Below, in pieces: positions 1-64,000 of a stretch of DNA of 64,000 bases (its first letter is position 1; each line of letters begins with the position of its first letter). Below the pieces are notes generated by a model that saw nothing but the letters and a program-made list of their open reading frames with translations, did no database searches and had not been told where the DNA came from. Source of the stretch: an uncultured delta proteobacterium (GTDB lineage: Bacteria > Desulfobacterota > Binatia > Binatales > Binataceae); contig CAVQEQ010000004.1 in the NCBI GenBank assembly GCA_963711565.1, forward strand, positions 1,088,001 through 1,152,000, read 5' to 3'. The translations under genes were made by a program, and so were the position numbers.

Positions 1-774
1 TCGCGAATCGTGTCGCTGGTGCCGAGTTGGACGGAGACGTTGTTCGCGCTCGGTTTCAGCTCCGAAGTCGTGGGCATCACGAAATTCTGTGTCGAGCCGG
101 TGGCGGCGGTTGCGTCGATTCCAAAGGTCGGCGGAACCAAGAATCCCGACATTGCCGCTATCGTGAAGCTCGAGCCCGATCTGGTGATCGCCAACGCCGA
201 GGAGAACCGGCGCGAGGACGTCGAGCGGCTCCGTGCGGCGAACATCCCGGTGTTCACGACGTATCCGCGTACGGTGCCCGGCGCGGTCGAGTCGATTCTG
301 CGATTGGGCCGCGTGCTGAACCGCGAGGCCGAGGCTGCCACACTGGCAAAGGAGATCACGCTGAGCGTGAGCGGTATCGAGGCCGCGCTCGGCGTATGGA
401 GCAAGCTGCGGCTCCGGGTTTTCTGCCCGATATGGAAGAAGCCGTGGATGTCGTTCAACGCCGACACCTATGCCCATGACGTGCTGCGGATGCTCGGCTA
501 CAACAATATCTTTGCGTCCGCGGGCGAGCGGTATCCCGTCACGACGCTCGAGAACGCGGTCGAACTCCGTCCCGATATCGTGATACTTCCCGACGAGCCG
601 TATGAATTCGACGAATCCAACGTCTCCGAGCTGAAGCCGCTTTTGCCGCCCGCGCTCAGTCGTCGCGTGTTGATAGTCAGTGGCCGCGACCTTCACTGGT
701 ACGGCGTTCACATGGTGGGGGGGCTCAAGTCGCTGGCGGAAAGAATGGCGCGAGTGCGCGCAGCGGTCCTATAA
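1..774 (+). CDS. Helical-backbone metal receptor / BtuF-like ABC substrate-binding protein (5' truncated by window)
   Basis: Frame open from base 1 (SRIVSLVPSWTE); motifs GITKFCVEP, VGGTKNPD, PDEPY typical of TroA/BtuF-like cobalamin/iron receptors. Confidence 0.8.
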   Translation, partial: SRIVSLVPSWTETLFALGFSSEVVGITKFCVEPVAAVASIPKVGGTKNPDIAAIVKLEPDLVIANAEENRREDVERLRAANIPVFTTYPRTVPGAVESILRLGRVLNREAEAATLAKEITLSVSGIEAALGVWSKLRLRVFCPIWKKPWMSFNADTYAHDVLRMLGYNNIFASAGERYPVTTLENAVELRPDIVILPDEPYEFDESNVSELKPLLPPALSRRVLIVSGRDLHWYGVHMVGGLKSLAERMARVRAAVL

Positions 775-828
775 TTGGGCCGGGCGTAAGGACGCGATGA
801 GATCGGTCGAGCAGAATGGGAGATTGGT

Positions 829-1218
829 ATGATCCCGAAAATCAGCATAGCAGCCGCTTTTTTTCTGATGACGGCGCCGCCGATGGCGTGCGCGTCAACT
901 CGCGACGCTGCCGGTCGCGCGCCGCTAACCCGCCACGCTCAAAGGTCGGCGCTGGACATGGTTCTCGCGCAGGACGACTCACCCAGCATGGGCACTACCA
1001 ACAACGACAGCGACAACGATAGCAGCGACAACGACAACGATTCCGACAGCGCCGATGACAATCAGAACGCCGACGGCAATCAGACCGATCAAAACGCCGC
1101 CGGCGACGATCAGCCGATTCCACCGACGGTCCTCGGCGCGCCCGACAGCGATTCCGGCGACGCGCAGCAGCCGTCACAGACAAATTCATATCCGCAGCCG
1201 GCGAACCCATATCAATAG
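829..1218 (+). CDS. Hypothetical secreted protein with acidic D/N/S-rich low-complexity region
   Basis: N-terminal hydrophobic signal-like segment; DNDS-type repeats; upstream GGGAGA RBS-like sequence. Confidence 0.55.
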   Translation: MIPKISIAAAFFLMTAPPMACASTRDAAGRAPLTRHAQRSALDMVLAQDDSPSMGTTNNDSDNDSSDNDNDSDSADDNQNADGNQTDQNAAGDDQPIPPTVLGAPDSDSGDAQQPSQTNSYPQPANPYQ

Positions 1219-1271
1219 GCTCGCTCGACTCGCGCACCTACTTTTTCGATAGTTCTTCCGGGGTATCGACG

Positions 1272-2473
1272 ATGCCTGCACCACTCGATGGAATCAAAGT
1301 TCTCGATCTGACCAAGCTGGCGCCGGGGCCTTTCTGCACGATGATCCTCGCAGACCTTGGCGCTGAGGTGATCAGAATCGAGGAGCCGGGTCCTCCAACC
1401 GGAAGACGTGCGCAGCAGGCCGGCGCAGCCGGTACGCGTCCGGCGGGCAACAGCTTCAACAGCTCGCCCTACAACGCGCTGGCGCGCAACAAGAAGTCGA
1501 TCGGGATCAATCTCAAGAGCGGCATGGGCAAGGAAATCTATACTCGTCTCGCTCAGCGCGCCGACGTGATCGTCGAGGAGTACCGGCCGGGCGTCGCCAA
1601 GCGGCTCGGGATCGATTACGAGAAGCTGGCGTCGCGCAACCCGCGGCTGATCTATTGCGCCATCACCGGCTTCGGACAGACCGGTCCGTATCGCGACCTG
1701 GTCGGCCACGACATCAACTACATCGCGACCGCGGGCGTGTTGTCGATGTTTGGGCGCCCGGCCAGCCGCCGACGATTCCGCACAACGTGGTTGCGGACTA
1801 CGCCGGCGGCGGGATGCATGGCGCGATCGGAGTGCTCGCGGCGCTAGTCGCGCGCAATCAGACCGGACGCGGGCAATACATCGACATCTCAATGATGGAC
1901 GGCAGCCTGGCGCTGCTGGCGCAGGCGTTCTCGACATTTTTCGCCAACGGCAAACTGCCCAGGCGCGGTGAGACGATCAACGACGGCGGGATTCCAAACT
2001 ACAACGTCTATCTGACCAAGGACGACAAATACATTACGATCGCGGCGATCGAGCCGTGGTTCTTCGCCAACCTCTGTCGCGCGCTCGGCCGCGAGGATTT
2101 TATTCCTCACGAATACGATTCCAGCAAACGCGCGGAAATAGCCCGCGTGTTCACCGAGACCTTCAAGACCAAAACGCGCGATGAGTGGTTCGAGATCCTG
2201 AGCAAGAGCGACATCTGCGTCGGCCGGATGCTCACGCTCGACGAGGTACCGAACGATCCGCAGGTGCTCGCGCGCAACATGATCGTCGAGGTCGAAGGCG
2301 ACGGCGGCAGGAAGTTCAAGCAGGTCGGCATCTCGGCGAAGTTCTCGGACACTCCTGCATCGATAAGGTCGCTCGCGCCGAAACTGGGGCAGCACACCGA
2401 CGAAATCCTCGGCGAGCTGGGCTACAGCAAGGAAGATCTCGATCGCTGGCGCGAGTCGGGCGCGATCAAGTAG
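1272..2473 (+). CDS. CaiB/BaiF family (class III) CoA transferase, split by a -1 frameshift near 1757-1761
   Basis: ORF 1272-1847 has LDGIKVLDL, APGPF, RNKKSI, GFGQTGPY, GHDINY; ORF 1655-2473 continues with ADYAGGG, GRGQYIDISM, APKLGQHT. Confidence 0.85.
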
Positions 2474-2655
2474 CGCGTTATCGAGCGCGCCGCCAATGCG
2501 CATCTTCAATCGTATCGCGCGCTCCGCGTGAGACGATCGCGAGAGACCTCTCCATTCCGGGAAATACCTGTCGCGCCTGACTGACCGGACGCTCCGTACC
2601 AGTTCTTGCAGAGGTTGGCGGCAAGCGGTAACTCCCGATCAGGAAGGAAGTTGCG

Positions 2656-4254
2656 ATGGCAAATCCAATTCCGCGATCGCTGTCGCACGGCTCGGCCACG
2701 GACAGCGAGCCTACCCAGGCCGGCAAGTGGCTAGTCGCCGCGTCAGTGATGATCGGTACCTTCCTGTCGGTCATGGACGCGACGGTGGTCAACGTCGCGA
2801 TGCCGCACATGATGGGCAGCTTCGGCCAGGACCTGCTGACTATCACCTGGGTTTCGACCGCCTACAGCATCGCCGAGATCATCATGATCACGATGTCGGC
2901 GTGGATGACGACGCTGCTCGGCCGCAAGCGCCTGTTCCTCGCGTCGATGATCTTGTTCACTGTCGGATCGGTATTGGCGGGCACCTCGAAGACGCTCACC
3001 CAGATGATTTTTTATCGGGTTGTGCAGGGCATCGGCGGCGGCAGCCTGATGCCATGCTCGCAGGCAATTGCGCGCGAGACCTTTCCGCCGGCCGAGCAGG
3101 GCATGGCGATGGCGATCTACAGCATGGGCGTTGTGCTCGCACCGGCGATCGGGCCGGTGATCGGAGGATGGCTGGTTGACAATTACGGCTGGCAGTGGGT
3201 CTTCTATATCAACGTCCCGTTCTGCATCGTCGGCCTGATGATGGTCAGCACTTTTGTGCATGACCCGTCGTACCTGAAGCGCGGCGTCGCCCGCATCGAC
3301 TGGACCGGAATCGGCCTGCTCACCGTCGGACTCACGATGATGCAAGTGGTCCTCGAACGCGGCGAAGAGGTCAACTGGTTCTCCAACCACTGGATCGTTA
3401 TCGGTACCGTTGTAGCTTCAGCCTCCATCGTCGCCCTGGTGGTGTGGGAGCTCTACAACGACGAACCGGTAATTAACTTTCGCTTGTTTCGCAACGTCCC
3501 GCTCAGCGCGGGTTCGGGCCTCGGGATGGTCGTTGGCTTTGCGCTCTTTGGATCCAGTTTCCTGCTGCCGCAGTTTACCGAGACCCTGCTCAATTACCCG
3601 GCGTACCAGGCGGGAATGGTTCTGATGCCCCGCGCGGTCGCGATGCTGCTGACGATGCCGCTGGTCGGACGCCTCTACAATCACGTGAGTCCGCGCATTC
3701 TGATTGCCGTGGGCATAGTTGCTCTGGTCGTGGGTTACTGGGAGCTAAGTCAGTTCACCCTCACGGTCAGCTTCGCCAATTTCTTGCCGATCCTGGTGAT
3801 GACCGGTATTGGAATGGGCGCTGCGATGGTGACGATGAGTACGGTGTCGCTGAGCACGATCAATCGCTCGCAGATGACCGGCGCATCCAGCTTGTTCACT
3901 CTGTCGCGGCGCGTTTCAGGCAATATCGCGTACGCGACGCTGGCGACCCTGCTCGCGCGCCGCTCGCAGGTTCATCGCTCGGAGCTGATCAGCGCAGTCG
4001 GTGGCACCAATCCCGTGTTCCGCTCGGCCGACGCACAGTATCGAAGTCTACTCAGCGGTTATGGAATCGCTTCGACGCCCAGCCGGCGACCGGACCTCGC
4101 GATGCTCGACGGAATGGTCAATCGACAGGCGACGATGATGGCCTACAACGATTGTTTTTGGCTGATGGCGGTGATGCTGGTCGCTGTGCTGCCCTTCTTG
4201 TTCCTGCTGCCCAAAACCGGAGTCTCGCAGGAAGCGGAGGCAATCCTCGAGTGA
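2656..4254 (+). CDS. DHA2 (EmrB/QacA-like) MFS efflux permease
   Basis: DATVVNVAMP, WVSTAY, GRKRL, RVVQGIGGG and APAIGPVIGG motifs; many TM segments. Confidence 0.9.
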   Translation: MANPIPRSLSHGSATDSEPTQAGKWLVAASVMIGTFLSVMDATVVNVAMPHMMGSFGQDLLTITWVSTAYSIAEIIMITMSAWMTTLLGRKRLFLASMILFTVGSVLAGTSKTLTQMIFYRVVQGIGGGSLMPCSQAIARETFPPAEQGMAMAIYSMGVVLAPAIGPVIGGWLVDNYGWQWVFYINVPFCIVGLMMVSTFVHDPSYLKRGVARIDWTGIGLLTVGLTMMQVVLERGEEVNWFSNHWIVIGTVVASASIVALVVWELYNDEPVINFRLFRNVPLSAGSGLGMVVGFALFGSSFLLPQFTETLLNYPAYQAGMVLMPRAVAMLLTMPLVGRLYNHVSPRILIAVGIVALVVGYWELSQFTLTVSFANFLPILVMTGIGMGAAMVTMSTVSLSTINRSQMTGASSLFTLSRRVSGNIAYATLATLLARRSQVHRSELISAVGGTNPVFRSADAQYRSLLSGYGIASTPSRRPDLAMLDGMVNRQATMMAYNDCFWLMAVMLVAVLPFLFLLPKTGVSQEAEAILE

Positions 4255-5228
4255 TCTGCTGCTGCGGAAGCTTCGTCGATCGCCTGTTTGCGGAGACCGA
4301 AATACAGCGCGATCGCGCGATCGGCCTCAAACAGGTGATACGACGCGATATCCGGATTGTTGCGCTGTTGGCTGGCGAGCATCCGCATGTCCTGACGCGT
4401 GAACACCAGCTCGAGGTCGAACTTGGCGGCGAGGCGCGCAACGATTCTGCCGCCGAGCCATCCTGGAATGTAACTCTGTCCGTAGCGCGCCCAGAGCCAG
4501 GTATGGTCGCGATCGATCGGCGTCGCGCTGGCGATGAACTGGATTCCTTTGGCGACCGTAATCGTTGCGAGCGTCGGCAAACACATCGCGGAGGTGAAAC
4601 TGTAAGTCGGCCGCATCCAGCCGGGTCGCTCGTGATGGAGCGAGACTTTCAGTCGAATCACAGCGCCGTCGAGTTTCGCCGCCTGCATCTCGACGCGCGT
4701 CCCCGCTCGGGGAATCGTCGCGCGATGAACGAACGGAATGTGATGGATGTCGCCGAGGTTCTCCATCACGCGCAGGTATGACACCGGATAGTCGCGCTGC
4801 ACGATGCTGGTTCGCGGCCCCGGTTCCGGCGCTTCGGGAATCCAGGGAACTTCCGCCGCGGGTTCCGAATCGCCGTACCAATACCAGATGAGACCATGCG
4901 CCTCGCGGACCTGACGCGTCGGCAAATCGAAGCCTCGCGGTATCGGCTCGCCTTCGCCGTTAGCGGGGATCAGGACGCATTGGCCGGCGGAATCGAAACG
5001 CAGTCCGTGAAATGGACATTCCAGGCAGCCGTCTCGGATCCATCCCAGGCTTAGTTGCGCCGCGCGATGAGGGCAGCGGTCGGTCGTGCAGACGGCGCTG
5101 CCACTACCGTCGCGCCACAGCACGAGTTGCTCGCCGAGGCGGGTGATGCCGACGGGTTTGCGACGTTTCAATTCGGAACTGTCGAAGATCGGGTACCACT
5201 GATTCGGAATAAATTCGTCAGGAGTCAT
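4143..5228 (-). CDS. Rieske [2Fe-2S] non-heme iron oxygenase (VanA/KshA-like alpha subunit)
   Basis: CPHR...CPFHG Rieske motif; ENLGDIHHIPFVH mononuclear Fe motif; later QD ligand. Confidence 0.88.
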   Translation of the reverse strand: MTPDEFIPNQWYPIFDSSELKRRKPVGITRLGEQLVLWRDGSGSAVCTTDRCPHRAAQLSLGWIRDGCLECPFHGLRFDSAGQCVLIPANGEGEPIPRGFDLPTRQVREAHGLIWYWYGDSEPAAEVPWIPEAPEPGPRTSIVQRDYPVSYLRVMENLGDIHHIPFVHRATIPRAGTRVEMQAAKLDGAVIRLKVSLHHERPGWMRPTYSFTSAMCLPTLATITVAKGIQFIASATPIDRDHTWLWARYGQSYIPGWLGGRIVARLAAKFDLELVFTRQDMRMLASQQRNNPDIASYHLFEADRAIALYFGLRKQAIDEASAAADHSRIASASCETPVLGSRNKKGSTATSITAISQKQSL

Positions 5229-5890
5229 GGCTCCTCCCCGGATATTGTGTCGCCGCGAGCGAATAAACCTCGCATCGCGATCGCGGTGCCGCGCCGGATT
5301 TCCTTGCGCACCATTTCGTCACTGATTTGGTCGTTCATCAGATATGCGGTCATCCACGTAAAGCAGACTCCGTAGAGGACCGTCGCCGCCGGCAGGGGTT
5401 CTATGTCGGATGCGAGCACGCCGTTGCCGCGATACTGCTCGAGCAGCGATGCGAGTTGTGAAACCAGCTGCGCGTCGCCTTCAAAGAGCCGCTTCCCAAC
5501 TACCCCAGGATCCGCAATTGCGGCGCCGAAAAGTTCGCGCCACAGGCGGCGATCTTCGCGGGTAAAATCTTCGAGAAAAATCTCGGTGAATGCGGTCGCG
5601 GCCGCTACCGGATCGTCCGGGGGGTCGTCGAGGATCTTCCGTCCGCGCGTTAGCAGAGATTCCGACTCGCGTCTAACGATTGCGAGCAGCAGGGCGGACT
5701 TGGACGGAAAGTAGTTGTAGATTGTGCCGACCGCCAGGCCGGCGCGGGCCGCCACGTCCTCCATCGCGACTTCGGCAAAGCCCTTTTTGGCGAACAGCCG
5801 TTCGGCTGCTTTGACGATACGACGTTCGCGTTCCCGTTTCTGGCGGTGGCGGAGGCCAGGAGATTGCTGCACTGCGGGAACTGAATCCAT
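5225..5890 (-). CDS. TetR/AcrR family regulator
   Basis: HTH AERLFAKKGF...VAARAGLAVGTIYNYFPSK; 4-nt overlap with Rieske gene start. Confidence 0.9.
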   Translation of the reverse strand: MDSVPAVQQSPGLRHRQKRERERRIVKAAERLFAKKGFAEVAMEDVAARAGLAVGTIYNYFPSKSALLLAIVRRESESLLTRGRKILDDPPDDPVAAATAFTEIFLEDFTREDRRLWRELFGAAIADPGVVGKRLFEGDAQLVSQLASLLEQYRGNGVLASDIEPLPAATVLYGVCFTWMTAYLMNDQISDEMVRKEIRRGTAIAMRGLFARGDTISGEEP

Positions 5891-5948
5891 TCATTATTTA
5901 TATTGACACCCGTTCAGTGAGTCTGTCAACAAACATGAATTGATTCAT
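5882..5948. promoter_or_regulatory. Divergent promoter region with two TGAAT-NN-ATTCA palindromes (candidate TetR operators) and opposed TTGACA hexamers
   Basis: TGAATCCATTCA 5882-5893; ATGAATTGATTCAT 5935-5948; TTGACA 5903-5908 (+) and TGTCAA 5924-5929 (TTGACA on -). Confidence 0.55.
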
Positions 5949-6006
5949 ATTCATGCCGAACGGCGACGCGTTGCCCGCGACATCGAATCACGGTTAAGAT
6001 TCAGCT

Positions 6007-7329
6007 ATGCCACCGCCATCTCCGATGTTCATGCGCGGGCCCCACGATCCGATTCGGATCGAACGCGCCGAGGGTCCATGGCTTTACGCCTCCGACGGCA
6101 ACAAGATCCTCGACGCGGGCGGCGGCGCCGTGGTGGTGAATATCGGGCAGGGGCGGCGCGAAATCGCCGAGGTCGCGGCGCGCACGATCGCCAATCTCGA
6201 TTACATTGTGCCGGTGTGGACTTCGCCCGAGCGCGAGAAGCTCGTCGATCGTCTGACGCGATGGACTCCGCCGGGGCTCACGCGGTTCTTTTTCACCAGC
6301 GGTGGATCGGAGTCGGTCGAAGCGGCTCTGAAGTTCGCGATTCTCTACCACAAGGCTCGCGGCAAACAATCGAAGAGCAAAGTCATCGGGCGCCGCTTCT
6401 CGTATCACGGCAACACGATCGCGGCGTTGTCGGCGGGCGGAAGCGGGCGGCGCGCGGACTACGAACATATTCTGCTCGACTGGCCGAAGATCGATCCGAC
6501 GTACTGCTACCGCTGCCCGTGGGGCAAAACCTATCCGTCATGTGAGATCGACTGCGCGACGACGCTCGAAAAAGAGATCCTCAAGCACGGCCCCGACTCG
6601 ATCGCGGCGTTTATCGCGGAACCGATGATGGGTTCGAGCGGCGGCGTGGTCGCGCCTGTCAAAGAGTACTGGCCGAAGATTCGCGAGATCTGCACGCGCT
6701 ATGACGTGCTGCTGATTGCCGACGAAGTGATGACCGGCTTTGGCCGCACCGGCAGGCGCTTCGGCGTCGATCATTGGGACGTGGTGCCGGACATCCTGGT
6801 CGGTGGCAAGGGACTCACTGGCGGTTACATGCCGATGGGAATGATCGCGGTCAAGGAATCCTTGGTCGAGGAAGTCGAGCAGGCCAAGGCCGAGTTCATG
6901 TTCTACACCTACAGCTCGCATCCCGTCGCGTGCGCGGTCGCCGACGAAGTGCTGGCCATCATGGAGCGCGAGCGGCTCGTGGAGCGCTCGGCAGAGGTCG
7001 GCGCGCGTCTCGGCGCGAGCTTGAAGGAAGAACTGTCGGGGCATCCGATGGTCGGCGACATCCGCGGCACCGGGATGTTCTGGGGGATCGAGCTGGTTCA
7101 AGACAAGGCGACCCGCATGCCGTTTGCGCCTGAAAAGAAAGTCACTAATCGTGTGCTCGGTGCGTCGGTGCGCAAGGGGATGTTCTTTTATCCGGCGACC
7201 GGGATGGCGGGCAAGGCGGGTGGCGACGCGATGATGATCACGCCGCCGTTCATCATCGGTGACGCGGAGATCGAATTCATCACTCGCACGGCACGAGCGG
7301 CACTCGACGAGATCCAGCCTAACCTGTAG
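6007..7329 (+). CDS. Class III PLP-dependent aminotransferase
   Basis: SGGSES, SYHG, LIADEVMTGFGRTG and GGKGLTGGY (PLP lysine) motifs. Confidence 0.92.
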   Translation: MPPPSPMFMRGPHDPIRIERAEGPWLYASDGNKILDAGGGAVVVNIGQGRREIAEVAARTIANLDYIVPVWTSPEREKLVDRLTRWTPPGLTRFFFTSGGSESVEAALKFAILYHKARGKQSKSKVIGRRFSYHGNTIAALSAGGSGRRADYEHILLDWPKIDPTYCYRCPWGKTYPSCEIDCATTLEKEILKHGPDSIAAFIAEPMMGSSGGVVAPVKEYWPKIREICTRYDVLLIADEVMTGFGRTGRRFGVDHWDVVPDILVGGKGLTGGYMPMGMIAVKESLVEEVEQAKAEFMFYTYSSHPVACAVADEVLAIMERERLVERSAEVGARLGASLKEELSGHPMVGDIRGTGMFWGIELVQDKATRMPFAPEKKVTNRVLGASVRKGMFFYPATGMAGKAGGDAMMITPPFIIGDAEIEFITRTARAALDEIQPNL

Positions 7330-7363
7330 CGTTTGCGCAGTACGTCTTAGGAGAGACCGGCAC

Positions 7364-8236
7364 ATGGCCGATAGCATCATCGGGCCGACTTCGCATTACT
7401 TTTATTCGCAGCGCCTGAAACTGCACTACGTGGATTGGGGCAATCCCGACAAGCCGCTGCTCGTGCTGGTGCATGGCGGCCGCGACCATTGCCGCAACTG
7501 GGATTGGGTCGCGCTCGATCTGCGCCGGCATTTTCACATCATCGCGCCCGACCTTCGCGGCCACGGCGACTCCGACTGGGCCGTGGGCAGCGGCTATTCG
7601 ATGATCGACTACGTGCTCGATTTGTCGCAGCTCATGAACGCGGTTTCGAGCGAGCCGGCGACGCTCATCGGCCACTCGCTCGGCGGCGGAATCGTTCTGC
7701 AATACACCGGCACGCATCCCGACGCCGTCAAGCGCGTCGTTTCGATCGAGGGGATGGGTCCGCCGCCTGGAATGATCAAGGACACTCCCGCCTACGAGCG
7801 CATGAATAACTGGATCGGCCAGATGCAGACCCTGGCGCGGCGCAAGGTGCGCGAGTACGCGTCGATCGAAGAGGCGCTCGCCCGCATGCGCGAGGCCAAC
7901 CCGCATCTCAGTCGCGAGCAGGCGCGCCATCTCACGATTTGGGGAATCCGCCGCAACGAAAACGGCACCTACTCGTGGAAATTCGACAACTACGTTCACG
8001 CAACGTCGCCCTACATGTTCAACAACCGCGACGCGCGCGAAATCTGGGGACGCATCACCTGCCCGACGCTGCTGATTCGCGGCACGGAATCGTGGGCGGG
8101 CGATTGGGTCAAGGACGGGCGCATCCAGGCGTTCAAGAACGCGGAGTCGGTGACCGTCAACAAGGCGGGCCACTGGGTACATCACGATCGCCTCGATGAA
8201 TTCCTGGCAGTGACGCATCGCTTCCTTGGCGTTTAG
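7364..8236 (+). CDS. Alpha/beta hydrolase
   Basis: HGG oxyanion region, DLRGHGDS, GHSLGG nucleophile elbow, AGHWVH; AGGAGA RBS before ATG 7364. Confidence 0.9.
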   Translation: MADSIIGPTSHYFYSQRLKLHYVDWGNPDKPLLVLVHGGRDHCRNWDWVALDLRRHFHIIAPDLRGHGDSDWAVGSGYSMIDYVLDLSQLMNAVSSEPATLIGHSLGGGIVLQYTGTHPDAVKRVVSIEGMGPPPGMIKDTPAYERMNNWIGQMQTLARRKVREYASIEEALARMREANPHLSREQARHLTIWGIRRNENGTYSWKFDNYVHATSPYMFNNRDAREIWGRITCPTLLIRGTESWAGDWVKDGRIQAFKNAESVTVNKAGHWVHHDRLDEFLAVTHRFLGV

Positions 8237-8259
8237 CGGCATCGGCGGATAGCACTTCC

Positions 8260-10311
8260 ATGCGACGACCTTCGCTCTCGCTGCGCAGCGACCAATTCGA
8301 ATACGTCCAGTTGATTCTGATCGCAGTGACCGTCGGCATCCTCGCAGCGCTCGGAAATCTTGGCTTTCGCCAACTGATCGAATTTTTCTCGTGGCTGTTT
8401 CGTGTCGTCGAGTGGAGCGCGCTCGGAATCGGCCTCGGTGGAGCGCATCGCGCGCTGATTCCCGTGATCCTCTTGAGCGGCGGCGTCGCGATTCTGCTGC
8501 TTGACCGGATTTTTCCCGGAGACGTGCTCGGTTACGGTTTTCCGAATTTCCTGGAGATGGTGAACCTCGGCACCGCGCGCCTCAAGCGTCGCTGGATTTT
8601 CGTCAAGGCTGCCGGCGCCGCGATTTCACTAGGCGCAGGCGCGTCGGTCGGACGTGAAGGCCCGATCGCGCAAGTGGGAGGTGCGATCGGCTCGACGGTC
8701 GCACAGCTCCGAAAGCTGTCGCCCGATCGCGCCAAGGTGCTGGTCGCGGCCGGCGCGGGCGCGGGTATCGCGACGACCTTCAACGCGCCCATCGGCGGCC
8801 TGATGTTCGCGCAGGAAATCGTCCTGCTCGGCCACACCGAAATCGCCAATCTCACCTTGCTGATCATCGCGACTTTCACCGCCGTGATCACCTCACGCGC
8901 GATCGTCGGCAACGCCTCTGTCTTCGTGGTGCCCGAATTTGTCCTGCGCAGCTACTGGGAGATGGCGACGTATGCGCTCATGGGCGCCGGGCTCGGCGTT
9001 CTCGCCGCCGGCTACATCCGGTTCTTCAACGCAACCGAGGCGTGGTTTCGCCGGCTGAATCTCCCGATTTGGGTCAAGCTCGAGGTGGGACTTGCGGTGG
9101 TGGGCGTGATCGCGATCTGGCTCCCGCAAAATCTGTCCGACGGATACCCGGTGATCAACGGCGCGATGGCGGGTGAGTTCGGCATCGGGATGCTGGCAGC
9201 GATGACCTGCGCGAAATTCTTCGCCAGCAGCGTGTCGCTCGGATGCGGCGCGCCGGGCGGCTCCTTCGGCCCGACGTTTTTCATCGGCACGATGGCGGGC
9301 GGCTTGTTCCAGCGCGTATCGGCGATGGCGATTCCGCATCTGACCGGCCCGCGCGGATCGTACGCGCTGGTCGGGCTCGGCGCGTTTTTGGCCGGGACCA
9401 CGCATGCACCGCTGACGGCGCTGTTCCTGCTCTGGGAGATGACGCACAGCGACACTATCGCGTTGCCTTCGATGATCGCGACCATCACGGCGCTGGTCGT
9501 CGCCCGCGCGATCGAAACCGAATCCATCGACGAGTTCCGCCTCGCGCGCCAGGGTAAGACGCTGCAAATAGGCAGCGAGCGGCTGGCGCTCACTCTCATA
9601 CCGGTGAGCGCAGTCGTGACCCGGAACGTCACGATCGTGAGCGAGAACACTTCCTTGTCGGAGGTGCTCCGCACCGCCGGCGAGACCGCACAGTCCACGT
9701 TGCCAGTAGTCAACAGTGACGGCGAACTCGCCGGGACGATCGTTGTGCGAGATTTGTTGACCATGATCAGTGGAGGACAGGAGCTCGGCCCGCTCGTCAA
9801 CGCATTCGACATCTGCAATGCGCATGGTCCGACAGTGTCGCTCGATGCGAACCTCGACGAGGCGAGTCAGTTGATGGAGCATGATGGCCTCGATGAGATT
9901 CCGGTGATCGACCGCGCCACGCGGCGGTTCCTCGGCCTCGTCACCAGCCGGCAAGTCGCGCAAGCGCTGAACCGCGTGACGGTTTCTCTCTCGACGCTGG
10001 CGACGCGCGACCCGAACATTTATTGGGCAACCGGTTATCGCGTGACGCGCGTTTCGGTTCCCGCCAACGCGGCGGGAAAGACCGTGCGCCAACTCGACGC
10101 CCGCGCCCGCTTCAGCGTCACAGTGCTGGCCGTTCAGGACGCGGGCAACCCGCAGGGTGAATTTACGCCGATCTCGCCCGATCGCCCGCTGAAAGCAGGC
10201 GACGAGCTGATAGCGGCGGGGCGTCCACAAGACATCCGGCAGTTCACGCACGAGTTGGAGAACGCGGTGGCGGTCGCCGCTTCGGCTCAGGTTGGCTCGA
10301 AGAAGGTATAG
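8260..10311 (+). CDS. ClC family chloride channel/antiporter with CBS pair and C-terminal TrkA-C (RCK_C) domain
   Basis: GREGP, AAGAGAGIATTFNAP, GGSFGP, THAPLTA motifs; two CBS-like repeats; C-terminal AGKTVRQL...LKAGDELI. Confidence 0.88.
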   Translation: MRRPSLSLRSDQFEYVQLILIAVTVGILAALGNLGFRQLIEFFSWLFRVVEWSALGIGLGGAHRALIPVILLSGGVAILLLDRIFPGDVLGYGFPNFLEMVNLGTARLKRRWIFVKAAGAAISLGAGASVGREGPIAQVGGAIGSTVAQLRKLSPDRAKVLVAAGAGAGIATTFNAPIGGLMFAQEIVLLGHTEIANLTLLIIATFTAVITSRAIVGNASVFVVPEFVLRSYWEMATYALMGAGLGVLAAGYIRFFNATEAWFRRLNLPIWVKLEVGLAVVGVIAIWLPQNLSDGYPVINGAMAGEFGIGMLAAMTCAKFFASSVSLGCGAPGGSFGPTFFIGTMAGGLFQRVSAMAIPHLTGPRGSYALVGLGAFLAGTTHAPLTALFLLWEMTHSDTIALPSMIATITALVVARAIETESIDEFRLARQGKTLQIGSERLALTLIPVSAVVTRNVTIVSENTSLSEVLRTAGETAQSTLPVVNSDGELAGTIVVRDLLTMISGGQELGPLVNAFDICNAHGPTVSLDANLDEASQLMEHDGLDEIPVIDRATRRFLGLVTSRQVAQALNRVTVSLSTLATRDPNIYWATGYRVTRVSVPANAAGKTVRQLDARARFSVTVLAVQDAGNPQGEFTPISPDRPLKAGDELIAAGRPQDIRQFTHELENAVAVAASAQVGSKKV

Positions 10312-10943
10312 GGGCGCGCGCGTCCGGCGCGGATTTCCGCGCACATCTGCTCGACCGTCTTGACCTCGCGCTCGAACTCCGTCGCGACTGTCATGAACCA
10401 TTTCGCCGTCGCGAAATGCGCGTCGCTGCCCCCGACCGCCGTCAGCCCGAGCTTCAGCGCCGCGTCTTCTGCGCGCCGATTCTCCTCGGCTGAGTTCTGG
10501 CCGTTCAGCACTTCGACCGCGCCGAGCGCCGCGCCGTGACGGCTCAGTAGCGCGTCGAGCCGCGACCCATAGCCGGAGTCGCGAAACGGATGCGCCGGTA
10601 TTGCGACGCCGCCCTCATGATGCAGGACTTCGATCAGGCTGTCGCTTTTGAGCATCCGCGCCGTCAGATCGAATCGCCGCGTCACTTCGTCGTTCACGCC
10701 GAACAGGAGCAGATGACCAAGGTCGGTGTCGGTCTCGATTCCTTTGAAGATTGCGATTTCAAATCGCTCCGCGAGTTCCGCGTACAGCCGTCCGACTTCG
10801 CCGTCACCGGGGAACAGGCGATGCTCGGTGAAGCAAATCGCGCCGAGTGCGCGGCCGGAGCGCTTCACGAATTCGAGATACTGCTCCGGCGCGACGTTCG
10901 AGTCGGCGGAAAGCCTGGTGTGGACGTGCAGATCGGCGATCAT
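10287..10943 (-). CDS. PHP domain metallophosphoesterase
   Basis: DLHVHT, TEH, GHLL, AHPFR, GGSDAH motifs. Confidence 0.85.
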   Translation of the reverse strand: MIADLHVHTRLSADSNVAPEQYLEFVKRSGRALGAICFTEHRLFPGDGEVGRLYAELAERFEIAIFKGIETDTDLGHLLLFGVNDEVTRRFDLTARMLKSDSLIEVLHHEGGVAIPAHPFRDSGYGSRLDALLSRHGAALGAVEVLNGQNSAEENRRAEDAALKLGLTAVGGSDAHFATAKWFMTVATEFEREVKTVEQMCAEIRAGRARPYTFFEPT

Positions 10944-10953
10944 GAAGTCGATG

Positions 10954-12471
10954 CTACGGCTCGGCGAAGGTATCGCGCACCTGGATGTGATCCTCGATCG
11001 AGAAAATTCGCGCGAACATGAAAATCTGCGTCTGCACCATCAGACGATCCGCTTCGGTCGGCACCGTGCCCCACAGGACGATCGTGTCGCCCTCCATTTT
11101 GAAATGCACCGAGCCGTAACCCTGCGCGTCGAGCGCCTGGCGCAGCGCGACCTCGCGCGGTGCAGTATGCGCTGGTTCGGGCGCATCGGGCGCGCCGCCA
11201 TCGGGCACCGACGGCACCGAGCCATAGTCGGGTCCGGGTCCGGTATCGCCGTCGGAAGGCTGCGGTTGCGATGAATGGAAAATCAGGTACCCGATCAGAA
11301 AAAATCCACCGACCACTAGCGTCATCAGTCGCGCGGGATGCCGCCGGCGGCGGCGCTCATGAAAAATCGGACCCGGAAAATCACCAGGTGAGGCAACGTC
11401 GTCGAGCACGATCGTCTGCGCCTCAGGCGTCGCGCCGCGATCCACCGCCGACAATCGTCCCGTCACGTCCGCGGCGCAGAACGAGCAGAAGTTCGAATCG
11501 GCCGGAATGCTACGGCCGCATCGCGGACACTCAGTATCGATCGCATTGCTCAGCATCGTCGGCGCCGACGCATGCTGCTCTCTCGACCTCATGCCGCCCA
11601 GCGGTAGTTTGAGTTGCGGACGCGACGACGCCACGGTTGACGAACTGCGCTGCGGTATCGTTATCGGCGTCCCCGACTTGATCGCCAGCAGCCGCTGCCT
11701 GAATTCCGCGGCGTCGGCCATGCGCAAGGCAACGTCGTACTTGAGCGCCTGATCGACCAGCTCGCACAGCGCGGGAGTGATGTCAGGGCAGAGCGAATGC
11801 AACGGTGGAAAACTGAACGGCGGTTCGAGCGCGGGGTCACGGCCCGACAGCGCGTGATGCATCGTGGCGCCCAGGGCGTACAGGTCAGAGCGGAATTCGA
11901 CCTTGCCGCGATATTGCTCCGGCGGCGCGTAGCCCTGCGTACCGATCATCGTGGCGTTGCTGAGCGGCTGGAATAGTCGTGCGATTCCGAAGTCAATCAG
12001 CTTCACCTGCTCCGACGGCGTCAGCATCACGTTCGACGGCTTCAGGTCGCGATAGATAACCGGCGGTTCGAGGTTGTGCAGGTATTCGAGTGTGTCGAGC
12101 ACCTGCAGCGCCACGTCGGTCACCTCGCCCTCGGGCAGCTTGCCGCCCGCGCCTCTGAGTTTCTCTTCGAGCGTGATCCCGTCGATGAACTCCATGACGA
12201 GATAGTGATGGTTCTGGTCGCTGAAGCGATCGAACACGCGCGGGATATGTTCGTTGCTGAGTTGCGCCAGCATGTCGGCCTCACGCTGAAACGCGGCGAT
12301 GGCCTGCTTCTGCGTGTCGGGACTGGTGAAGCTGTCAACCATCTCGGCCAGCGCGCACGGCCGCGCCGCCAGCCGCAAGTCCTCGGCCAGGTAGACGAGC
12401 TTCATCCCGCCCCCGCCAAGCGGCTTCATCACGCGGTAACGTCCGCCGACGATTGTGTTGGGCGCAATCAT
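10954..12471 (-). CDS. Hanks-type Ser/Thr protein kinase with zinc ribbon, TM helix and C-terminal BON-like domain
   Basis: LGGGGM, YRDLKPSN, DFG, GTQGYAPPEQ, DLYALG; CPRCG..FCSFC ribbon; TM segment; terminal VLWGTV...IEDHIQV. Confidence 0.9.
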   Translation of the reverse strand: MIAPNTIVGGRYRVMKPLGGGGMKLVYLAEDLRLAARPCALAEMVDSFTSPDTQKQAIAAFQREADMLAQLSNEHIPRVFDRFSDQNHHYLVMEFIDGITLEEKLRGAGGKLPEGEVTDVALQVLDTLEYLHNLEPPVIYRDLKPSNVMLTPSEQVKLIDFGIARLFQPLSNATMIGTQGYAPPEQYRGKVEFRSDLYALGATMHHALSGRDPALEPPFSFPPLHSLCPDITPALCELVDQALKYDVALRMADAAEFRQRLLAIKSGTPITIPQRSSSTVASSRPQLKLPLGGMRSREQHASAPTMLSNAIDTECPRCGRSIPADSNFCSFCAADVTGRLSAVDRGATPEAQTIVLDDVASPGDFPGPIFHERRRRRHPARLMTLVVGGFFLIGYLIFHSSQPQPSDGDTGPGPDYGSVPSVPDGGAPDAPEPAHTAPREVALRQALDAQGYGSVHFKMEGDTIVLWGTVPTEADRLMVQTQIFMFARIFSIEDHIQVRDTFAEP

Positions 12472-12532
12472 GCCTACGCTAAGAATCTAACCATTACTTC
12501 AATTCTGTGGCAGCCGGCGCGTGTCCCCATCT

Positions 12533-12871
12533 TCATCGCGCGATCCTGTCTTCGCGGAGCGTGTCGGAGAAGGCGGCGTTTGCAGCGCATATGAGATGAA
12601 TCAAGACGCCGAACGGTGCGCCCATCTCGTACGCCATCGACACGCCGAAAAACCACAAAATTCCCTTGAACGGTCTGCCGCGGTAGATATGGCCGACGCC
12701 CGGGACGATGCTCAACACGAGCGCCAGCACCGGGTTGAATCCGTTTCTGTGCAACAGCGGGAACCGGGTGACCGGCGCGCCGCACGATTTGCAGAAACTC
12801 GCCTCGGCGACCACGATCGGCGCACCGCATCGCGAACAGAACCTCGGCTTTTCGAAGTCCGCTTCAGCCAC
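12533..12871 (-). CDS. Zinc-ribbon plus membrane-segment small protein
   Basis: FCSRCG..FCKSCG; LSIVPGVGHIY TM2-like motif; overlaps the FHA gene stop. Confidence 0.75.
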   Translation of the reverse strand: MAEADFEKPRFCSRCGAPIVVAEASFCKSCGAPVTRFPLLHRNGFNPVLALVLSIVPGVGHIYRGRPFKGILWFFGVSMAYEMGAPFGVLIHLICAANAAFSDTLREDRIAR

Positions 12872-14195
12872 GGAAAGTAAACTGCGCGTCGCCGACCCGG
12901 ATGATTTCGCCGTCGCCGACGCGCGTCGGCTCGGTCACGCGCCGACTGCCGACGAACGTCCCGTTCTGGCTGTTGAGGTCGCGCACCACGAACGTGCTGT
13001 TGGAATTCTCGATGCTCGCGTGATGCCGTGAGACCGACGAGTGGCTGACGACGATTTCGTTGTCGAGCGCGCGCCCGATCCGCGTAACCGAGCCGGTGTG
13101 GACGGGGTAGGGCTGCCCCGACGCGTCGATCAAGCTCGGCCCGTCAACCTTGACGTTCGCCCCTGCCAGCCGCGTGGCGATGTGCGCGGGATTCACCGCA
13201 TCCGCCGCCAGCGACGCCTGTTGCCGCGCGGCCGTCGAGGTTCCGCGCAGATGGAACATCATCTCGTAGCCGCCGATATTGACTCGATCGCCGTCGTGCA
13301 GGTCAACGCTTTCGATTCGCTTGCCGTTGACAAAGGTGCCTTCCTGCACCGCGAGATTCCTGATCACGTAATCGGCCCCGCGTCGTTCAATCACCGCGTG
13401 CCGCTGCTGCACCGAGGGATCGCCGAACAGGCCGACCGGATTTTCCTCGGCGCGCCCAATCGTCGCGCGCGCTCCCTCGATCCGGTACTGGCGTCCGCGC
13501 AGCCGTCCCTGCTCGACCGTGACCCACGCGGCCTTGGTCAGCTCCTGCACGAGTCCAATGAACAATCCAATCGCTAGGCCGGTGACCGCTTCGCCGAAGA
13601 AGCGCGATGCCAGTCCGCCGCCGACGATTGCGCCGATCAAATCGAACGCGATTCCGCCGACCGCGCCGCCGAGCAGTCCGCCCACAGCGCCCTTGGGCAC
13701 GTTATCCATCGTGAGAGTCGCCAAACCCACGCCAGCGCCCACCAGCGCTCCGTCGATTGCCCATCCCAGCAGCCGCGCGATGACGAGAGTTATGACCGAA
13801 CCCGAAACCAGCTGGCCATCCGGGTTGAAGCCGACGCCGCCCGCCTGCAGGACAGCGTTGAATACGTAGTTTCCGAGATAAGTGGAGAGAAACGAGAGCG
13901 CAAAACAGATCGCGAAGCCGCGCATGAAACGCCGCTGCGCCTCCGGCGTCAAGCGAACGTCTGACGTATCCACGGCCGTGATGAACGCGCCAATCGCACC
14001 CGCGGCTATCGCCGCCGACAGGTAGTACGCAATCGTATCGCCGGTCGTCTGCGCCTCGCCAAGGTGAGAGTTATGCGATGCCAGCTCGACCGGCAGCCAT
14101 CCGATCGCGCCGCCACACAGGCCGGCCAGAGCTTTGAACGTCAGTTCGCGCCGGTTAAGAGATTCGCTTTTGAGTAGAGCTAGAGGTGAATCCAC
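12864..14195 (-). CDS. Polytopic membrane protein with two C-terminal FHA domains
   Basis: Gly-rich TM region; FHA motifs IGR...VQQRHA...GTFVNG and IGR...VSRHHA...SQNGTFV. Confidence 0.85.
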   Translation of the reverse strand: MDSPLALLKSESLNRRELTFKALAGLCGGAIGWLPVELASHNSHLGEAQTTGDTIAYYLSAAIAAGAIGAFITAVDTSDVRLTPEAQRRFMRGFAICFALSFLSTYLGNYVFNAVLQAGGVGFNPDGQLVSGSVITLVIARLLGWAIDGALVGAGVGLATLTMDNVPKGAVGGLLGGAVGGIAFDLIGAIVGGGLASRFFGEAVTGLAIGLFIGLVQELTKAAWVTVEQGRLRGRQYRIEGARATIGRAEENPVGLFGDPSVQQRHAVIERRGADYVIRNLAVQEGTFVNGKRIESVDLHDGDRVNIGGYEMMFHLRGTSTAARQQASLAADAVNPAHIATRLAGANVKVDGPSLIDASGQPYPVHTGSVTRIGRALDNEIVVSHSSVSRHHASIENSNSTFVVRDLNSQNGTFVGSRRVTEPTRVGDGEIIRVGDAQFTFRG

Positions 14196-14342
14196 GGCAC
14201 CCTCGGCACATGCATCCTGCTTCTAAGATATAATAGCCCGCAGCCGCGCGCTGGAAAACGCTCTTCGCGAACGGCATGCAATCGGCGGACTGCGGCCCTT
14301 GTATTGCCCGCGTTCGGCGAAAACAGGCATCATCCCGGTGTC

Positions 14343-15584
14343 ATGAGCACTGAAAACCTGGTCTCTGAAAAATTCGGCCCCTTGCAGGGCGTGAAGATCG
14401 TCTCGACCGGGACGTTGATCGCGCAGCCGTTCGCCGCCGAACTGGCCGCCGAGATGGGCGCGGAAGTCATCCAGATCGAACGGCCGGGAATTGGCGACGT
14501 CGGATGGCGCAACATCGGGATCAGGCTCAAAACCAAAGACGGCAACGCCGCCGTCGCGACCACCTGGATCCAGGAACGGCGCAACGTCTTCTGCATCTCG
14601 CTGGACTTATCGAAGCCGCGCGGCCGCGAACTTTTTCTCAAGCTCATCGCGCGTGCCGACATCTGGATGGAAAGCTCGAAGCCCGGCACTTACCGCAAGT
14701 GGGACCTCGACGATGCCGCGATCTGGAAGGTCAATCCCAAGCTGGTGATCGCTCACGTCTCGGGCTTCGGCCAGAGCGGCGACCCCGACTACGTCCATCG
14801 CGCGTCATACGACGTAGTCGGGCAGGCGGTCGGCGGCATGATGAGCCAGACCGGCTTTCCCGACCCGACACCGCCGACGCGCGCCGCGCCGTGGACCGGC
14901 GACTACATCACCGCGCTGTTCGCGATGTGGTCGTCGCTGGCCGGCCTCACTTACGCGCGCGCAACCGGAAAAGGCCAGTCGATCAACGTCGCTCAGTACG
15001 AGGCGATTCACAAAACGCTGGGCGGCACGATGGTTGAATACTTCCAGAACGGCATCGTTCGCGAGCGCTCCGGAAATCGCGCGCAGGGCTTTCAGCCGCT
15101 CGACACGTTTCAAGCGTCCGACGGATGGGTCGTGATGGGCGCGATCGGCAACGTCTATTCGCGAATGCTGCGCGTGATTGGGCTCGATCCCGCCGACCCG
15201 AAATGGGAAACGGCGCGCACCCAACTCGAATCGATCGAAGGAATCGAGTTCGATGCGATCCTTCGCGGATGGATTTCCGAGCGCACCGTGAAAGACGTTG
15301 TGACGGCGATGGCGGCCGGCAACGTGCCGTGCTCGCCGATCATGACGAGCAAGGACATCGCCGAAGACCCGCAATACCGCGCTCGCGGTATGCACGTCGA
15401 ATGGGAAGACGAGCAGGTCGGCAAGGTGAAAGGTATCGGCGTCGCCCCAAAGTTCTCGGTGACGCCGGGAAAAATCGTGCGCGGCTCGGTGCCGCTAGGC
15501 CACGACAACGACCGCGTCTATCGGGAGATGCTCGGTGTTAGCGCCGCCGAACTCGAGCTGCTCCGCCGCGACAAAGTGATCTAG
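14343..15584 (+). CDS. CaiB/BaiF family CoA transferase
   Basis: PLQGVKIV, AEMGAEVIQIE, SGFGQSG, SYDVVGQA, PLGHDND motifs. Confidence 0.88.
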   Translation: MSTENLVSEKFGPLQGVKIVSTGTLIAQPFAAELAAEMGAEVIQIERPGIGDVGWRNIGIRLKTKDGNAAVATTWIQERRNVFCISLDLSKPRGRELFLKLIARADIWMESSKPGTYRKWDLDDAAIWKVNPKLVIAHVSGFGQSGDPDYVHRASYDVVGQAVGGMMSQTGFPDPTPPTRAAPWTGDYITALFAMWSSLAGLTYARATGKGQSINVAQYEAIHKTLGGTMVEYFQNGIVRERSGNRAQGFQPLDTFQASDGWVVMGAIGNVYSRMLRVIGLDPADPKWETARTQLESIEGIEFDAILRGWISERTVKDVVTAMAAGNVPCSPIMTSKDIAEDPQYRARGMHVEWEDEQVGKVKGIGVAPKFSVTPGKIVRGSVPLGHDNDRVYREMLGVSAAELELLRRDKVI

Positions 15585-16408
15585 TTCGCGACCTTCGCCA
15601 TGAAAGTCTCGACCGATCTGCCAAACGCTTTCTCGTCCGCATAGCGACCCAGGTCCAGGATGAAATAAGTCGCGCCGGCTTCCTTCTCGGCGGCCACCTT
15701 CGCGCGCGCTGCGGCGGTGTCATCGAGCCTGAATCCTCGACGCACGATGATCTCAGCAGGTTGGCGTCCCGCCGCACGCGCCCGTGCATTCAATTCTTCA
15801 ACTTTTGCCTTAAGTTCCGCCGCCGGCAGCATCGGATGCCACCCGTCGCCGAACTTCAGTGCGCGATTCATCGCAGCCGGCCCGTTGCCGCCAATCCAGA
15901 TAGGCGGGCGCTTGGGCCTCGGCAGAAATACAAACGATGGGAACTTCACCAACGGACTGTCGAAGGCGCCGGGGACGTCGGCGCTGAACAGATGATGAAT
16001 CACGCTCAGCGTCTCATCGGTAATCGCGCCGCGTTTGCGAAACTCGGCACCCAGCGCTGCGAACTCCGGCTTCATCCAGCCGACGCCGACGCCGAGAATC
16101 ATTCGCTCGCCCGAAAGTTCCTGGATCGTCGCGACCTGCTTCGCAGTCAACACGGCGGGCCGATAGGGCACGACCAGCACCGAAACGCCGAGCCGGATTT
16201 TCTCGGTCGCGCCGGCGATGAAGGCCAGCGTCGCGAGCACGTCGAGATAGCGGCCGCCACTACCTTCGGTCTGGTCGGGCGGAATACACAAATGGTCGGA
16301 GACGAAGAGCGCATCGAAGCCGGCCTGCTCCGCGATTCGTGCGCATGCGCGAATCGTCGCGCGGTTGGATTGCGGACCCATGTTGCGGATTGCGACTGCG
16401 AATTTCAT
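15581..16408 (-). CDS. LLM class flavin/F420-dependent oxidoreductase
   Basis: GFDALFVSDH, IRLGVSV, GVGVGWMKPEF, PPIWIGG, GDGWHP. Confidence 0.88.
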   Translation of the reverse strand: MKFAVAIRNMGPQSNRATIRACARIAEQAGFDALFVSDHLCIPPDQTEGSGGRYLDVLATLAFIAGATEKIRLGVSVLVVPYRPAVLTAKQVATIQELSGERMILGVGVGWMKPEFAALGAEFRKRGAITDETLSVIHHLFSADVPGAFDSPLVKFPSFVFLPRPKRPPIWIGGNGPAAMNRALKFGDGWHPMLPAAELKAKVEELNARARAAGRQPAEIIVRRGFRLDDTAAARAKVAAEKEAGATYFILDLGRYADEKAFGRSVETFMAKVAN

Positions 16409-16503
16409 TGTTGTTTCTCCGGCGATATCACTGCCACGGAAAAAAGACTGGCAAGCGCGCGCGCATCCAGTCAAACTACTCGGCCACTGGAGGCGATAGA
16501 CGC

Positions 16504-17136
16504 GTGGGCCGTCCATCCGCGAAGCAGCGCAAGCCTTACAATCCCGACGCGATCCTCAACGTCGCCGTGCGCGTGTTCCGCGAGCGCGGCTACGACGGCA
16601 GCACGCTCGACAACGTCGCGCGCGCGGCTGGCATCACCAAGGCCAGCATCTACTATCACGTACGCGGCAAGGAAGAGCTGCTGGCGCGCGGCGTCGGCCG
16701 CGCGCTCGACGCGCTGTTCGCCGTGCTCGACGAGCGGCCCGCAAAGCGGGGCCGCGCCGCGGCGCGTCTCAGATACATCGTACATCGCACGATCGAGGCC
16801 ACCGTCGATCAATTGCCCGAGGTGGCGCTGCTGCTGCGCGTCCGCGGCAATACTGCCGTCGAACGGCGCATCATGGAACGAAGGCGCGCGTTCGACCATC
16901 TGATTGCGCGATTGATGCGCAATGCGCAGCGCCAGGGCGATCTGCGCGCCAACGTCGAGCCGCGGCTCGCGACGCGCCTGCTGTTCGGGATGCTCAATTC
17001 GGTAACGGAATGGTACCGCCCCGGCGGCGACCTGGACGCACCCGAAATAGCGGAGGCGATATTCCGGATGGCATTCGAGGGGATGGAGCAGGGCGCCCAC
17101 CACCGCGTTTTGACAAATCAACCAAATGGTAGGTAA
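16504..17136 (+). CDS. TetR family regulator, PaaR-like
   Basis: VFRERGYDGS...AGITKASIYYHVRGKEELL; LLLRVRGNT and RLLFGMLNS..EWYRP segments resemble actinobacterial PaaR; GGAGG RBS before GTG. Confidence 0.8.
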   Translation: MGRPSAKQRKPYNPDAILNVAVRVFRERGYDGSTLDNVARAAGITKASIYYHVRGKEELLARGVGRALDALFAVLDERPAKRGRAAARLRYIVHRTIEATVDQLPEVALLLRVRGNTAVERRIMERRRAFDHLIARLMRNAQRQGDLRANVEPRLATRLLFGMLNSVTEWYRPGGDLDAPEIAEAIFRMAFEGMEQGAHHRVLTNQPNGR

Positions 17137-17139
17137 ATT
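17110..17139 (+). promoter_or_regulatory. Sigma70-like promoter with an internal palindromic operator
   Basis: TTGACA 17110-17115, 18-nt spacer, TAAATT 17134-17139; CAACCA-AA-TGGTAG palindrome 17119-17132; AGGAGA RBS downstream. Confidence 0.55.
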
Positions 17140-17159
17140 AGATCAGGAGACAAAACGCG

Positions 17160-18182
17160 ATGAACGAATTCGAAATCCCGGAGGGCGGCCTGGTCGAGGC
17201 GCCTGCCGTTGCGCAACCGAATATCTTTCCCATCGAATGGCGATGCGAGACGCCCAAGCTCGCCGAGATTTACGAGCGCGCAAAGCGGGAAGGTTTCAAT
17301 CCCGCGGATATCAACTGGAGCGAGCTGTCACCCGAGGCGTGGAGCGACGACGAGAAGGTCGCGATCATGTACTGGTGGGCTCTCCTGTCCAACTTCGATT
17401 CGTCGGGACCGGCGGTCTTTGCGCGCGCGACGATTCATGCCTGGGAGATGCACGAGGAAGACCCGGTCCGCAAATGCTTTTTCTCGATCACGCGTGACGA
17501 GACCAATCACGAGGAAACCTGTCAGCGCGTGATCCAGCGCCTGGTGCCGAACGGCCCGCAAGGTTTCACGCCCAAAAGCGAGCTGCAGCGCGTCGCGCTC
17601 AACAATATCGGTTGGCTCTACCATAACGGCGGCCGCTACTGGACCGGCTACAACCGCGCGATCGATCGTTATCCGCTCGCCGTGATCTTCACCTCGTTCA
17701 TGATGGGCGAAGTGGCATCATCGACGCTGTTCCACGGCATGGCGCACGCCACGACGCATCCGGTGTTCCGCGATATCTTCACCAAAATCGGCCGCGACGA
17801 AGCGCGTCATCTGCAGATTTGCATCAACCTGCTCGAGAAGGAGTGGCCGGGACTCACCGACGAGCACAAAACCTTTATCACCAAGCAGCTCCGCGCCGGC
17901 TTCGTCTTCCTCTCGATGGTGCTCTGGGAGCCGCCGGCGCAGTTCTGGGATTTGCCCGGATATTTTTTGCACAACCATCGCATCTTGCTGCGAACCGCGC
18001 GCGAGGCTGGCCTCGGAGTTCTGACGTTCGAGCAACAGGCCGACAACTGGCGCCTTGCGATCGCGCGCGTCCGCAAACTGGTCGAGCGCTGGGACATCCA
18101 GTTCCCCGCGATTCCCGAACTTGATATTGAGGGTGTTGACGTCGGCGATATCACCGCCGACGACATCATCCCCGTGTTCTAG
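17160..18182 (+). CDS. Ferritin-like di-iron carboxylate protein (putative oxygenase)
   Basis: Two DExxH motifs (RDETNH, RDEARH) with upstream acidic ligands (NFD, MGE). Confidence 0.75.
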   Translation: MNEFEIPEGGLVEAPAVAQPNIFPIEWRCETPKLAEIYERAKREGFNPADINWSELSPEAWSDDEKVAIMYWWALLSNFDSSGPAVFARATIHAWEMHEEDPVRKCFFSITRDETNHEETCQRVIQRLVPNGPQGFTPKSELQRVALNNIGWLYHNGGRYWTGYNRAIDRYPLAVIFTSFMMGEVASSTLFHGMAHATTHPVFRDIFTKIGRDEARHLQICINLLEKEWPGLTDEHKTFITKQLRAGFVFLSMVLWEPPAQFWDLPGYFLHNHRILLRTAREAGLGVLTFEQQADNWRLAIARVRKLVERWDIQFPAIPELDIEGVDVGDITADDIIPVF

Positions 18183-18202
18183 CAGACTCAGAGGCGATCA
18201 AT

Positions 18203-18975
18203 ATGAGCGTCGATTTGTCGGTCGATAACGGTCTCGCCGAAATTGTTCTCAACCGGCCCGACAAGATGAACGCGTTGAGCGACGCGATGGTGGCCGAGTT
18301 GAACGGATGCGTCGAGCGCGCCGCCTCGCAGGGCGTTCGCGCGATGATGATTCGCGGCGAAGGACCGGCGTTCTGCGCCGGCCGCGATCTCGCCGATGCG
18401 CACCCCGGCGACGAAGACGCCGAAGCGATAATCGAGACGACGTTCAACCCGCTGATGAAGCGAATCGTCGCGTTCCCCGCGCCGACATTCGCCGCCGTTC
18501 ACGGCGCGTGCCTGGAGCCGGCCTGGGAATCGCCCTCGGATGCGACGTGGTCTATATTGCCGACGACGCGAAAATCGGTTCACCGTTTGCGCGCATCGGC
18601 GCGGTGCTGGACTCCGGCGGCCATTCGTTTTTCGTCTCGCGCCTCGGGACGCATCGCGCGCTCGAACTGATCTACACGGGACGATTGCTCTCAGGTATCG
18701 AAGCGGCGCAACTCGGACTCGTCAATCGAAGCATGCCGAAGGATTCGCTCATCGCAGAGACGCGTAAAGTTGCGGCGCAGGTGGCGCAAGGTCCCACCGC
18801 TGCGTTCATGCAATCGAAGCGCCTCGTGCGCAGGATCGATGAAGAGGCGATGGGCTTGTTCGCGGTTCTGAAATGCGAAGCGCAGGCGCAAGGCGCGGCG
18901 GGCCGCACTGCCGACTACAAGGAAGGTATCTCGGCCTTCCAGCAAAAGCGCGCGCCGAAGTTCGTCGGGAAGTAG
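18203..18975 (+). CDS. Enoyl-CoA hydratase/isomerase (PaaG-like), -1 frameshift near 18514
   Basis: LNRPDKMNAL, AFCAGRDL, AAVHGAC in the first frame; GAGLGIALGCD, FARIGAVLDSGG, DYKEGISAF in the second. Confidence 0.85.
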
Positions 18976-19043
18976 AAAGAGCGAAGGGCAGGCTTCGACC
19001 CGAGGCGTATTTCGGCGGATACTGAGGCTTGGAGAAAAACCTC

Positions 19044-19301
19044 GTGGAAGAAAAAATCAAAGTTGGATTCCAGGCTTACGTTTCCGACGGAGGCGAGGAG
19101 TTCGGCGCGGTTCGCCAGGTGTCGCCGGGCGGACGCCCCGAGCTGGTGATCTACGTCGAGAATGCCGGCGACTTCACGGTCCCGCTCAGCGCCGTCGAGG
19201 CGGTGCATTCCGAGAAGGTTGTGCTGAATTGCGCCAAGCTCGATCGCAAGCTGCGGCATGCAATTGGCCACGCGCATGACGCCGAAAAGCCCGGCGCTTG
19301 A
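19044..19301 (+). CDS. Small hypothetical protein (PRC-barrel-like)
   Basis: Clean ORF with GGAG RBS; beta-rich pattern VGFQAYVSDGGEEFGAV..IYVENAGDF. Confidence 0.6.
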   Translation: MEEKIKVGFQAYVSDGGEEFGAVRQVSPGGRPELVIYVENAGDFTVPLSAVEAVHSEKVVLNCAKLDRKLRHAIGHAHDAEKPGA

Positions 19302-19318
19302 TGCTCGCAGATAGCAGG

Positions 19319-20434
19319 TCACCCCGCGGCGGCTGATGACGGGATCGGCGCTGGATCTACCAGCGGCGCGGTGTTCCACTTCTTCAGCTCGGGCAGCACG
19401 TACTTGGCAAAGCACTTGATGCTGCGCTCCGCATCTTCATAAGGCATCCCGCCGAAACTGAAATTGAAAAACACTCCGTTAGCGTCGATCGTGTCGCGAA
19501 TGAACGCGCACTTCTCGAGCACCTGGTCCGGCGTGCCCCACGGCATCAGCATCGCGAAGTCGCGCGCGGCAACGTCGGGGCCGGTCTTTTTGATGAACTT
19601 GCTGACGTTGCTGTAGAACTCGTAGCTCTTCTTGGTGCCGAATTCCGGCGACATCATCTCGTAATGCTTCATGACGGTGTGGTAGTTCGCCGCGATCCAT
19701 TTCATCGCCATCTCTTCGGCGCGCTCCTTGTTCTCGTTGACGACGCAGAAGCCGCCGGAAATCGGCTTGGGTATTGGCGCCGTGCCATTAACCTCGCGCC
19801 AGACCTTGTGATAGACCTCGAAATCCTTCGTGACGGCGTCCCACGGCTTTTGCGGAATCACCAGCAGACCGACGCCCAGCTTCGCCATTATCGGCATCGA
19901 CTCGGGCGAGACGGCGGCGGCGTAGGTGCGGCCCTTGAATGAGCGCGCGGGGCGCGGACGAATCTCGCGGCGCGGCTGACGCGTGAATTTCCCGCCTTCC
20001 ATGTAACCGTTCTCGAGTGCGTTCAAAACCAGCTCTGCGTATTCGACGAACAGGTTGCGGCCTTCGTTCTGGTCGAGGCGAAAACCGTCGTACTCGATCC
20101 TCGCCAGGCCGCGCCCGAGGCCTAGGATGACGCGGCCGTTGGAAACGTGATCGAGTAGCGCGACCTGCTCCGCGACGCGGATCGGATCGTGCCACGGCAG
20201 CACGACGACGCCCGAGCCGAGCTTCACATGCGAGGTGCGGCCGGCCATGTAGGAGAGGAATTGCAGCACGTCGGGGCACATCGTGTAGTCGTCGAAGTGA
20301 TGCTCGACCGACCAGATGGAATCGAAGCCAAGCGGCTCGGCCATCTCGGCGAGGCGCAGCTCGTTGCGATAAACCTCGGCGTCAGGAAGTGCGTTGTTGG
20401 GATTCTGGAAAACCGCTCCGTAGCCAACATGCAT
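19319..20434 (-). CDS. LLM class flavin-dependent oxidoreductase (luciferase-like)
   Basis: GFDSIWSVEHHF, KLGSGVVVLPWHDPIRVAE, GLGRG; AGGAGG RBS. Confidence 0.9.
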   Translation of the reverse strand: MHVGYGAVFQNPNNALPDAEVYRNELRLAEMAEPLGFDSIWSVEHHFDDYTMCPDVLQFLSYMAGRTSHVKLGSGVVVLPWHDPIRVAEQVALLDHVSNGRVILGLGRGLARIEYDGFRLDQNEGRNLFVEYAELVLNALENGYMEGGKFTRQPRREIRPRPARSFKGRTYAAAVSPESMPIMAKLGVGLLVIPQKPWDAVTKDFEVYHKVWREVNGTAPIPKPISGGFCVVNENKERAEEMAMKWIAANYHTVMKHYEMMSPEFGTKKSYEFYSNVSKFIKKTGPDVAARDFAMLMPWGTPDQVLEKCAFIRDTIDANGVFFNFSFGGMPYEDAERSIKCFAKYVLPELKKWNTAPLVDPAPIPSSAAAG

Positions 20435-20588
20435 AACGAACAATCCTCCTGGGCTGGATCGGCAGGCTCATAAAGAGTCATAGACCGCGCCAATCGAGAA
20501 GTACAGGATTTCTCTATCACATAGACGGATCGAGAGAGTGCACCGATCGGTTTATCCAAACTCGCGATCGTGCTCAAATGCATCCGCT

Positions 20589-21680
20589 GTGCCTGATCTC
20601 AACGCGCCGACCAACGCCACGTCCCCGCAGCCTGTCACGCCACAAGGCGTCGTGATGGGGCCGACGCAGGCCTCGCTGTTTATGGTCGTCATGATCGACT
20701 CGCGTCCCGACAGCGCGATGGCAGTCCGTGCGATGTGTCCCGGCCTGGCAGCGCTGATTCGCGCGGTCGGATTTCGCGATACTGCCGCGGGCCTCTCGTG
20801 CGTGATGAGCTTTGGGTCGGCGGCGTGGGACCGGCTTTTCGGAGATCCGCGGCCGGCAGGTCTGCATCCGTTCCGCGAGATTAACGGTGGATCGCGCAAG
20901 GCGGTATCGACTCCGGGCGACGTGCTCTTCCATATCCGTTCCTCGCGCCCGGACTTCTGCTTCGAGCTCGCGACGCAGATCATGTTGGCGCTCGGCGACG
21001 CGGTTTCCGTCGAAGACGAAGTCCACGCCTTCAGCTATTTTGACAACCGCGATCTCTTGGGCTTCGTCGATGGCACCGAGAATCCGGTCAACCGCGAGGC
21101 GCTCGACGCCGTCCTGATCCGCGACGAGGATCCCGCGTTCGAGTGCGGCAGCTATGTTATCGTTCAGAAGTACGTACACGATCTGCCGGGATGGAACGCG
21201 CTGCCGACCGAGGTCCAGGAGCGAATCATCGGCCGCACCAAGGTCACGGACATCGAATTGGACGACGCCGTCAAACCGATCTCCGCGCATAACGCGCTTA
21301 ACACCATCGTTGAAGACGGAGTCGAGAAGAAGATCTTCCGCGCCAACGGTATCTTTGGCCGTCCGGGGCAGGGCGAGTTCGGCACCTATTTCATCGGCTA
21401 TGCGCGCTCGCCGCGGATTATCGAGCAGATGCTCGAGAACATGTTCGTCGGGCGGCCGCCGGGCAACTATGATCGTATTCTTGATTTCAGCCAGGCTGTC
21501 ACCGGCTCGTTGTTTTTTGCTCCGTCGGCCTCGTTCCTCGACGGCGTGACACCAACCGGGACAGCAGCGGCAGCCGCTGCTTCCGTCCCCGCTCAGAAAG
21601 GCTCTTCACCTGATACCGGGTGCGCGCGCGATGGCTCGCTCGGCATCGGTTCCCTGAAAGGAGAATCGCGCGATGAATAA
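20589..21680 (+). CDS. dyp: DyP-type peroxidase with C-terminal encapsulin targeting peptide
   Basis: GFVDGTENP (GxxDG), YVIVQKYVH, IIGRTK, distal R region, C-terminal DGSLGIGSLKG cargo-loading peptide. Confidence 0.93.
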   Translation: MPDLNAPTNATSPQPVTPQGVVMGPTQASLFMVVMIDSRPDSAMAVRAMCPGLAALIRAVGFRDTAAGLSCVMSFGSAAWDRLFGDPRPAGLHPFREINGGSRKAVSTPGDVLFHIRSSRPDFCFELATQIMLALGDAVSVEDEVHAFSYFDNRDLLGFVDGTENPVNREALDAVLIRDEDPAFECGSYVIVQKYVHDLPGWNALPTEVQERIIGRTKVTDIELDDAVKPISAHNALNTIVEDGVEKKIFRANGIFGRPGQGEFGTYFIGYARSPRIIEQMLENMFVGRPPGNYDRILDFSQAVTGSLFFAPSASFLDGVTPTGTAAAAAASVPAQKGSSPDTGCARDGSLGIGSLKGESRDE

Positions 21681-22482
21681 TCTGCACCGCGAGCTTGCCC
21701 CAATCTCTGACGGCGCGTGGGCTCAAATCGAAGAAGAAGCGCAGCGCACGCTGAAACGGTACTTGGCAGGGCGGCGGGTCGTCGATGTCAAAGGTCCGCG
21801 CGGCGCCATGTTGTCGGCGGTCGGCACCGGCCATCTCAGCAATCTCGAGGCGCCGGGCGCGGGCATCATCGCGCGGCAGCGCAAAGTCAAGGCGCTGGTC
21901 GAGCTGCGCGTGCCGTTCCAGTTGGAGCGCCAGGCGATCGACGACGTCGACCGCGGCGCGAATGATGCGGACTGGCAACCGCTGAAAGACGCCGCGAAGC
22001 GGATCGCATTCGCCGAAGACCGCGCGATCTTCGAAGGTTATGCCGCCGCCGGAATCGAAGGCGTCCGGCAGGGAACCAGCAACAAAATTGCGGCGCTGCC
22101 CAGCGACCCGTCTCATTACCCCGACGCCGTCGCGGAGGCGCTCAGCCAGTTGCGCCTCGCCGGCGTCAACGGACCGTATTCGGTGGTGATGGGCGCGGAT
22201 GCGTACACGGCGCTGAGCGAGGCGAGCGATCACGGCTATCCTGTAATCCAGCACATCCAGCGGCTGGTCAACGAGGAAATCATCTTCGCCCCAGCGATTG
22301 CCGGAGCGTTCGTGTTGACCACGCGCGGTGGTGACTTCGAACTGCATCTCGGCCAGGACGTTTCGATCGGCTATTGGAGCCACGACGATAAGAACGTCAA
22401 CCTGTACCTGCAAGAATCGCTGACCTTCCTGCTGTTGACCGCAGAGGCCGCAGTAGCGCTCAAACCCGCCTCGCGGAAGTAG
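21673..22482 (+). CDS. Family 1 encapsulin shell protein (linocin M18-like)
   Basis: MNNLHRELAPIS..AW..IEEEA, RRVVDV.GP, GQDVSIGY, LYLQES; overlaps dyp stop. Confidence 0.95.
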   Translation: MNNLHRELAPISDGAWAQIEEEAQRTLKRYLAGRRVVDVKGPRGAMLSAVGTGHLSNLEAPGAGIIARQRKVKALVELRVPFQLERQAIDDVDRGANDADWQPLKDAAKRIAFAEDRAIFEGYAAAGIEGVRQGTSNKIAALPSDPSHYPDAVAEALSQLRLAGVNGPYSVVMGADAYTALSEASDHGYPVIQHIQRLVNEEIIFAPAIAGAFVLTTRGGDFELHLGQDVSIGYWSHDDKNVNLYLQESLTFLLLTAEAAVALKPASRK

Positions 22483-22514
22483 CGGAAATCGGCGGGTGTT
22501 CCGGCTGGCCAGGA

Positions 22515-23459
22515 TCACAGTTTATAGCGGTACCCGTTCGAGCGAGCTGCGAGACCGAACTCTTGTGCCACCTCGGCCAGGGTTTCGGGACAGAAATAGT
22601 AGTAGCGGAATCCGGTGATGCGGCCGTCGTGTTCCCCGAATCGAAGTACGTCGCCGACTCGATCTTTGCCCTCGTTGCAATAGAAGAGCAGTACGATCTG
22701 CTCGCCCACGAGCTCCCGGCGCTCGGCCTGGCGCAAATCGTCCGCGTCGACGAACAGCGTATGATACAGACTTCCGCCCTTGCGGCCGATTACTTCCTGC
22801 CCATGCTCGAGCGAAAGCCCGACGATTTCGACCGTCGCGTCCTCCAGCATTAGCGCTACCATCCCGTTTAGATCGCGTGCGTTGAATCGCTCGACGAATC
22901 GATCGAGCAGAGCTGCGCTCGGACCTCCCGCGTTCCGGGTTTTCGAATCCGATCCCGCCTTGCTATCCGAGAGTCTCTTACGCCCGCGATGAAGAGCGGC
23001 CTTCACCGCGCCGACCGACGTTTCCAGCGCCAGTGCCGCCTCTTCGAGCGTCAGGTCGAAAACGTCCTTGAGCAGGACTGCCGCGCGCTCCTGGGGCGGC
23101 AGAGAGCTAACCAGGTGCGACGCCGCATCGCGCAGTTCGCGCGGAAATGGGGTGTCGGCAGTTTCTGTTTCGGGCACGACGTTGGTCTCCGTCTTGCGCA
23201 CTCCGCGGAACCTGTCGATCCAGAGGTTGCTCGCGACACGGAACAGGTAGGCGCGCGGGTTTTCGATCGGATCGTGAATCTCGGCGAAGCGGACGAATGT
23301 GCGGACCAGCGTTTCCTGCACCAAATCTTCCGCGTCCCAGATTGTGCCGGTCAGTCCCCGGCAATATCGATACAGTTCGGGCCGCACGGACTCGGTCCGG
23401 TCGATAAATTCGTGCCAGGCCTTGCGAATCTGATCGGTGAAATCGCGTGAGATTTGCAC
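22515..23459 (-). CDS. ECF sigma factor with C-terminal SnoaL-like domain
   Basis: ELYRYC..LTG...DAEDLVQET, YLFRVASN, LPPQERAAVLLKDVFD, VKAALHRGR; C-terminal RFVERFNARD...YYFCPE; AGGAGA RBS. Confidence 0.85.
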   Translation of the reverse strand: MQISRDFTDQIRKAWHEFIDRTESVRPELYRYCRGLTGTIWDAEDLVQETLVRTFVRFAEIHDPIENPRAYLFRVASNLWIDRFRGVRKTETNVVPETETADTPFPRELRDAASHLVSSLPPQERAAVLLKDVFDLTLEEAALALETSVGAVKAALHRGRKRLSDSKAGSDSKTRNAGGPSAALLDRFVERFNARDLNGMVALMLEDATVEIVGLSLEHGQEVIGRKGGSLYHTLFVDADDLRQAERRELVGEQIVLLFYCNEGKDRVGDVLRFGEHDGRITGFRYYYFCPETLAEVAQEFGLAARSNGYRYKL

Positions 23460-23560
23460 AGTTCGTTCTCCTGAAGCGATTGCTTCTATAGTGACGACGA
23501 TTGAGCAGTGCGAAAAGATACGGGCTTGAGTCGAGGGCGTCGAAGGCCTGAGCCAGATGC

Positions 23561-25210
23561 TCAGGCGCGGCGGCTTCGTGATTCGGCGAGGCGGCGGGCG
23601 GCTTCGCCGATCGCGCCTGCGCGATGCCATCGCGAGTATTCCTCGACGGTCAGGCCGTGCGCGAGTTCTAATGCTACGGACAGTCCTGCGAGCACGAAGA
23701 CTTCGCCGAGCACGCTGATGCGCGGGGCGAGTCCCAGGCCGCCGCCCTCGTTGGGGACGGGGACATGGATGACGAGGTCGGCGAGTTGCGCGAGGCTCGA
23801 GTCCTTGTTGCCGGTGATCGCGATTAACTGCGCGCCCTGCTCGCGGATGGCGGTCGCGGTCGAGAGTAATTCGTCGGTGCTGCCGCTGTTGGAAATCGCG
23901 ATGACGATGTCGCGCGGATGCACTTGGCCGAGGCTGCCGTGCAGAGTCTCAGTCGCGTGCAGAAATGTCGCGGGCGTTCCGACCGAGCAGAATACGCTGG
24001 CGGCATAACGCGCGACGTGCTCGGGCTTGCCGACTCCTGTCACGTGGACGCGCCCGCCGCGGCCGAGCGCGGTGCGGATTATCTCGACGGTGCGCGAGAT
24101 GGCGGTGATGTTCAAACCGCCGCGCAATTCAGCTAGCTCGGCGAGGGCGAGGTCGAAAAACTTTTCTACTTCGCCGGTCGAGTCGCCGATAGCAGCTGCG
24201 CGCGGCTCAGCGTCGACACGCGGAGTCGGCAGCGCGAGCTGCTCTGCATAGAGGTCGAGAATTTCCTCACGCACATCGAAGCCTGACGGAAATGCGCCGA
24301 GCCGCGTGACCGCGACTGCGCCGGCTGCATTGGCGAGCCGCCCAATCTTGTCCCACGGCATCCCGAGACGAAGGCCGGCGCAAATGCCCGCGAGGAACGC
24401 GTCGCCCGCGCCGGTGGAATCTACTTGCTTGACCTTGAAGGCGGGCACGCGAATAGAAGTGTCCCGCGCCGCGATCGAGCATCCCTTGTCGCCCTCGGTG
24501 ATGATGACGGCGCGATTGCCGTACTTGGCGCGAATCGCGTCGGCGATCTTCAGCGGGTCGCGGCCGTTGCCGGCGATTTCGCGCGCTGCGGCTTTCGAGG
24601 GCTTGAGCCAGGTCGCGAGCTTCAGCGCGCGTTCGAGTTCCGCGCGCGTGCCGAGCGATCCGATCGCGTCGGACGGCGGTACGTCAACGTCGAGAATCGT
24701 CGGAATCGAATGCGTGCGCGCGAACAGCAGTATCGCGAGCACGGTGCGCAGCGGCAGCTGCGAAATCTCGGTCGAAACGAGATTGGCGCGGCGGATGAAC
24801 GCGCCGTGGCGGTTGCGAACCTCGGCCGGCGTGAGCTCGCCGGTCGCCCCGCGCGCCATGTAGATGGCGCGATCGCCGTTGGCGTCGACAAAGATCGTCG
24901 CGAACGCGCTGGCGGTCCCGTCGAAGGTCAGGTGATGGCGAATGCCGAGGCGATCCATCCCGTCGCGCAGAAACTCGCCGTTGCGGTCGTCGCCCATCTT
25001 GCCGAAGATGCCGGTCTTCAGCCCGAGGATTCTGCCCCAGCCGAGATGGTTCAACACGAGACCGCCGACCTGCGTGCGTTCGATCGCGGCGCTCGCCGTA
25101 TGCGCGCGGAGCAGGATTTTTTCATCGGCGCGGATAATCCGCGGCGTGCGGTAGAACAGGTCAACGACCATGCTGCCGCATCCGACGACGTCGAGTTTTT
25201 CTTCAGCCAT
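23561..25210 (-). CDS. Fusion of PfkB carbohydrate kinase and KdsD/KpsF-like SIS sugar-phosphate isomerase
   Basis: PfkB signatures GKMGDDRNG and VDSTGAGDAF; SIS motifs VTGVGKP, GTPATFLH, HGSLG, AISNSGST, GLAP. Confidence 0.85.
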   Translation of the reverse strand: MAEEKLDVVGCGSMVVDLFYRTPRIIRADEKILLRAHTASAAIERTQVGGLVLNHLGWGRILGLKTGIFGKMGDDRNGEFLRDGMDRLGIRHHLTFDGTASAFATIFVDANGDRAIYMARGATGELTPAEVRNRHGAFIRRANLVSTEISQLPLRTVLAILLFARTHSIPTILDVDVPPSDAIGSLGTRAELERALKLATWLKPSKAAAREIAGNGRDPLKIADAIRAKYGNRAVIITEGDKGCSIAARDTSIRVPAFKVKQVDSTGAGDAFLAGICAGLRLGMPWDKIGRLANAAGAVAVTRLGAFPSGFDVREEILDLYAEQLALPTPRVDAEPRAAAIGDSTGEVEKFFDLALAELAELRGGLNITAISRTVEIIRTALGRGGRVHVTGVGKPEHVARYAASVFCSVGTPATFLHATETLHGSLGQVHPRDIVIAISNSGSTDELLSTATAIREQGAQLIAITGNKDSSLAQLADLVIHVPVPNEGGGLGLAPRISVLGEVFVLAGLSVALELAHGLTVEEYSRWHRAGAIGEAARRLAESRSRRA

Positions 25211-26345
25211 TGCGCCCCGCGGATTTTCGTTGCGATACCGGCGCGTGGCCGGCGGCCGAATCGTATTCGCTGACCCATCCGCGCTCAAGCATCTCGGCGT
25301 TGCGTTCACGCAGCGCGGCGAATCGCGCGGAGAACTCACGGCGCTCGCTGTCGTTGAGCGGCGGCGTGCCGGGTCCGACTGCGGCGCTGTCGATGACGCC
25401 CAGTTCCTTGAGTGAAGCCTTGAGCGTTGCGATCGTCGGGCGATAGGCCTTGCCACCGCGCTTGAACGTACAGGTTGTGCGAAATTCCTCGATCGCGTCC
25501 GCATACAAGCGCATCAACTCGGCGTCGCCCGAGCGGCAGACCTGCCATGCGCGTTGCCATTCGCGCGGCATCGCATTGGCAGGTCCCGCGACGACGCCAT
25601 ACGGGCGCGTGCGCTGAGTCAGGTAACGGTTCCAGTAATGCCGCATGCGATCGCCGACGCCCTCCGGCGGCGCGAACAAATCGAAAATCAGGTACGCGTT
25701 GCCGGCGTAGATGGCGAATTCGTGACCCGCCTTGAAGTGCGACGCGGCGCGCGTGTAGTTGCCGATCACGGTTTTGCTCGCGGTAACTTTTATCCCGCGA
25801 ACGTATGGCAGCCGCGCCATCGCCTTGACGTCGCGGGTGTGCAGATGCGCCGCCTTTCCGGGGGCACTGATGTCGGCGTTGTCGTAGAGGAACAGCGGAA
25901 GCATCCGGCCCGCGCGATCGAACACGGTTCCGATATCGCGCTCGACGAAATCCGCGGGATGCTCGACGTCTTTGATTGACAGCGGCGCAACGACGACCGC
26001 ATCGGCGCCGGCGTGGATTGCGTGGACGAGATTGTCGAGCGTGTCGGCACGCGTGTGCGCCGTGATACCCGCCCACGCTTCGATCTTCTTGGCGGCCGCC
26101 GCCCGCGCGCGGCTACATTCCTCGATCGCGATTCGTGCGACCGCCTGGCGGCGCGAGTTGTCGATCCGATCCCATTCGCCGGTCGTGCCCGCGGCAAAAA
26201 TAACGTCGGCGCCTGTGCCGTCCTGCAGCGCGAAGCGAACCACCGCGCGCTGCTGGTCTTCGAGAATGCGGCCGCGGCCGTCGAGAATCGTGACGATGGG
26301 GATCGAGAGGCCGGGGCGCGGTATGTACTCGTCGAGCGAATTCAC
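25203..26345 (-). CDS. DapA/DHDPS/NAL family class I aldolase
   Basis: GTTGE motif, GADAVVVAP, FLYDN, GIK Schiff-base lysine. Confidence 0.8.
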   Translation of the reverse strand: MNSLDEYIPRPGLSIPIVTILDGRGRILEDQQRAVVRFALQDGTGADVIFAAGTTGEWDRIDNSRRQAVARIAIEECSRARAAAAKKIEAWAGITAHTRADTLDNLVHAIHAGADAVVVAPLSIKDVEHPADFVERDIGTVFDRAGRMLPLFLYDNADISAPGKAAHLHTRDVKAMARLPYVRGIKVTASKTVIGNYTRAASHFKAGHEFAIYAGNAYLIFDLFAPPEGVGDRMRHYWNRYLTQRTRPYGVVAGPANAMPREWQRAWQVCRSGDAELMRLYADAIEEFRTTCTFKRGGKAYRPTIATLKASLKELGVIDSAAVGPGTPPLNDSERREFSARFAALRERNAEMLERGWVSEYDSAAGHAPVSQRKSAGRNG

Positions 26346-26403
26346 GGCGGCGATTCTAGCAGAAGCGGGGTGGGGCTGCTGCCCGGTTGAAATCGACGCG
26401 CTG

Positions 26404-27111
26404 TTAGCTGATGCCGAGGCCGAGGTCGGTGATGAAGCTCCAATGACGCTCGTCGAGGGAGGCGAAGTTTTCGAGCTTCATTTTGATCGTCAGCCGATAG
26501 TTGCCGTCGCCGGACAGCGCCGCGACGGGAGGATTCTCGTACCAAATGCTTTTCTTGCAGACGTCGATCAACATCTGATCGATTCTCGCTTTGCCCGAGT
26601 GCTGCTCGAGGATGAGTTCGGTGAGCTTGCCATTTTTATCCATGATCGCGGTGATGATGACGGCTCTGATGTCGGTGGGCAGCTTGGTTCGCGAAATCTC
26701 CTCGGTTCGCTCGGCGATAATCAGTCGCCCATATATGCGATCGAGAATTACATCGGCAAAATCTCCGAACTTGGCGGCCTTGGCGTTGAGCAGGCGCACC
26801 GTCGCGGGATTTTTTTCGCTGCCGATCTCGCGTGAGATGCCGGGGTCGATCTGGTAGGTGCGGGGTCCGGGTGTGGCCCCACCGGAATCGTGCAGCAGCC
26901 CTTCGCCGGGGGCCGGAACCGCGTTGACGTTGGCCAACGGATCGACGTGGGCGTCCGAAACGTCGGACAGATCGCTCAACAACTTAGGCTGCTGCTGGCC
27001 GGCGTCCGGCATCGGCGGCGGCGGCTTGTCTTCCGCGGCACATCCCGCGGCGAAGATTGCGGTTGCAAAGAAAGCGGCTGTGAAAAACCGTTTCCGTCGT
27101 GCGCGGCTCAT
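26404..27111 (-). CDS. Lipoprotein with TonB C-terminal-like domain
   Basis: Lipobox FAAGC; Pro-rich linker; IMDKNGKL.ELILEQHSG...ID...PP pattern. Confidence 0.6.
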   Translation of the reverse strand: MSRARRKRFFTAAFFATAIFAAGCAAEDKPPPPMPDAGQQQPKLLSDLSDVSDAHVDPLANVNAVPAPGEGLLHDSGGATPGPRTYQIDPGISREIGSEKNPATVRLLNAKAAKFGDFADVILDRIYGRLIIAERTEEISRTKLPTDIRAVIITAIMDKNGKLTELILEQHSGKARIDQMLIDVCKKSIWYENPPVAALSGDGNYRLTIKMKLENFASLDERHWSFITDLGLGIS

Positions 27112-28673
27112 CTGGTTTTTTCCTGCCGGTGATCGTTCTCCGGATCCAACGCGAGAATGGCCGGACGCGCATCATTATAATCGGCGACGAACGCGTCGAA
27201 AAGTTCCTCGAAGAAGGCCCGCTCTTGGGCGCGAACCTGGTCGTTATGTTCCTGCGCGATCGCGTCGCCGATTCGCGCGAGCAACTCGAGCGTCGGCGAG
27301 TAGTCCAACTGGGCCGTGGCGCCGCCGGCGAAATAGTAGTTGCCGTTGGCCAGCTGCCGCGACGTGAGCGTGGTGTTGAGGCCCCCGTTGCCGGTCGCCA
27401 GCACGCGCAGGAAATCGCCCGCAATCAAGTCCATCATCTGATGCACCCCCGGCGGCGCGATCAGTTGCGGCACCGCGTCCATCCGGTTGACGAATGTCAC
27501 CGCGCCCGGCTCGCGGCGGTAGTCCGTTCTGAATCCCATGTTGGCGAGGCCGAAATTCATCGCGAGGCTTGTGATCTGAGCCGAGGCGAGTGTGCGATAG
27601 CTGCCGTGCGTCAGTTCGCCGAGCGCGACGCTGTCGCCCGCCGGTTGCATCGCGGCGTTGAACGGCGTCAGCAGGCCGTTGCGAATCATCAGCGTGACGC
27701 GGATGTGGCCGTGGTCGAATCCCTCGCGGAACCAGTAGTTGCCGTGCGAATCCAGAATATCGGATTTCGCCGTCACCGCGGGCACGACCTTGCGATAGAA
27801 ATCATAGAGCAGCGGATATTTCTTCAGCGCGTCGAGGCGAACTTCGGCGTCAACGTTGAAGAGCACGATTGCGCCCGCGGGTGAATTGAACTCGTCGAGT
27901 AGGTTGTTGAACTTGAAATAGTGATCGAACTTCGCCGCGAGATGCGGCATCTGGCGGTGGAACCGGTCCATCGCGGCGCGGTCGTGATGATTGAATGTGC
28001 CGGGCGCGGTATCCCACGGAGGCTTCAGGTCGCCGTGAAACTCGCGCAGTGTGTCGGCCATCGTATCGACCAGCGCGCCAAGACCGTAGGTGTCGATCAT
28101 CAGCTCGCCCCCGAGCGTGCCGGTGACGCTCGAAACGTTGTCCGGGGTCGAATCCCCCGCGGGCTTGAGTCCGAAGACACCCGCGAAGCGCGCCGGCTCT
28201 TCGGGACTGTGCCAATCCCGGACGAGCGTGTAGAGATAGTCGGCGTCGTCGGGCTGCCCCGCGACGCAAATCTGATGCGTGCGGTCGGGCTTATCGCGCC
28301 ATGGAATATCATTCTTCGAGTAGAGCGCGGCGGCGCGGATCATCGTCGATTGTCGCGGCGGAAGCAGGTCGATGACTTCCTGAAGGGAGGCGCCAATCTT
28401 GGGATGGAACGAAATCTTGCGCTGGAAATCGAGCTGACGATTGAGGATCGCGATCGCTCGCGACGCGCGCGCGGGACCGGGAGGTGCGAGATACACAATT
28501 GGTGCGAAGAGGGTCCGGCTGTCGGGCGCGAACCCGGCATTCGATGTCGTTGGCGCTGCCGCTGGTTTCGCGGGCGAAGATGCGGCGTAGGTGGCATTGG
28601 CGCAGATCGTGATTATTATTGCTGCGAACGAGGTGGCGATAGCGATACGAAAAGCCCGAAATGGCCGCCGCAA
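27108..28673 (-). CDS. Large exported hypothetical protein (start uncertain)
   Basis: Basic N-terminus plus hydrophobic helix ending ATYA; stop overlaps the next start; ORF-track extension to 28988 is antisense to rpmE. Confidence 0.6.
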
Positions 28674-28745
28674 CGGGCGAATTGTGCGAGATACCTTGCG
28701 ATGGTATCCTGCAACACAATAGGCAGCAGAGTTCGAGAAGCAAAA

Positions 28746-28985
28746 ATGAAAACTGGAATCCATCCTGAATACCGCCGCTGCACTGTCGTCTGTGCGTGCG
28801 GCAACACCTTCGAAACGCGCTCGACGCTCAAAGAGCTTCACGTCGAGGTCTGCTCGAAGTGCCATCCTTTTTACACTGGCACACAGCGCCTGGTCGATAC
28901 CGCGGGGCGCGTCGAGCGGTTCAATCGCAAATACGGCATCAAGAAGCCGGCCGAAAAAACGGCGGAGACTGCCGCCGAGAAGTAG
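28746..28985 (+). CDS. rpmE: 50S ribosomal protein L31 (Zn-binding type)
   Basis: [34 protein letters not shown]. Confidence 0.97.
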
Positions 28986-29044
28986 CATAGCAACTCCCGC
29001 CGCCTGCGGTGCTCAAGCACCCGGGTGCGCGGGGGAGAATCCAT

Positions 29045-29080
29045 CGGCACGGCCATCTCGGCCGCGCCGTTTTTGTTTTC
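29045..29080 (+). terminator. Probable intrinsic terminator after rpmE
   Basis: CGGCACGGCC-ATCTC-GGCCGCGCCG hairpin followed by TTTTTGTTTT. Confidence 0.6.
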
Positions 29081-29100
29081 AGGGCGGGGGCTGATCGGCG

Positions 29101-30162
29101 ATGCTCGATAAGGCAAGCGCAATAGAAGAGCGGGTCGCGGAACTCGAGCGCAAGCTCAGCGATCCAGCGACGCTCGGCAATCAGCGTGAATACGCGCGAC
29201 TCGCCAAGGAGCGCTCGCAGCTTTCCGAAGCGGCGCAATGCGCGCGCGAGTACATCCGCATCGCGGATGAAATCGCGGGGCACAAATCTATCCTCGACGG
29301 CAACGACGCTGACTTGCGCGAACTCGCCAAGGCCGAGCTGCCGACGTTGCAGAAAAATCTCGCCGCGGTCGAAGAGAAGCTCAAGGAGCTGCTCACTCCG
29401 CGCGACCCTAACGACGAGAAGAACGTGATCCTCGAAATTCGCGCTGGCACCGGCGGCGAAGAGGCTTCCTTGTTCGCCGGCGATTTGTTCCGGATGTACA
29501 CGCGCTACGCCGAGCGGCACGGCTTCAAGCTCGAGACGCTGAGCCTCAGCGACACGGGGCTCGGCGGAATCAAGGAAGTGATCGCGTTGGTCAGCGGGCG
29601 CGGCGCATACTCGCGCCTCAAGTATGAAGGCGGGGTCCATCGCGTGCAGCGCGTGCCGGAAACCGAAGGCTCGGGACGCATCCATACGTCGGCGGTCACG
29701 GTCGCAGTGATGCCCGAGGCGGACGAGGTCGAGGTCAACATCAACGAGGCGAAGGACCTGCGCATCGACGTGATGCGCGCGTCGGGACCGGGCGGGCAGA
29801 GCGTCAACACCACCGACTCGGCGGTGCGAATCACGCACATCCCAAGCGGGATGGTGATAATCCAGCGCGACGAAAAGTCGCAGCACAAGAACAAGGCGAA
29901 GGCACTCAAGATTCTGCGCGCGCGGCTGCTGGAACGGGCGCAGTCGGAGCAGCAGGCGAAAATCGCGCAGACGCGGAAGTCGATGGTCGGCACGGGCGAC
30001 CGTTCGGAGCGCATCCGCACCTACAATTTTCCGCAATCGCGCGTGACCGACCATCGCGTCAACGTGACGATTCATCAGCTCGACAATTTCCTCGACGGCG
30101 CGATCGATCCGGTTATCGACGCGCTCGCGGCCTACGATCGCGAGCAGTCGCTCAGCGCGTAG
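29101..30162 (+). CDS. prfA: Peptide chain release factor 1
   Basis: EIRAGTGGEEA, VHRVQRVPET (PxT), GPGGQSVN, RSERIRTYNFPQ. Confidence 0.97.
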   Translation: MLDKASAIEERVAELERKLSDPATLGNQREYARLAKERSQLSEAAQCAREYIRIADEIAGHKSILDGNDADLRELAKAELPTLQKNLAAVEEKLKELLTPRDPNDEKNVILEIRAGTGGEEASLFAGDLFRMYTRYAERHGFKLETLSLSDTGLGGIKEVIALVSGRGAYSRLKYEGGVHRVQRVPETEGSGRIHTSAVTVAVMPEADEVEVNINEAKDLRIDVMRASGPGGQSVNTTDSAVRITHIPSGMVIIQRDEKSQHKNKAKALKILRARLLERAQSEQQAKIAQTRKSMVGTGDRSERIRTYNFPQSRVTDHRVNVTIHQLDNFLDGAIDPVIDALAAYDREQSLSA

Positions 30163-30169
30163 CACGCCG

Positions 30170-31039
30170 ATGAGTGATGCGGCGCGGCGCGCGTTGGAGC
30201 AGATCGACACAGCGTCGCGCAGGCTGGCGACCGCGGGTATCGAATCGTCACGCCTCGATGCAGAACTCCTCCTTGCAGCGTCGGCAGGCGTGACGCGTGA
30301 AGCCGTCGTCATTGGCTCGATCGATCTTTCGCTCGCAATCCTGAAAAGGTTCGACGCACTGATCGCCCGCCGCGAAAAGCGCGAGCCGATTGCGTACATA
30401 GTCGGGCACAAAGAGTTCTACTCGCTCGACTTCGAGGTCACGCCGGCGGTCCTGATTCCCCGGCCGGAGACTGAGTTCGTAGTAACCGCGGCGCTGGAGA
30501 GTATTGCAGGGAAGGCCGACGCGCGGGTACTCGACATCGGCACCGGCTCAGGCGCGATTGCGATTGCGATTGCCGTCAACGCACCGCGCGCGCAGATCAC
30601 AACGGTCGATATTTCCGCCGACGCGATTGCGGTAGCATCGCGCAACGTTCGGCGTCATCGGGTAGAGGATCGAGTGACGATCCGGCGCGGCGACTGTTAC
30701 CACATGCTGGACGGAGGAGGCTCGCTCGGGACTTTCGACGCGATAGTTTCGAATCCGCCTTACCTGGATGATGCGGAGATTGCCTCTCTGGAGCCCGAGG
30801 TGCACCGCTTCGAGCCGCGCATAGCGTTAAACGGCGGGGCGAGCGGCCTCAACGTCCTGCAACGCATAACGATCGGCGCTCGTGAGCATCTCGAGACCAA
30901 CGGCGAGTTGATCGTGGAAATGGGGGCAGGCCACGCCGGTGACGTGGTGAACCTGATTACACGTGCGGGCTTGCGCATTACCGATGTGATAAACGATTTC
31001 GCGGGGCATCCACGCGTCGTGCGTGCGCGCAGGGCTTAG
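30170..31039 (+). CDS. prmC: Release factor glutamine methyltransferase
   Basis: VLIPRPETE, LDIGTGSG, SNPPY; follows prfA. Confidence 0.95.
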   Translation: MSDAARRALEQIDTASRRLATAGIESSRLDAELLLAASAGVTREAVVIGSIDLSLAILKRFDALIARREKREPIAYIVGHKEFYSLDFEVTPAVLIPRPETEFVVTAALESIAGKADARVLDIGTGSGAIAIAIAVNAPRAQITTVDISADAIAVASRNVRRHRVEDRVTIRRGDCYHMLDGGGSLGTFDAIVSNPPYLDDAEIASLEPEVHRFEPRIALNGGASGLNVLQRITIGAREHLETNGELIVEMGAGHAGDVVNLITRAGLRITDVINDFAGHPRVVRARRA

Positions 31040-31057
31040 GCGGTTGCGGAGTTTACG

Positions 31058-32314
31058 ATGGAAAAAATGATAATTCATGGCGGTGCTCCGCTGCGCGGCA
31101 CCGTCACGCTCAGCGGCAGCAAGAACGCCGCGCTGCCAATCATGATGGCGTCGCTGCTGACGTCCGAGCCGCTCGTGCTCAGCAACGTGCCGCGCCTGCG
31201 CGACGTGAAGACTGCGATGGACCTGCTGTTTCAGCTCGGCGTCGCGGCGCGCTGGATCGACGACCATCGCGTCGAGCTTCACGCGGCCAAGGTTACCTCG
31301 CACGAAGCGTCGTACGAACTGGTCAAGACGATGCGCGCGTCGTTCGTCGTGCTCGGGCCGCTGCTGGCGCGGACGGGACGCGCCCGCGTCTCGACTCCGG
31401 GCGGATGCGCAATCGGCGCGCGTCCGGTGAATCTGCATATTGCGGGCATTCGCGCGCTCGGCAGCAAGATCCAGTTTCGTCACGGCTACGTCGAAGCGCA
31501 CGCCGAAAGATTGACCGGCGGCCGAATCTGGCTCGACTCGCCATCGGTCGGTGCGACGGAAAATATTTTAATGGCTGCGGTCACCGCCCGCGGCCGAACC
31601 GCTATCGAAAACGCGGCGCGCGAACCCGAAGTGCAGGACCTCGCGCGCGTGCTGGTCAAGATGGGCGCGAAGATCATTGGCGCCGGCACTCACGTACTCG
31701 AAATCGACGGGGTCGAGCGTTTGCATGGCGCGGAGCACGAGATAATCCCCGACCGAATCGAGGCCGGGTCGATGATGGCGGCGGCGGCGATCACTGGCGG
31801 CGACGTCACAATCGCAAATGCGCCGGTCGCTCATCTTGACGCCGTAGCCACCAAGCTGCGCGAGGCCGGCGTCCTTGTCGAGTCCATCGGCAACGGGTTG
31901 CGCGTCGCGCGCGCGAATGGACTCAGGTCGGTCGAGCTGCGGACGCTGCCGTATCCCGGTTTTCCGACCGATCTGCAGGCGCAGATGATGGCGATGCTGA
32001 CGCAAGCCGACGGCACCTCGGTCATCACCGAGACGATTTTTGAAAACCGCTTCATGCACGCGCAAGAACTGGCGCGGATGGGCGCCGACATCCTGATGAA
32101 GGGCCCCACCGCCGTCATTCGCGGCCCGTCGAAGCTGAGCGGCGCACCGGTGATGGCGACCGACCTGCGCGCCAGCATGGGTTTGATAATCGCCGGGCTT
32201 GCGGCGGAACAGACAACCGAGCTCAGCCGCATCTACCATCTTGATCGCGGTTATGAGGCGCTCGACGCGAAGCTCTCGAAGTTGGGCGCGCGAATCGAGC
32301 GCGCGCAAGAATAA
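31058..32314 (+). CDS. murA: UDP-N-acetylglucosamine 1-carboxyvinyltransferase
   Basis: [40 protein letters not shown]. Confidence 0.97.
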
Positions 32315-33684
32315 TGAGGCCGCGGGTTCTCAAGTCTCAGACGCCGGAGTTCAGAAAATTTCTGGCTTCGATACTCGCGCGGCGCGGCGGCGACAGCGCC
32401 TCTATCGACGGCGCCGTGTCGAAGATAATCGCCGACGTGCGTGAGCGCGGCGATCGCGCGCTAATCGATCTCACGTCAAGGTTTGATGGCGTGAAGCTCA
32501 CTCTCGCGACGCTTCGCGTGACGCCCGCCGAACGGCATTCAGCGCTCAACCGTATCCCGGCTGAGGATCGACGCGCGCTGGAGCTCGCGGCCGAGCGAAT
32601 CGCCGAGTTTCACCGCCGCACGATGGAGCAGTCGTTCATCTATCGCGACAAGTCCGGGATGCGGCTGGGACAGATGGTGCTACCGATGCGCCGTGTTGGA
32701 ATCTACGTGCCTGGCGGCCTCGGCGCGTATCCGTCGTCGGTGCTGATGAATGCGATTCCCGCCAAAGTCGCGGGAGTTGCCGAAATCGTGATGGTCTCGC
32801 CGCCGTCGTCGGAGGGCGAGCGGCTTGCCGTGCTGGCGGCAGCGGAAATTGCCGGCGTCAACGAGTTCTACCGCGTCGGCGGAGCGCATGCGGTCGCGGC
32901 GCTCGCCTACGGCACCGAGAGCATCAAGCCGGTGGACAAGATTGTCGGTCCCGGCAACGCCTACGTGCAGGCCGCCAAGCGTATGGTTTACGGCGTCACC
33001 GATATCGACAAGATGGCGGGGCCGAGCGAGGTGCTGGTGATCGCCGACGACCGCGCGCATCCAGAATGGATCGCGGCCGACCTAATCGCGCAGGCCGAGC
33101 ACGGCTCCGGCGACGAGGCCGCAGTGCTGCTGACCACGTCGGCGAGTATCGCGAATCGAGTTGCCGAGGCGGTGGAAGCTGCGTTGAAGAGTCTGCCGCG
33201 CGCACGCCAGGTCGAGGCTGCATTGGTCAAGCGCGGCGCGATGGTCGTCGTCCACGATCTCAACGAGGCCTTTGAGCTCGCCAACGAGATTGGCCCCGAG
33301 CACCTCGAGCTCGACATCCGCAATCCGTCGCGATGGCTGCCCAGGGTCAGGGCGGCGGGCGCGGTTTTTCTGGGGCCTCTCACGCCTGCGCCGCTTGGCG
33401 ACTACCTGGCAGGCCCCAACCACGTGCTGCCGACCGGCGGCGCCGCGCGGTTCGCGTCGCCTTTGGGTGCATACGATTTCTTGAAACGAACCAGTATAAT
33501 CGAGGCGTCGACCGGCGCGATTGCGGCGCTCGGACCGACGGTCGCGCACTTGGCGCGGATGGAAGGGTTTGAGGGCCATGCGCGCGCCATCGAGTTGCGA
33601 AATGGAGCGCCGGACGGAAAGGCGAAGCGGGCAGGGCGGAATCGAAATGCAGAACAAGCGCAAAATCTTACGAAACGAAGCTAA
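32314..33684 (+). CDS. hisD: Histidinol dehydrogenase
   Basis: GIYVPGG, DKIVGPGN, AGPSE, QAEH, GDYLAGPNHVLPT. Confidence 0.96.
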   Translation: MRPRVLKSQTPEFRKFLASILARRGGDSASIDGAVSKIIADVRERGDRALIDLTSRFDGVKLTLATLRVTPAERHSALNRIPAEDRRALELAAERIAEFHRRTMEQSFIYRDKSGMRLGQMVLPMRRVGIYVPGGLGAYPSSVLMNAIPAKVAGVAEIVMVSPPSSEGERLAVLAAAEIAGVNEFYRVGGAHAVAALAYGTESIKPVDKIVGPGNAYVQAAKRMVYGVTDIDKMAGPSEVLVIADDRAHPEWIAADLIAQAEHGSGDEAAVLLTTSASIANRVAEAVEAALKSLPRARQVEAALVKRGAMVVVHDLNEAFELANEIGPEHLELDIRNPSRWLPRVRAAGAVFLGPLTPAPLGDYLAGPNHVLPTGGAARFASPLGAYDFLKRTSIIEASTGAIAALGPTVAHLARMEGFEGHARAIELRNGAPDGKAKRAGRNRNAEQAQNLTKRS

Positions 33685-34315
33685 GACCGCGAGTCCGGTC
33701 GCGCGGCTGGCGCCGGCCAGGGCCAGGCGCAGTGCCCAGGTCGAGCGCAAGACGCGTGAGACTTCGGTGACGGTCTCGCTCAAGCTCGACGGTGCGGGGC
33801 GCGGTGAGGCGAAGACCGGCGTTCCGTTCCTCGACCACATGCTCGAGAGCTTCGCGCGCCACGGATTCTTTGACCTCAAGGTCGAGGCCAGCGGCGATTT
33901 GCATATAGATGACCATCACACGGTCGAGGACGTCGGAATCGTGGTGGGCAGGGCGTTTCGCGACGCGCTCGGCGATCGCGCAGGCATCAAGCGGTTTGGC
34001 GAGGCGACCGTGCCGCTCGACGAGGCTGTCTGCACCGCGATTGTCGATATCAGCGGACGCGCGTACCTGGGCTACAACGTCCCGATCAGCCAGGAGCGGG
34101 TCGGCAACTTCCAGACCGAGTTGGTGCACGACTTCATGAAGGCGCTGACCGACGAAGTCGGAATGAACCTGCATCTCAACTTGGTCAGCGGCCGCAACCC
34201 GCATCACATCATCGAGGCCACCTTCAAAGCGTTGGCGCGCGCGATGGACCATGCCACGGCTCGCGAGCCGCGGCTTTCAGGCGTGTTATCGACCAAGGGC
34301 ACGCTCAGCAGCTAG
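33647..34315 (+). CDS. hisB: Imidazoleglycerol-phosphate dehydratase
   Basis: RKTRET, FLDHML, DDHHTVED, NPHHIIE, STKG. Confidence 0.95.
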   Translation: MQNKRKILRNEAKTASPVARLAPARARRSAQVERKTRETSVTVSLKLDGAGRGEAKTGVPFLDHMLESFARHGFFDLKVEASGDLHIDDHHTVEDVGIVVGRAFRDALGDRAGIKRFGEATVPLDEAVCTAIVDISGRAYLGYNVPISQERVGNFQTELVHDFMKALTDEVGMNLHLNLVSGRNPHHIIEATFKALARAMDHATAREPRLSGVLSTKGTLSS

Positions 34316-34320
34316 ATCGC

Positions 34321-35058
34321 TTGTTCGAGAAGTTCACCGTTATTCCCTCAATCGACCTGAAGGGCGGCCAGGTCGTACGCCTGCTCCACGGCGACATGAG
34401 CCGGGTCACCGTCTATGGTGCGCATCCGGGCGAGACTGCGCGTCGCTTCGATGAGGCGGGGGCGGAACTTATCCACATAGTCGATCTCGATGGCGCGATT
34501 GCCGGCGAACCGCGAAATATCGGGGCGATCGCCGAAATTCGAGCGGCGACAAAATGCGCAATCGACGTGAGCGGGGGCTTGCGGACGATCGAAGCCGTGC
34601 GCGCGGCCTTCGCGGCTGGCGCCGACCGCGTCTCGATTGGTTCGGCCGCGTTGCTGAATCCGGACCTGCTCCGCCACGCCTGCACCGAGTTCCCGGGACG
34701 GATCTTCGGCTCGATCGACATCCGCGACGGCCGGCTTGCCGTCAAAGGATGGGTTGAGACGAGCCAACTCACCGTCGCCGAGGCAGCAGAGCGGTTCCGC
34801 ACTGCGGGTGTCGCGGCGGCAATCGTGACCGACATCGTCCGCGACGGTGCGCAGGTCGGCGTCGATGCGGCTCGCATGGAAGAAATCGCCAAGTCTGTAC
34901 GCTTCCCGGTGATCGCGTCAGGCGGAGTCGCGAGTCTCGACGACATCCGCGCCCTTCAGCGGCGATTCGAGGCTGGGATAGTGGGAGTGGTCGTGGGTCG
35001 AGCGCTATACGAAGGAAATTTCAGTCTACGCGATGCTTTAGCTGTGGCTATCAGTTAG
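34321..35058 (+). CDS. hisA: ProFAR isomerase
   Basis: IPSIDLKGGQVVRL, HIVDLDGA, GGLR, TDIVRDG, IASGGV, GRALY. Confidence 0.94.
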   Translation: MFEKFTVIPSIDLKGGQVVRLLHGDMSRVTVYGAHPGETARRFDEAGAELIHIVDLDGAIAGEPRNIGAIAEIRAATKCAIDVSGGLRTIEAVRAAFAAGADRVSIGSAALLNPDLLRHACTEFPGRIFGSIDIRDGRLAVKGWVETSQLTVAEAAERFRTAGVAAAIVTDIVRDGAQVGVDAARMEEIAKSVRFPVIASGGVASLDDIRALQRRFEAGIVGVVVGRALYEGNFSLRDALAVAIS

Positions 35059-35564
35059 CGCTTATTCAATTCAGTACGTCGCTATTGCTATTCTACTGTC
35101 CTGGACTCTACCCTTAAGTTCCCTGTAGCTTTGTACTCGCCGCGCGATTGCCATCACCGAGCTATAGGCTACTTCGTACATGCTCCATAGCATGAAGCTG
35201 CCCGGTCTAGAGCTTCATTTGACTTGAACAGCTGTCTACGGGGTTCAAGAGTTGATTTTTGATATTTAGAAGTACAATCAAGCGCGTGCTATACGCTTGA
35301 CATAGAGCCTGCCGACCGTAGAGAATGCCCAAGCTGGGTAAAGACATGATTTTATGGTCTCAACCAAGCGTAACCAATCAAGAGCAAATAGCAATAAAGG
35401 TTGGATACTCCATCAGGTAGATTCTGGAGTTAGCTAGCAGTAGGTGTTTATAACTAGAAAGCTGGTTTTCCCTACAATCAGTTAAAGTTGTCGCAAGCCG
35501 CGGGGGTATTGGATCCCCGCGTGACGGTTGTTCGAAACACACTAACGGACGGAGGGACACGGAA

Positions 35565-35735
35565 ATGGATCTGATCAGGAAACTGTATGCGAAAGCAGAT
35601 GGGTTCGCGCGCGGCCAGACAATGGCCGAGTATGCGCTGATCCTCGCGGCGGTCGCGGTCGTGGTCTATCTCGGCTACCAGACCATGGGCACGACGATTA
35701 CGACTCTGCTCAGCAGCATTGACGGCAAGCTCTAA
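35565..35735 (+). CDS. flp: Flp/Fap (type IVc/Tad) pilin 1, 56 aa; absent from ORF track
   Basis: MDLIRKLYAKADGFARG|QTMAEYALILAAVAVVVYLGY...; G|xxxxEY Flp motif; GGAGGG RBS. Confidence 0.88.
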   Translation: MDLIRKLYAKADGFARGQTMAEYALILAAVAVVVYLGYQTMGTTITTLLSSIDGKL

Positions 35736-35772
35736 TCGTTGACCGTTCTCGGCGAGAAGGCTGATTTAAAAA

Positions 35773-35802
35773 GCCGGCGGAGGCTGTACCTCCGCCGGAA
35801 AA
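35773..35802. other. Perfect GC-rich hairpin between pilin 1 and pilin 2
   Basis: CCGGCGGAGG-CTGTA-CCTCCGCCGG flanked by A runs. Confidence 0.5.
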
Positions 35803-35852
35803 ACACAACTTTCGTAACAGCCAGGAAGAGGCACAGCACTCTCCAGGGCAGC

Positions 35853-36023
35853 ATGAATTCGATTAGAAAACTGTATGTGAAGGCAGAATTGTTTGCCCGC
35901 GGCCAGACGATGGCTGAGTATGCGCTTCTTCTGGCATCGGTAGCCGTCGTGGTCTATGCCGGTTACAGCACGATGGGTAAGACCATCACGACACTGCTCA
36001 GCAGCGTGGACGGCAAGCTCTAA
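35853..36023 (+). CDS. flp: Flp/Fap pilin 2, 56 aa
   Basis: MNSIRKLYVKAELFARG|QTMAEYALLLASVAVVVY... Confidence 0.88.
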   Translation: MNSIRKLYVKAELFARGQTMAEYALLLASVAVVVYAGYSTMGKTITTLLSSVDGKL

Positions 36024-36146
36024 TCCTGGTCCATTTTCGCCAGGCTAAGAAATTAAGCCGGCGCGGGTTTTGTGCCACCGTAGGCAAAGCCAATTAGCCG
36101 CGACTCAGCGAAACAGCTACAGTCGCGCCAAACAGAGGAGTTCAAG

Positions 36147-36317
36147 ATGAATACGATCAGGAAAATGTATGTGAAGGCAGATTCGTTCGCGCGCGGACAG
36201 ACGATGGCTGAGTATGCGCTGATCTTGGCGGCGGTTGCCGTCGTAGTCTATGTCGGCTACGAGACCATGGGCACGACGCTCACCACAATGCTCTCCAGCG
36301 TGGACACCAGCCTCTAG
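36147..36317 (+). CDS. flp: Flp/Fap pilin 3, 56 aa; absent from ORF track
   Basis: MNTIRKMYVKADSFARG|QTMAEYALILAAVAVVVYVGY...; GAGGAG RBS. Confidence 0.88.
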   Translation: MNTIRKMYVKADSFARGQTMAEYALILAAVAVVVYVGYETMGTTLTTMLSSVDTSL

Positions 36318-36347
36318 TCCGCGGCGAACAGACATAGCCAAACGCGG

Positions 36348-37376
36348 TCAGGTTGCGTCAGTGAAAGGACGCAACCTGACTCGTGGATTAGCGCACCATC
36401 GCGGCACGCGTCCACTGAGCACCGCAAGGATATTGTCCGCCGCGACGGCAGCCATGCGGGCGCGCGTAGCGATACTGGCGCTGCCGATGTGCGGCGTAAT
36501 CACCACGTTATCGAGTCGAAGGAGCGGATCGCGATGCGCGATCGGCTCGGGATCGGTCACGTCGAGGCCTGCGCCACCCAATCGGCGTGATTTCAGCGCC
36601 GCAACCATCGCGGCTTGATCGACCACTGCGCCCCGTGCGGTGTTGATTAGAATAGCCCCCGGCTTCATCATCGCGAACTCGCGCGCCCCGATCATGTGCC
36701 GCGTTTTGGCCGTCAGGGGTACGTGAATCGACACGTAGTCCGATTCCGCCAGCAAGCGGGGCAGCGTGACGGCGACGGCGCCCGCAGGCCGAACGTCCGC
36801 GCGTCGCGTTATTCGCTTGCTCGACGGATGCTTGAGATACAGCACCCGCATCCCGAATCCCATCGCGCGGCGCGCCATCGCCTGTCCAATCGCGCCGAAC
36901 CCTATTATCCCGAGCGTGCTCGAATAGACGTCGTGGCCGAGCATCATCATCGGCCCCCAAGTGCGCCATTTGCCCGCGCGCACATGCCGATCAGCTTCGG
37001 CGATTCGCCGCGCCGTCGCCATCAGCAAGCCGAAAGCGAGGTCCGCGGTGGCCTCAGTCAGCACGCCGGGAGTATGGCCGACCGCGATACCCGCGCGAGT
37101 GGCGGCGTCGAGGTCGATATTGTCCACGCCGACGCCCAGGTTGCTGATGACGCGCAGGCGCGGCGCGTCCGCAATCACTCGCGCGTCGATCTTGTCGGTG
37201 ATCATCGAGAGTACTGCATCAGCATTCGCTAGCGCCGCTCGCAGCGCCGAGGCCGGCGGCGGCATCTCATCGCGCCATACCGTAACTGCAGCCGCGGCGC
37301 GGATACGCTCGAGCGCGGCGCTGTCGATCGTGCGCGTGACGAAGACTTTTCGGCATGGACGAGCTCGACGCGGCAT
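36348..37376 (-). CDS. D-2-hydroxyacid dehydrogenase (glyoxylate reductase / D-glycerate dehydrogenase)
   Basis: GVGVDNID, TPGVLT, GFGAIG, LINTARG, AGLDV, PHIGSA. Confidence 0.9.
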   Translation of the reverse strand: MPRRARPCRKVFVTRTIDSAALERIRAAAAVTVWRDEMPPPASALRAALANADAVLSMITDKIDARVIADAPRLRVISNLGVGVDNIDLDAATRAGIAVGHTPGVLTEATADLAFGLLMATARRIAEADRHVRAGKWRTWGPMMMLGHDVYSSTLGIIGFGAIGQAMARRAMGFGMRVLYLKHPSSKRITRRADVRPAGAVAVTLPRLLAESDYVSIHVPLTAKTRHMIGAREFAMMKPGAILINTARGAVVDQAAMVAALKSRRLGGAGLDVTDPEPIAHRDPLLRLDNVVITPHIGSASIATRARMAAVAADNILAVLSGRVPRWCANPRVRLRPFTDAT

Positions 37377-37432
37377 CTGACGAAACTCCTGACGGTTCAA
37401 ATAGTTCTTTGGCTCTGCTATACGCGACAAGC

Positions 37433-39604
37433 GTGACTGACTCCATCGTTTCATCGGTAATTTCGTCGGCTCGTTCGAGTGGACGGACGGTTCTCACGGA
37501 AATTGAGGCCAAGCGAATCCTGCATTCGCTCGACTTGCCGGTCGTCGTGCCCGAGGCGGCCGCGACGGCTGACGACGCGGTGCGCGCGGCGGCGCGAATC
37601 GGCTTCCCGGTGGTGCTAAAAGTGCTGTCGCCGGAGGTCAGTCACAAAAGTGACGTCGGCGGCGTCGAGCTGAATCTCGGCGACGAGGCTGCCGTACGCG
37701 CCGCCTTCGATCGAATTCGCCGGAGCCTCGCCGCCAACGCCCGCGACGCTCACTTCGATGGCGTCGCCGTGCAGCCGATGGCGAAGCCCGGCGTCGAGCT
37801 CATTGCCGGGACCTTCCGCGACGAGCGCTTCGGCGCAATGGTGATGGTCGGGCTCGGCGGCGTATTCGTCGAAGTGATGAAGGATACCGCCCTAGCGATT
37901 GCGCCGATCGGCGGGCGCGAGGCGTCTGCGATGCTCGCACAGCTTCGCGGCGCTCAGATTCTGCGTGGCGTACGCGGTCAGCCGGGCGTTGATATCGACG
38001 GGATCGTATCACTGCTCGAAACCGTCTCTGGAATCGCATCGGCCCATCCCGACATCGCCGAGATGGATCTCAATCCGGTCGTCGCGTACGAGGACGGGTT
38101 CGCAATCCTCGATGCTCGAATCGTGCTGGCGGCAGAGTCGGGCAGGGTGACGCAGCCGGACCTGCACCATGCGGCGCGGCTCAAAAATCTTGAGCGCGCG
38201 TTCAACCCCCGCACGGTCGCCGTCATCGGCGACAAGCGGATGGGCGGCTACATGTGGCTGCGCGCGATGGCGCATCTCAAGGGCAAGCTCTACTCGGTGC
38301 AAATCGATCCTAACGAGATCCCGGGAATCGAGGCGCTAGGCGTCGAGAATCGCAAGAGCCTGGCCGAAATCACCGAGCCAATCGATTACGCGGTCAGCGC
38401 CGTCCCGCGCCAGATCGCGCCGCGAATCTTGAAGGATTGCGTCGCGAACCACGTCGGCTCGATCGGATTTTTCACGTCGGGATTTTCCGAGACCTCGGAA
38501 GAGCTGGGAATTCGCCTCGAGAACGAGCTGCGTGACCTTGCGCTCAACTCGGAAATCGCGCTGGTCGGCCCGAATTGCATGGGTCTGTACAGTCCGAGCG
38601 CCGGCCTGCGCAATTTTCCCGAGGAAAAAGTTGGAGAAGCGGGTGACGTTTGCTTCATCTCGCAGAGCGGCACGCACACGATCAACTTCTGCCTACAGGC
38701 GCCCAGCCACGGCATCAAGGTGAACAAGGCCGCCTCGATCGGCAACGTGCTGGTGCTCGAGGCCGCGGACTATATCGACCTGATGACCGCGGACCCAGCC
38801 ACGCGCGTGATTGGGATGTATATCGAAGGCGTGCGCGACGGCCGCCGCTTCTTCGACAGCGTCCGCCACGCGGCCGAGCGTCATCCGGTCGTCATCTGGA
38901 AGGGTGGGGTGACCGAGGCGGGCGCGCGCGCGACGTTTTCGCACACCGGCTCGCTCGCGACGCCTGAGGCGACCTGGCGCACTGTCGTGCGGCAAAGCGG
39001 CGCGGTCGAAGTCGCCAGCCTCGACGCGATGCTCGACGCTGTCGAGCTGTTCGCGCGCGCCAGACGCGTCGGCGGCAAGCGGATGGGCCTCGTCGCGATG
39101 ACCGGTGGGCAATCCGTGGTGATCACCGACACGTTCGCGACGGCGGGACTCGAGATTCCCGCGCTGTCGGACTCCTCCTACGATGAACTGAAGACCTTCT
39201 TCAACATTATCGGCGGCAGCTACCGCAATCCGCTTGACGCCGGCGGCACCATCGGCGCGGGCCACCATCAGGGCAATCTCGATCGCGTCCTTGAGATCCT
39301 CGAACGCGACCCCGTAATCGACGCAATCGTGCTCGAGGTCGGCACGGGCCTGCGCGCCGCGCGATGGGCCACGCACGAGGATGAGATCACGGGCCTGCTC
39401 GACAAGCTGGCGGACTTTGCCGGCCGCTCGACCAAGCCCTTCGCCGTCGTAATGCATCCCGCGCACGTCGAGGCTATCGTAGCCCGCGGCAAGGAGCTCG
39501 CCCGCGCGCGCGGCCTGATCGTATTCGATAGCTTCGAGCGCGCCGCGTCCGCCTTCCGGACCGTATCGGACTACTGGGAAAATCGCGCGCGGCTGAGCGG
39601 TTAA
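37433..39604 (+). CDS. Acetate/acyl-CoA ligase (ADP-forming) family, N-terminal ATP-grasp plus CoA-binding domains
   Basis: GFPVVLK..HKSDVGGV, MVGLGGVFVE, EMDLNP; GPNCMG, SQSG, SHTGSLA. Confidence 0.88.
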   Translation: MTDSIVSSVISSARSSGRTVLTEIEAKRILHSLDLPVVVPEAAATADDAVRAAARIGFPVVLKVLSPEVSHKSDVGGVELNLGDEAAVRAAFDRIRRSLAANARDAHFDGVAVQPMAKPGVELIAGTFRDERFGAMVMVGLGGVFVEVMKDTALAIAPIGGREASAMLAQLRGAQILRGVRGQPGVDIDGIVSLLETVSGIASAHPDIAEMDLNPVVAYEDGFAILDARIVLAAESGRVTQPDLHHAARLKNLERAFNPRTVAVIGDKRMGGYMWLRAMAHLKGKLYSVQIDPNEIPGIEALGVENRKSLAEITEPIDYAVSAVPRQIAPRILKDCVANHVGSIGFFTSGFSETSEELGIRLENELRDLALNSEIALVGPNCMGLYSPSAGLRNFPEEKVGEAGDVCFISQSGTHTINFCLQAPSHGIKVNKAASIGNVLVLEAADYIDLMTADPATRVIGMYIEGVRDGRRFFDSVRHAAERHPVVIWKGGVTEAGARATFSHTGSLATPEATWRTVVRQSGAVEVASLDAMLDAVELFARARRVGGKRMGLVAMTGGQSVVITDTFATAGLEIPALSDSSYDELKTFFNIIGGSYRNPLDAGGTIGAGHHQGNLDRVLEILERDPVIDAIVLEVGTGLRAARWATHEDEITGLLDKLADFAGRSTKPFAVVMHPAHVEAIVARGKELARARGLIVFDSFERAASAFRTVSDYWENRARLSG

Positions 39605-39699
39605 GTTCGATTGCGAAGATCGCGAGCGCGGCCCTGCTGCTGCGTGAGAGCGACTGCGTTGACAGCGCGCCGCTGTGACCCAAGACTTGGAAAGTAGAG

Positions 39700-40887
39700 G
39701 TGTTGAACATGGATCGTCTCCTATCCGAACGCGCCCGCCCTTATTTCGAGAAGGCGCAAAAGCTTGCACCGATAATTCGCGAGTATGCCGATCGCGCTGA
39801 ACGCGAGGCGCAGATGCCCCGCGAAGTTGCCGACGCCTTCCACGACTCCGGCCTGTTTCGGATTCTCGTGCCACGCAATATGGACGGCGGCGAACTGACG
39901 ATCCCCGATTCGTTGCGGCTCTGCGAAGAAGTATCCCGCATCGACGCGTTAACCGGATGGAATCTCGCCATTTGTGTGGGCGGTCCGATGTTTGGATACA
40001 ACCTCTCGCGTGCGGCTTTCGATAAAATTTTCTCCGATCCGCGCGGCGTGAGCGCGGGTTCGCTGAATCCCATGACCACCCAGGTGATCGCGGCAGACGG
40101 CGGATGGCGTTTCAGCGGCAAGGCCACCTATGCCAGCGCCTCGGCGCATGCGACCTACCTGATGGCGGCGGGGTTAGTCTTGCGCGACGGTGCGCCGCAA
40201 ATAGTCGATGGGCTTCCCCTGATGCGGGCCGGTGTCTTCCCGATCAAGCACGCGAAAATCCTCAACACCTGGTCGACTGCCGGGATGCGCGGCACCGGCA
40301 GCAACGACTGCGTGTTCGAAAACGTCCCGGTTCCCGATGAATTCACCTTCGATTGGCTCAACGCGAAATCGCCGTGGCAGCGCGGTCCATTCGAGAGCAT
40401 TCCATTGCAGCTGCAATTCGTCGGCAACCTGGTATCGGTGGTGCTCGGCACCGCGCGACACGCCCTCGACACCTTCAACGAAATCGCGCAAGCCAAAGTG
40501 CCGGCCGCGACCCGGGCCACGTTGCGCGAGCGCCCCATCGCGCAGACCCAGTACGCGCAGGCGGAAGGTCTGCTGAATGCGGCCCGCGCCTACTTTTACA
40601 ATTGCAACGACGAGATCTGGCGCAAGGGCGAGGCCGGCGAGAGCTTCAGCATCGAGGACCGCGCGCACGCGCGGCTCGCAGTAGTAACCGCCGCAAAGCT
40701 GGCAGTGCAGGCGGTCGACTTGGTCGCGGATGCGGCCGGAATGAACTCGGCGCAAACCTCGTGTCCCATCGAGCGATGCTGGCGCGACGTGCACACCGCC
40801 ACCCAGCACGTGCTGATGAATACGGCCCGCTTCGAAGTGGTAGGCCGCGTGCTATTCGGCCTGGATCCCGGCTCGCCAGTGATCTGA
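39700..40887 (+). CDS. Acyl-CoA dehydrogenase-fold flavin monooxygenase (HsaA-like)
   Basis: GWRFSGK..YAS, W...GMRGTGSND, IERCWRDVH...QH. Confidence 0.85.
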   Translation: MLNMDRLLSERARPYFEKAQKLAPIIREYADRAEREAQMPREVADAFHDSGLFRILVPRNMDGGELTIPDSLRLCEEVSRIDALTGWNLAICVGGPMFGYNLSRAAFDKIFSDPRGVSAGSLNPMTTQVIAADGGWRFSGKATYASASAHATYLMAAGLVLRDGAPQIVDGLPLMRAGVFPIKHAKILNTWSTAGMRGTGSNDCVFENVPVPDEFTFDWLNAKSPWQRGPFESIPLQLQFVGNLVSVVLGTARHALDTFNEIAQAKVPAATRATLRERPIAQTQYAQAEGLLNAARAYFYNCNDEIWRKGEAGESFSIEDRAHARLAVVTAAKLAVQAVDLVADAAGMNSAQTSCPIERCWRDVHTATQHVLMNTARFEVVGRVLFGLDPGSPVI

Positions 40888-40962
40888 AAGCATCTGGTGT
40901 ACGAAAAGGCCGGGATGTGCAATCAGGGCAGTTCAGCCTCGGAATTTATGATCATGCCCACC

Positions 40963-41235
40963 ATGAGAAAATCCACAAACCCGGCGGTCACTACGGCGGT
41001 AGCACGCAAGAACTTCTCTGATCTGATAAACCGGGTGGCGTACGGCAAAGACCGCGTCGTTCTGACTCGCCGCAACAAGCCATTGGCGGCAGTGGTGCCA
41101 ATCGAAGATATCGCGCTGATCGAGGAGATAGAGGACCGCGAGGATTTGAAGGCCGCCCAAGCCGCCCTTCGCGAAGTTAAACGGAAAGGCACGATCCCGT
41201 GGGCACGCATTAAGAAGGAGCTGAACCTGCCCTGA
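40963..41235 (+). CDS. Phd/YefM family antitoxin (no adjacent toxin)
   Basis: ARKNFSDLINRVAYGKDRVVLTRRNKPLAAVVP; acidic EEIEDREDL tail. Confidence 0.85.
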   Translation: MRKSTNPAVTTAVARKNFSDLINRVAYGKDRVVLTRRNKPLAAVVPIEDIALIEEIEDREDLKAAQAALREVKRKGTIPWARIKKELNLP

Positions 41236-41266
41236 CTTTGCAATGGTATATGCGATCGACTCTGGT

Positions 41267-41533
41267 CCGGTTCCCCCTTTCCGGGCCGGAAAGGGGCCAA
41301 GGGGATAGGACGGTGGCAACTACGCCGGCGTTCCGGTTCCCCCTTTCCGGCTCGGAAAGGGGGCCAGGGGGATAGGACGGTCCGCAACTACGCCGGCGTT
41401 CCGGTTCCCCCTTTCCGGCTCGGAAAGGGGGCCAGGGGGATAGGACGGTGGCAAGCACGGGATTTTTCTGTTCCCCTTCCCCATTCTTTCTGGGGAAGGG
41501 GTTAGGGGTTAGGGCTTTGTTCTTCAGGTTATT
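41267..41533 (+). repeat. Composite REP/BIME-like element: three ~67-bp hairpin units plus a G-tract end module
   Basis: Units start at 41267, 41333, 41401 (CCCCCTTTCCG-x-CGGAAAGGGGG + GGGGATAGG); end module CCCCTTCCCCA..TGGGGAAGGGGTTAGGGGTTAGGG. Confidence 0.85.
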
Positions 41534-41592
41534 AACCTGACACTACACTAGAGGCGCGTTACAAAAGCTCTCGCGCAAAGTTCAGGATGATG

Positions 41593-42984
41593 TTACTCCG
41601 GCGGTTCGAGCACGCTCATCACCGTGCCCGTCGTCGCGTCCCCGTCGAGGAACGCGAGCCAGCGTCCCTTGAGCGACCAGCTCATCGTGACGATGCCTTC
41701 GGCCGGACCTTCGGCCAGTAGAAACCCACTGTCGTAGCGGAGCGAGTACGTCACGATCTTTCGCCATGGCACTGGCTTGCTCGGCGCGTAGATTTCCATC
41801 GCGGCTTCGTCAGCGCCCTTCGAAAAGGCCATCGTGCTCTGCGCGAGCATGTCCGGCCACGTATCGAAGCCGAGCGACTTCACATCGACCTCGGTCAGGT
41901 CGGCCTGCGCTATCGCGACCTGCGCGACGACCGGCTCTTCGGGACGCTCGATCGCCCGCGTGAACGAGAGATCCCGATTCCCCAGCGTGAGCGTGTCGCT
42001 GCCGGCCGTAAACGAGGCCGCGCCCGTCGACGCGCCCATCAAATGTTCCGCGCCGGTCGTAATGTTGTACTTGAATACGCCAATCGTGTGGCGCGTCGGG
42101 TCAGGCCCAACGTAGAGAAACGATCCTTCGTCATCATTGTCCCAATCGAGCACGTGGATCGGTTCGCGTACGTGGAACCTGGTGCAGGTCCCGGCGCGCC
42201 GATCGATTATTACCGGCGCGGCGCCCGCGTCGCCCTGTCCGACCGCGTAGACGCCGTGCGCGCTCCAACTGAGCGGCGACATCGGACACGACAACTTCAT
42301 CGGCACGACGGAACCGGCGCCGGTAATGACGACCAACTGCAATCCGTCCGACAGACTTGGCGGCGGCTGGACGTCCGGCTGATCCGGATCGAACTTCGGC
42401 GGTTCTTCAGTGACGCCGGATTCTTCCGGCGGCGCGGGATGCTGCCGCAGCGCCAGCGCGATCGTCGCATCGTTCAGCCAACTCAACGAGATCGAATCGA
42501 AGCGGCCATTGAAGTTCGCGATCGCGTTGCCCGGCCCGGTCGCGATCAGGTCGCGAATGATGAGGTCGACTCGATCGCCGCCCGGCGCGACCATCGCCGT
42601 CGCCAGCGTCAACCCGTTGGGGCTCACCGCCAGGTCGGCGATCGTTCCCTCCTCGGCGGCGGCCGGCCCCGTCTCTGCCGCGAGGATTCGGCCGGTTCGC
42701 CACCCGGCGCCTCCCAGCCCATACATAATCGTATGTCCCGCCTGCGTCCCGACGACGCCGATCTCCTCGCCATTTTGCATCCAGATCGGAGCACGCGTGG
42801 CAATCGGCGCGAACCCGTTCGGCATCGCGACATCGGTCAGCACCTTGATCCCGTTGGTGACCGCAAGCGTCGTCGAACGCGCGAGAAATGGCGGCGGCCC
42901 CGGCTTGGGCGCCTTCGTAGTCGAGCACGACGCAACGCTCACGACGGTGAAGGCGAGAATCAGGATGAGGACAGACCTGGGCAT
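41593..42984 (-). CDS. Hypothetical lipoprotein, probable beta-propeller
   Basis: Lipobox VASC; repeated LAVSPNG / LSWS..G blade-like motifs. Confidence 0.65.
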   Translation of the reverse strand: MPRSVLILILAFTVVSVASCSTTKAPKPGPPPFLARSTTLAVTNGIKVLTDVAMPNGFAPIATRAPIWMQNGEEIGVVGTQAGHTIMYGLGGAGWRTGRILAAETGPAAAEEGTIADLAVSPNGLTLATAMVAPGGDRVDLIIRDLIATGPGNAIANFNGRFDSISLSWLNDATIALALRQHPAPPEESGVTEEPPKFDPDQPDVQPPPSLSDGLQLVVITGAGSVVPMKLSCPMSPLSWSAHGVYAVGQGDAGAAPVIIDRRAGTCTRFHVREPIHVLDWDNDDEGSFLYVGPDPTRHTIGVFKYNITTGAEHLMGASTGAASFTAGSDTLTLGNRDLSFTRAIERPEEPVVAQVAIAQADLTEVDVKSLGFDTWPDMLAQSTMAFSKGADEAAMEIYAPSKPVPWRKIVTYSLRYDSGFLLAEGPAEGIVTMSWSLKGRWLAFLDGDATTGTVMSVLEPPE

Positions 42985-43036
42985 CGAAAAGCGGTAGTCT
43001 ATTTGGACCAATCAAAAAAGGCGACCGATCCAGCGA

Positions 43037-44853
43037 ATGAAGAACCCGTTTATTGAACGTCTGTGGATAAACCGCGAGGTCCGACTCGCAATCATTGTCA
43101 CGATTCTGGGTGTCGTCGGCGTAGTGGCCTGCGCTTATGGCCACTGGAAGGTGGGCATCGCCGTCCTTGGCATCGCCGCCGCGATTGTCGCCGCCTTCTA
43201 TTTTGCCGTCGTCAAGCCCGCGCGAATACCGCGTGATGCCGTCCTGGTAATTCGGCTCGCGGGCCCAATCGAAGAGGACGTAACGCGCTCGCCGCTCGAT
43301 CAAATACTGCGCCGCGGCGCGAATAGTCTCGACCATCTCCGCTACGCGCTGGAGTCGGCGGCAACCGACGACCGCGTCCGTGCGATCGTCGTCGAGATCG
43401 CGGGCTTTGGCGCGGCCTGGCCACCGCGCACGAAGTGCATCGCCTGATGCGCGCCGCGCAGACCGGCGGCAAGCGCGTGATCGCGCTGCTGCGCGGCGAT
43501 GATGCCGGACTGCGCGAATACCTGGTCGCGTCGGGCGCCGGCGAGATCGTCGCCAATCCCGACATGATGCTCACGATGCTCGGTGTGGCGACCGGCGGCG
43601 TCTTTCTCAAGAACGCGCTCGACAAGCTGAAAATCCAGGCGCAGACGCTGCAATGGAAAGAGTACAAGGGCGCCGCCGAGACCCTTGGCCGCGACGCGAT
43701 GTCGCCAGCGGTGCGCGAGAGCATGGAGGCGATCGTCGCGGACTGGGAGAAAATCCTCGTCGAAGCGATCGCGTCGGCCCGCAAACTCTCTCCTGAAAAA
43801 GCGCGCGATCTGATCGCCGCGGGCTTCGTCAGCGCAAAGTTCGCCGTCGAGAATCATCTGATCGACCGCGAAGGCTACATCGAGGACATCCGCGCTGAAT
43901 TCGATCCCGAGTCCAGGCGCAAAGTGTTCGTCAGCCTGGCGCGCTACCGGCGCCACGCAATCTTCACCCGCGAGCGCGGGATACGCGCGCGAATCGCACT
44001 CGTGCACGCCAGCGGCCCGGTAATATCGGGCGACGCGCCGCCGACCGGCGAATACATCAGCGGCGTCGCAACCGCCGCGCAAATCGATCGCGCCTCGCGC
44101 GACGAACAGGTCAAAGCAATCGTGTTCCGCGTCAATTCACCCGGCGGCTCCGCCGTCGGCTCCGACCTGGTGTGGCGCGCCGTGCGCGAGGCGCAGGGCC
44201 GCGGCAAGCCCGTCGTCGTCTCGATGGGCGACGTGGCGGGCTCGGGCGGCTACTACGTCGCGGCCGGCGCCGACGCGATCGTCGCCGAACCCGCGACCAT
44301 CACCGGCTCAATCGGCGTCGTTTACGCGAAGTTCAATCTGGGGAGCCTGCTCACCGAGCTCGGCGTCCATTTCGATTTCGTCAAGAGCGCGCCCATCAGC
44401 GACGCGATGTCGTTTGCGCGCGCGATGACCGACGCCGAGCTCGCGCAGCTCAACGAGACGGTCGGCCATCTCTACTCGGCGTTCACCGCCAAGGTCGCGC
44501 AGGGTCGGCGTCTCAGTCCCGAGCAGGCGGAAGCCGTCGCCAAGGGACGCATCTGGAGCGGTCTCGCCGCGAAGGAGCGCGGCCTCATCGACGAGGTCGG
44601 CGGCCTCTCGACTGCGATCGCAATCGCGCGAGACCGCGCACACATCGCCGCGGATCGCCCCCATCAACTCGTGACCTATCGCGCCGAGCGGCGATGGCTG
44701 GATTTCCGCGGCAGCAGTATGGAAGTCGCGACACCGTGGGCAATTCGCGCCGCATCCGGAGCGCTCGGCATCCCAGCCCGCTGGACACCCGCGATGCTCG
44801 AGCTGCTAATCCGCGGCGGCGTGATGCTCGTCTGCCCGTTCGTCGAGCTGTAG
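43037..44853 (+). CDS. sppA: Signal peptide peptidase SppA (long type), -1 frameshift near 43414
   Basis: Second ORF has EYKGAAE, RVNSPGGS, VVSMGDVAGSGGYY, TITGSIGV, KGRIWSG; first ORF supplies the TM anchor and DDRVRAIVV. Confidence 0.85.
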
Positions 44854-44861
44854 TGCCGCCG

Positions 44862-45785
44862 CTACTCGGGCGAGCGTTCCAATTCCTCGCGCAGCGACAG
44901 CATCTTCTGGCGCGCCTCGTTGATGTAGCCGTCGAGGTTGCGGCGATGATTCGCGAACAGCCCATCCGGCGAGCCGTTCAGCACGATTAACGGCTTCATG
45001 ACGGCGGCTTGGCCGAGCGCATTTACCGCATCGTCGAACAGCGTCTTCAACACCGGGTCGTCCTTGAGCTGGCCTTTGTATTCGCGCTCGATCGCTTGCA
45101 TCATGTGATACATCACGTGCGCGTAACCCTGCGAATGGTAGAAATAGTGGTCGCAATCCCAGCTATGCACCGGGCTGCCATCGTCCTTTGTCGTGCGGTA
45201 GAGGTTCGCATGCGCGTCGCCAAGCAGGTCGGTCCACGTCTGGAGCAGGCTGATTAGCTCGACGGCCCGGGTGTTGAGCTCACGCGAGGTCGGCGGCGTG
45301 GTATGCAACCCGGCGACGTACATTCGCAGATGCTCGATGCCGTCTTCGTACTTGCCTTCGGGCGACGGCAGAATCCACTTCAGCGCGTCGTTCCGAAAAT
45401 CAGTGTCGGCGATCACAAGATTTGGATCGTACTGATTCGAGGACACCTTGGTCAGGTGGTCCTTGAAGATGCGCATCGTCTCGCGCACCGCCTGAATTAT
45501 ACCGAGCTGGCGGTCCGCGTTATTGTCGGCGCCGACTTTCGGTCCCCAGATGTAGAGATCGTTGGGACGCCAGCCGAAACCGGTGTGCAGCTCATGGTCC
45601 ATGATTGCGGCCAGCGTCGAGGCGTAGATCTCGCCGGGCACCGTCGGTTTATCAGGCGGGAAGACCTCGTCGATGTTGTAGTCGAGACGATCATGGTGAA
45701 TCTGGCCGAAGTGAAGCGCGAGGTTGCCGCCAATCCAGACGAGCAGGAGGGCCGCCGCCCCTATTAGAAGTCGGTTCCGGGTCAT
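44862..45785 (-). CDS. DUF2333-like membrane-anchored protein
   Basis: N-terminal TM; GWRPND, DN..RQLG, D..FY..QG and P.IVLNG...FANH pattern recalled from DUF2333. Confidence 0.65.
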   Translation of the reverse strand: MTRNRLLIGAAALLLVWIGGNLALHFGQIHHDRLDYNIDEVFPPDKPTVPGEIYASTLAAIMDHELHTGFGWRPNDLYIWGPKVGADNNADRQLGIIQAVRETMRIFKDHLTKVSSNQYDPNLVIADTDFRNDALKWILPSPEGKYEDGIEHLRMYVAGLHTTPPTSRELNTRAVELISLLQTWTDLLGDAHANLYRTTKDDGSPVHSWDCDHYFYHSQGYAHVMYHMMQAIEREYKGQLKDDPVLKTLFDDAVNALGQAAVMKPLIVLNGSPDGLFANHRRNLDGYINEARQKMLSLREELERSPE

Positions 45786-45814
45786 CGCCGGAGGGAACTA
45801 TATCAGGATTGAAG

Positions 45815-46609
45815 CTACGCCGCGCGCAGTGGAACTACTGCGGCAGTTGCGCCTTTGAGTTCATCGCGACTTGTGCCCAACTGCTTAAGTAATGGCAGCA
45901 CGGCGCGCGTGAAGAACAGGCGCGGACTGATCCCGCCGCCGCCAAGGCGAAGGTTCTCCTGATAGTTCGGAATCAGGCCGTCGCCCGGCATCTTGAAATT
46001 CGCGAGCACGTGAGCGAGGTCGGCCAGCGTGCCAACGCGGTCTTCGGCCATCTCGATCGCGATCATTTCCCGGTAGAAGCCGGCGTGAGCAGCCTCGTCG
46101 CGGCTGACCAGGAAGAAGACCGCCTCGAGCGTCGGGTCGTGCTCGAGTTCCGCGCGATCCTTCTGCGCGCGATACGCAAGATAGGTCGCCGATTCCTGCA
46201 GCGCCCCGTAGCAACTCATCTGGCGGCGGGTCGGAAATGGGAACTTCCACGATCGCGAAAATACGTCCGCTTCCAACCTGTCGAATTGCGCCTGTGTCCG
46301 CAGCCCGGAACGGATCAGGTACTCGCGGAACACGAGCCCATGGCGCGATTCTTCGTAGCTCCACGCATTCTGAAACCATGCGAGCCCGAACACGCCGCGC
46401 AACAACTCGTTACCCGCGGCCGTGTAGTCCGGCAGGAACATCTCCTCGGCGCAGTACGTCTCGATCCGAATCGCGCGCGCTTCCGTGTTCGCTACGGACG
46501 AAACTTTGTCCCACGGCACGTCTTCGAAAAGATTCCAGCGGCGCTTGCGTTCCGCAGTCTCAAAGAACTCCATGTACGCGCGGTAATACTTCTCTTTTGG
46601 GGTCATCAA
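45815..46609 (-). CDS. Acyl-ACP desaturase-like ferritin-fold di-iron protein
   Basis: E..LPDY, WSYEESRHG, LQE.AT..AY, RDEAAH, FKMPG. Confidence 0.8.
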   Translation of the reverse strand: MMTPKEKYYRAYMEFFETAERKRRWNLFEDVPWDKVSSVANTEARAIRIETYCAEEMFLPDYTAAGNELLRGVFGLAWFQNAWSYEESRHGLVFREYLIRSGLRTQAQFDRLEADVFSRSWKFPFPTRRQMSCYGALQESATYLAYRAQKDRAELEHDPTLEAVFFLVSRDEAAHAGFYREMIAIEMAEDRVGTLADLAHVLANFKMPGDGLIPNYQENLRLGGGGISPRLFFTRAVLPLLKQLGTSRDELKGATAAVVPLRAA

Positions 46610-46717
46610 TCAACAGTCGGAGGAGTCGGACGAAACTATGGGTAGCAGGTTAGCACGCAGCCGATCGATTACCTAACCGAAGGTGTTACCCAGAGAACAA
46701 CTTTCGGCTTATGGTAC

Positions 46718-47989
46718 TCAGAAAATACTTAATAAACGTTTAGTCATCGAGCTGCTCTTGGCAACGTCGGATGGTGCAAGCAATGCGATCGTGGCGACCG
46801 ATTTGCCCTCTGCGGTCACATTTGCCGTGCCGATCTGCTGGCCCGCCTTGACCGGAGCCGCAACCGACGGTGGCAGGTTGTAATCGACTTTGATCCCGTT
46901 GCTCGCGCCTCCACGCTTTACGAATACTCCCGCGTCGCCGCCCCAAATCGGCTTAATGCTGGCAGTATCGGCGTCAGTTAGCGCAACCGATTGCGTGATT
47001 GGCGCGCCTTTCTTCGCCACCTGCTCAATCTCGTAGTTGAGAAATCCCTGCGACAGCATCTCGGACGCTTCCTTGAAATTAGTCAGCTTGTGCTGACTGC
47101 CGAGCACCACCGCGATTAGCCGCAGATCATTGCGTTTTGCAGTGGCGACCACGTTGAACCCCGCCTTGTCGTAGAACCCGGTCTTGAGGCCGTCGCATCC
47201 CGGATACGTCCGCACCAGGTGATTGGTGTTGCGCAGAATGAACGTACCCGCGCGAAACGGCGCAGTGTCGATCGACGACCATCGGATCACGTCGGGATAT
47301 TTCAGCAGCTCGCGCGCAAGAATCGCCTGGTCGTACGCACTCGCAACGTCGGCTTGCTGCCCTTTCGCCGGCGGCAATCCGTGAACCGAGTAGTAGTGCG
47401 AATCTTTCATTCCAATCGCGGCGGCCTGCTGGTTCATCATCACCACGAACGCGTCCGTCGATCCCGCGATATACTCCGCGACCGCCACCGACGCGTCGTT
47501 GGCCGAATGCACGACCACGGCCTTCATCATGTCGTCGAGCGAAAACGTCTCGCCTTCCTTAAGATAGACTTGGGAACCGCCCATCTCCGCCGCCTTGGCC
47601 GACGTTGTTACGTTGTCGGTCAGCTTGAGCGATCCGTCGTGGATTTTCTCGGCGACGATCAGCATCAGCATCATCTTGGCGAGCGAGGCGGTCGGCCACG
47701 GCGCGTGAGCGTTGGGCGACTCGAAGATGACGGTGCCGGTTGTGGGTTCGAGCACGCACGCCTCGGAGTACGCACCCAGCGCGGCATTCGACGCACTGGC
47801 GGCGTTTTCCTCCGACGCGTCGGCCGCAGCAGCCGCGGCATGATGACGCCGCGCCGCAAAGGCGCTGTGCACCGACACCAGCGCGGCGAGCATGATCGTC
47901 ACCGCGACGAAACCAAATTTCCGGCTAGTGACAGTGGCGCGGGCCGCCGTGCCCGCGGGCGATTCGTCGCATCGCGAAATAACCTTCAT
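46718..47989 (-). CDS. D-alanyl-D-alanine carboxypeptidase (PBP5/DacA family)
   Basis: ASLAK (SxxK), SAND (SxN), GLKTG; PBP5 C-terminal APVKAGQ.IG. Confidence 0.92.
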   Translation of the reverse strand: MKVISRCDESPAGTAARATVTSRKFGFVAVTIMLAALVSVHSAFAARRHHAAAAAADASEENAASASNAALGAYSEACVLEPTTGTVIFESPNAHAPWPTASLAKMMLMLIVAEKIHDGSLKLTDNVTTSAKAAEMGGSQVYLKEGETFSLDDMMKAVVVHSANDASVAVAEYIAGSTDAFVVMMNQQAAAIGMKDSHYYSVHGLPPAKGQQADVASAYDQAILARELLKYPDVIRWSSIDTAPFRAGTFILRNTNHLVRTYPGCDGLKTGFYDKAGFNVVATAKRNDLRLIAVVLGSQHKLTNFKEASEMLSQGFLNYEIEQVAKKGAPITQSVALTDADTASIKPIWGGDAGVFVKRGGASNGIKVDYNLPPSVAAPVKAGQQIGTANVTAEGKSVATIALLAPSDVAKSSSMTKRLLSIF

Positions 47990-48107
47990 CACGTACCACC
48001 TCCACATCACATCAGGACAACTGATCGAACGAGAGAATTCTATCCAACAAGTCTCGCGGCGGCGAGCGGTGTCCCGAATAACATGAAGCGGTCGGCGGTC
48101 AGCAGCT

Positions 48108-48150
48108 GTCATCCTGACAAAGCGAGCAACGGGAGCGGCAGGAAGGATCT
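48108..48150 (+). repeat. Degenerate GTCAT-type REP-like palindrome
   Basis: TGTCATCCTGAC...GAAGGATCTC; related copy at 49374-49410. Confidence 0.45.
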
Positions 48151-48215
48151 CGGACAGCGGCGCGCAAGCGCCGCCGGTTCCGGTTCTGAAGATCGCGCAG
48201 CGCTCCTTTACTGAT

Positions 48216-49289
48216 CTAGAACCTGTCCGAAGTCCAGTACACCGATCGCGAATCGGCGAACAGCTCGAACGCATGCGCCGATGCGGCTTCCGGAGCCATC
48301 GCGAACCGCCGCGCAAGCTTCTCCGGCGCCAGAATCCGCCACATGTAGTTGTTGTCAACGTGGTGCGCGACGGGACAGCCCGCGTCGCCCAGCGCCTTTT
48401 CGAGCGCGGGATCGTGCGCCGTGTGCGCGACCAGCACGCTCGGCTCGGCAGGTTTCGACGCGCGATGGAGCAGGGCGGCTCGCCGATGGTCCCCGACACT
48501 CCGAACCGTGACCGGCACGCCGGCCGCCGACTGGCCGAGGAACTTGAACGTCGCGATCATCGCATCAATCCCTGAGGCGCCATCAACGTAGCCGTACTCC
48601 ATCGCCATCGAGACGCCGTACAACCGCGTCACCCGCGCATACGCCGCGATCCGCGCGCCGTCGCGGCACACTACGAAATACTCCTCGGAGCCTTCATCCG
48701 GATGGAGCGGTTGATTGCCGGCGAATTTGAGGCTCCCGCGCCACGCTACGTCGTCGCGAACCGCGGTCACATTAAATCGCCCGCTATAGCCGCGATGTAT
48801 CCCCGCAATCTCGGCAAGGTCGCGCGCACTCTCGAAGCTGTCGATCACGAAACGATCGGCCACGTTGAGCGAAGCGGCAGCCGCCAGGATGCTCTGCTTG
48901 CGCTCGATCTCGCGCCATCCGAACTGGTTGTAGAAAGTTAGCCGGTCCGCGAACAGCAACGACACTTCAAAGCTTTCGCGCACCATCGTCTCGACCGAGA
49001 GCCGCATCAGCGCCGACGCCACCCCCTTATGCCGATACTCGTCGAGCGTGAAGACCGATCCGATTCCGCCCATCGGCACCGATTGCCCGTCAAGATTGAT
49101 GGCGCGATCGAAGATCTGGACCGTCGAAACCAGCCGCCCGCCATCGCGCGCGACGAGGCACAAGGCATCGCGAAAGCCGGGATCGTTCTGATTGTAACGC
49201 GCGAAAAACTCGCCGCGATCGTTGTACCAGTGCCCAAGCAGGGCGATCACCTCGTCCCGCTCACTCTGATGCGCCGCCCGAACTTCCAT
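48216..49289 (-). CDS. GNAT family acetyltransferase (Eis-like N-terminus)
   Basis: MGGIGSVFT..EYRHKGVAS.LM, SLLF....FYNQFGW. Confidence 0.82.
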   Translation of the reverse strand: MEVRAAHQSERDEVIALLGHWYNDRGEFFARYNQNDPGFRDALCLVARDGGRLVSTVQIFDRAINLDGQSVPMGGIGSVFTLDEYRHKGVASALMRLSVETMVRESFEVSLLFADRLTFYNQFGWREIERKQSILAAAASLNVADRFVIDSFESARDLAEIAGIHRGYSGRFNVTAVRDDVAWRGSLKFAGNQPLHPDEGSEEYFVVCRDGARIAAYARVTRLYGVSMAMEYGYVDGASGIDAMIATFKFLGQSAAGVPVTVRSVGDHRRAALLHRASKPAEPSVLVAHTAHDPALEKALGDAGCPVAHHVDNNYMWRILAPEKLARRFAMAPEAASAHAFELFADSRSVYWTSDRF

Positions 49290-49373
49290 AATTTGGGTTT
49301 TGTAGCTTAGTTCAAGGGTCCACCGCTATAGGACCGGCGCGATCAGCTGAGATCCCGCATGCATTCGAGCCTC

Positions 49374-49410
49374 TGTCATTCTAGAGCGAAGCTGCGTAGC
49401 GAAGAATCCC
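49374..49410 (+). repeat. GTCAT-type REP-like palindrome
   Basis: TGTCATTCTAGAGCGAAGC..AGCGAAGAATCCC. Confidence 0.5.
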
Positions 49411-49491
49411 GAATATTTCTTCGCGCCTGTCTCCACTATCTGTCACTGTGTTCCATTACTTACTAAATCCCAATATGAAAGATCGACCGAC

Positions 49492-50055
49492 ATGGCAGGT
49501 CCCTATTTTCAAAAGAAAAGCTGGCCGTCCTTTGTCTATCGAGGGACGACGCATGACCTAATCCATCTCAATGAATATGAGCTAGTAGTGGTAGATACGG
49601 GCGGCCACGAGCGCCGGATTGCTGTCACGTTTGGCGACCACTGTTTCACACGCGCTCCCACACCCGGCGATGATCCAGCGCTTGCCTACCGGGACAGCGA
49701 TCGCAGGCCAGGCAATTTCTGTTTCGTGCGCTACGCGTTAACTTTCGGCTTGCGGCAACACATCAACGATGCCGTTGTAGGTAGGGTTTGGAATGTGGAA
49801 GGGGACCATTTCGCGGCGGTGCCTGAAGTTGATTCCTCCGGCAAGCGCGTTTCCTATGGAATCATTTTTAGTCTTGACCGCGTTACTGGTTTACCGGTGC
49901 ATCTGCACATGCGCATCAAAACAGCCTACCCGATTAATCTAAGGCTTGTGACATTTGGCTCCGTACGATTTCTGCATCTGGTTGCTTTGCGGATGAAGGG
50001 CAAAAGACCGCAAAAAGATCACCAGCGCCGTCGGAAGGTCCCAAGAATTCGGTAG
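49492..50055 (+). CDS. Unknown 187-aa protein with basic C-terminal tail; candidate RNase-type toxin
   Basis: Clean ORF, visibly more A/T-ending codons than its neighbours; motifs HDLIHL, VTFGDHCFT, FCFVRY, KTAYP; tail RMKGKRPQKDHQRRRKVPRIR. Confidence 0.7.
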   Translation: MAGPYFQKKSWPSFVYRGTTHDLIHLNEYELVVVDTGGHERRIAVTFGDHCFTRAPTPGDDPALAYRDSDRRPGNFCFVRYALTFGLRQHINDAVVGRVWNVEGDHFAAVPEVDSSGKRVSYGIIFSLDRVTGLPVHLHMRIKTAYPINLRLVTFGSVRFLHLVALRMKGKRPQKDHQRRRKVPRIR

Positions 50056-50065
50056 TGAGAGAGCA

Positions 50066-50096
50066 ACAAAAAGAAATAGGCCCTTTCGGGCCTATT
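50066..50096 (-). terminator. Intrinsic terminator ending the candidate ncRNA
   Basis: Minus strand AAUAGGCCC-GAAA-GGGCCUAUU followed by UCUUUUUG. Confidence 0.8.
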
Positions 50097-50227
50097 CGAT
50101 TCCGCCTACGGCAGGAATCTCTGGGCGAACCTCTTTCCTGTTTCCAGGTATCAATCCCATCCGGGATTGACTTGGTTGTAAAACCAAGCGGGGCTGGCTA
50201 TGCGCACGCCCTTGTATCCAGCGATCT
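50068..50227 (-). ncRNA. Candidate ~160-nt structured small RNA convergent with the 187-aa gene
   Basis: Own promoter and terminator; six stem-loops (two GAAA tetraloops); possible GGGCG/CGCCC pseudoknot; no well-placed RBS/ORF. Confidence 0.65.
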
Positions 50228-50233
50228 CAGCCA

Positions 50234-50261
50234 ATTATATGCTTCTCCCAAGGAGCGTCAA
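50234..50261 (-). promoter_or_regulatory. Near-consensus sigma70 promoter for the candidate ncRNA
   Basis: Minus strand TTGACG (50261-50256), 16 nt, TATAAT (50239-50234). Confidence 0.7.
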
Positions 50262-50312
50262 GCTACAAATCGGCGCGGTCGTTGCCTTCACTCCGATCCC
50301 ATTGCGCAGCTG

Positions 50313-51281
50313 CTAGCGCAAATCCAGGTGGACGCTCGTCGGCGCGCCGCCGCGATTTACCGTCAGGTCGATCGCTGACGCGGTTTTCACCGCCTGGATC
50401 AGGCCCATCGCCTGCATCGGGTTGGTGACCGGCTGTCCGTCGATCGAGGTCAGCAAGTCTCCGTCCTGCAGGCCGAGTTGTTGAAATACCGATCCCGGCG
50501 CGACCTCGGAGATCGAGAAGCCGTCGGTCTTGCCGTTGACGAAATGCGGCATCGCGCGCATCTGCGAGAAAAATTGCGCGGGATTTTCCATCGTCTGCTG
50601 AACTTCGGCCCGGCTCACTTCGAATTTTCCGGGACCAAGCTTTTTCAGCTCGATTTTACTGCTGTCGTCGCTGTTATCGTTGCCGCGAGCGGGGATATTA
50701 GGACGAAACCCGCGCAGTCCGCGCAGTCGCTCACGCATACCGGCGGCGAATCCCCCCGCCGGTCTATGTACCGCGCCCGCCGGGTTACCCAAGTGCGATG
50801 GCGACGGTTCGGGCATGTCGGCGGACGGAATCTCAATCGCCACCCGATGCCCGCCGCGATCGATGATCGCGCGGCTGGTCTCGACGCTCACCAGCTTGCC
50901 CGCATCCGGGATGTCCTCGCCCACCTGGTAGAGCGATTCTTCGCCGGTTGGATCCTCGATTATCGCATACGGCTTCGACCGGCTCAGGATCGAAGTGCCG
51001 ATCAGCTTGATATTCAGGTCCTCTTCCACGGGAGCCGGGGCGGGCCCGCTCTCCTGCGGCGTCTCGTTGAAGATGTCGCGCTTGACGATCTGATCGTAGT
51101 AGGTGCGCGTCCGTGCCCCGAGCGCGGCCCTCCGCGCCGACGACGACGCGGGCGTGTCGGCTTCATTGGCAACGCTGCGCGCGATAATGTCGCGCACGCA
51201 CATCGCCGACACGATCGCCAGCGCGGCAATCAGCACGAAGTTCAAAATCGTCACGTGAATCTGTGAGAATCTCAGTTGCAT
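50313..51281 (-). CDS. gspC: Type II secretion protein C with PDZ domain
   Basis: N-terminal TM; HR domain KLIGT...YAIIED....YQVGE; PDZ GKTDGF.I..V.PGS.F..LGLQDGD. Confidence 0.85.
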   Translation of the reverse strand: MQLRFSQIHVTILNFVLIAALAIVSAMCVRDIIARSVANEADTPASSSARRAALGARTRTYYDQIVKRDIFNETPQESGPAPAPVEEDLNIKLIGTSILSRSKPYAIIEDPTGEESLYQVGEDIPDAGKLVSVETSRAIIDRGGHRVAIEIPSADMPEPSPSHLGNPAGAVHRPAGGFAAGMRERLRGLRGFRPNIPARGNDNSDDSSKIELKKLGPGKFEVSRAEVQQTMENPAQFFSQMRAMPHFVNGKTDGFSISEVAPGSVFQQLGLQDGDLLTSIDGQPVTNPMQAMGLIQAVKTASAIDLTVNRGGAPTSVHLDLR

Positions 51282-52646
51282 CTACAGGATCGGCTCAGCC
51301 CCGTACGCGCACCCTTTAACTAGACGCCCCACGTCGTAGTTCCATTCACCCTTCCAGCGGCTGATGACGAAACTCGCCTGGCTATGGCCGCCGCGCACAA
51401 GGTCCATCAGCCGCAGCAGGTAGATGCTCTCATCCTGGCCGCTGCTGTTCAACGCCCGCTGGCGTTCGAGCCCCTTGGCCGCTATCTGCATCAGCTCGTA
51501 GCCAAGCTCCTGAAGTTTAATTTTTCCCGCTCGTGCGTCAAGCCCGTTCTTATGCGCCGCGTCCGCGATTTCGCGCCGCTCCCGATAGCTCCAGCCCTTG
51601 ACCAGGTCCCACGCCCCCGCGAGGCAATCGTCGTCGTACAGCATCCCCTTCAGCAGAGCCGGCAGCGCGAGCATGAATTGCGGCGGCTGGCTGTCCGCGG
51701 TCCGCACCTCGACGTATTTCTTCAGCCGCACCTCGGTGAAAATCGTCGTCAGGTGATTGGTCCAGTCCTCGACGGTGGCACGCTCGCGGCCGTAACCGCG
51801 CTCCAGATATTGCCGGAACGTCAGCCCCGGCGGCCTGGTCAGGTCGATATATTCATGGTTGCGAATCAGGAAGTACATCGGCACGTCGAGCGCAAACTCG
51901 GCGTAATCCTCGAACGAACAATCGTCGCGCAACACGAACTCCGGCACGCCGCTGCGCTGGTTGTCGGTGTCGGTCCAGATATGCCCGCGGAAGCTGTGAT
52001 ACCCGTTCAGGCCGCCGTCGCTCAGCGGCGAGTTCGCGAATATCGCGTACAGCAGCGGCACGATCCCCATGCTGACCCGCAGCTTGCGCATCGCGTCGCG
52101 CTCGTCGCTGTAGTCGAGGTTGGCCTGCACGCCTGCGGTCTGCTTCATCATGCGCTGGCCGAGCTTCCCGACCCGCGCCATGTACGGGTACATAATGTGG
52201 TAGCGCGCCTTCGGCAGCAGCTCGATCTGGTCGATCCGGCTGACCGGCTGCATCCCGAGTCCAAGCACCGTCGCGCCGATTTGCCCGGTCAACTCGATCA
52301 GTTGATTTACGTGGGTCGCGAACTCGTCGTACGCGCAATGGATACTCTCGCACTGCTCGCCCGACAACTCGATCTGCCCGCCGGGCTCGAGCGTTATCGT
52401 AGAGCGTTCACCCTGCAACGCGAGGACATGGCCGTGCTCCTCTTCGGGCTTGAAGCCGTAGTCGCTGACCATACGATGCAGCAGGTCCTCGACGCCGCCG
52501 GCGCCGGAGTAGGGGATTGCAGTGGCGTCGCCGCTGTGTACGACGACTTTCTCGTACTCGGTGCCGATCCTCCACTGCGCGCGGGGCTTGCCGCCTTCGT
52601 GGAAGTAGCGGATCAGGTCGTCCTTCTTTTCAAGCAACTCACTCAT
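51282..52646 (-). CDS. gshA: Glutamate--cysteine ligase (GCS2, plant/alphaproteobacterial type)
   Basis: WRIGTEYEK, TLEPGGQIELSG, PKARY.IM, QANLD, FANSP, HLTTIFTEVRLK..EVR.AD. Confidence 0.9.
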   Translation of the reverse strand: MSELLEKKDDLIRYFHEGGKPRAQWRIGTEYEKVVVHSGDATAIPYSGAGGVEDLLHRMVSDYGFKPEEEHGHVLALQGERSTITLEPGGQIELSGEQCESIHCAYDEFATHVNQLIELTGQIGATVLGLGMQPVSRIDQIELLPKARYHIMYPYMARVGKLGQRMMKQTAGVQANLDYSDERDAMRKLRVSMGIVPLLYAIFANSPLSDGGLNGYHSFRGHIWTDTDNQRSGVPEFVLRDDCSFEDYAEFALDVPMYFLIRNHEYIDLTRPPGLTFRQYLERGYGRERATVEDWTNHLTTIFTEVRLKKYVEVRTADSQPPQFMLALPALLKGMLYDDDCLAGAWDLVKGWSYRERREIADAAHKNGLDARAGKIKLQELGYELMQIAAKGLERQRALNSSGQDESIYLLRLMDLVRGGHSQASFVISRWKGEWNYDVGRLVKGCAYGAEPIL

Positions 52647-52775
52647 GAATCAAATCCAATCGCGACTCCCTGAAAAGAGGGTGGGCAAGCGCGCCTATAA
52701 TGGCCCCGCCCAACATGCGAGGCAAGCACATTCGGAATGAACAAAAAATACATATACTCTCGCACCAAGTGATCG

Positions 52776-54083
52776 ATGGAACTTGAAGATCTTTCCCCGC
52801 GCGACGACACCGCGAGCGTCCCCGAACCGCCACCCGGCGGCGAGGGCCCCGCGATGCAATTCGAAGTCCTCTCCTATTTCGCCATCCTGAATATCGCGAT
52901 CGGATTAGGCTCGCCGCTCGGTATCGCCGCGATTCCACTTTCCTACTTCCTCAAAGACTCCCTCCATCTTTCTCCGGTCCGGCTCGCCGTCTTCCTTGCG
53001 ATCGTTTCGATTCCCGTCTGCGCCGGTTTCGCCTTCGGCTTCATCCGCGACCGATGGCGCAGCGCGCGATGGGGCGATCGCCAATACCTCTTCGCCTGCG
53101 CCGCCGTCGCCACCACTGGGTACGTATGGTTAGCCGCCTCGCCGATCAACTATTCCAAGTTGCTATTGCTCGTAGTCATCATCGTCACCGCTTACGTAAT
53201 GGTCTTCGCTTCGGCCCAGGCTCTTATGACCGGCGTGGCGCAGGCGCATGGGATGACCGGGCGGCTGAGCGTCGTCTTCAGCTTCGGCTTTTTCACTCCC
53301 GCGGTAATCTCGGCGCTGGCCGGCGGATGGCTGGTCGCGCATGCGTCCGTGCGCGGTACGTTTCTCATCGCGGGCGGTGTCACGATTATCATCGCGATAC
53401 AGGCCTTCTGGCGCCTCGAGGCCGCCGACGAATTCGAAAGCTCAAGCGTTCTCGTGCCCTATGAGAAAGGCTTCGCTGCCATGCGCCGCCTGTTCCACCA
53501 TCGCCCCCTATGGCCGGCCGCCGCCATCTACTTCCTGTGGAACTTCAGTCCGGGATGGGGCACGCCGATGTTCTATCACCTGACGGAGCACGTCCGGATT
53601 TCGAGCGAACTGTTCGGCACCTTCACCGCGCTGCAGTCGTTGTTCTTCTTGCCTACGAGTTTGCTGTACGGCTACCTATGCGTACGCGCGCCGCTATCGC
53701 GCCTGCTCTGGTGGGGAACGATAGTCGCAATCCTGCAAGCCCCGATCATGTTCCTCGCGATGGGACCGACGAGCACCATCATAGTCGCAATCCTGTACGG
53801 CCTATTCGGCGGCTTCGCCACCGCCGCCTACATCGATCTCATCATGCGTTCATGTCCCAAGGGCTTGGAAGGAACCGCGATGATGGTGGCGAACACCTCG
53901 ATGTTCGCGATCGCCGGCAACGCCGGCAACTTGCTCGGAAGCTGGATCTATTCCAGCGGCGGCTTCGCCTCGGCCGTAATCATCACAACCCTGGCAACCG
54001 CCCTGATAGTCCCGCTGCTGGCAGCAATCCCGCCCGCACTAATATCCACCCGCGACGGCGAACGCCTCGAGTCTGACGCCTAG
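52776..54083 (+). CDS. MFS transporter, BT1/folate-biopterin-like
   Basis: YFLKDSLHLSP, FGFIRD, CPKGLEGT motifs; ~12 TM segments. Confidence 0.75.
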   Translation: MELEDLSPRDDTASVPEPPPGGEGPAMQFEVLSYFAILNIAIGLGSPLGIAAIPLSYFLKDSLHLSPVRLAVFLAIVSIPVCAGFAFGFIRDRWRSARWGDRQYLFACAAVATTGYVWLAASPINYSKLLLLVVIIVTAYVMVFASAQALMTGVAQAHGMTGRLSVVFSFGFFTPAVISALAGGWLVAHASVRGTFLIAGGVTIIIAIQAFWRLEAADEFESSSVLVPYEKGFAAMRRLFHHRPLWPAAAIYFLWNFSPGWGTPMFYHLTEHVRISSELFGTFTALQSLFFLPTSLLYGYLCVRAPLSRLLWWGTIVAILQAPIMFLAMGPTSTIIVAILYGLFGGFATAAYIDLIMRSCPKGLEGTAMMVANTSMFAIAGNAGNLLGSWIYSSGGFASAVIITTLATALIVPLLAAIPPALISTRDGERLESDA

Positions 54084-54223
54084 CTCAATCGTCGCGCAAA
54101 CCTTCCGCTTCTTCCCCTGTCAGATAGAGGGAGGTAATTCAGGAACGTGAAGGCCCGCGGCGATGAGAACGCAAAGCCGAACATATTCGAAATATTCGCG
54201 TTTCGTTCTCCTGAACCAAAGAA

Positions 54224-54239
54224 CGTTTCACGTGAAACA
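54224..54239. other. parS centromere-like ParB binding site
   Basis: CGTTTCACGTGAAACA, 15/16 match to TGTTTCACGTGAAACA; intergenic. Confidence 0.8.
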
Positions 54240-54374
54240 TTTTCGCTTTATACCGCAACATCTAAGCGCCATTTTTTCCAAAACAGGCGAAAACTCCACG
54301 CCATTTGGTTGCTGCATAAAAGGAACCTGAGAGCGAAATGGCGTCCTCGACATTTCGCGCTTAGCCTTTCTTCC

Positions 54375-54440
54375 TCACTGGGTGCAGGGGTCACCCCTGC
54401 CCAAGGAGGTGCGGAACCCACGGCGGGTTCCGCATTCAAT
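54375..54440 (+). repeat. 66-bp two-hairpin repeat, copy A (inverted partner at 56675-56740)
   Basis: TCACTGGGTGCAGGGG-TCA-CCCCTGCC...TGCGGAACCC-ACGGC-GGGTTCCGCA. Confidence 0.75.
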
Positions 54441-54495
54441 CTCCGCTCGACTTCGCGTAAAAACGTGCCACACTCGCGCGCGGGAGAATTTCGTG

Positions 54496-55998
<1,503 letters not shown>

Positions 55999-56016
55999 AC
56001 AGAAGGACAAGAAGCA

Positions 56017-56655
56017 ATGCCTGAAAACGGAAAACCCTACGTCACCGCTCTCTACCCCGAACAGGACGATCAGGCCGCCGACTCGCTCGGCCGCGCGTTC
56101 ATCAACGACCCGACCTTCAAGGCGATAATTCCGGATCTCACCGACCCGGTCGAGCGTGCCAAACATCTGGCGGACCTGTTTCGCGGTATGCTCGCGATCG
56201 AGCGCCGCTCGGGACAGCCGGTGTTCGGCGTGATCGACGACAACGGCCGCGTCGTTGCAGCCGCGATGACCGAGGGCGTTGGGCATCCAGGCGCGCTCGG
56301 CATGGTCACCACCGGCCTTGGTCAGATGCCGCGGATGATGCGCGCGATCGGATTGGGCGGTCTATGGCGCGGGCTGAATCTGGTGAGCGTGCTGGCCGCC
56401 AATCATCCAAAGGAGCCGCATCTGTACTTGCAGGTGCTCGGCTGCGATCCGCCGTTCCAGGGCAAGGGTTACGGCAAGGCGCTGGTGGATCACCTCGCGC
56501 TCGAGGCCAAAGCGCGACCCGAAATCGCGGGCGTGTATCTCGAGACGATGACCGAAGCCAACGTCGCGTTCTACAGTTCGAGGGGCTACGAAATCGTGGG
56601 AGAGCTATACCCGATAGGCGTCCGGACGTGGCGAATGTACCAGCGCAAACGGTAA
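56017..56655 (+). CDS. GNAT family acetyltransferase
   Basis: HLYLQVLGCDPPFQGKGYG, YLET...NVAFYSSRGY. Confidence 0.85.
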   Translation: MPENGKPYVTALYPEQDDQAADSLGRAFINDPTFKAIIPDLTDPVERAKHLADLFRGMLAIERRSGQPVFGVIDDNGRVVAAAMTEGVGHPGALGMVTTGLGQMPRMMRAIGLGGLWRGLNLVSVLAANHPKEPHLYLQVLGCDPPFQGKGYGKALVDHLALEAKARPEIAGVYLETMTEANVAFYSSRGYEIVGELYPIGVRTWRMYQRKR

Positions 56656-56674
56656 GAAGGGGCAGGGGGAACGA

Positions 56675-56740
56675 ATCGAATGTGAAACCCGCGGTGGGTT
56701 TCACGCTTCCTTCGGCAGGGCTGAGCCCTGCACCCAGTGA
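56675..56740 (-). repeat. 66-bp two-hairpin repeat, copy B
   Basis: Reverse complement TCACTGGGTGCAGGGC-TCA-GCCCTGCC...GTGAAACCC-ACCGC-GGGTTTCAC. Confidence 0.75.
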
Positions 56741-56778
56741 TAAGAAAGTCGGATGCGCGGCGCGTTCCTACGATCCGA

Positions 56779-56814
56779 TTCCCCTTCCCGTTCGGGAAGG
56801 GGTTAGGGGTTAGG
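56779..56814 (+). repeat. Single G-tract REP-like unit
   Basis: CCCCTTCCCG-TT-CGGGAAGGGGTTAGGGGTTAGG; same family as the 41.5-kb end module. Confidence 0.7.
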
Positions 56815-56858
56815 TTGGACGCATCCAGCACCACCGGCTGTGTCGAGATCTCTTCTCG

Positions 56859-57137
56859 TCACCCCGCGGCGTCGCGCGGGTGGATGGTGGTGACGCGGAG
56901 GCCTTTGGAAGTCCAGCCAACGTCGAAGCCGACGATATCGCCTTCGCGTATCAGATCGATTCCTGGCATCGTGCCGCCGAGTCGCGCTCCGGCGACGGCT
57001 ACGAACGGAAACTCGAACGGAATCTCCTTGCCGCTATGCGAGCGCACGATGCCCCGGCCGCGCGCGCGGTCGAGCTTGAGTATCATCCCCTGGTAGAAAT
57101 TTCCCGGAAAGCGCTCGCCGTCGTATTCGTCAGCCAC
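56859..57137 (-). CDS. Small cold-shock-domain/OB-fold-like protein
   Basis: YQGMILKL..ARGRGIV......IPF and LIREGDIVGFDVG...KGLRVTTI resemble CSD strand spacing without canonical RNP1/RNP2. Confidence 0.55.
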   Translation of the reverse strand: MADEYDGERFPGNFYQGMILKLDRARGRGIVRSHSGKEIPFEFPFVAVAGARLGGTMPGIDLIREGDIVGFDVGWTSKGLRVTTIHPRDAAG

Positions 57138-57248
57138 GATCCTAGGGAGTAGCATCCCGCGACGGCGCGGAAAAGCCGCCCATGAAAAAGCCGGCGATGA
57201 CTGTCTCATCGCCGGCCCGATTTGCGCATCGATTCGCGCGCGAAAAGC

Positions 57249-57896
57249 TCAGCCACCCAATTTGTAATCGATCACTTTGCTCCAGGATTCCACCATCACC
57301 TTTCCAGCCCAGGTCTTCTTGGTCTCTTCCTTGACCAGGCCGCCCGGGACGTCATCCGACAGCCAATCTTTCGAGGTGGACAGCTCGCGGCCGTTCTGGA
57401 TTGAAGTCTCGACCCAATGCGTCTTGATCTTGTTGCCCATCACGGTCACGTCTTCGTCGCCTTCAGTCTCCTTGACGGTTGGCTGCTTCGCCGGCTTCTC
57501 GTACAGCGAGTCGCTCGCATTGCTGATCTCGCCGTTGGCGAACAGCGTCACCTTGTCAGCCGGCATCTCGGTCTCGCTGCCGTCGCCAAGATCGATCCTG
57601 GTCTCCTCGAGGATGGCCTTGTCCTTATTGAGATCGACCAGCTTGCTGTTGATGCGCATGACGTCGGCGGAGGGCGGATGCGCCATCGCGGCGACGACGC
57701 CGACGCTGGCATCGCGATGCTCGAGTACTTTGCGCTCAAGAGTTACGTAGGTGCCGACTTTGAATCGGGCCCATTGCGCGTACTCCGGATTGGCGGGTTC
57801 CGGAGGATGTGAATCGTCAGCGGCCATCAGGAAGAGACTTCCGCTGAGAAGAATGGAGCCCAGGATTGCCGCGGAAAGTGTCGGCCGGAACCTCAT
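57249..57896 (-). CDS. Exported hypothetical protein
   Basis: Signal peptide; GGAGG RBS; WARFKVG and W.SDDVPGGLVK beta-rich motifs. Confidence 0.65.
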   Translation of the reverse strand: MRFRPTLSAAILGSILLSGSLFLMAADDSHPPEPANPEYAQWARFKVGTYVTLERKVLEHRDASVGVVAAMAHPPSADVMRINSKLVDLNKDKAILEETRIDLGDGSETEMPADKVTLFANGEISNASDSLYEKPAKQPTVKETEGDEDVTVMGNKIKTHWVETSIQNGRELSTSKDWLSDDVPGGLVKEETKKTWAGKVMVESWSKVIDYKLGG

Positions 57897-58143
57897 GGTG
57901 AGACCTCCTGAAGTGACGAAGGTGGAAAGCCGCTAGAGCTACAGTCGCACTATGGGAAAATCCTACTGAAAGAAAATTGTCGCTGTCAACCGTAACCTGC
58001 TGGCGTAGCGCGCGTAATCTTAGAAGAGAGTCAGCGTCTCGGTTGACAATGGACTTAAGGAATCGTTAGATCGAAATACTGAGCGAAGGATTTCTACGAC
58101 CAGCTGACACAACCGGGATTGAGTTCCCTGCAAGGAGGAACCG

Positions 58144-58470
58144 GTGGAATCCGATAAGCCCGCCATCCACAACAAGCTTAAAGACCGCCTTCGCACCATC
58201 GTCGGCACAAGCGCCAGCACAATCGTGCTCGCGACGACGATACTGAATGTGATCCCCGCAGACGCCAATGTCGCCGACGCGAATCCCGCCGGCACCCTCC
58301 AGCAACGCGTCGAGGGAGTGCGCCCCCAGGTTCAGGACGCGAACGCCAACCTGCAACAGCGGGGCGACTCGAACATCCAGCTGGCGTGGTGGCGCAATTG
58401 GCGCAACGGCGGATGGCGCGGATGGGGTTGGCCGAACTGGCACAACTGGCGCAACTGGGGCAATTGGTAA
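58144..58470 (+). CDS. GrrA/OscA-like RiPP precursor with Trp-rich WxN core
   Basis: AAGGAGG RBS; leader ending QLA, then WWRNWRNGGWRGWGWPNWHNWRNWGNW; directly upstream of the rSAM gene. Confidence 0.88.
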   Translation: MESDKPAIHNKLKDRLRTIVGTSASTIVLATTILNVIPADANVADANPAGTLQQRVEGVRPQVQDANANLQQRGDSNIQLAWWRNWRNGGWRGWGWPNWHNWRNWGNW

Positions 58471-58508
58471 ATCCGTAAGCCGCGCCTCGACGCTCGCGGC
58501 ATCGAGTC

Positions 58509-59687
58509 GTGTTCAAGATGGCTGCCGGCAATAGATGGCGAATCGCCGGGCCGCTCGAGCTTCTCGTCCTGCAGCCGACTCCGTTCTGCAATCTGGATTG
58601 CTCTTATTGCTATCTTCCCGATCGCGACTCGAAGCGCCGGATGTCGGACGCGACGTTGAATCGCGTTTTTCAATTCGTCTTTGCAAGCGGAATAGTTGAG
58701 CAGGGCTTCACCGTGGTGTGGCACGCGGGCGAGCCGATGGTGCTGCCGGTGTCGTACTACGAACGCGCGATTGAAATTGCGGCCGCGCATAATCCCGGCG
58801 GCTTGCAGGTTCGGCATTCGTTCCAGACCAATGGCGTGCTGATCGACGACGGGTGGTGCGATTTTTTCAAAGCGCATCAGGTGAACGTCGGCGTCAGCAT
58901 TGACGGACCGGCGTTTCTTCACGATCGCAATAGAAAAACGCGCAAGGGCGCCGCGACTCAGCATCGCGTGATGGAAGGCATCCGAAAGCTGCGGAGCAAC
59001 GAGCTGCCCTTCCACGTGATCTCCGTGCTCACGGGAGAATCACTCGACTACGCCGACGAACTGTACGATTTCTATATCGAGAACGGGATCCGGGAGGTCG
59101 CGTTCAATATCGAGGAGATCGAAGGGCCGCACGCCGCATCGACGCTCGGCGGCGCGGGCGTCGAGAATCGATTCCGGCGGTTCATCGGAAGATTTTTCGA
59201 TCTGGTCGCGCGCGACGAGTTGGCGTTGAGCGTGCGCGAGTTCGACTCGATGGTGCCGATGATTCTAGGCGGTAACGCGAATGAAAATAACTTTCCGCCG
59301 ACCCAGGAAAACTCGCCATGCGCGATATTGAGCGTGGACTGCGAAGGCAACTTCACTACCTACTCGCCGGAACTGCTCGGCCTCAAGAGTAGTCACTACG
59401 GCGATTTCGCGATAGGCAATGTGAATATCGACACGCTCGCGTCGGCGATGAACGGTGAGAAGTTTCGTCGAATGAGTAGTGATATCGCGCGTGGACTGAG
59501 TAAGTGCCGCGATACATGTGAGTATTACAGTTTGTGCGGAGGCGGCGCACCGGTGAATAAGTACTTCGAGAATGGATCGTTCGACTCGACCGAGACCATG
59601 TTTTGCCGCTTGAATCGCAAAGTAATCGTCGATGTGATCGTCGCGAAGCTGCAACACCCGATTGGCGTTGCGACGGACGCCGCCTGA
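58509..59687 (+). CDS. Cyclophane-forming radical SAM/SPASM maturase, GrrM/OscB family
   Basis: LLVLQPTPFCNLDCSYCYLP, VVWHAGEP, FNIEEIEG, YSPELL, SPASM CRDTCEYYSLCGGGAP.NK..E.G.F..TET.FC. Confidence 0.9.
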   Translation: MFKMAAGNRWRIAGPLELLVLQPTPFCNLDCSYCYLPDRDSKRRMSDATLNRVFQFVFASGIVEQGFTVVWHAGEPMVLPVSYYERAIEIAAAHNPGGLQVRHSFQTNGVLIDDGWCDFFKAHQVNVGVSIDGPAFLHDRNRKTRKGAATQHRVMEGIRKLRSNELPFHVISVLTGESLDYADELYDFYIENGIREVAFNIEEIEGPHAASTLGGAGVENRFRRFIGRFFDLVARDELALSVREFDSMVPMILGGNANENNFPPTQENSPCAILSVDCEGNFTTYSPELLGLKSSHYGDFAIGNVNIDTLASAMNGEKFRRMSSDIARGLSKCRDTCEYYSLCGGGAPVNKYFENGSFDSTETMFCRLNRKVIVDVIVAKLQHPIGVATDAA

Positions 59688-60258
59688 CGCGAAGTTCTGT
59701 GAAAATCCGCAACGCGCCGCGGTACCAGGGCCGGCTTCGCTGGCGGATCGTGTGCAGGTGCGAGATTCGACAGGATGGCGGGCAGCCAGCGCGGACGAGT
59801 TGGGGGCTATCTGCGCCGACGACGGCGACGTGTCGGTGATCGGCATACCGCGGCATTTGCTGGAGCGATGGTGGAAGCTCGCTGAAGCGGACCATATAAC
59901 TAAAGGGTTTGATGGCTATGGCCGCGAGATAGCCGAGTATTTCGTCTACAAAAACTGGCGCTTGACGGCTCCTGTCTTGATGGAGGTGGTGGCTGCCGGT
60001 GGTAAGCGCGATAAAGCTCTGATGCCCAGTCACCCGATGCGATTCGCCACCGGCGTCGGCACGCTGAGCGCGTGCATCAACCTTGGCGGCGAGAATGCCG
60101 CGATCGCGCTCAAGGCGGATTCTCGGCGGGTCCGGATAATACTCGAGCCCGGGGAGGGCTTGCTGATGCCGGCGGACGGCGTCCTCTTTAATCGATCGGC
60201 GCTCGGCGGAGCGGAACTGGCCGTCACGCTGTTGATCGGTTCGCTTGGGACTGAGTAA
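59662..60258 (+). CDS. RiPP-cluster accessory protein with cupin/2OG-oxygenase-like C-terminus
   Basis: Overlaps rSAM stop; CINLG....RIILEPGEGLLMP motif. Confidence 0.55.
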   Translation: MALRRTPPDAKFCENPQRAAVPGPASLADRVQVRDSTGWRAASADELGAICADDGDVSVIGIPRHLLERWWKLAEADHITKGFDGYGREIAEYFVYKNWRLTAPVLMEVVAAGGKRDKALMPSHPMRFATGVGTLSACINLGGENAAIALKADSRRVRIILEPGEGLLMPADGVLFNRSALGGAELAVTLLIGSLGTE

Positions 60259-60284
60259 TTGACTGACTAGTGTGGCGTCGCATA

Positions 60285-60504
60285 AATGACTTGAAGAACA
60301 AAGCCTAACCCCTAACCCCTAACCCCTTCCCCAGAGAGAATGGGGAAGGGGAACAGAAAAATCCTTGAGGAATGCCCGCGTGCTTGCCGCCGTCCTATCC
60401 CCCTAGCCCCCTTTCCGGGCCGGAAAGGGGGAACCGGAATGCCGGCGTGCTTGCAGCCATCCTATCCCCCTGGCCCCCTTTCCGAGCCGGAAAGGGGGAA
60501 TCGG
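60285..60504 (-). repeat. Inverted second copy of the composite REP/BIME-like element (two units plus end module)
   Basis: Reverse complement aligns with 41333-41533 including the GAAGAACAAAGCC flank; carries one extra CCCCTAA-type repeat. Confidence 0.85.
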
Positions 60505-60509
60505 AATTG

Positions 60510-60812
60510 CTAGGGCATCGACAGGCAGATTTGCAATTCGTTGATTGCGTTGTCGATGTAGCCGACGGCGTTGGCCTTGTGCCCGTGATAGTCATTCGCG
60601 GCTTTGACCTGTAGCACGTACTTCGCATGCTGTAGCTCGTTCATAGCCTGTGAGATTTCAGGATGGCCGGTGGGAGGAGGTCCGCCGTAGTAGCCACCTT
60701 CAGCCGGCGGACCGTAGGGACCGCTGCTGTAGGCAGGGCCCTGCGAGCAGGCGGCGCAGGCGAGCAAGACTCCGAAGATGACGCCGCCGGCGAAACACAT
60801 TCCTTTGACCAC
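60510..60812 (-). CDS. Small lipoprotein
   Basis: AGGAGA RBS; lipobox-like CAAC; helical HPEI..A..EL..A....A..DYHGHK.NA...ID.AI.EL. Confidence 0.65.
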   Translation of the reverse strand: MVKGMCFAGGVIFGVLLACAACSQGPAYSSGPYGPPAEGGYYGGPPPTGHPEISQAMNELQHAKYVLQVKAANDYHGHKANAVGYIDNAINELQICLSMP

Positions 60813-60825
60813 GGAAATTCTCCTT

Positions 60826-61239
60826 TCAGGGGAAGTGGCGATCGATGTAAGTGAGCGCGGACTCGAGGTCGGGCAGTATTTTGGTGCAGAAGCGGACCAT
60901 CCACGGCGAGCATTCCGCAAAACTGAACGGGCTGAACGCAATCACGAACTTGCCGAGATCGTGCCCGGCGTAAAAGACTTCCATCGCGGTGCCGAGCGAG
61001 GGCTTGGAGTAATTCACCAGCAGCAGGTCGGCGTCGCGAACGTCCTGCAGATCGAACTCGACGATTTCGTTGGCGGAATCGATCTCGCGGTCGCGGAAAT
61101 TGCGGCGCAACGGATCGAGCAGGATGAATCTTCCGGCGAGCCGTTCCTTGGCGCGGGTGCGCCAATCCTTGGCCGCGCGATCGGACTCCGCATCCATGAT
61201 TGGCCCGCAGAGGTAAATTTTTCGGACCCCGTCCGCCAT
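60826..61239 (-). CDS. Nucleoside 2-deoxyribosyltransferase-like (NDT/Rcl fold) protein
   Basis: KIYLCGPI, D...V..AD.LLV, SLGTAMEV.YA...GK. Confidence 0.75.
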   Translation of the reverse strand: MADGVRKIYLCGPIMDAESDRAAKDWRTRAKERLAGRFILLDPLRRNFRDREIDSANEIVEFDLQDVRDADLLLVNYSKPSLGTAMEVFYAGHDLGKFVIAFSPFSFAECSPWMVRFCTKILPDLESALTYIDRHFP

Positions 61240-61354
61240 CGCGCCGCAATCTACCACAGCGCGGAAGGGAGTGCATCGAGAATAATCCCGGAGCGTTTCA
61301 TATCCCGCTCAAAGCCGATAAGTTTTAAGACTGCCGCTCGAGCGGCATTTCAGA

Positions 61355-62143
61355 ATGGCGACAGTTGAACGTCTAAAACCGGGAGAGGTCAGCGACGCGG
61401 CCGACAGGGCCGAAACGCTGGCACTTCGCGGCGAAGGCCTGGTCAAGGTTTACGGCGGCCGCGCGGTCGTCAACAACGTCAACGTCATCGTCAAGCCGGG
61501 CGAGGTGGTGGGCTTCCTCGGCCCCAATGGCGCGGGCAAGACCACCACCTTCTACATGCTGGTGGGACTGCTCAAGCCCGATAAGGGACGCATCATGTTC
61601 AGCGGCGAGGACATCACGACGCTGCCGCTCTATCAGCGCGCGCGCCGCGGGATATCCTATCTGCCGCAGGAGCCGAGCGTCTTCCGCAAGCTGACCGTCG
61701 AGCAAAATCTGCTGGCCGTGCTCGAAACGCTGCCGCTTACCGAAGAGGAGCGCAACGCGCGCCTGCAGACGCTGCTCGACGAGCTCGGAATCGCGCACCT
61801 GGCGAAGTCGAAGGCGGGGGTGCTGTCCGGCGGCGAGCGACGACGCGTGGAAATTACGCGCGCGCTGGTGCTCGACCCGGTGTATCTATGTCTCGACGAG
61901 CCGTTTGCCGGGATCGACCCGATCACGGTCGTCGAGATTCAGCGCGTCGTGTCGTATCTGAAAGAGCGGGGCATCGGCGTGCTGATGTCGGATCACAACG
62001 TGCATGCGACGCTGTCGATCATCGATCGCGCCTATATCATTCACTCGGGCAAGATTCTGTTCGAAGGCAAACCGCGCGACATCGTGGCGAGCGACGCCGT
62101 ACGCCAGGTGTTCCTGGGCGAGCGGTTCAAGCTGGCGAGATAG
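61355..62143 (+). CDS. lptB: LPS export ABC ATPase
   Basis: GPNGAGKTTTFYM, YLPQEPSVFRKLTV, LSGGERRRVEI, DEPFAGIDP, DHNV. Confidence 0.93.
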   Translation: MATVERLKPGEVSDAADRAETLALRGEGLVKVYGGRAVVNNVNVIVKPGEVVGFLGPNGAGKTTTFYMLVGLLKPDKGRIMFSGEDITTLPLYQRARRGISYLPQEPSVFRKLTVEQNLLAVLETLPLTEEERNARLQTLLDELGIAHLAKSKAGVLSGGERRRVEITRALVLDPVYLCLDEPFAGIDPITVVEIQRVVSYLKERGIGVLMSDHNVHATLSIIDRAYIIHSGKILFEGKPRDIVASDAVRQVFLGERFKLAR

Positions 62144-62165
62144 CGAGGCTCACGCTTGATCCAGT

Positions 62166-62319
62166 GCGATTTTAGTGGCGCGGGCCGCCGTGCCCGCGGC
62201 TGAATTTGCCGATGCGAACAATCCGACTTGACTGCAAGTATCAGCCAAGCGGCGGCCGTCGGGGCAATGGCACCAGGGGATTGAAACGCGGGCACAGCGG
62301 CCCGCGCCACTTAAATCGC
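62166..62319. repeat. REPIN/MITE-like element with 33-bp terminal inverted repeats
   Basis: GCGATTTTAGTGGCGCGGGCCGCCGTGCCCGCG (62166-62198) vs 62287-62319, 31/33 complementary; 88-bp interior. Confidence 0.75.
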
Positions 62320-62333
62320 GACTCTTCGTCGAA

Positions 62334-63143
62334 TCAGTAAGGGACACCGGACGCACCAAATCCGGAATTGGGCATCGGCGGCGGATAGGTCGGATAGCCG
62401 TAAGTGCGGTAGCCCGGCGCGTAGCCGGAGCTGAATCCGCCGAAACTTCCGCCATAGCCGCCGGTGCCCATCGTCATACCACCGCCGAGCAGGAGCGGGA
62501 GGAGCATGGTCAGCCCGCTGGGGGGCGAGCTGTTGTACTGCTGATACTGCTGAATCTGCTGCCCCTGCGCCTGGTAGGCCGCCGCGCCAGGAGGCAAGCT
62601 GTTCTGATTGTTCTGATAATCCTGGACCGAACCGGATGAAGCGTACGGATCGGTGCCGTCGGACGGCATCGTATTGTCGGCCGGGACGCCGTTGACGGTC
62701 GAGCCCGAGTTGCCAGAGGAGCCGGCCAGTTCGGGACTGATCTTGATCCGGTTATCGACGACCAGCGACGAGTCCTTCAGATAGTGGCGCGCCTTCTGCT
62801 CGGCGTCCGTCTTGCCGAAATCGCTCGCGACGAAACCGAACAGTATCACCTGCTTGCCGCCGCTCGGACTGGTAACGACTTGGGCGCCGACCAGCGGCAG
62901 CGAGTGATGCTTAAGATAATCGGAGAGATCCTGACTCTGCGCTGAATCGATCGTGCCGCCGGCGACGGTGCCGGCAGCCGACGGCGGCGGCATCGAACTG
63001 GAATCGAAGCTGTTCGAGGTTCCCAGCGGCGCCGCTTTGCCCGGACCGGTTCCGAAGGGATTCTGCACCGGGTCGCACGCGGACAATCCCGCGAGAGCGA
63101 CCGCGAGTCCGAAGACCGCCAAGGCATTTGCGATACGACTCAT
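62334..63143 (-). CDS. Lipoprotein with BON-like domain and low-complexity tail
   Basis: Lipobox LSAC; VILFGFV.....K..AE..A......VVDNRIKI. Confidence 0.65.
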   Translation of the reverse strand: MSRIANALAVFGLAVALAGLSACDPVQNPFGTGPGKAAPLGTSNSFDSSSMPPPSAAGTVAGGTIDSAQSQDLSDYLKHHSLPLVGAQVVTSPSGGKQVILFGFVASDFGKTDAEQKARHYLKDSSLVVDNRIKISPELAGSSGNSGSTVNGVPADNTMPSDGTDPYASSGSVQDYQNNQNSLPPGAAAYQAQGQQIQQYQQYNSSPPSGLTMLLPLLLGGGMTMGTGGYGGSFGGFSSGYAPGYRTYGYPTYPPPMPNSGFGASGVPY

Positions 63144-63344
63144 ATATGTCGCGGATTATAGTCCTCTACCACTCACCTAACAATTCGACGAATAGCCGGC
63201 AACTTCGTTTCATTTCGCGAGGATCGCTTCGCGTTGCGAGAATGAATTACGCACTGTGCGAGAAGGGGGCGCGTCGAATCTACGGTTTTCGATGGCACGC
63301 TCGATGCAATCCGAGTTAACGGGATGTGGAACGAAGGAATCGCA

Positions 63345-63857
63345 ATGCTGACCAACAAAGACAACAAGAACCGAGCGGAAAAGTGCGCGTCGGCGGCGCG
63401 GGTCGAGGCCGTGCTCGCGCGCTTGAGCCGTGAAGACTCGAAACTGGGCGACCGGATGCTCAATGCGGCGGTCGCAGGCGCGGTGGTCGCGCGGCAGCCG
63501 GCGGATACGATTCTGCGGGCGGAGGCGGCGGAGGCATGGAACTCGATTAAGACCGTGATCGAACATCACCTCAACAGCGAAGAGGATGTCGTGCTGCCGT
63601 GGGCGGAGTCGCTCGAGAATTTCCCGCCCGACCTGATATTGCGCGCCCGCGAGCAGCGCACGCGGCTGTGCTGCCTGGCGCGAACAGTCGATGCGACGTC
63701 ATTCATCACGGGGTCGAATGAGGAAGTCGTCAAGGCCGGCACCGCGCTGACGGCGTTCGCGGTATGTCTGGACGATCTGATCGACGGCGAAGAGCGCGAT
63801 TTGTTTCCAATGATCCAGCGGAGCCTGTTCGAGGAATCGAGCGGCGCCGGCGCGTGA
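63345..63857 (+). CDS. Hemerythrin-like (HHE) domain protein
   Basis: HHLNSEEDVVLP and GEERDLFP motifs; second motif lacks the His. Confidence 0.6.
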   Translation: MLTNKDNKNRAEKCASAARVEAVLARLSREDSKLGDRMLNAAVAGAVVARQPADTILRAEAAEAWNSIKTVIEHHLNSEEDVVLPWAESLENFPPDLILRAREQRTRLCCLARTVDATSFITGSNEEVVKAGTALTAFAVCLDDLIDGEERDLFPMIQRSLFEESSGAGA

Positions 63858-63889
63858 GGTGTTAGTGATTTTCTTGCCCGTGGCTGCTT

Positions 63890-63925
63890 CCCTCGCCCGA
63901 CGTGGGGCGAGGGTTAGGGTGAGGG
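63890..63925 (+). repeat. G-tract REP-like unit
   Basis: CCCTCGCCC-GACGTG-GGGCGAGGGTTAGGGTGAGGG; complementary CCCTCACCC begins at 63987 near the window end. Confidence 0.6.
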
Positions 63926-64000
63926 ACAGCTGTGCGGCGCAATTGTCTGGTGCGCCACCTATTTGGAATTTCTCAGAAAATCTGGTCCCTCACCCGCCGC

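Follow-up and report, generated by a model that had tools for sequence, protein, structure and literature searches.

What kind of genetic unit is formed by a 187-codon reading frame and a short transcription unit that runs towards it from the opposite strand? The question is raised by an islet in the window, by which we mean the whole stretch of 64,000 nt analysed here, where the initial annotation saw a candidate undescribed system of a protein and a non-coding RNA.

The islet and its insertion site

Synteny delimits an islet of about 1 kb (49335-50310), slightly larger than the ~0.8 kb proposed at first, while the lower GC content described for it was found (0.445-0.595 across the islet vs about 0.6-0.7 in most flanking windows). 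It is flanked by a GNAT gene and by gspC, which are both minus-strand genes. The 187-aa ORF with its DHCFT, FCFVRY and TAYP motifs and basic tail is present at 49492-50055 (+) as first described, and so is the minus-strand unit consisting of a TTGACG-N16-TATAAT promoter, about 160 nt and a GAAA terminator, the U-tract of which ends 12 nt past the ORF stop. The features are as follows:

49335..50310, strand not applicable: entire islet; the insertion lies between the start of the GNAT gene and the stop of gspC, and the site is empty or holds unrelated genes in relatives
49492..50055, plus strand: YjaZ/HtrC-family gene (Pfam PF27200), 187 aa, with a predicted RelE/BECR-like core at residues ~41-153
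50234..50261, minus strand: sigma70-type promoter of the RNA gene; -35 TTGACG at 50261-50256, 16-nt spacer, -10 TATAAT at 50239-50234
50068..50227, minus strand: conserved ~160-nt non-coding RNA gene of SroH-like topology, convergent on the ORF, from covariance and homologs
50222-50218 with 50197-50193, minus strand: P1 stem GCUGG/CCAGC; within it lie an A-rich linker, the 5' strand of the predicted pseudoknot and a conserved UGnGnAnAG loop
50211-50207 with 50127-50123, minus strand: predicted pseudoknot helix GGGCG/CGCCC, from complementarity
50130..50192, minus strand: P2 helix CCC/GAGG, 3 bp, closing a three-hairpin domain; a conserved AAGAGG-UU junction and then the pseudoknot 3' strand follow
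50066..50097, minus strand: intrinsic terminator with a 10-bp stem, GAAA loop and U-tract; hairpin at 50097-50074

Fewer than 200 bp separate the GNAT gene from gspC in at least 23 of 46 congeners, and the others hold unrelated cargo; the junction is an insertion hotspot, a general accessory-gene spot. The cargo (L109-L124) comprises beta-propellers, DUF1993 with GNAT, Tad genes, IS110, HNH with DndB-like and LA2681-like HEPN genes. Nuclease domains occur in only 2 of the 16 other inserts at this junction, and a defence-island context is not supported.

Just upstream of the ORF, a sequence of ~45-55 nt at 49372-49427 recurs at many sites in the genus (85-95% identity); it resembles a small dispersed palindromic repeat and might be an insertion mark. 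Elsewhere in the window (58020-60258) a short peptide gene with a W/N/R-rich tail (58144-58470) adjoins a radical-SAM/SPASM-like gene (58509-59687), a pair that by eye resembles a RiPP cluster.

The protein belongs to the YjaZ family

The initial annotation had treated the protein as unknown. It belongs to YjaZ: the precomputed Pfam family PF27200, which carries this name in the Atlas (score 0.96), was found on the query and on all 73 close matches, and the query shares 29% identity over 170 aa with E. coli K-12 YjaZ/HtrC (pairwise E = 3e-6). An older Pfam release, which predates PF27200, gave no match to the ORF. HMMER retrieved 232 cluster representatives at E <= 0.001. Among 76 diverse YjaZ members H25, H50 and R80 are invariant, Y122 is kept in 74 and A145 is near-invariant, with S/T-A at 144-145. 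A selenoprotein idea for YjaZ-family genes was discarded, as the flagged TGA codons are natural stops.

A RelE/BECR fold had been guessed from the motifs. The AlphaFold model of the ORF product is confident (pLDDT 93.8), and a wide structural search with it returned RelE, BrnT, ParE, YoeB, HigB or CdiA RNase-fold toxins in the first 13 rows, the best of which covers residues 41-153 (Z 4.4, rmsd 2.8, 76 aligned). With a second AlphaFold model, of an E. coli-like member and built on nearly the same alignment as the first, the same RelE/BrnT/ParE/YoeB/HigB/CdiA families filled the first 16 rows (best row Z 4.5, rmsd 3.0, 74 aligned). The guessed fold is thus the top structural match of two models, with weak scores, since a Z under 8 lies in the range that the search tool calls a common arrangement. 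As these toxin-domain families top both rankings, we regard it as probable that YjaZ carries a RelE/BECR-like RNase core. Relative to RelE-type toxins, YjaZ has an extra N-terminal hairpin and a basic C-terminal extension.

Other searches returned little. With Foldseek nothing in PDB or BFVD matched at E <= 0.001; the top BFVD rows, below significance, were large phage polyvalent and MuF-type proteins. The nearest Atlas family with YjaZ left out was PBECR4 (0.75), which we take as a lead only. Among the structural rows listed there was no ToxN- or HEPN-type toxin except Cami1 at Z 3.0, a result that excludes nothing. A PDB sequence search, NCBIfam and PADLOC gave no match to the protein, and PHROGs gave two single weak ones.

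YjaZ-like stretches were also seen in longer proteins (P0080, P0167, P0200, P0211), namely a 323-aa fusion and three giants of 1533-5282 aa. The three giants, which have several weak YjaZ matches, are perhaps polyvalent phage proteins.

A structured RNA gene on the facing strand

The promoter of the RNA gene agrees with the consensus at 11 of 12 positions, and of the three matches in 4 kb (shuffle mean 1.2) it scores highest. From 5' to 3' the RNA consists of a conserved AGAKC leader, P1, the A-rich linker, GGGCG, the conserved loop and the P1 partner, followed by P2 around three variable hairpins, AAGAGG-UU, CGCCC, a hairpin and the terminator. The description of the RNA as mostly folded agrees with the stability of the 165-nt unit, which folds at -68.4 kcal/mol (z = -4.73) with none of 200 shuffles as stable. 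It should be noted that the minimum-energy fold misses the comparative core, namely the 5' stem P1, with a loop that may pair with CGCCC ~80 nt downstream, and the 3-bp P2.

We aligned 44 RNAs, in which 96.2% of the cells are paired vs 27-47% in slid controls, and two-sided changes occur at 26 of 44 pairs. The hairpins of the P2 domain covary at 16 of 17 pairs. P1 and P2 have one pair each with a two-sided change; in P2 there are two independent ones at column 37/106, and the closing pair of P1 is A-U in 25 and G-C in 18 of the 44 sequences. The GGGCG/CGCCC helix is paired in 97.7% of cells with zero two-sided changes, so the pseudoknot is without covariation support in the close clade because it is near-invariant there. 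G-U pairs outnumber A-C by 81 to 21, which places the RNA on the minus strand. Many unpaired bases of the core are invariant, both RNA ends are fixed across the 44 RNAs, and variation is confined to the hairpin stems and loops. The RNA structure is under selection.

Rfam gave zero families at gathering score on the whole window, and on the islet at E <= 10 the sole match by E-value was noise (E = 7.9); the Rfam scan proposed initially thus assigned no unrelated family to the RNA.

Three contigs of one soil metatranscriptome map to 50110-50214, one of them identical to the window, and the same metatranscriptome has zero contigs over the ORF. Such contigs indicate presence in an RNA library only, as ends, strand and level are not readable from them. 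The three stop near 50213-50214, in the A-rich linker, and near 50110-50114, and one contains adapter sequence; the stops near 50213-50214, in contigs that are related to each other, may reflect RNA processing or the way the reads were assembled.

Linkage of gene and RNA among close homologs

Close homologs were collected from 64 metagenome and 7 GTDB loci, and 51 of these hold an intact close homolog. By covariance-model match, the facing-strand RNA is present at all 51, in full at 49 and cut by contig ends at two, and at two of the 51 the RNA is displaced by insertions. The model was trained on 43 homolog RNAs and the window RNA, several loci being near-duplicates; the six informative GTDB loci outside the training (L087-L091, L093) scored 143-168 bits. 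Its only other matches in 470 kb at E <= 1 were four weak ones, each correctly placed behind a distant homolog. The initial annotation had asked for a covarying convergent RNA beside homologs, and it was found there with promoter and terminator.

The exceptions are few. Three loci (L051, L061, L062) have no downstream DNA, and L063-L065 are distant homologs with another RNA class. The sole close homolog with downstream DNA that is without the RNA is L092 (4001-4276), where the gene is truncated at 91 codons and no RNA lies nearby; all other partial or broken close-homolog genes keep it. In the family at large, frameshifted or split genes with the RNA kept are L045, L071, L095 and L135. A sigma70 promoter scoring at least 9/12 was detected in 39 of 54 loci vs 4 of 257 control windows, and in all 45 loci with a promoter score of at least 8, 6-7 nt separate the end of the -10 box from the RNA. 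Further, a locus found in IMG/VR by the RNA pattern alone also encodes a YjaZ homolog (39%). Protein-anchored sampling, as used for the close homologs, is blind to RNA-only loci.

Only 6 cross- or within-locus pairs were similar among 63 flanking segments from 33 loci. The flanks are thus almost all unrelated between loci, so there is no third conserved gene. The regions upstream of the YjaZ genes are likewise not conserved between loci. Ribosome-binding sites at <= -4 kcal/mol were found for 25% of 28 close homologs vs 21% in the background and 43% for the genome's long ORFs, a signal too weak to use. We conclude that gene and RNA travel together as one unit.

These data bear on two readings of the RNA. 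According to the first, it is a mere terminator region, or the gshA-gspC 3' UTR mentioned as an alternative in the initial annotation, beside an unrelated orphan gene. In the window genome gspC is indeed directed into the RNA gene on the same strand, but the RNA is absent at the same junction in relatives without the ORF and stands with its own promoter beside homologs in unrelated contexts. The comparative data refute this reading, and we leave it next to no probability.

According to the second, the yjaZ mRNA is silenced in a type I-like manner, either by convergent transcription or because its 3' UTR, made by read-through, pairs with the RNA, the protein not being bound at all. The tail-to-tail layout is strictly kept, as cis control would have it, and the terminator hairpin has no plus-strand U-tract, so that the mRNA may enter the RNA gene. 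On the other hand, an antisense RNA acting in cis can do without sequence conservation, whereas many unpaired bases of the core are invariant here; the RNA is complementary to the CDS or leader over no more than 8 nt, a 3' UTR overlap being possible; the protein is a predicted soluble 187-aa fold and not a small membrane peptide; and in L005, L019 and L048 the RNA is retained 730-990 nt from the gene behind inserted DNA. The initial annotation had set a classical type I system aside for want of overlap with the CDS. Type I antitoxins often overlap only 3' UTRs, so that argument is weak; the invariant core and the RNA kept at a distance are better grounds for the same conclusion. We consider control in cis improbable.

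Distant RNA classes and their predicted topology

The distant loci comprised 16 plasmid loci across the match lists, paralogs in the genus and four more genomes. By inspection, each of them has a convergent unit with a terminator; hairpin and U-tract were seen at all 16 plasmid homologs, in three Pseudomonadota genomes, in one SroH-type genome and in E. coli. The RNA sequence classes are unrelated between phyla while the predicted topology is kept, with 11 different complementary versions of the pseudoknot across the distant classes (among them GGGCG/CGCCC, CUGGG/CCCAG, GUGG/CCAC, CAGA/UCUG, CAGG/CCUG and GCGAG/CUCGC). The junction before the pseudoknot 3' strand reads UU, CU, A or U across classes. 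Two of the plasmid loci, both enterobacterial, match Rfam sroH.

To describe the topology we used a descriptor, which leaves the AAGAG-type junction unscored. With a first, loose form the RNA strand could not be told from the sense strand, and the form was therefore tightened after the results had been seen. In 24 of 31 loci the final form fitted best at the homologous knot, and only 14 of the 31 gave p <= 0.05; the loci missed were L070, L074, L075, L081, L082, L083 and L134. The combined p of 7e-7 over 14 class representatives is optimistic, as these loci had also served to tune the descriptor, and for this reason the result is good but not independent evidence. L132-L135 were read by eye beforehand and do not count as held out.

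The yjaZ-sroH locus of E. coli

In E. coli K-12, yjaZ (htrC, b3989) lies tail-to-tail with sroH (b4691, Rfam RF00372), a 161-nt sRNA on the opposite strand whose 3' end is beside the yjaZ stop codon, the layout of the window. The two RNAs are unrelated in sequence: the sroH model misses the window, where the Rfam threshold of at least 80 bits is not reached, and the window-RNA model misses sroH. SroH fits the predicted topology with GGAUG/CAUCC, CAGA/UCUG and CGC/GCG. The only structure in the Rfam sroH model is the terminator hairpin, and its matches are limited to E. coli and the two enterobacterial plasmid loci. All parts of a yjaZ-sroH-type module as we define it here, that is a convergent RNA, promoter, terminator and predicted P1/pseudoknot/P2, are present in the window.

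The E. coli pair behaves as one islet, at least 80% of which is covered in 3718 of the 3741 genomes with any match, out of 5426, so that ~69% of complete E. coli genomes carry the module; near-complete copies of sroH and its promoter are present in 3736 genomes and of yjaZ in 3415 of 3738, all counts being inflated by related strains, which are not independent. The gene decays before the RNA.

Both yjaZ and sroH are annotated as of unknown function, and the literature found, as far as its available text goes, treats SroH as a stand-alone sRNA. Deletion of sroH in MG1655 is reported to be viable with only envelope-stress sensitivity, according to PMC5389530 and PMC13572404, which cite the original study. 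SroH binds kbl mRNA in vitro according to the accessible part of PMC6172242, processed forms exist according to that of PMC5389530, and in the Grad-seq data excerpted from PMC7498339 SroH peaks in the light fractions 3-4. SEC-seq supplements gave no match in 12 of 13 files. The part available of PMC5864857 lists htrC in a table of ColE1 plasmid cargo, and that of PMC3318445 reports patchy loss of sroH in E. coli. In the literature covered, which excludes most subscription journals, no paper joins YjaZ/HtrC and SroH as a system and none names sroH and htrC together; nor does the main text of a 2026 ncRNA-mining preprint, in the portion accessible, mention the pair. The pair yjaZ-sroH would be a long-known but unrecognised member of the module. 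The word undescribed in the initial annotation accordingly holds only for the pairing of gene and RNA; the protein family (YjaZ/HtrC) and one RNA (SroH, RF00372) were already catalogued, separately.

The published observations on SroH suit a further reading, namely that the RNA acts in trans or is selfish and that YjaZ is a dedicated, non-toxic protein that processes or stabilises it. The binding of kbl and the envelope-stress effect of the deletion (PMC6172242, PMC13572404, in the parts available) would fit such a role, as would the processed forms (PMC5389530, likewise in part) and the better conservation of the RNA than of the gene in E. coli. RNA classes that are unrelated between phyla with topology kept are unfit for a shared mRNA seed, the spread is patchy and plasmid-borne, and no orphan RNA was found in 46 congeners or by distant BLAST of plasmids. 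We accordingly give this reading little weight.

In a fourth reading the module is an active RNP, the RNA being a cofactor, scaffold or trigger-sensing switch and not a simple inhibitor; the complex would have a specific RNA target or be set off only by a phage or stress signal. The same gene-RNA linkage and covariation suit it, ToxI-type repeats are smaller and simpler than this RNA, and a viable sroH deletion fits an RNA-dependent protein (PMC13572404, available text). However, there is no variable guide-like segment, both ends being fixed and variation lying in hairpin stems and loops, and decay of the gene with the RNA intact suits an antitoxin better than a cofactor. An active RNP seems to us rather unlikely, though worth keeping in mind.

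Distribution and mobility

Searches of GTDB contigs with a single protein gave nothing and a broad alignment gave no usable pattern; a close-alignment pattern gave the 7 loci. A draw of 200 genomes from the own phylum had no relatives, and a second phylum draw had them in 4 of 400, the centre genome apart. The YjaZ protein pattern had no match in 50,697 phage records (INPHARED) and found no relatives in IMG/VR, where the RNA pattern found the one locus. PADLOC gave zero family matches among the 76 members. The RNA class of the window was not found in the 46 congeners searched.

Outside the window, the same genome holds a second YjaZ copy (L067, 761152-761691), 31% identical and with its own convergent RNA of ~125 nt, which is of another sequence class than the window RNA. 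Copies related to it occur in three congeners (L068-L070, L095), one of them frameshifted with the RNA kept. The module is a mobile insertion of ~1 kb. Its distribution, with the family on 559 plasmids, any YjaZ gene in only 3 of 46 congeners and two unrelated copies in the window genome, is typical of addiction modules.

Plasmid copies (L073, L074, L079, L083, L072) often lie beside parA/parB or rep, or near type II TA pairs (L074, L081), positions also taken by stability modules. On two betaproteobacterial plasmids (L078 1193-1798, L081 1166-1798) the YjaZ gene and a helix-turn-helix gene upstream of it overlap, which may be a variant with three parts.

Comparison with known systems

The toxIN, cptIN and tenpIN systems, in the accessible text of PMC12283969, resemble the module in the logic proposed for it, an endoribonuclease inhibited by a pseudoknotted RNA with A-rich loops, and in a spread over plasmids and chromosomes. 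In these systems one operon holds the toxin and, upstream of it, tandem repeats and a terminator (PMC12283969, same text), whereas the window RNA lies downstream as one copy and is read from the opposite strand under a promoter of its own. The layout is therefore not that of a classical type III system, in agreement with the initial annotation. Pfam, NCBIfam, PADLOC and PDB sequence searches did not place the protein in the ToxN/CptN/TenpN sequence family.

AbiF, one of the few RNA-neutralised toxin families, is HEPN-type and linked to Cas13 ancestors and thus to the origin of Cas13. The window protein by contrast is a YjaZ with a RelE-like predicted core, and no Abi_2 match was found in Pfam or PADLOC. 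The likeness lies in the principle: AbiF/Abi_2 (AbiD/F) with its ncRNA (RCd22) is described, in the available part of 10.1101/2025.04.15.648962, as a stand-alone toxin to which a structured RNA, encoded in cis, binds directly and so neutralises it. That RNA has two repeated abiF motifs (same source and part), whereas the window RNA is a single predicted knotted unit.

The top structural neighbours of YjaZ residues ~41-153 are BECR-fold type II toxins (RelE/ParE/BrnT) and PBECR domains, at weak scores. A type II system has a conserved adjacent protein antitoxin gene, which the YjaZ loci lack, the flanks being unrelated and the islet having one ORF. OMEGA-like RNA-guided nucleases have a variable guide at the RNA end, in contrast to the conserved ends of the 44 RNAs.

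HDV-like ribozymes consist of a 5' stem, a pseudoknot strand, an optional hairpin, an inserted domain and a closing pseudoknot strand, with a catalytic C in J4/2 and a P1.1. This helix order is similar to that predicted for the window RNA. We nevertheless rejected such a ribozyme, as the window RNA has neither the conserved catalytic C-A-A junction, the position reading UU, CU, A or U, nor the P1.1/L3 motif; Rfam ribozymes gave no match to the module RNAs.

Proposed function

On balance we lean towards a toxin-antitoxin pair that resembles type III but is laid out convergently and has a new toxin fold, in which the RNA neutralises a predicted nuclease. The YjaZ-family protein would be a RelE/BECR-fold ribonuclease toxin, and the facing structured RNA, kept in excess by its strong promoter, would bind and neutralise it. 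The knotted core and the conserved single-stranded purines may dock on a predicted basic face of the enzyme made up of H50, R80, Y122, the S/T-A-Y strand and the basic tail. When RNA synthesis stops, be it by loss of the module or by transcription shut-off through phage or stress, the nuclease would be freed and could cut cellular RNA, resulting in addiction or abortive infection. The RNase fold, the toxicity, the direct binding and the release upon RNA loss are thus what we infer. Against a toxin speaks the sroH deletion in E. coli reported to be viable, which a lethal pair does not predict unless yjaZ is near-silent.

In its widest form we give an even chance to the claim that YjaZ-SroH is a widespread RNA-controlled nuclease family, the first case of a RelE/BECR-fold toxin with an RNA antitoxin, arranged tail-to-tail, with the topology of a pseudoknot scaffold kept and its sequence rewritten at least ten times. 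If this is true, an E. coli y-gene and an orphan sRNA would gain functions, and hundreds of plasmids would carry a plasmid-addiction or anti-phage module. The class of RNA-neutralised toxins, of which few families are known, would be widened by a RelE/BECR-based one with a new protein-RNA scaffold. As the module is found in so large a share of complete E. coli genomes and on so many plasmids, it may affect plasmid persistence or phage resistance, and with yjaZ/htrC and SroH two old unknowns of E. coli become testable in K-12.
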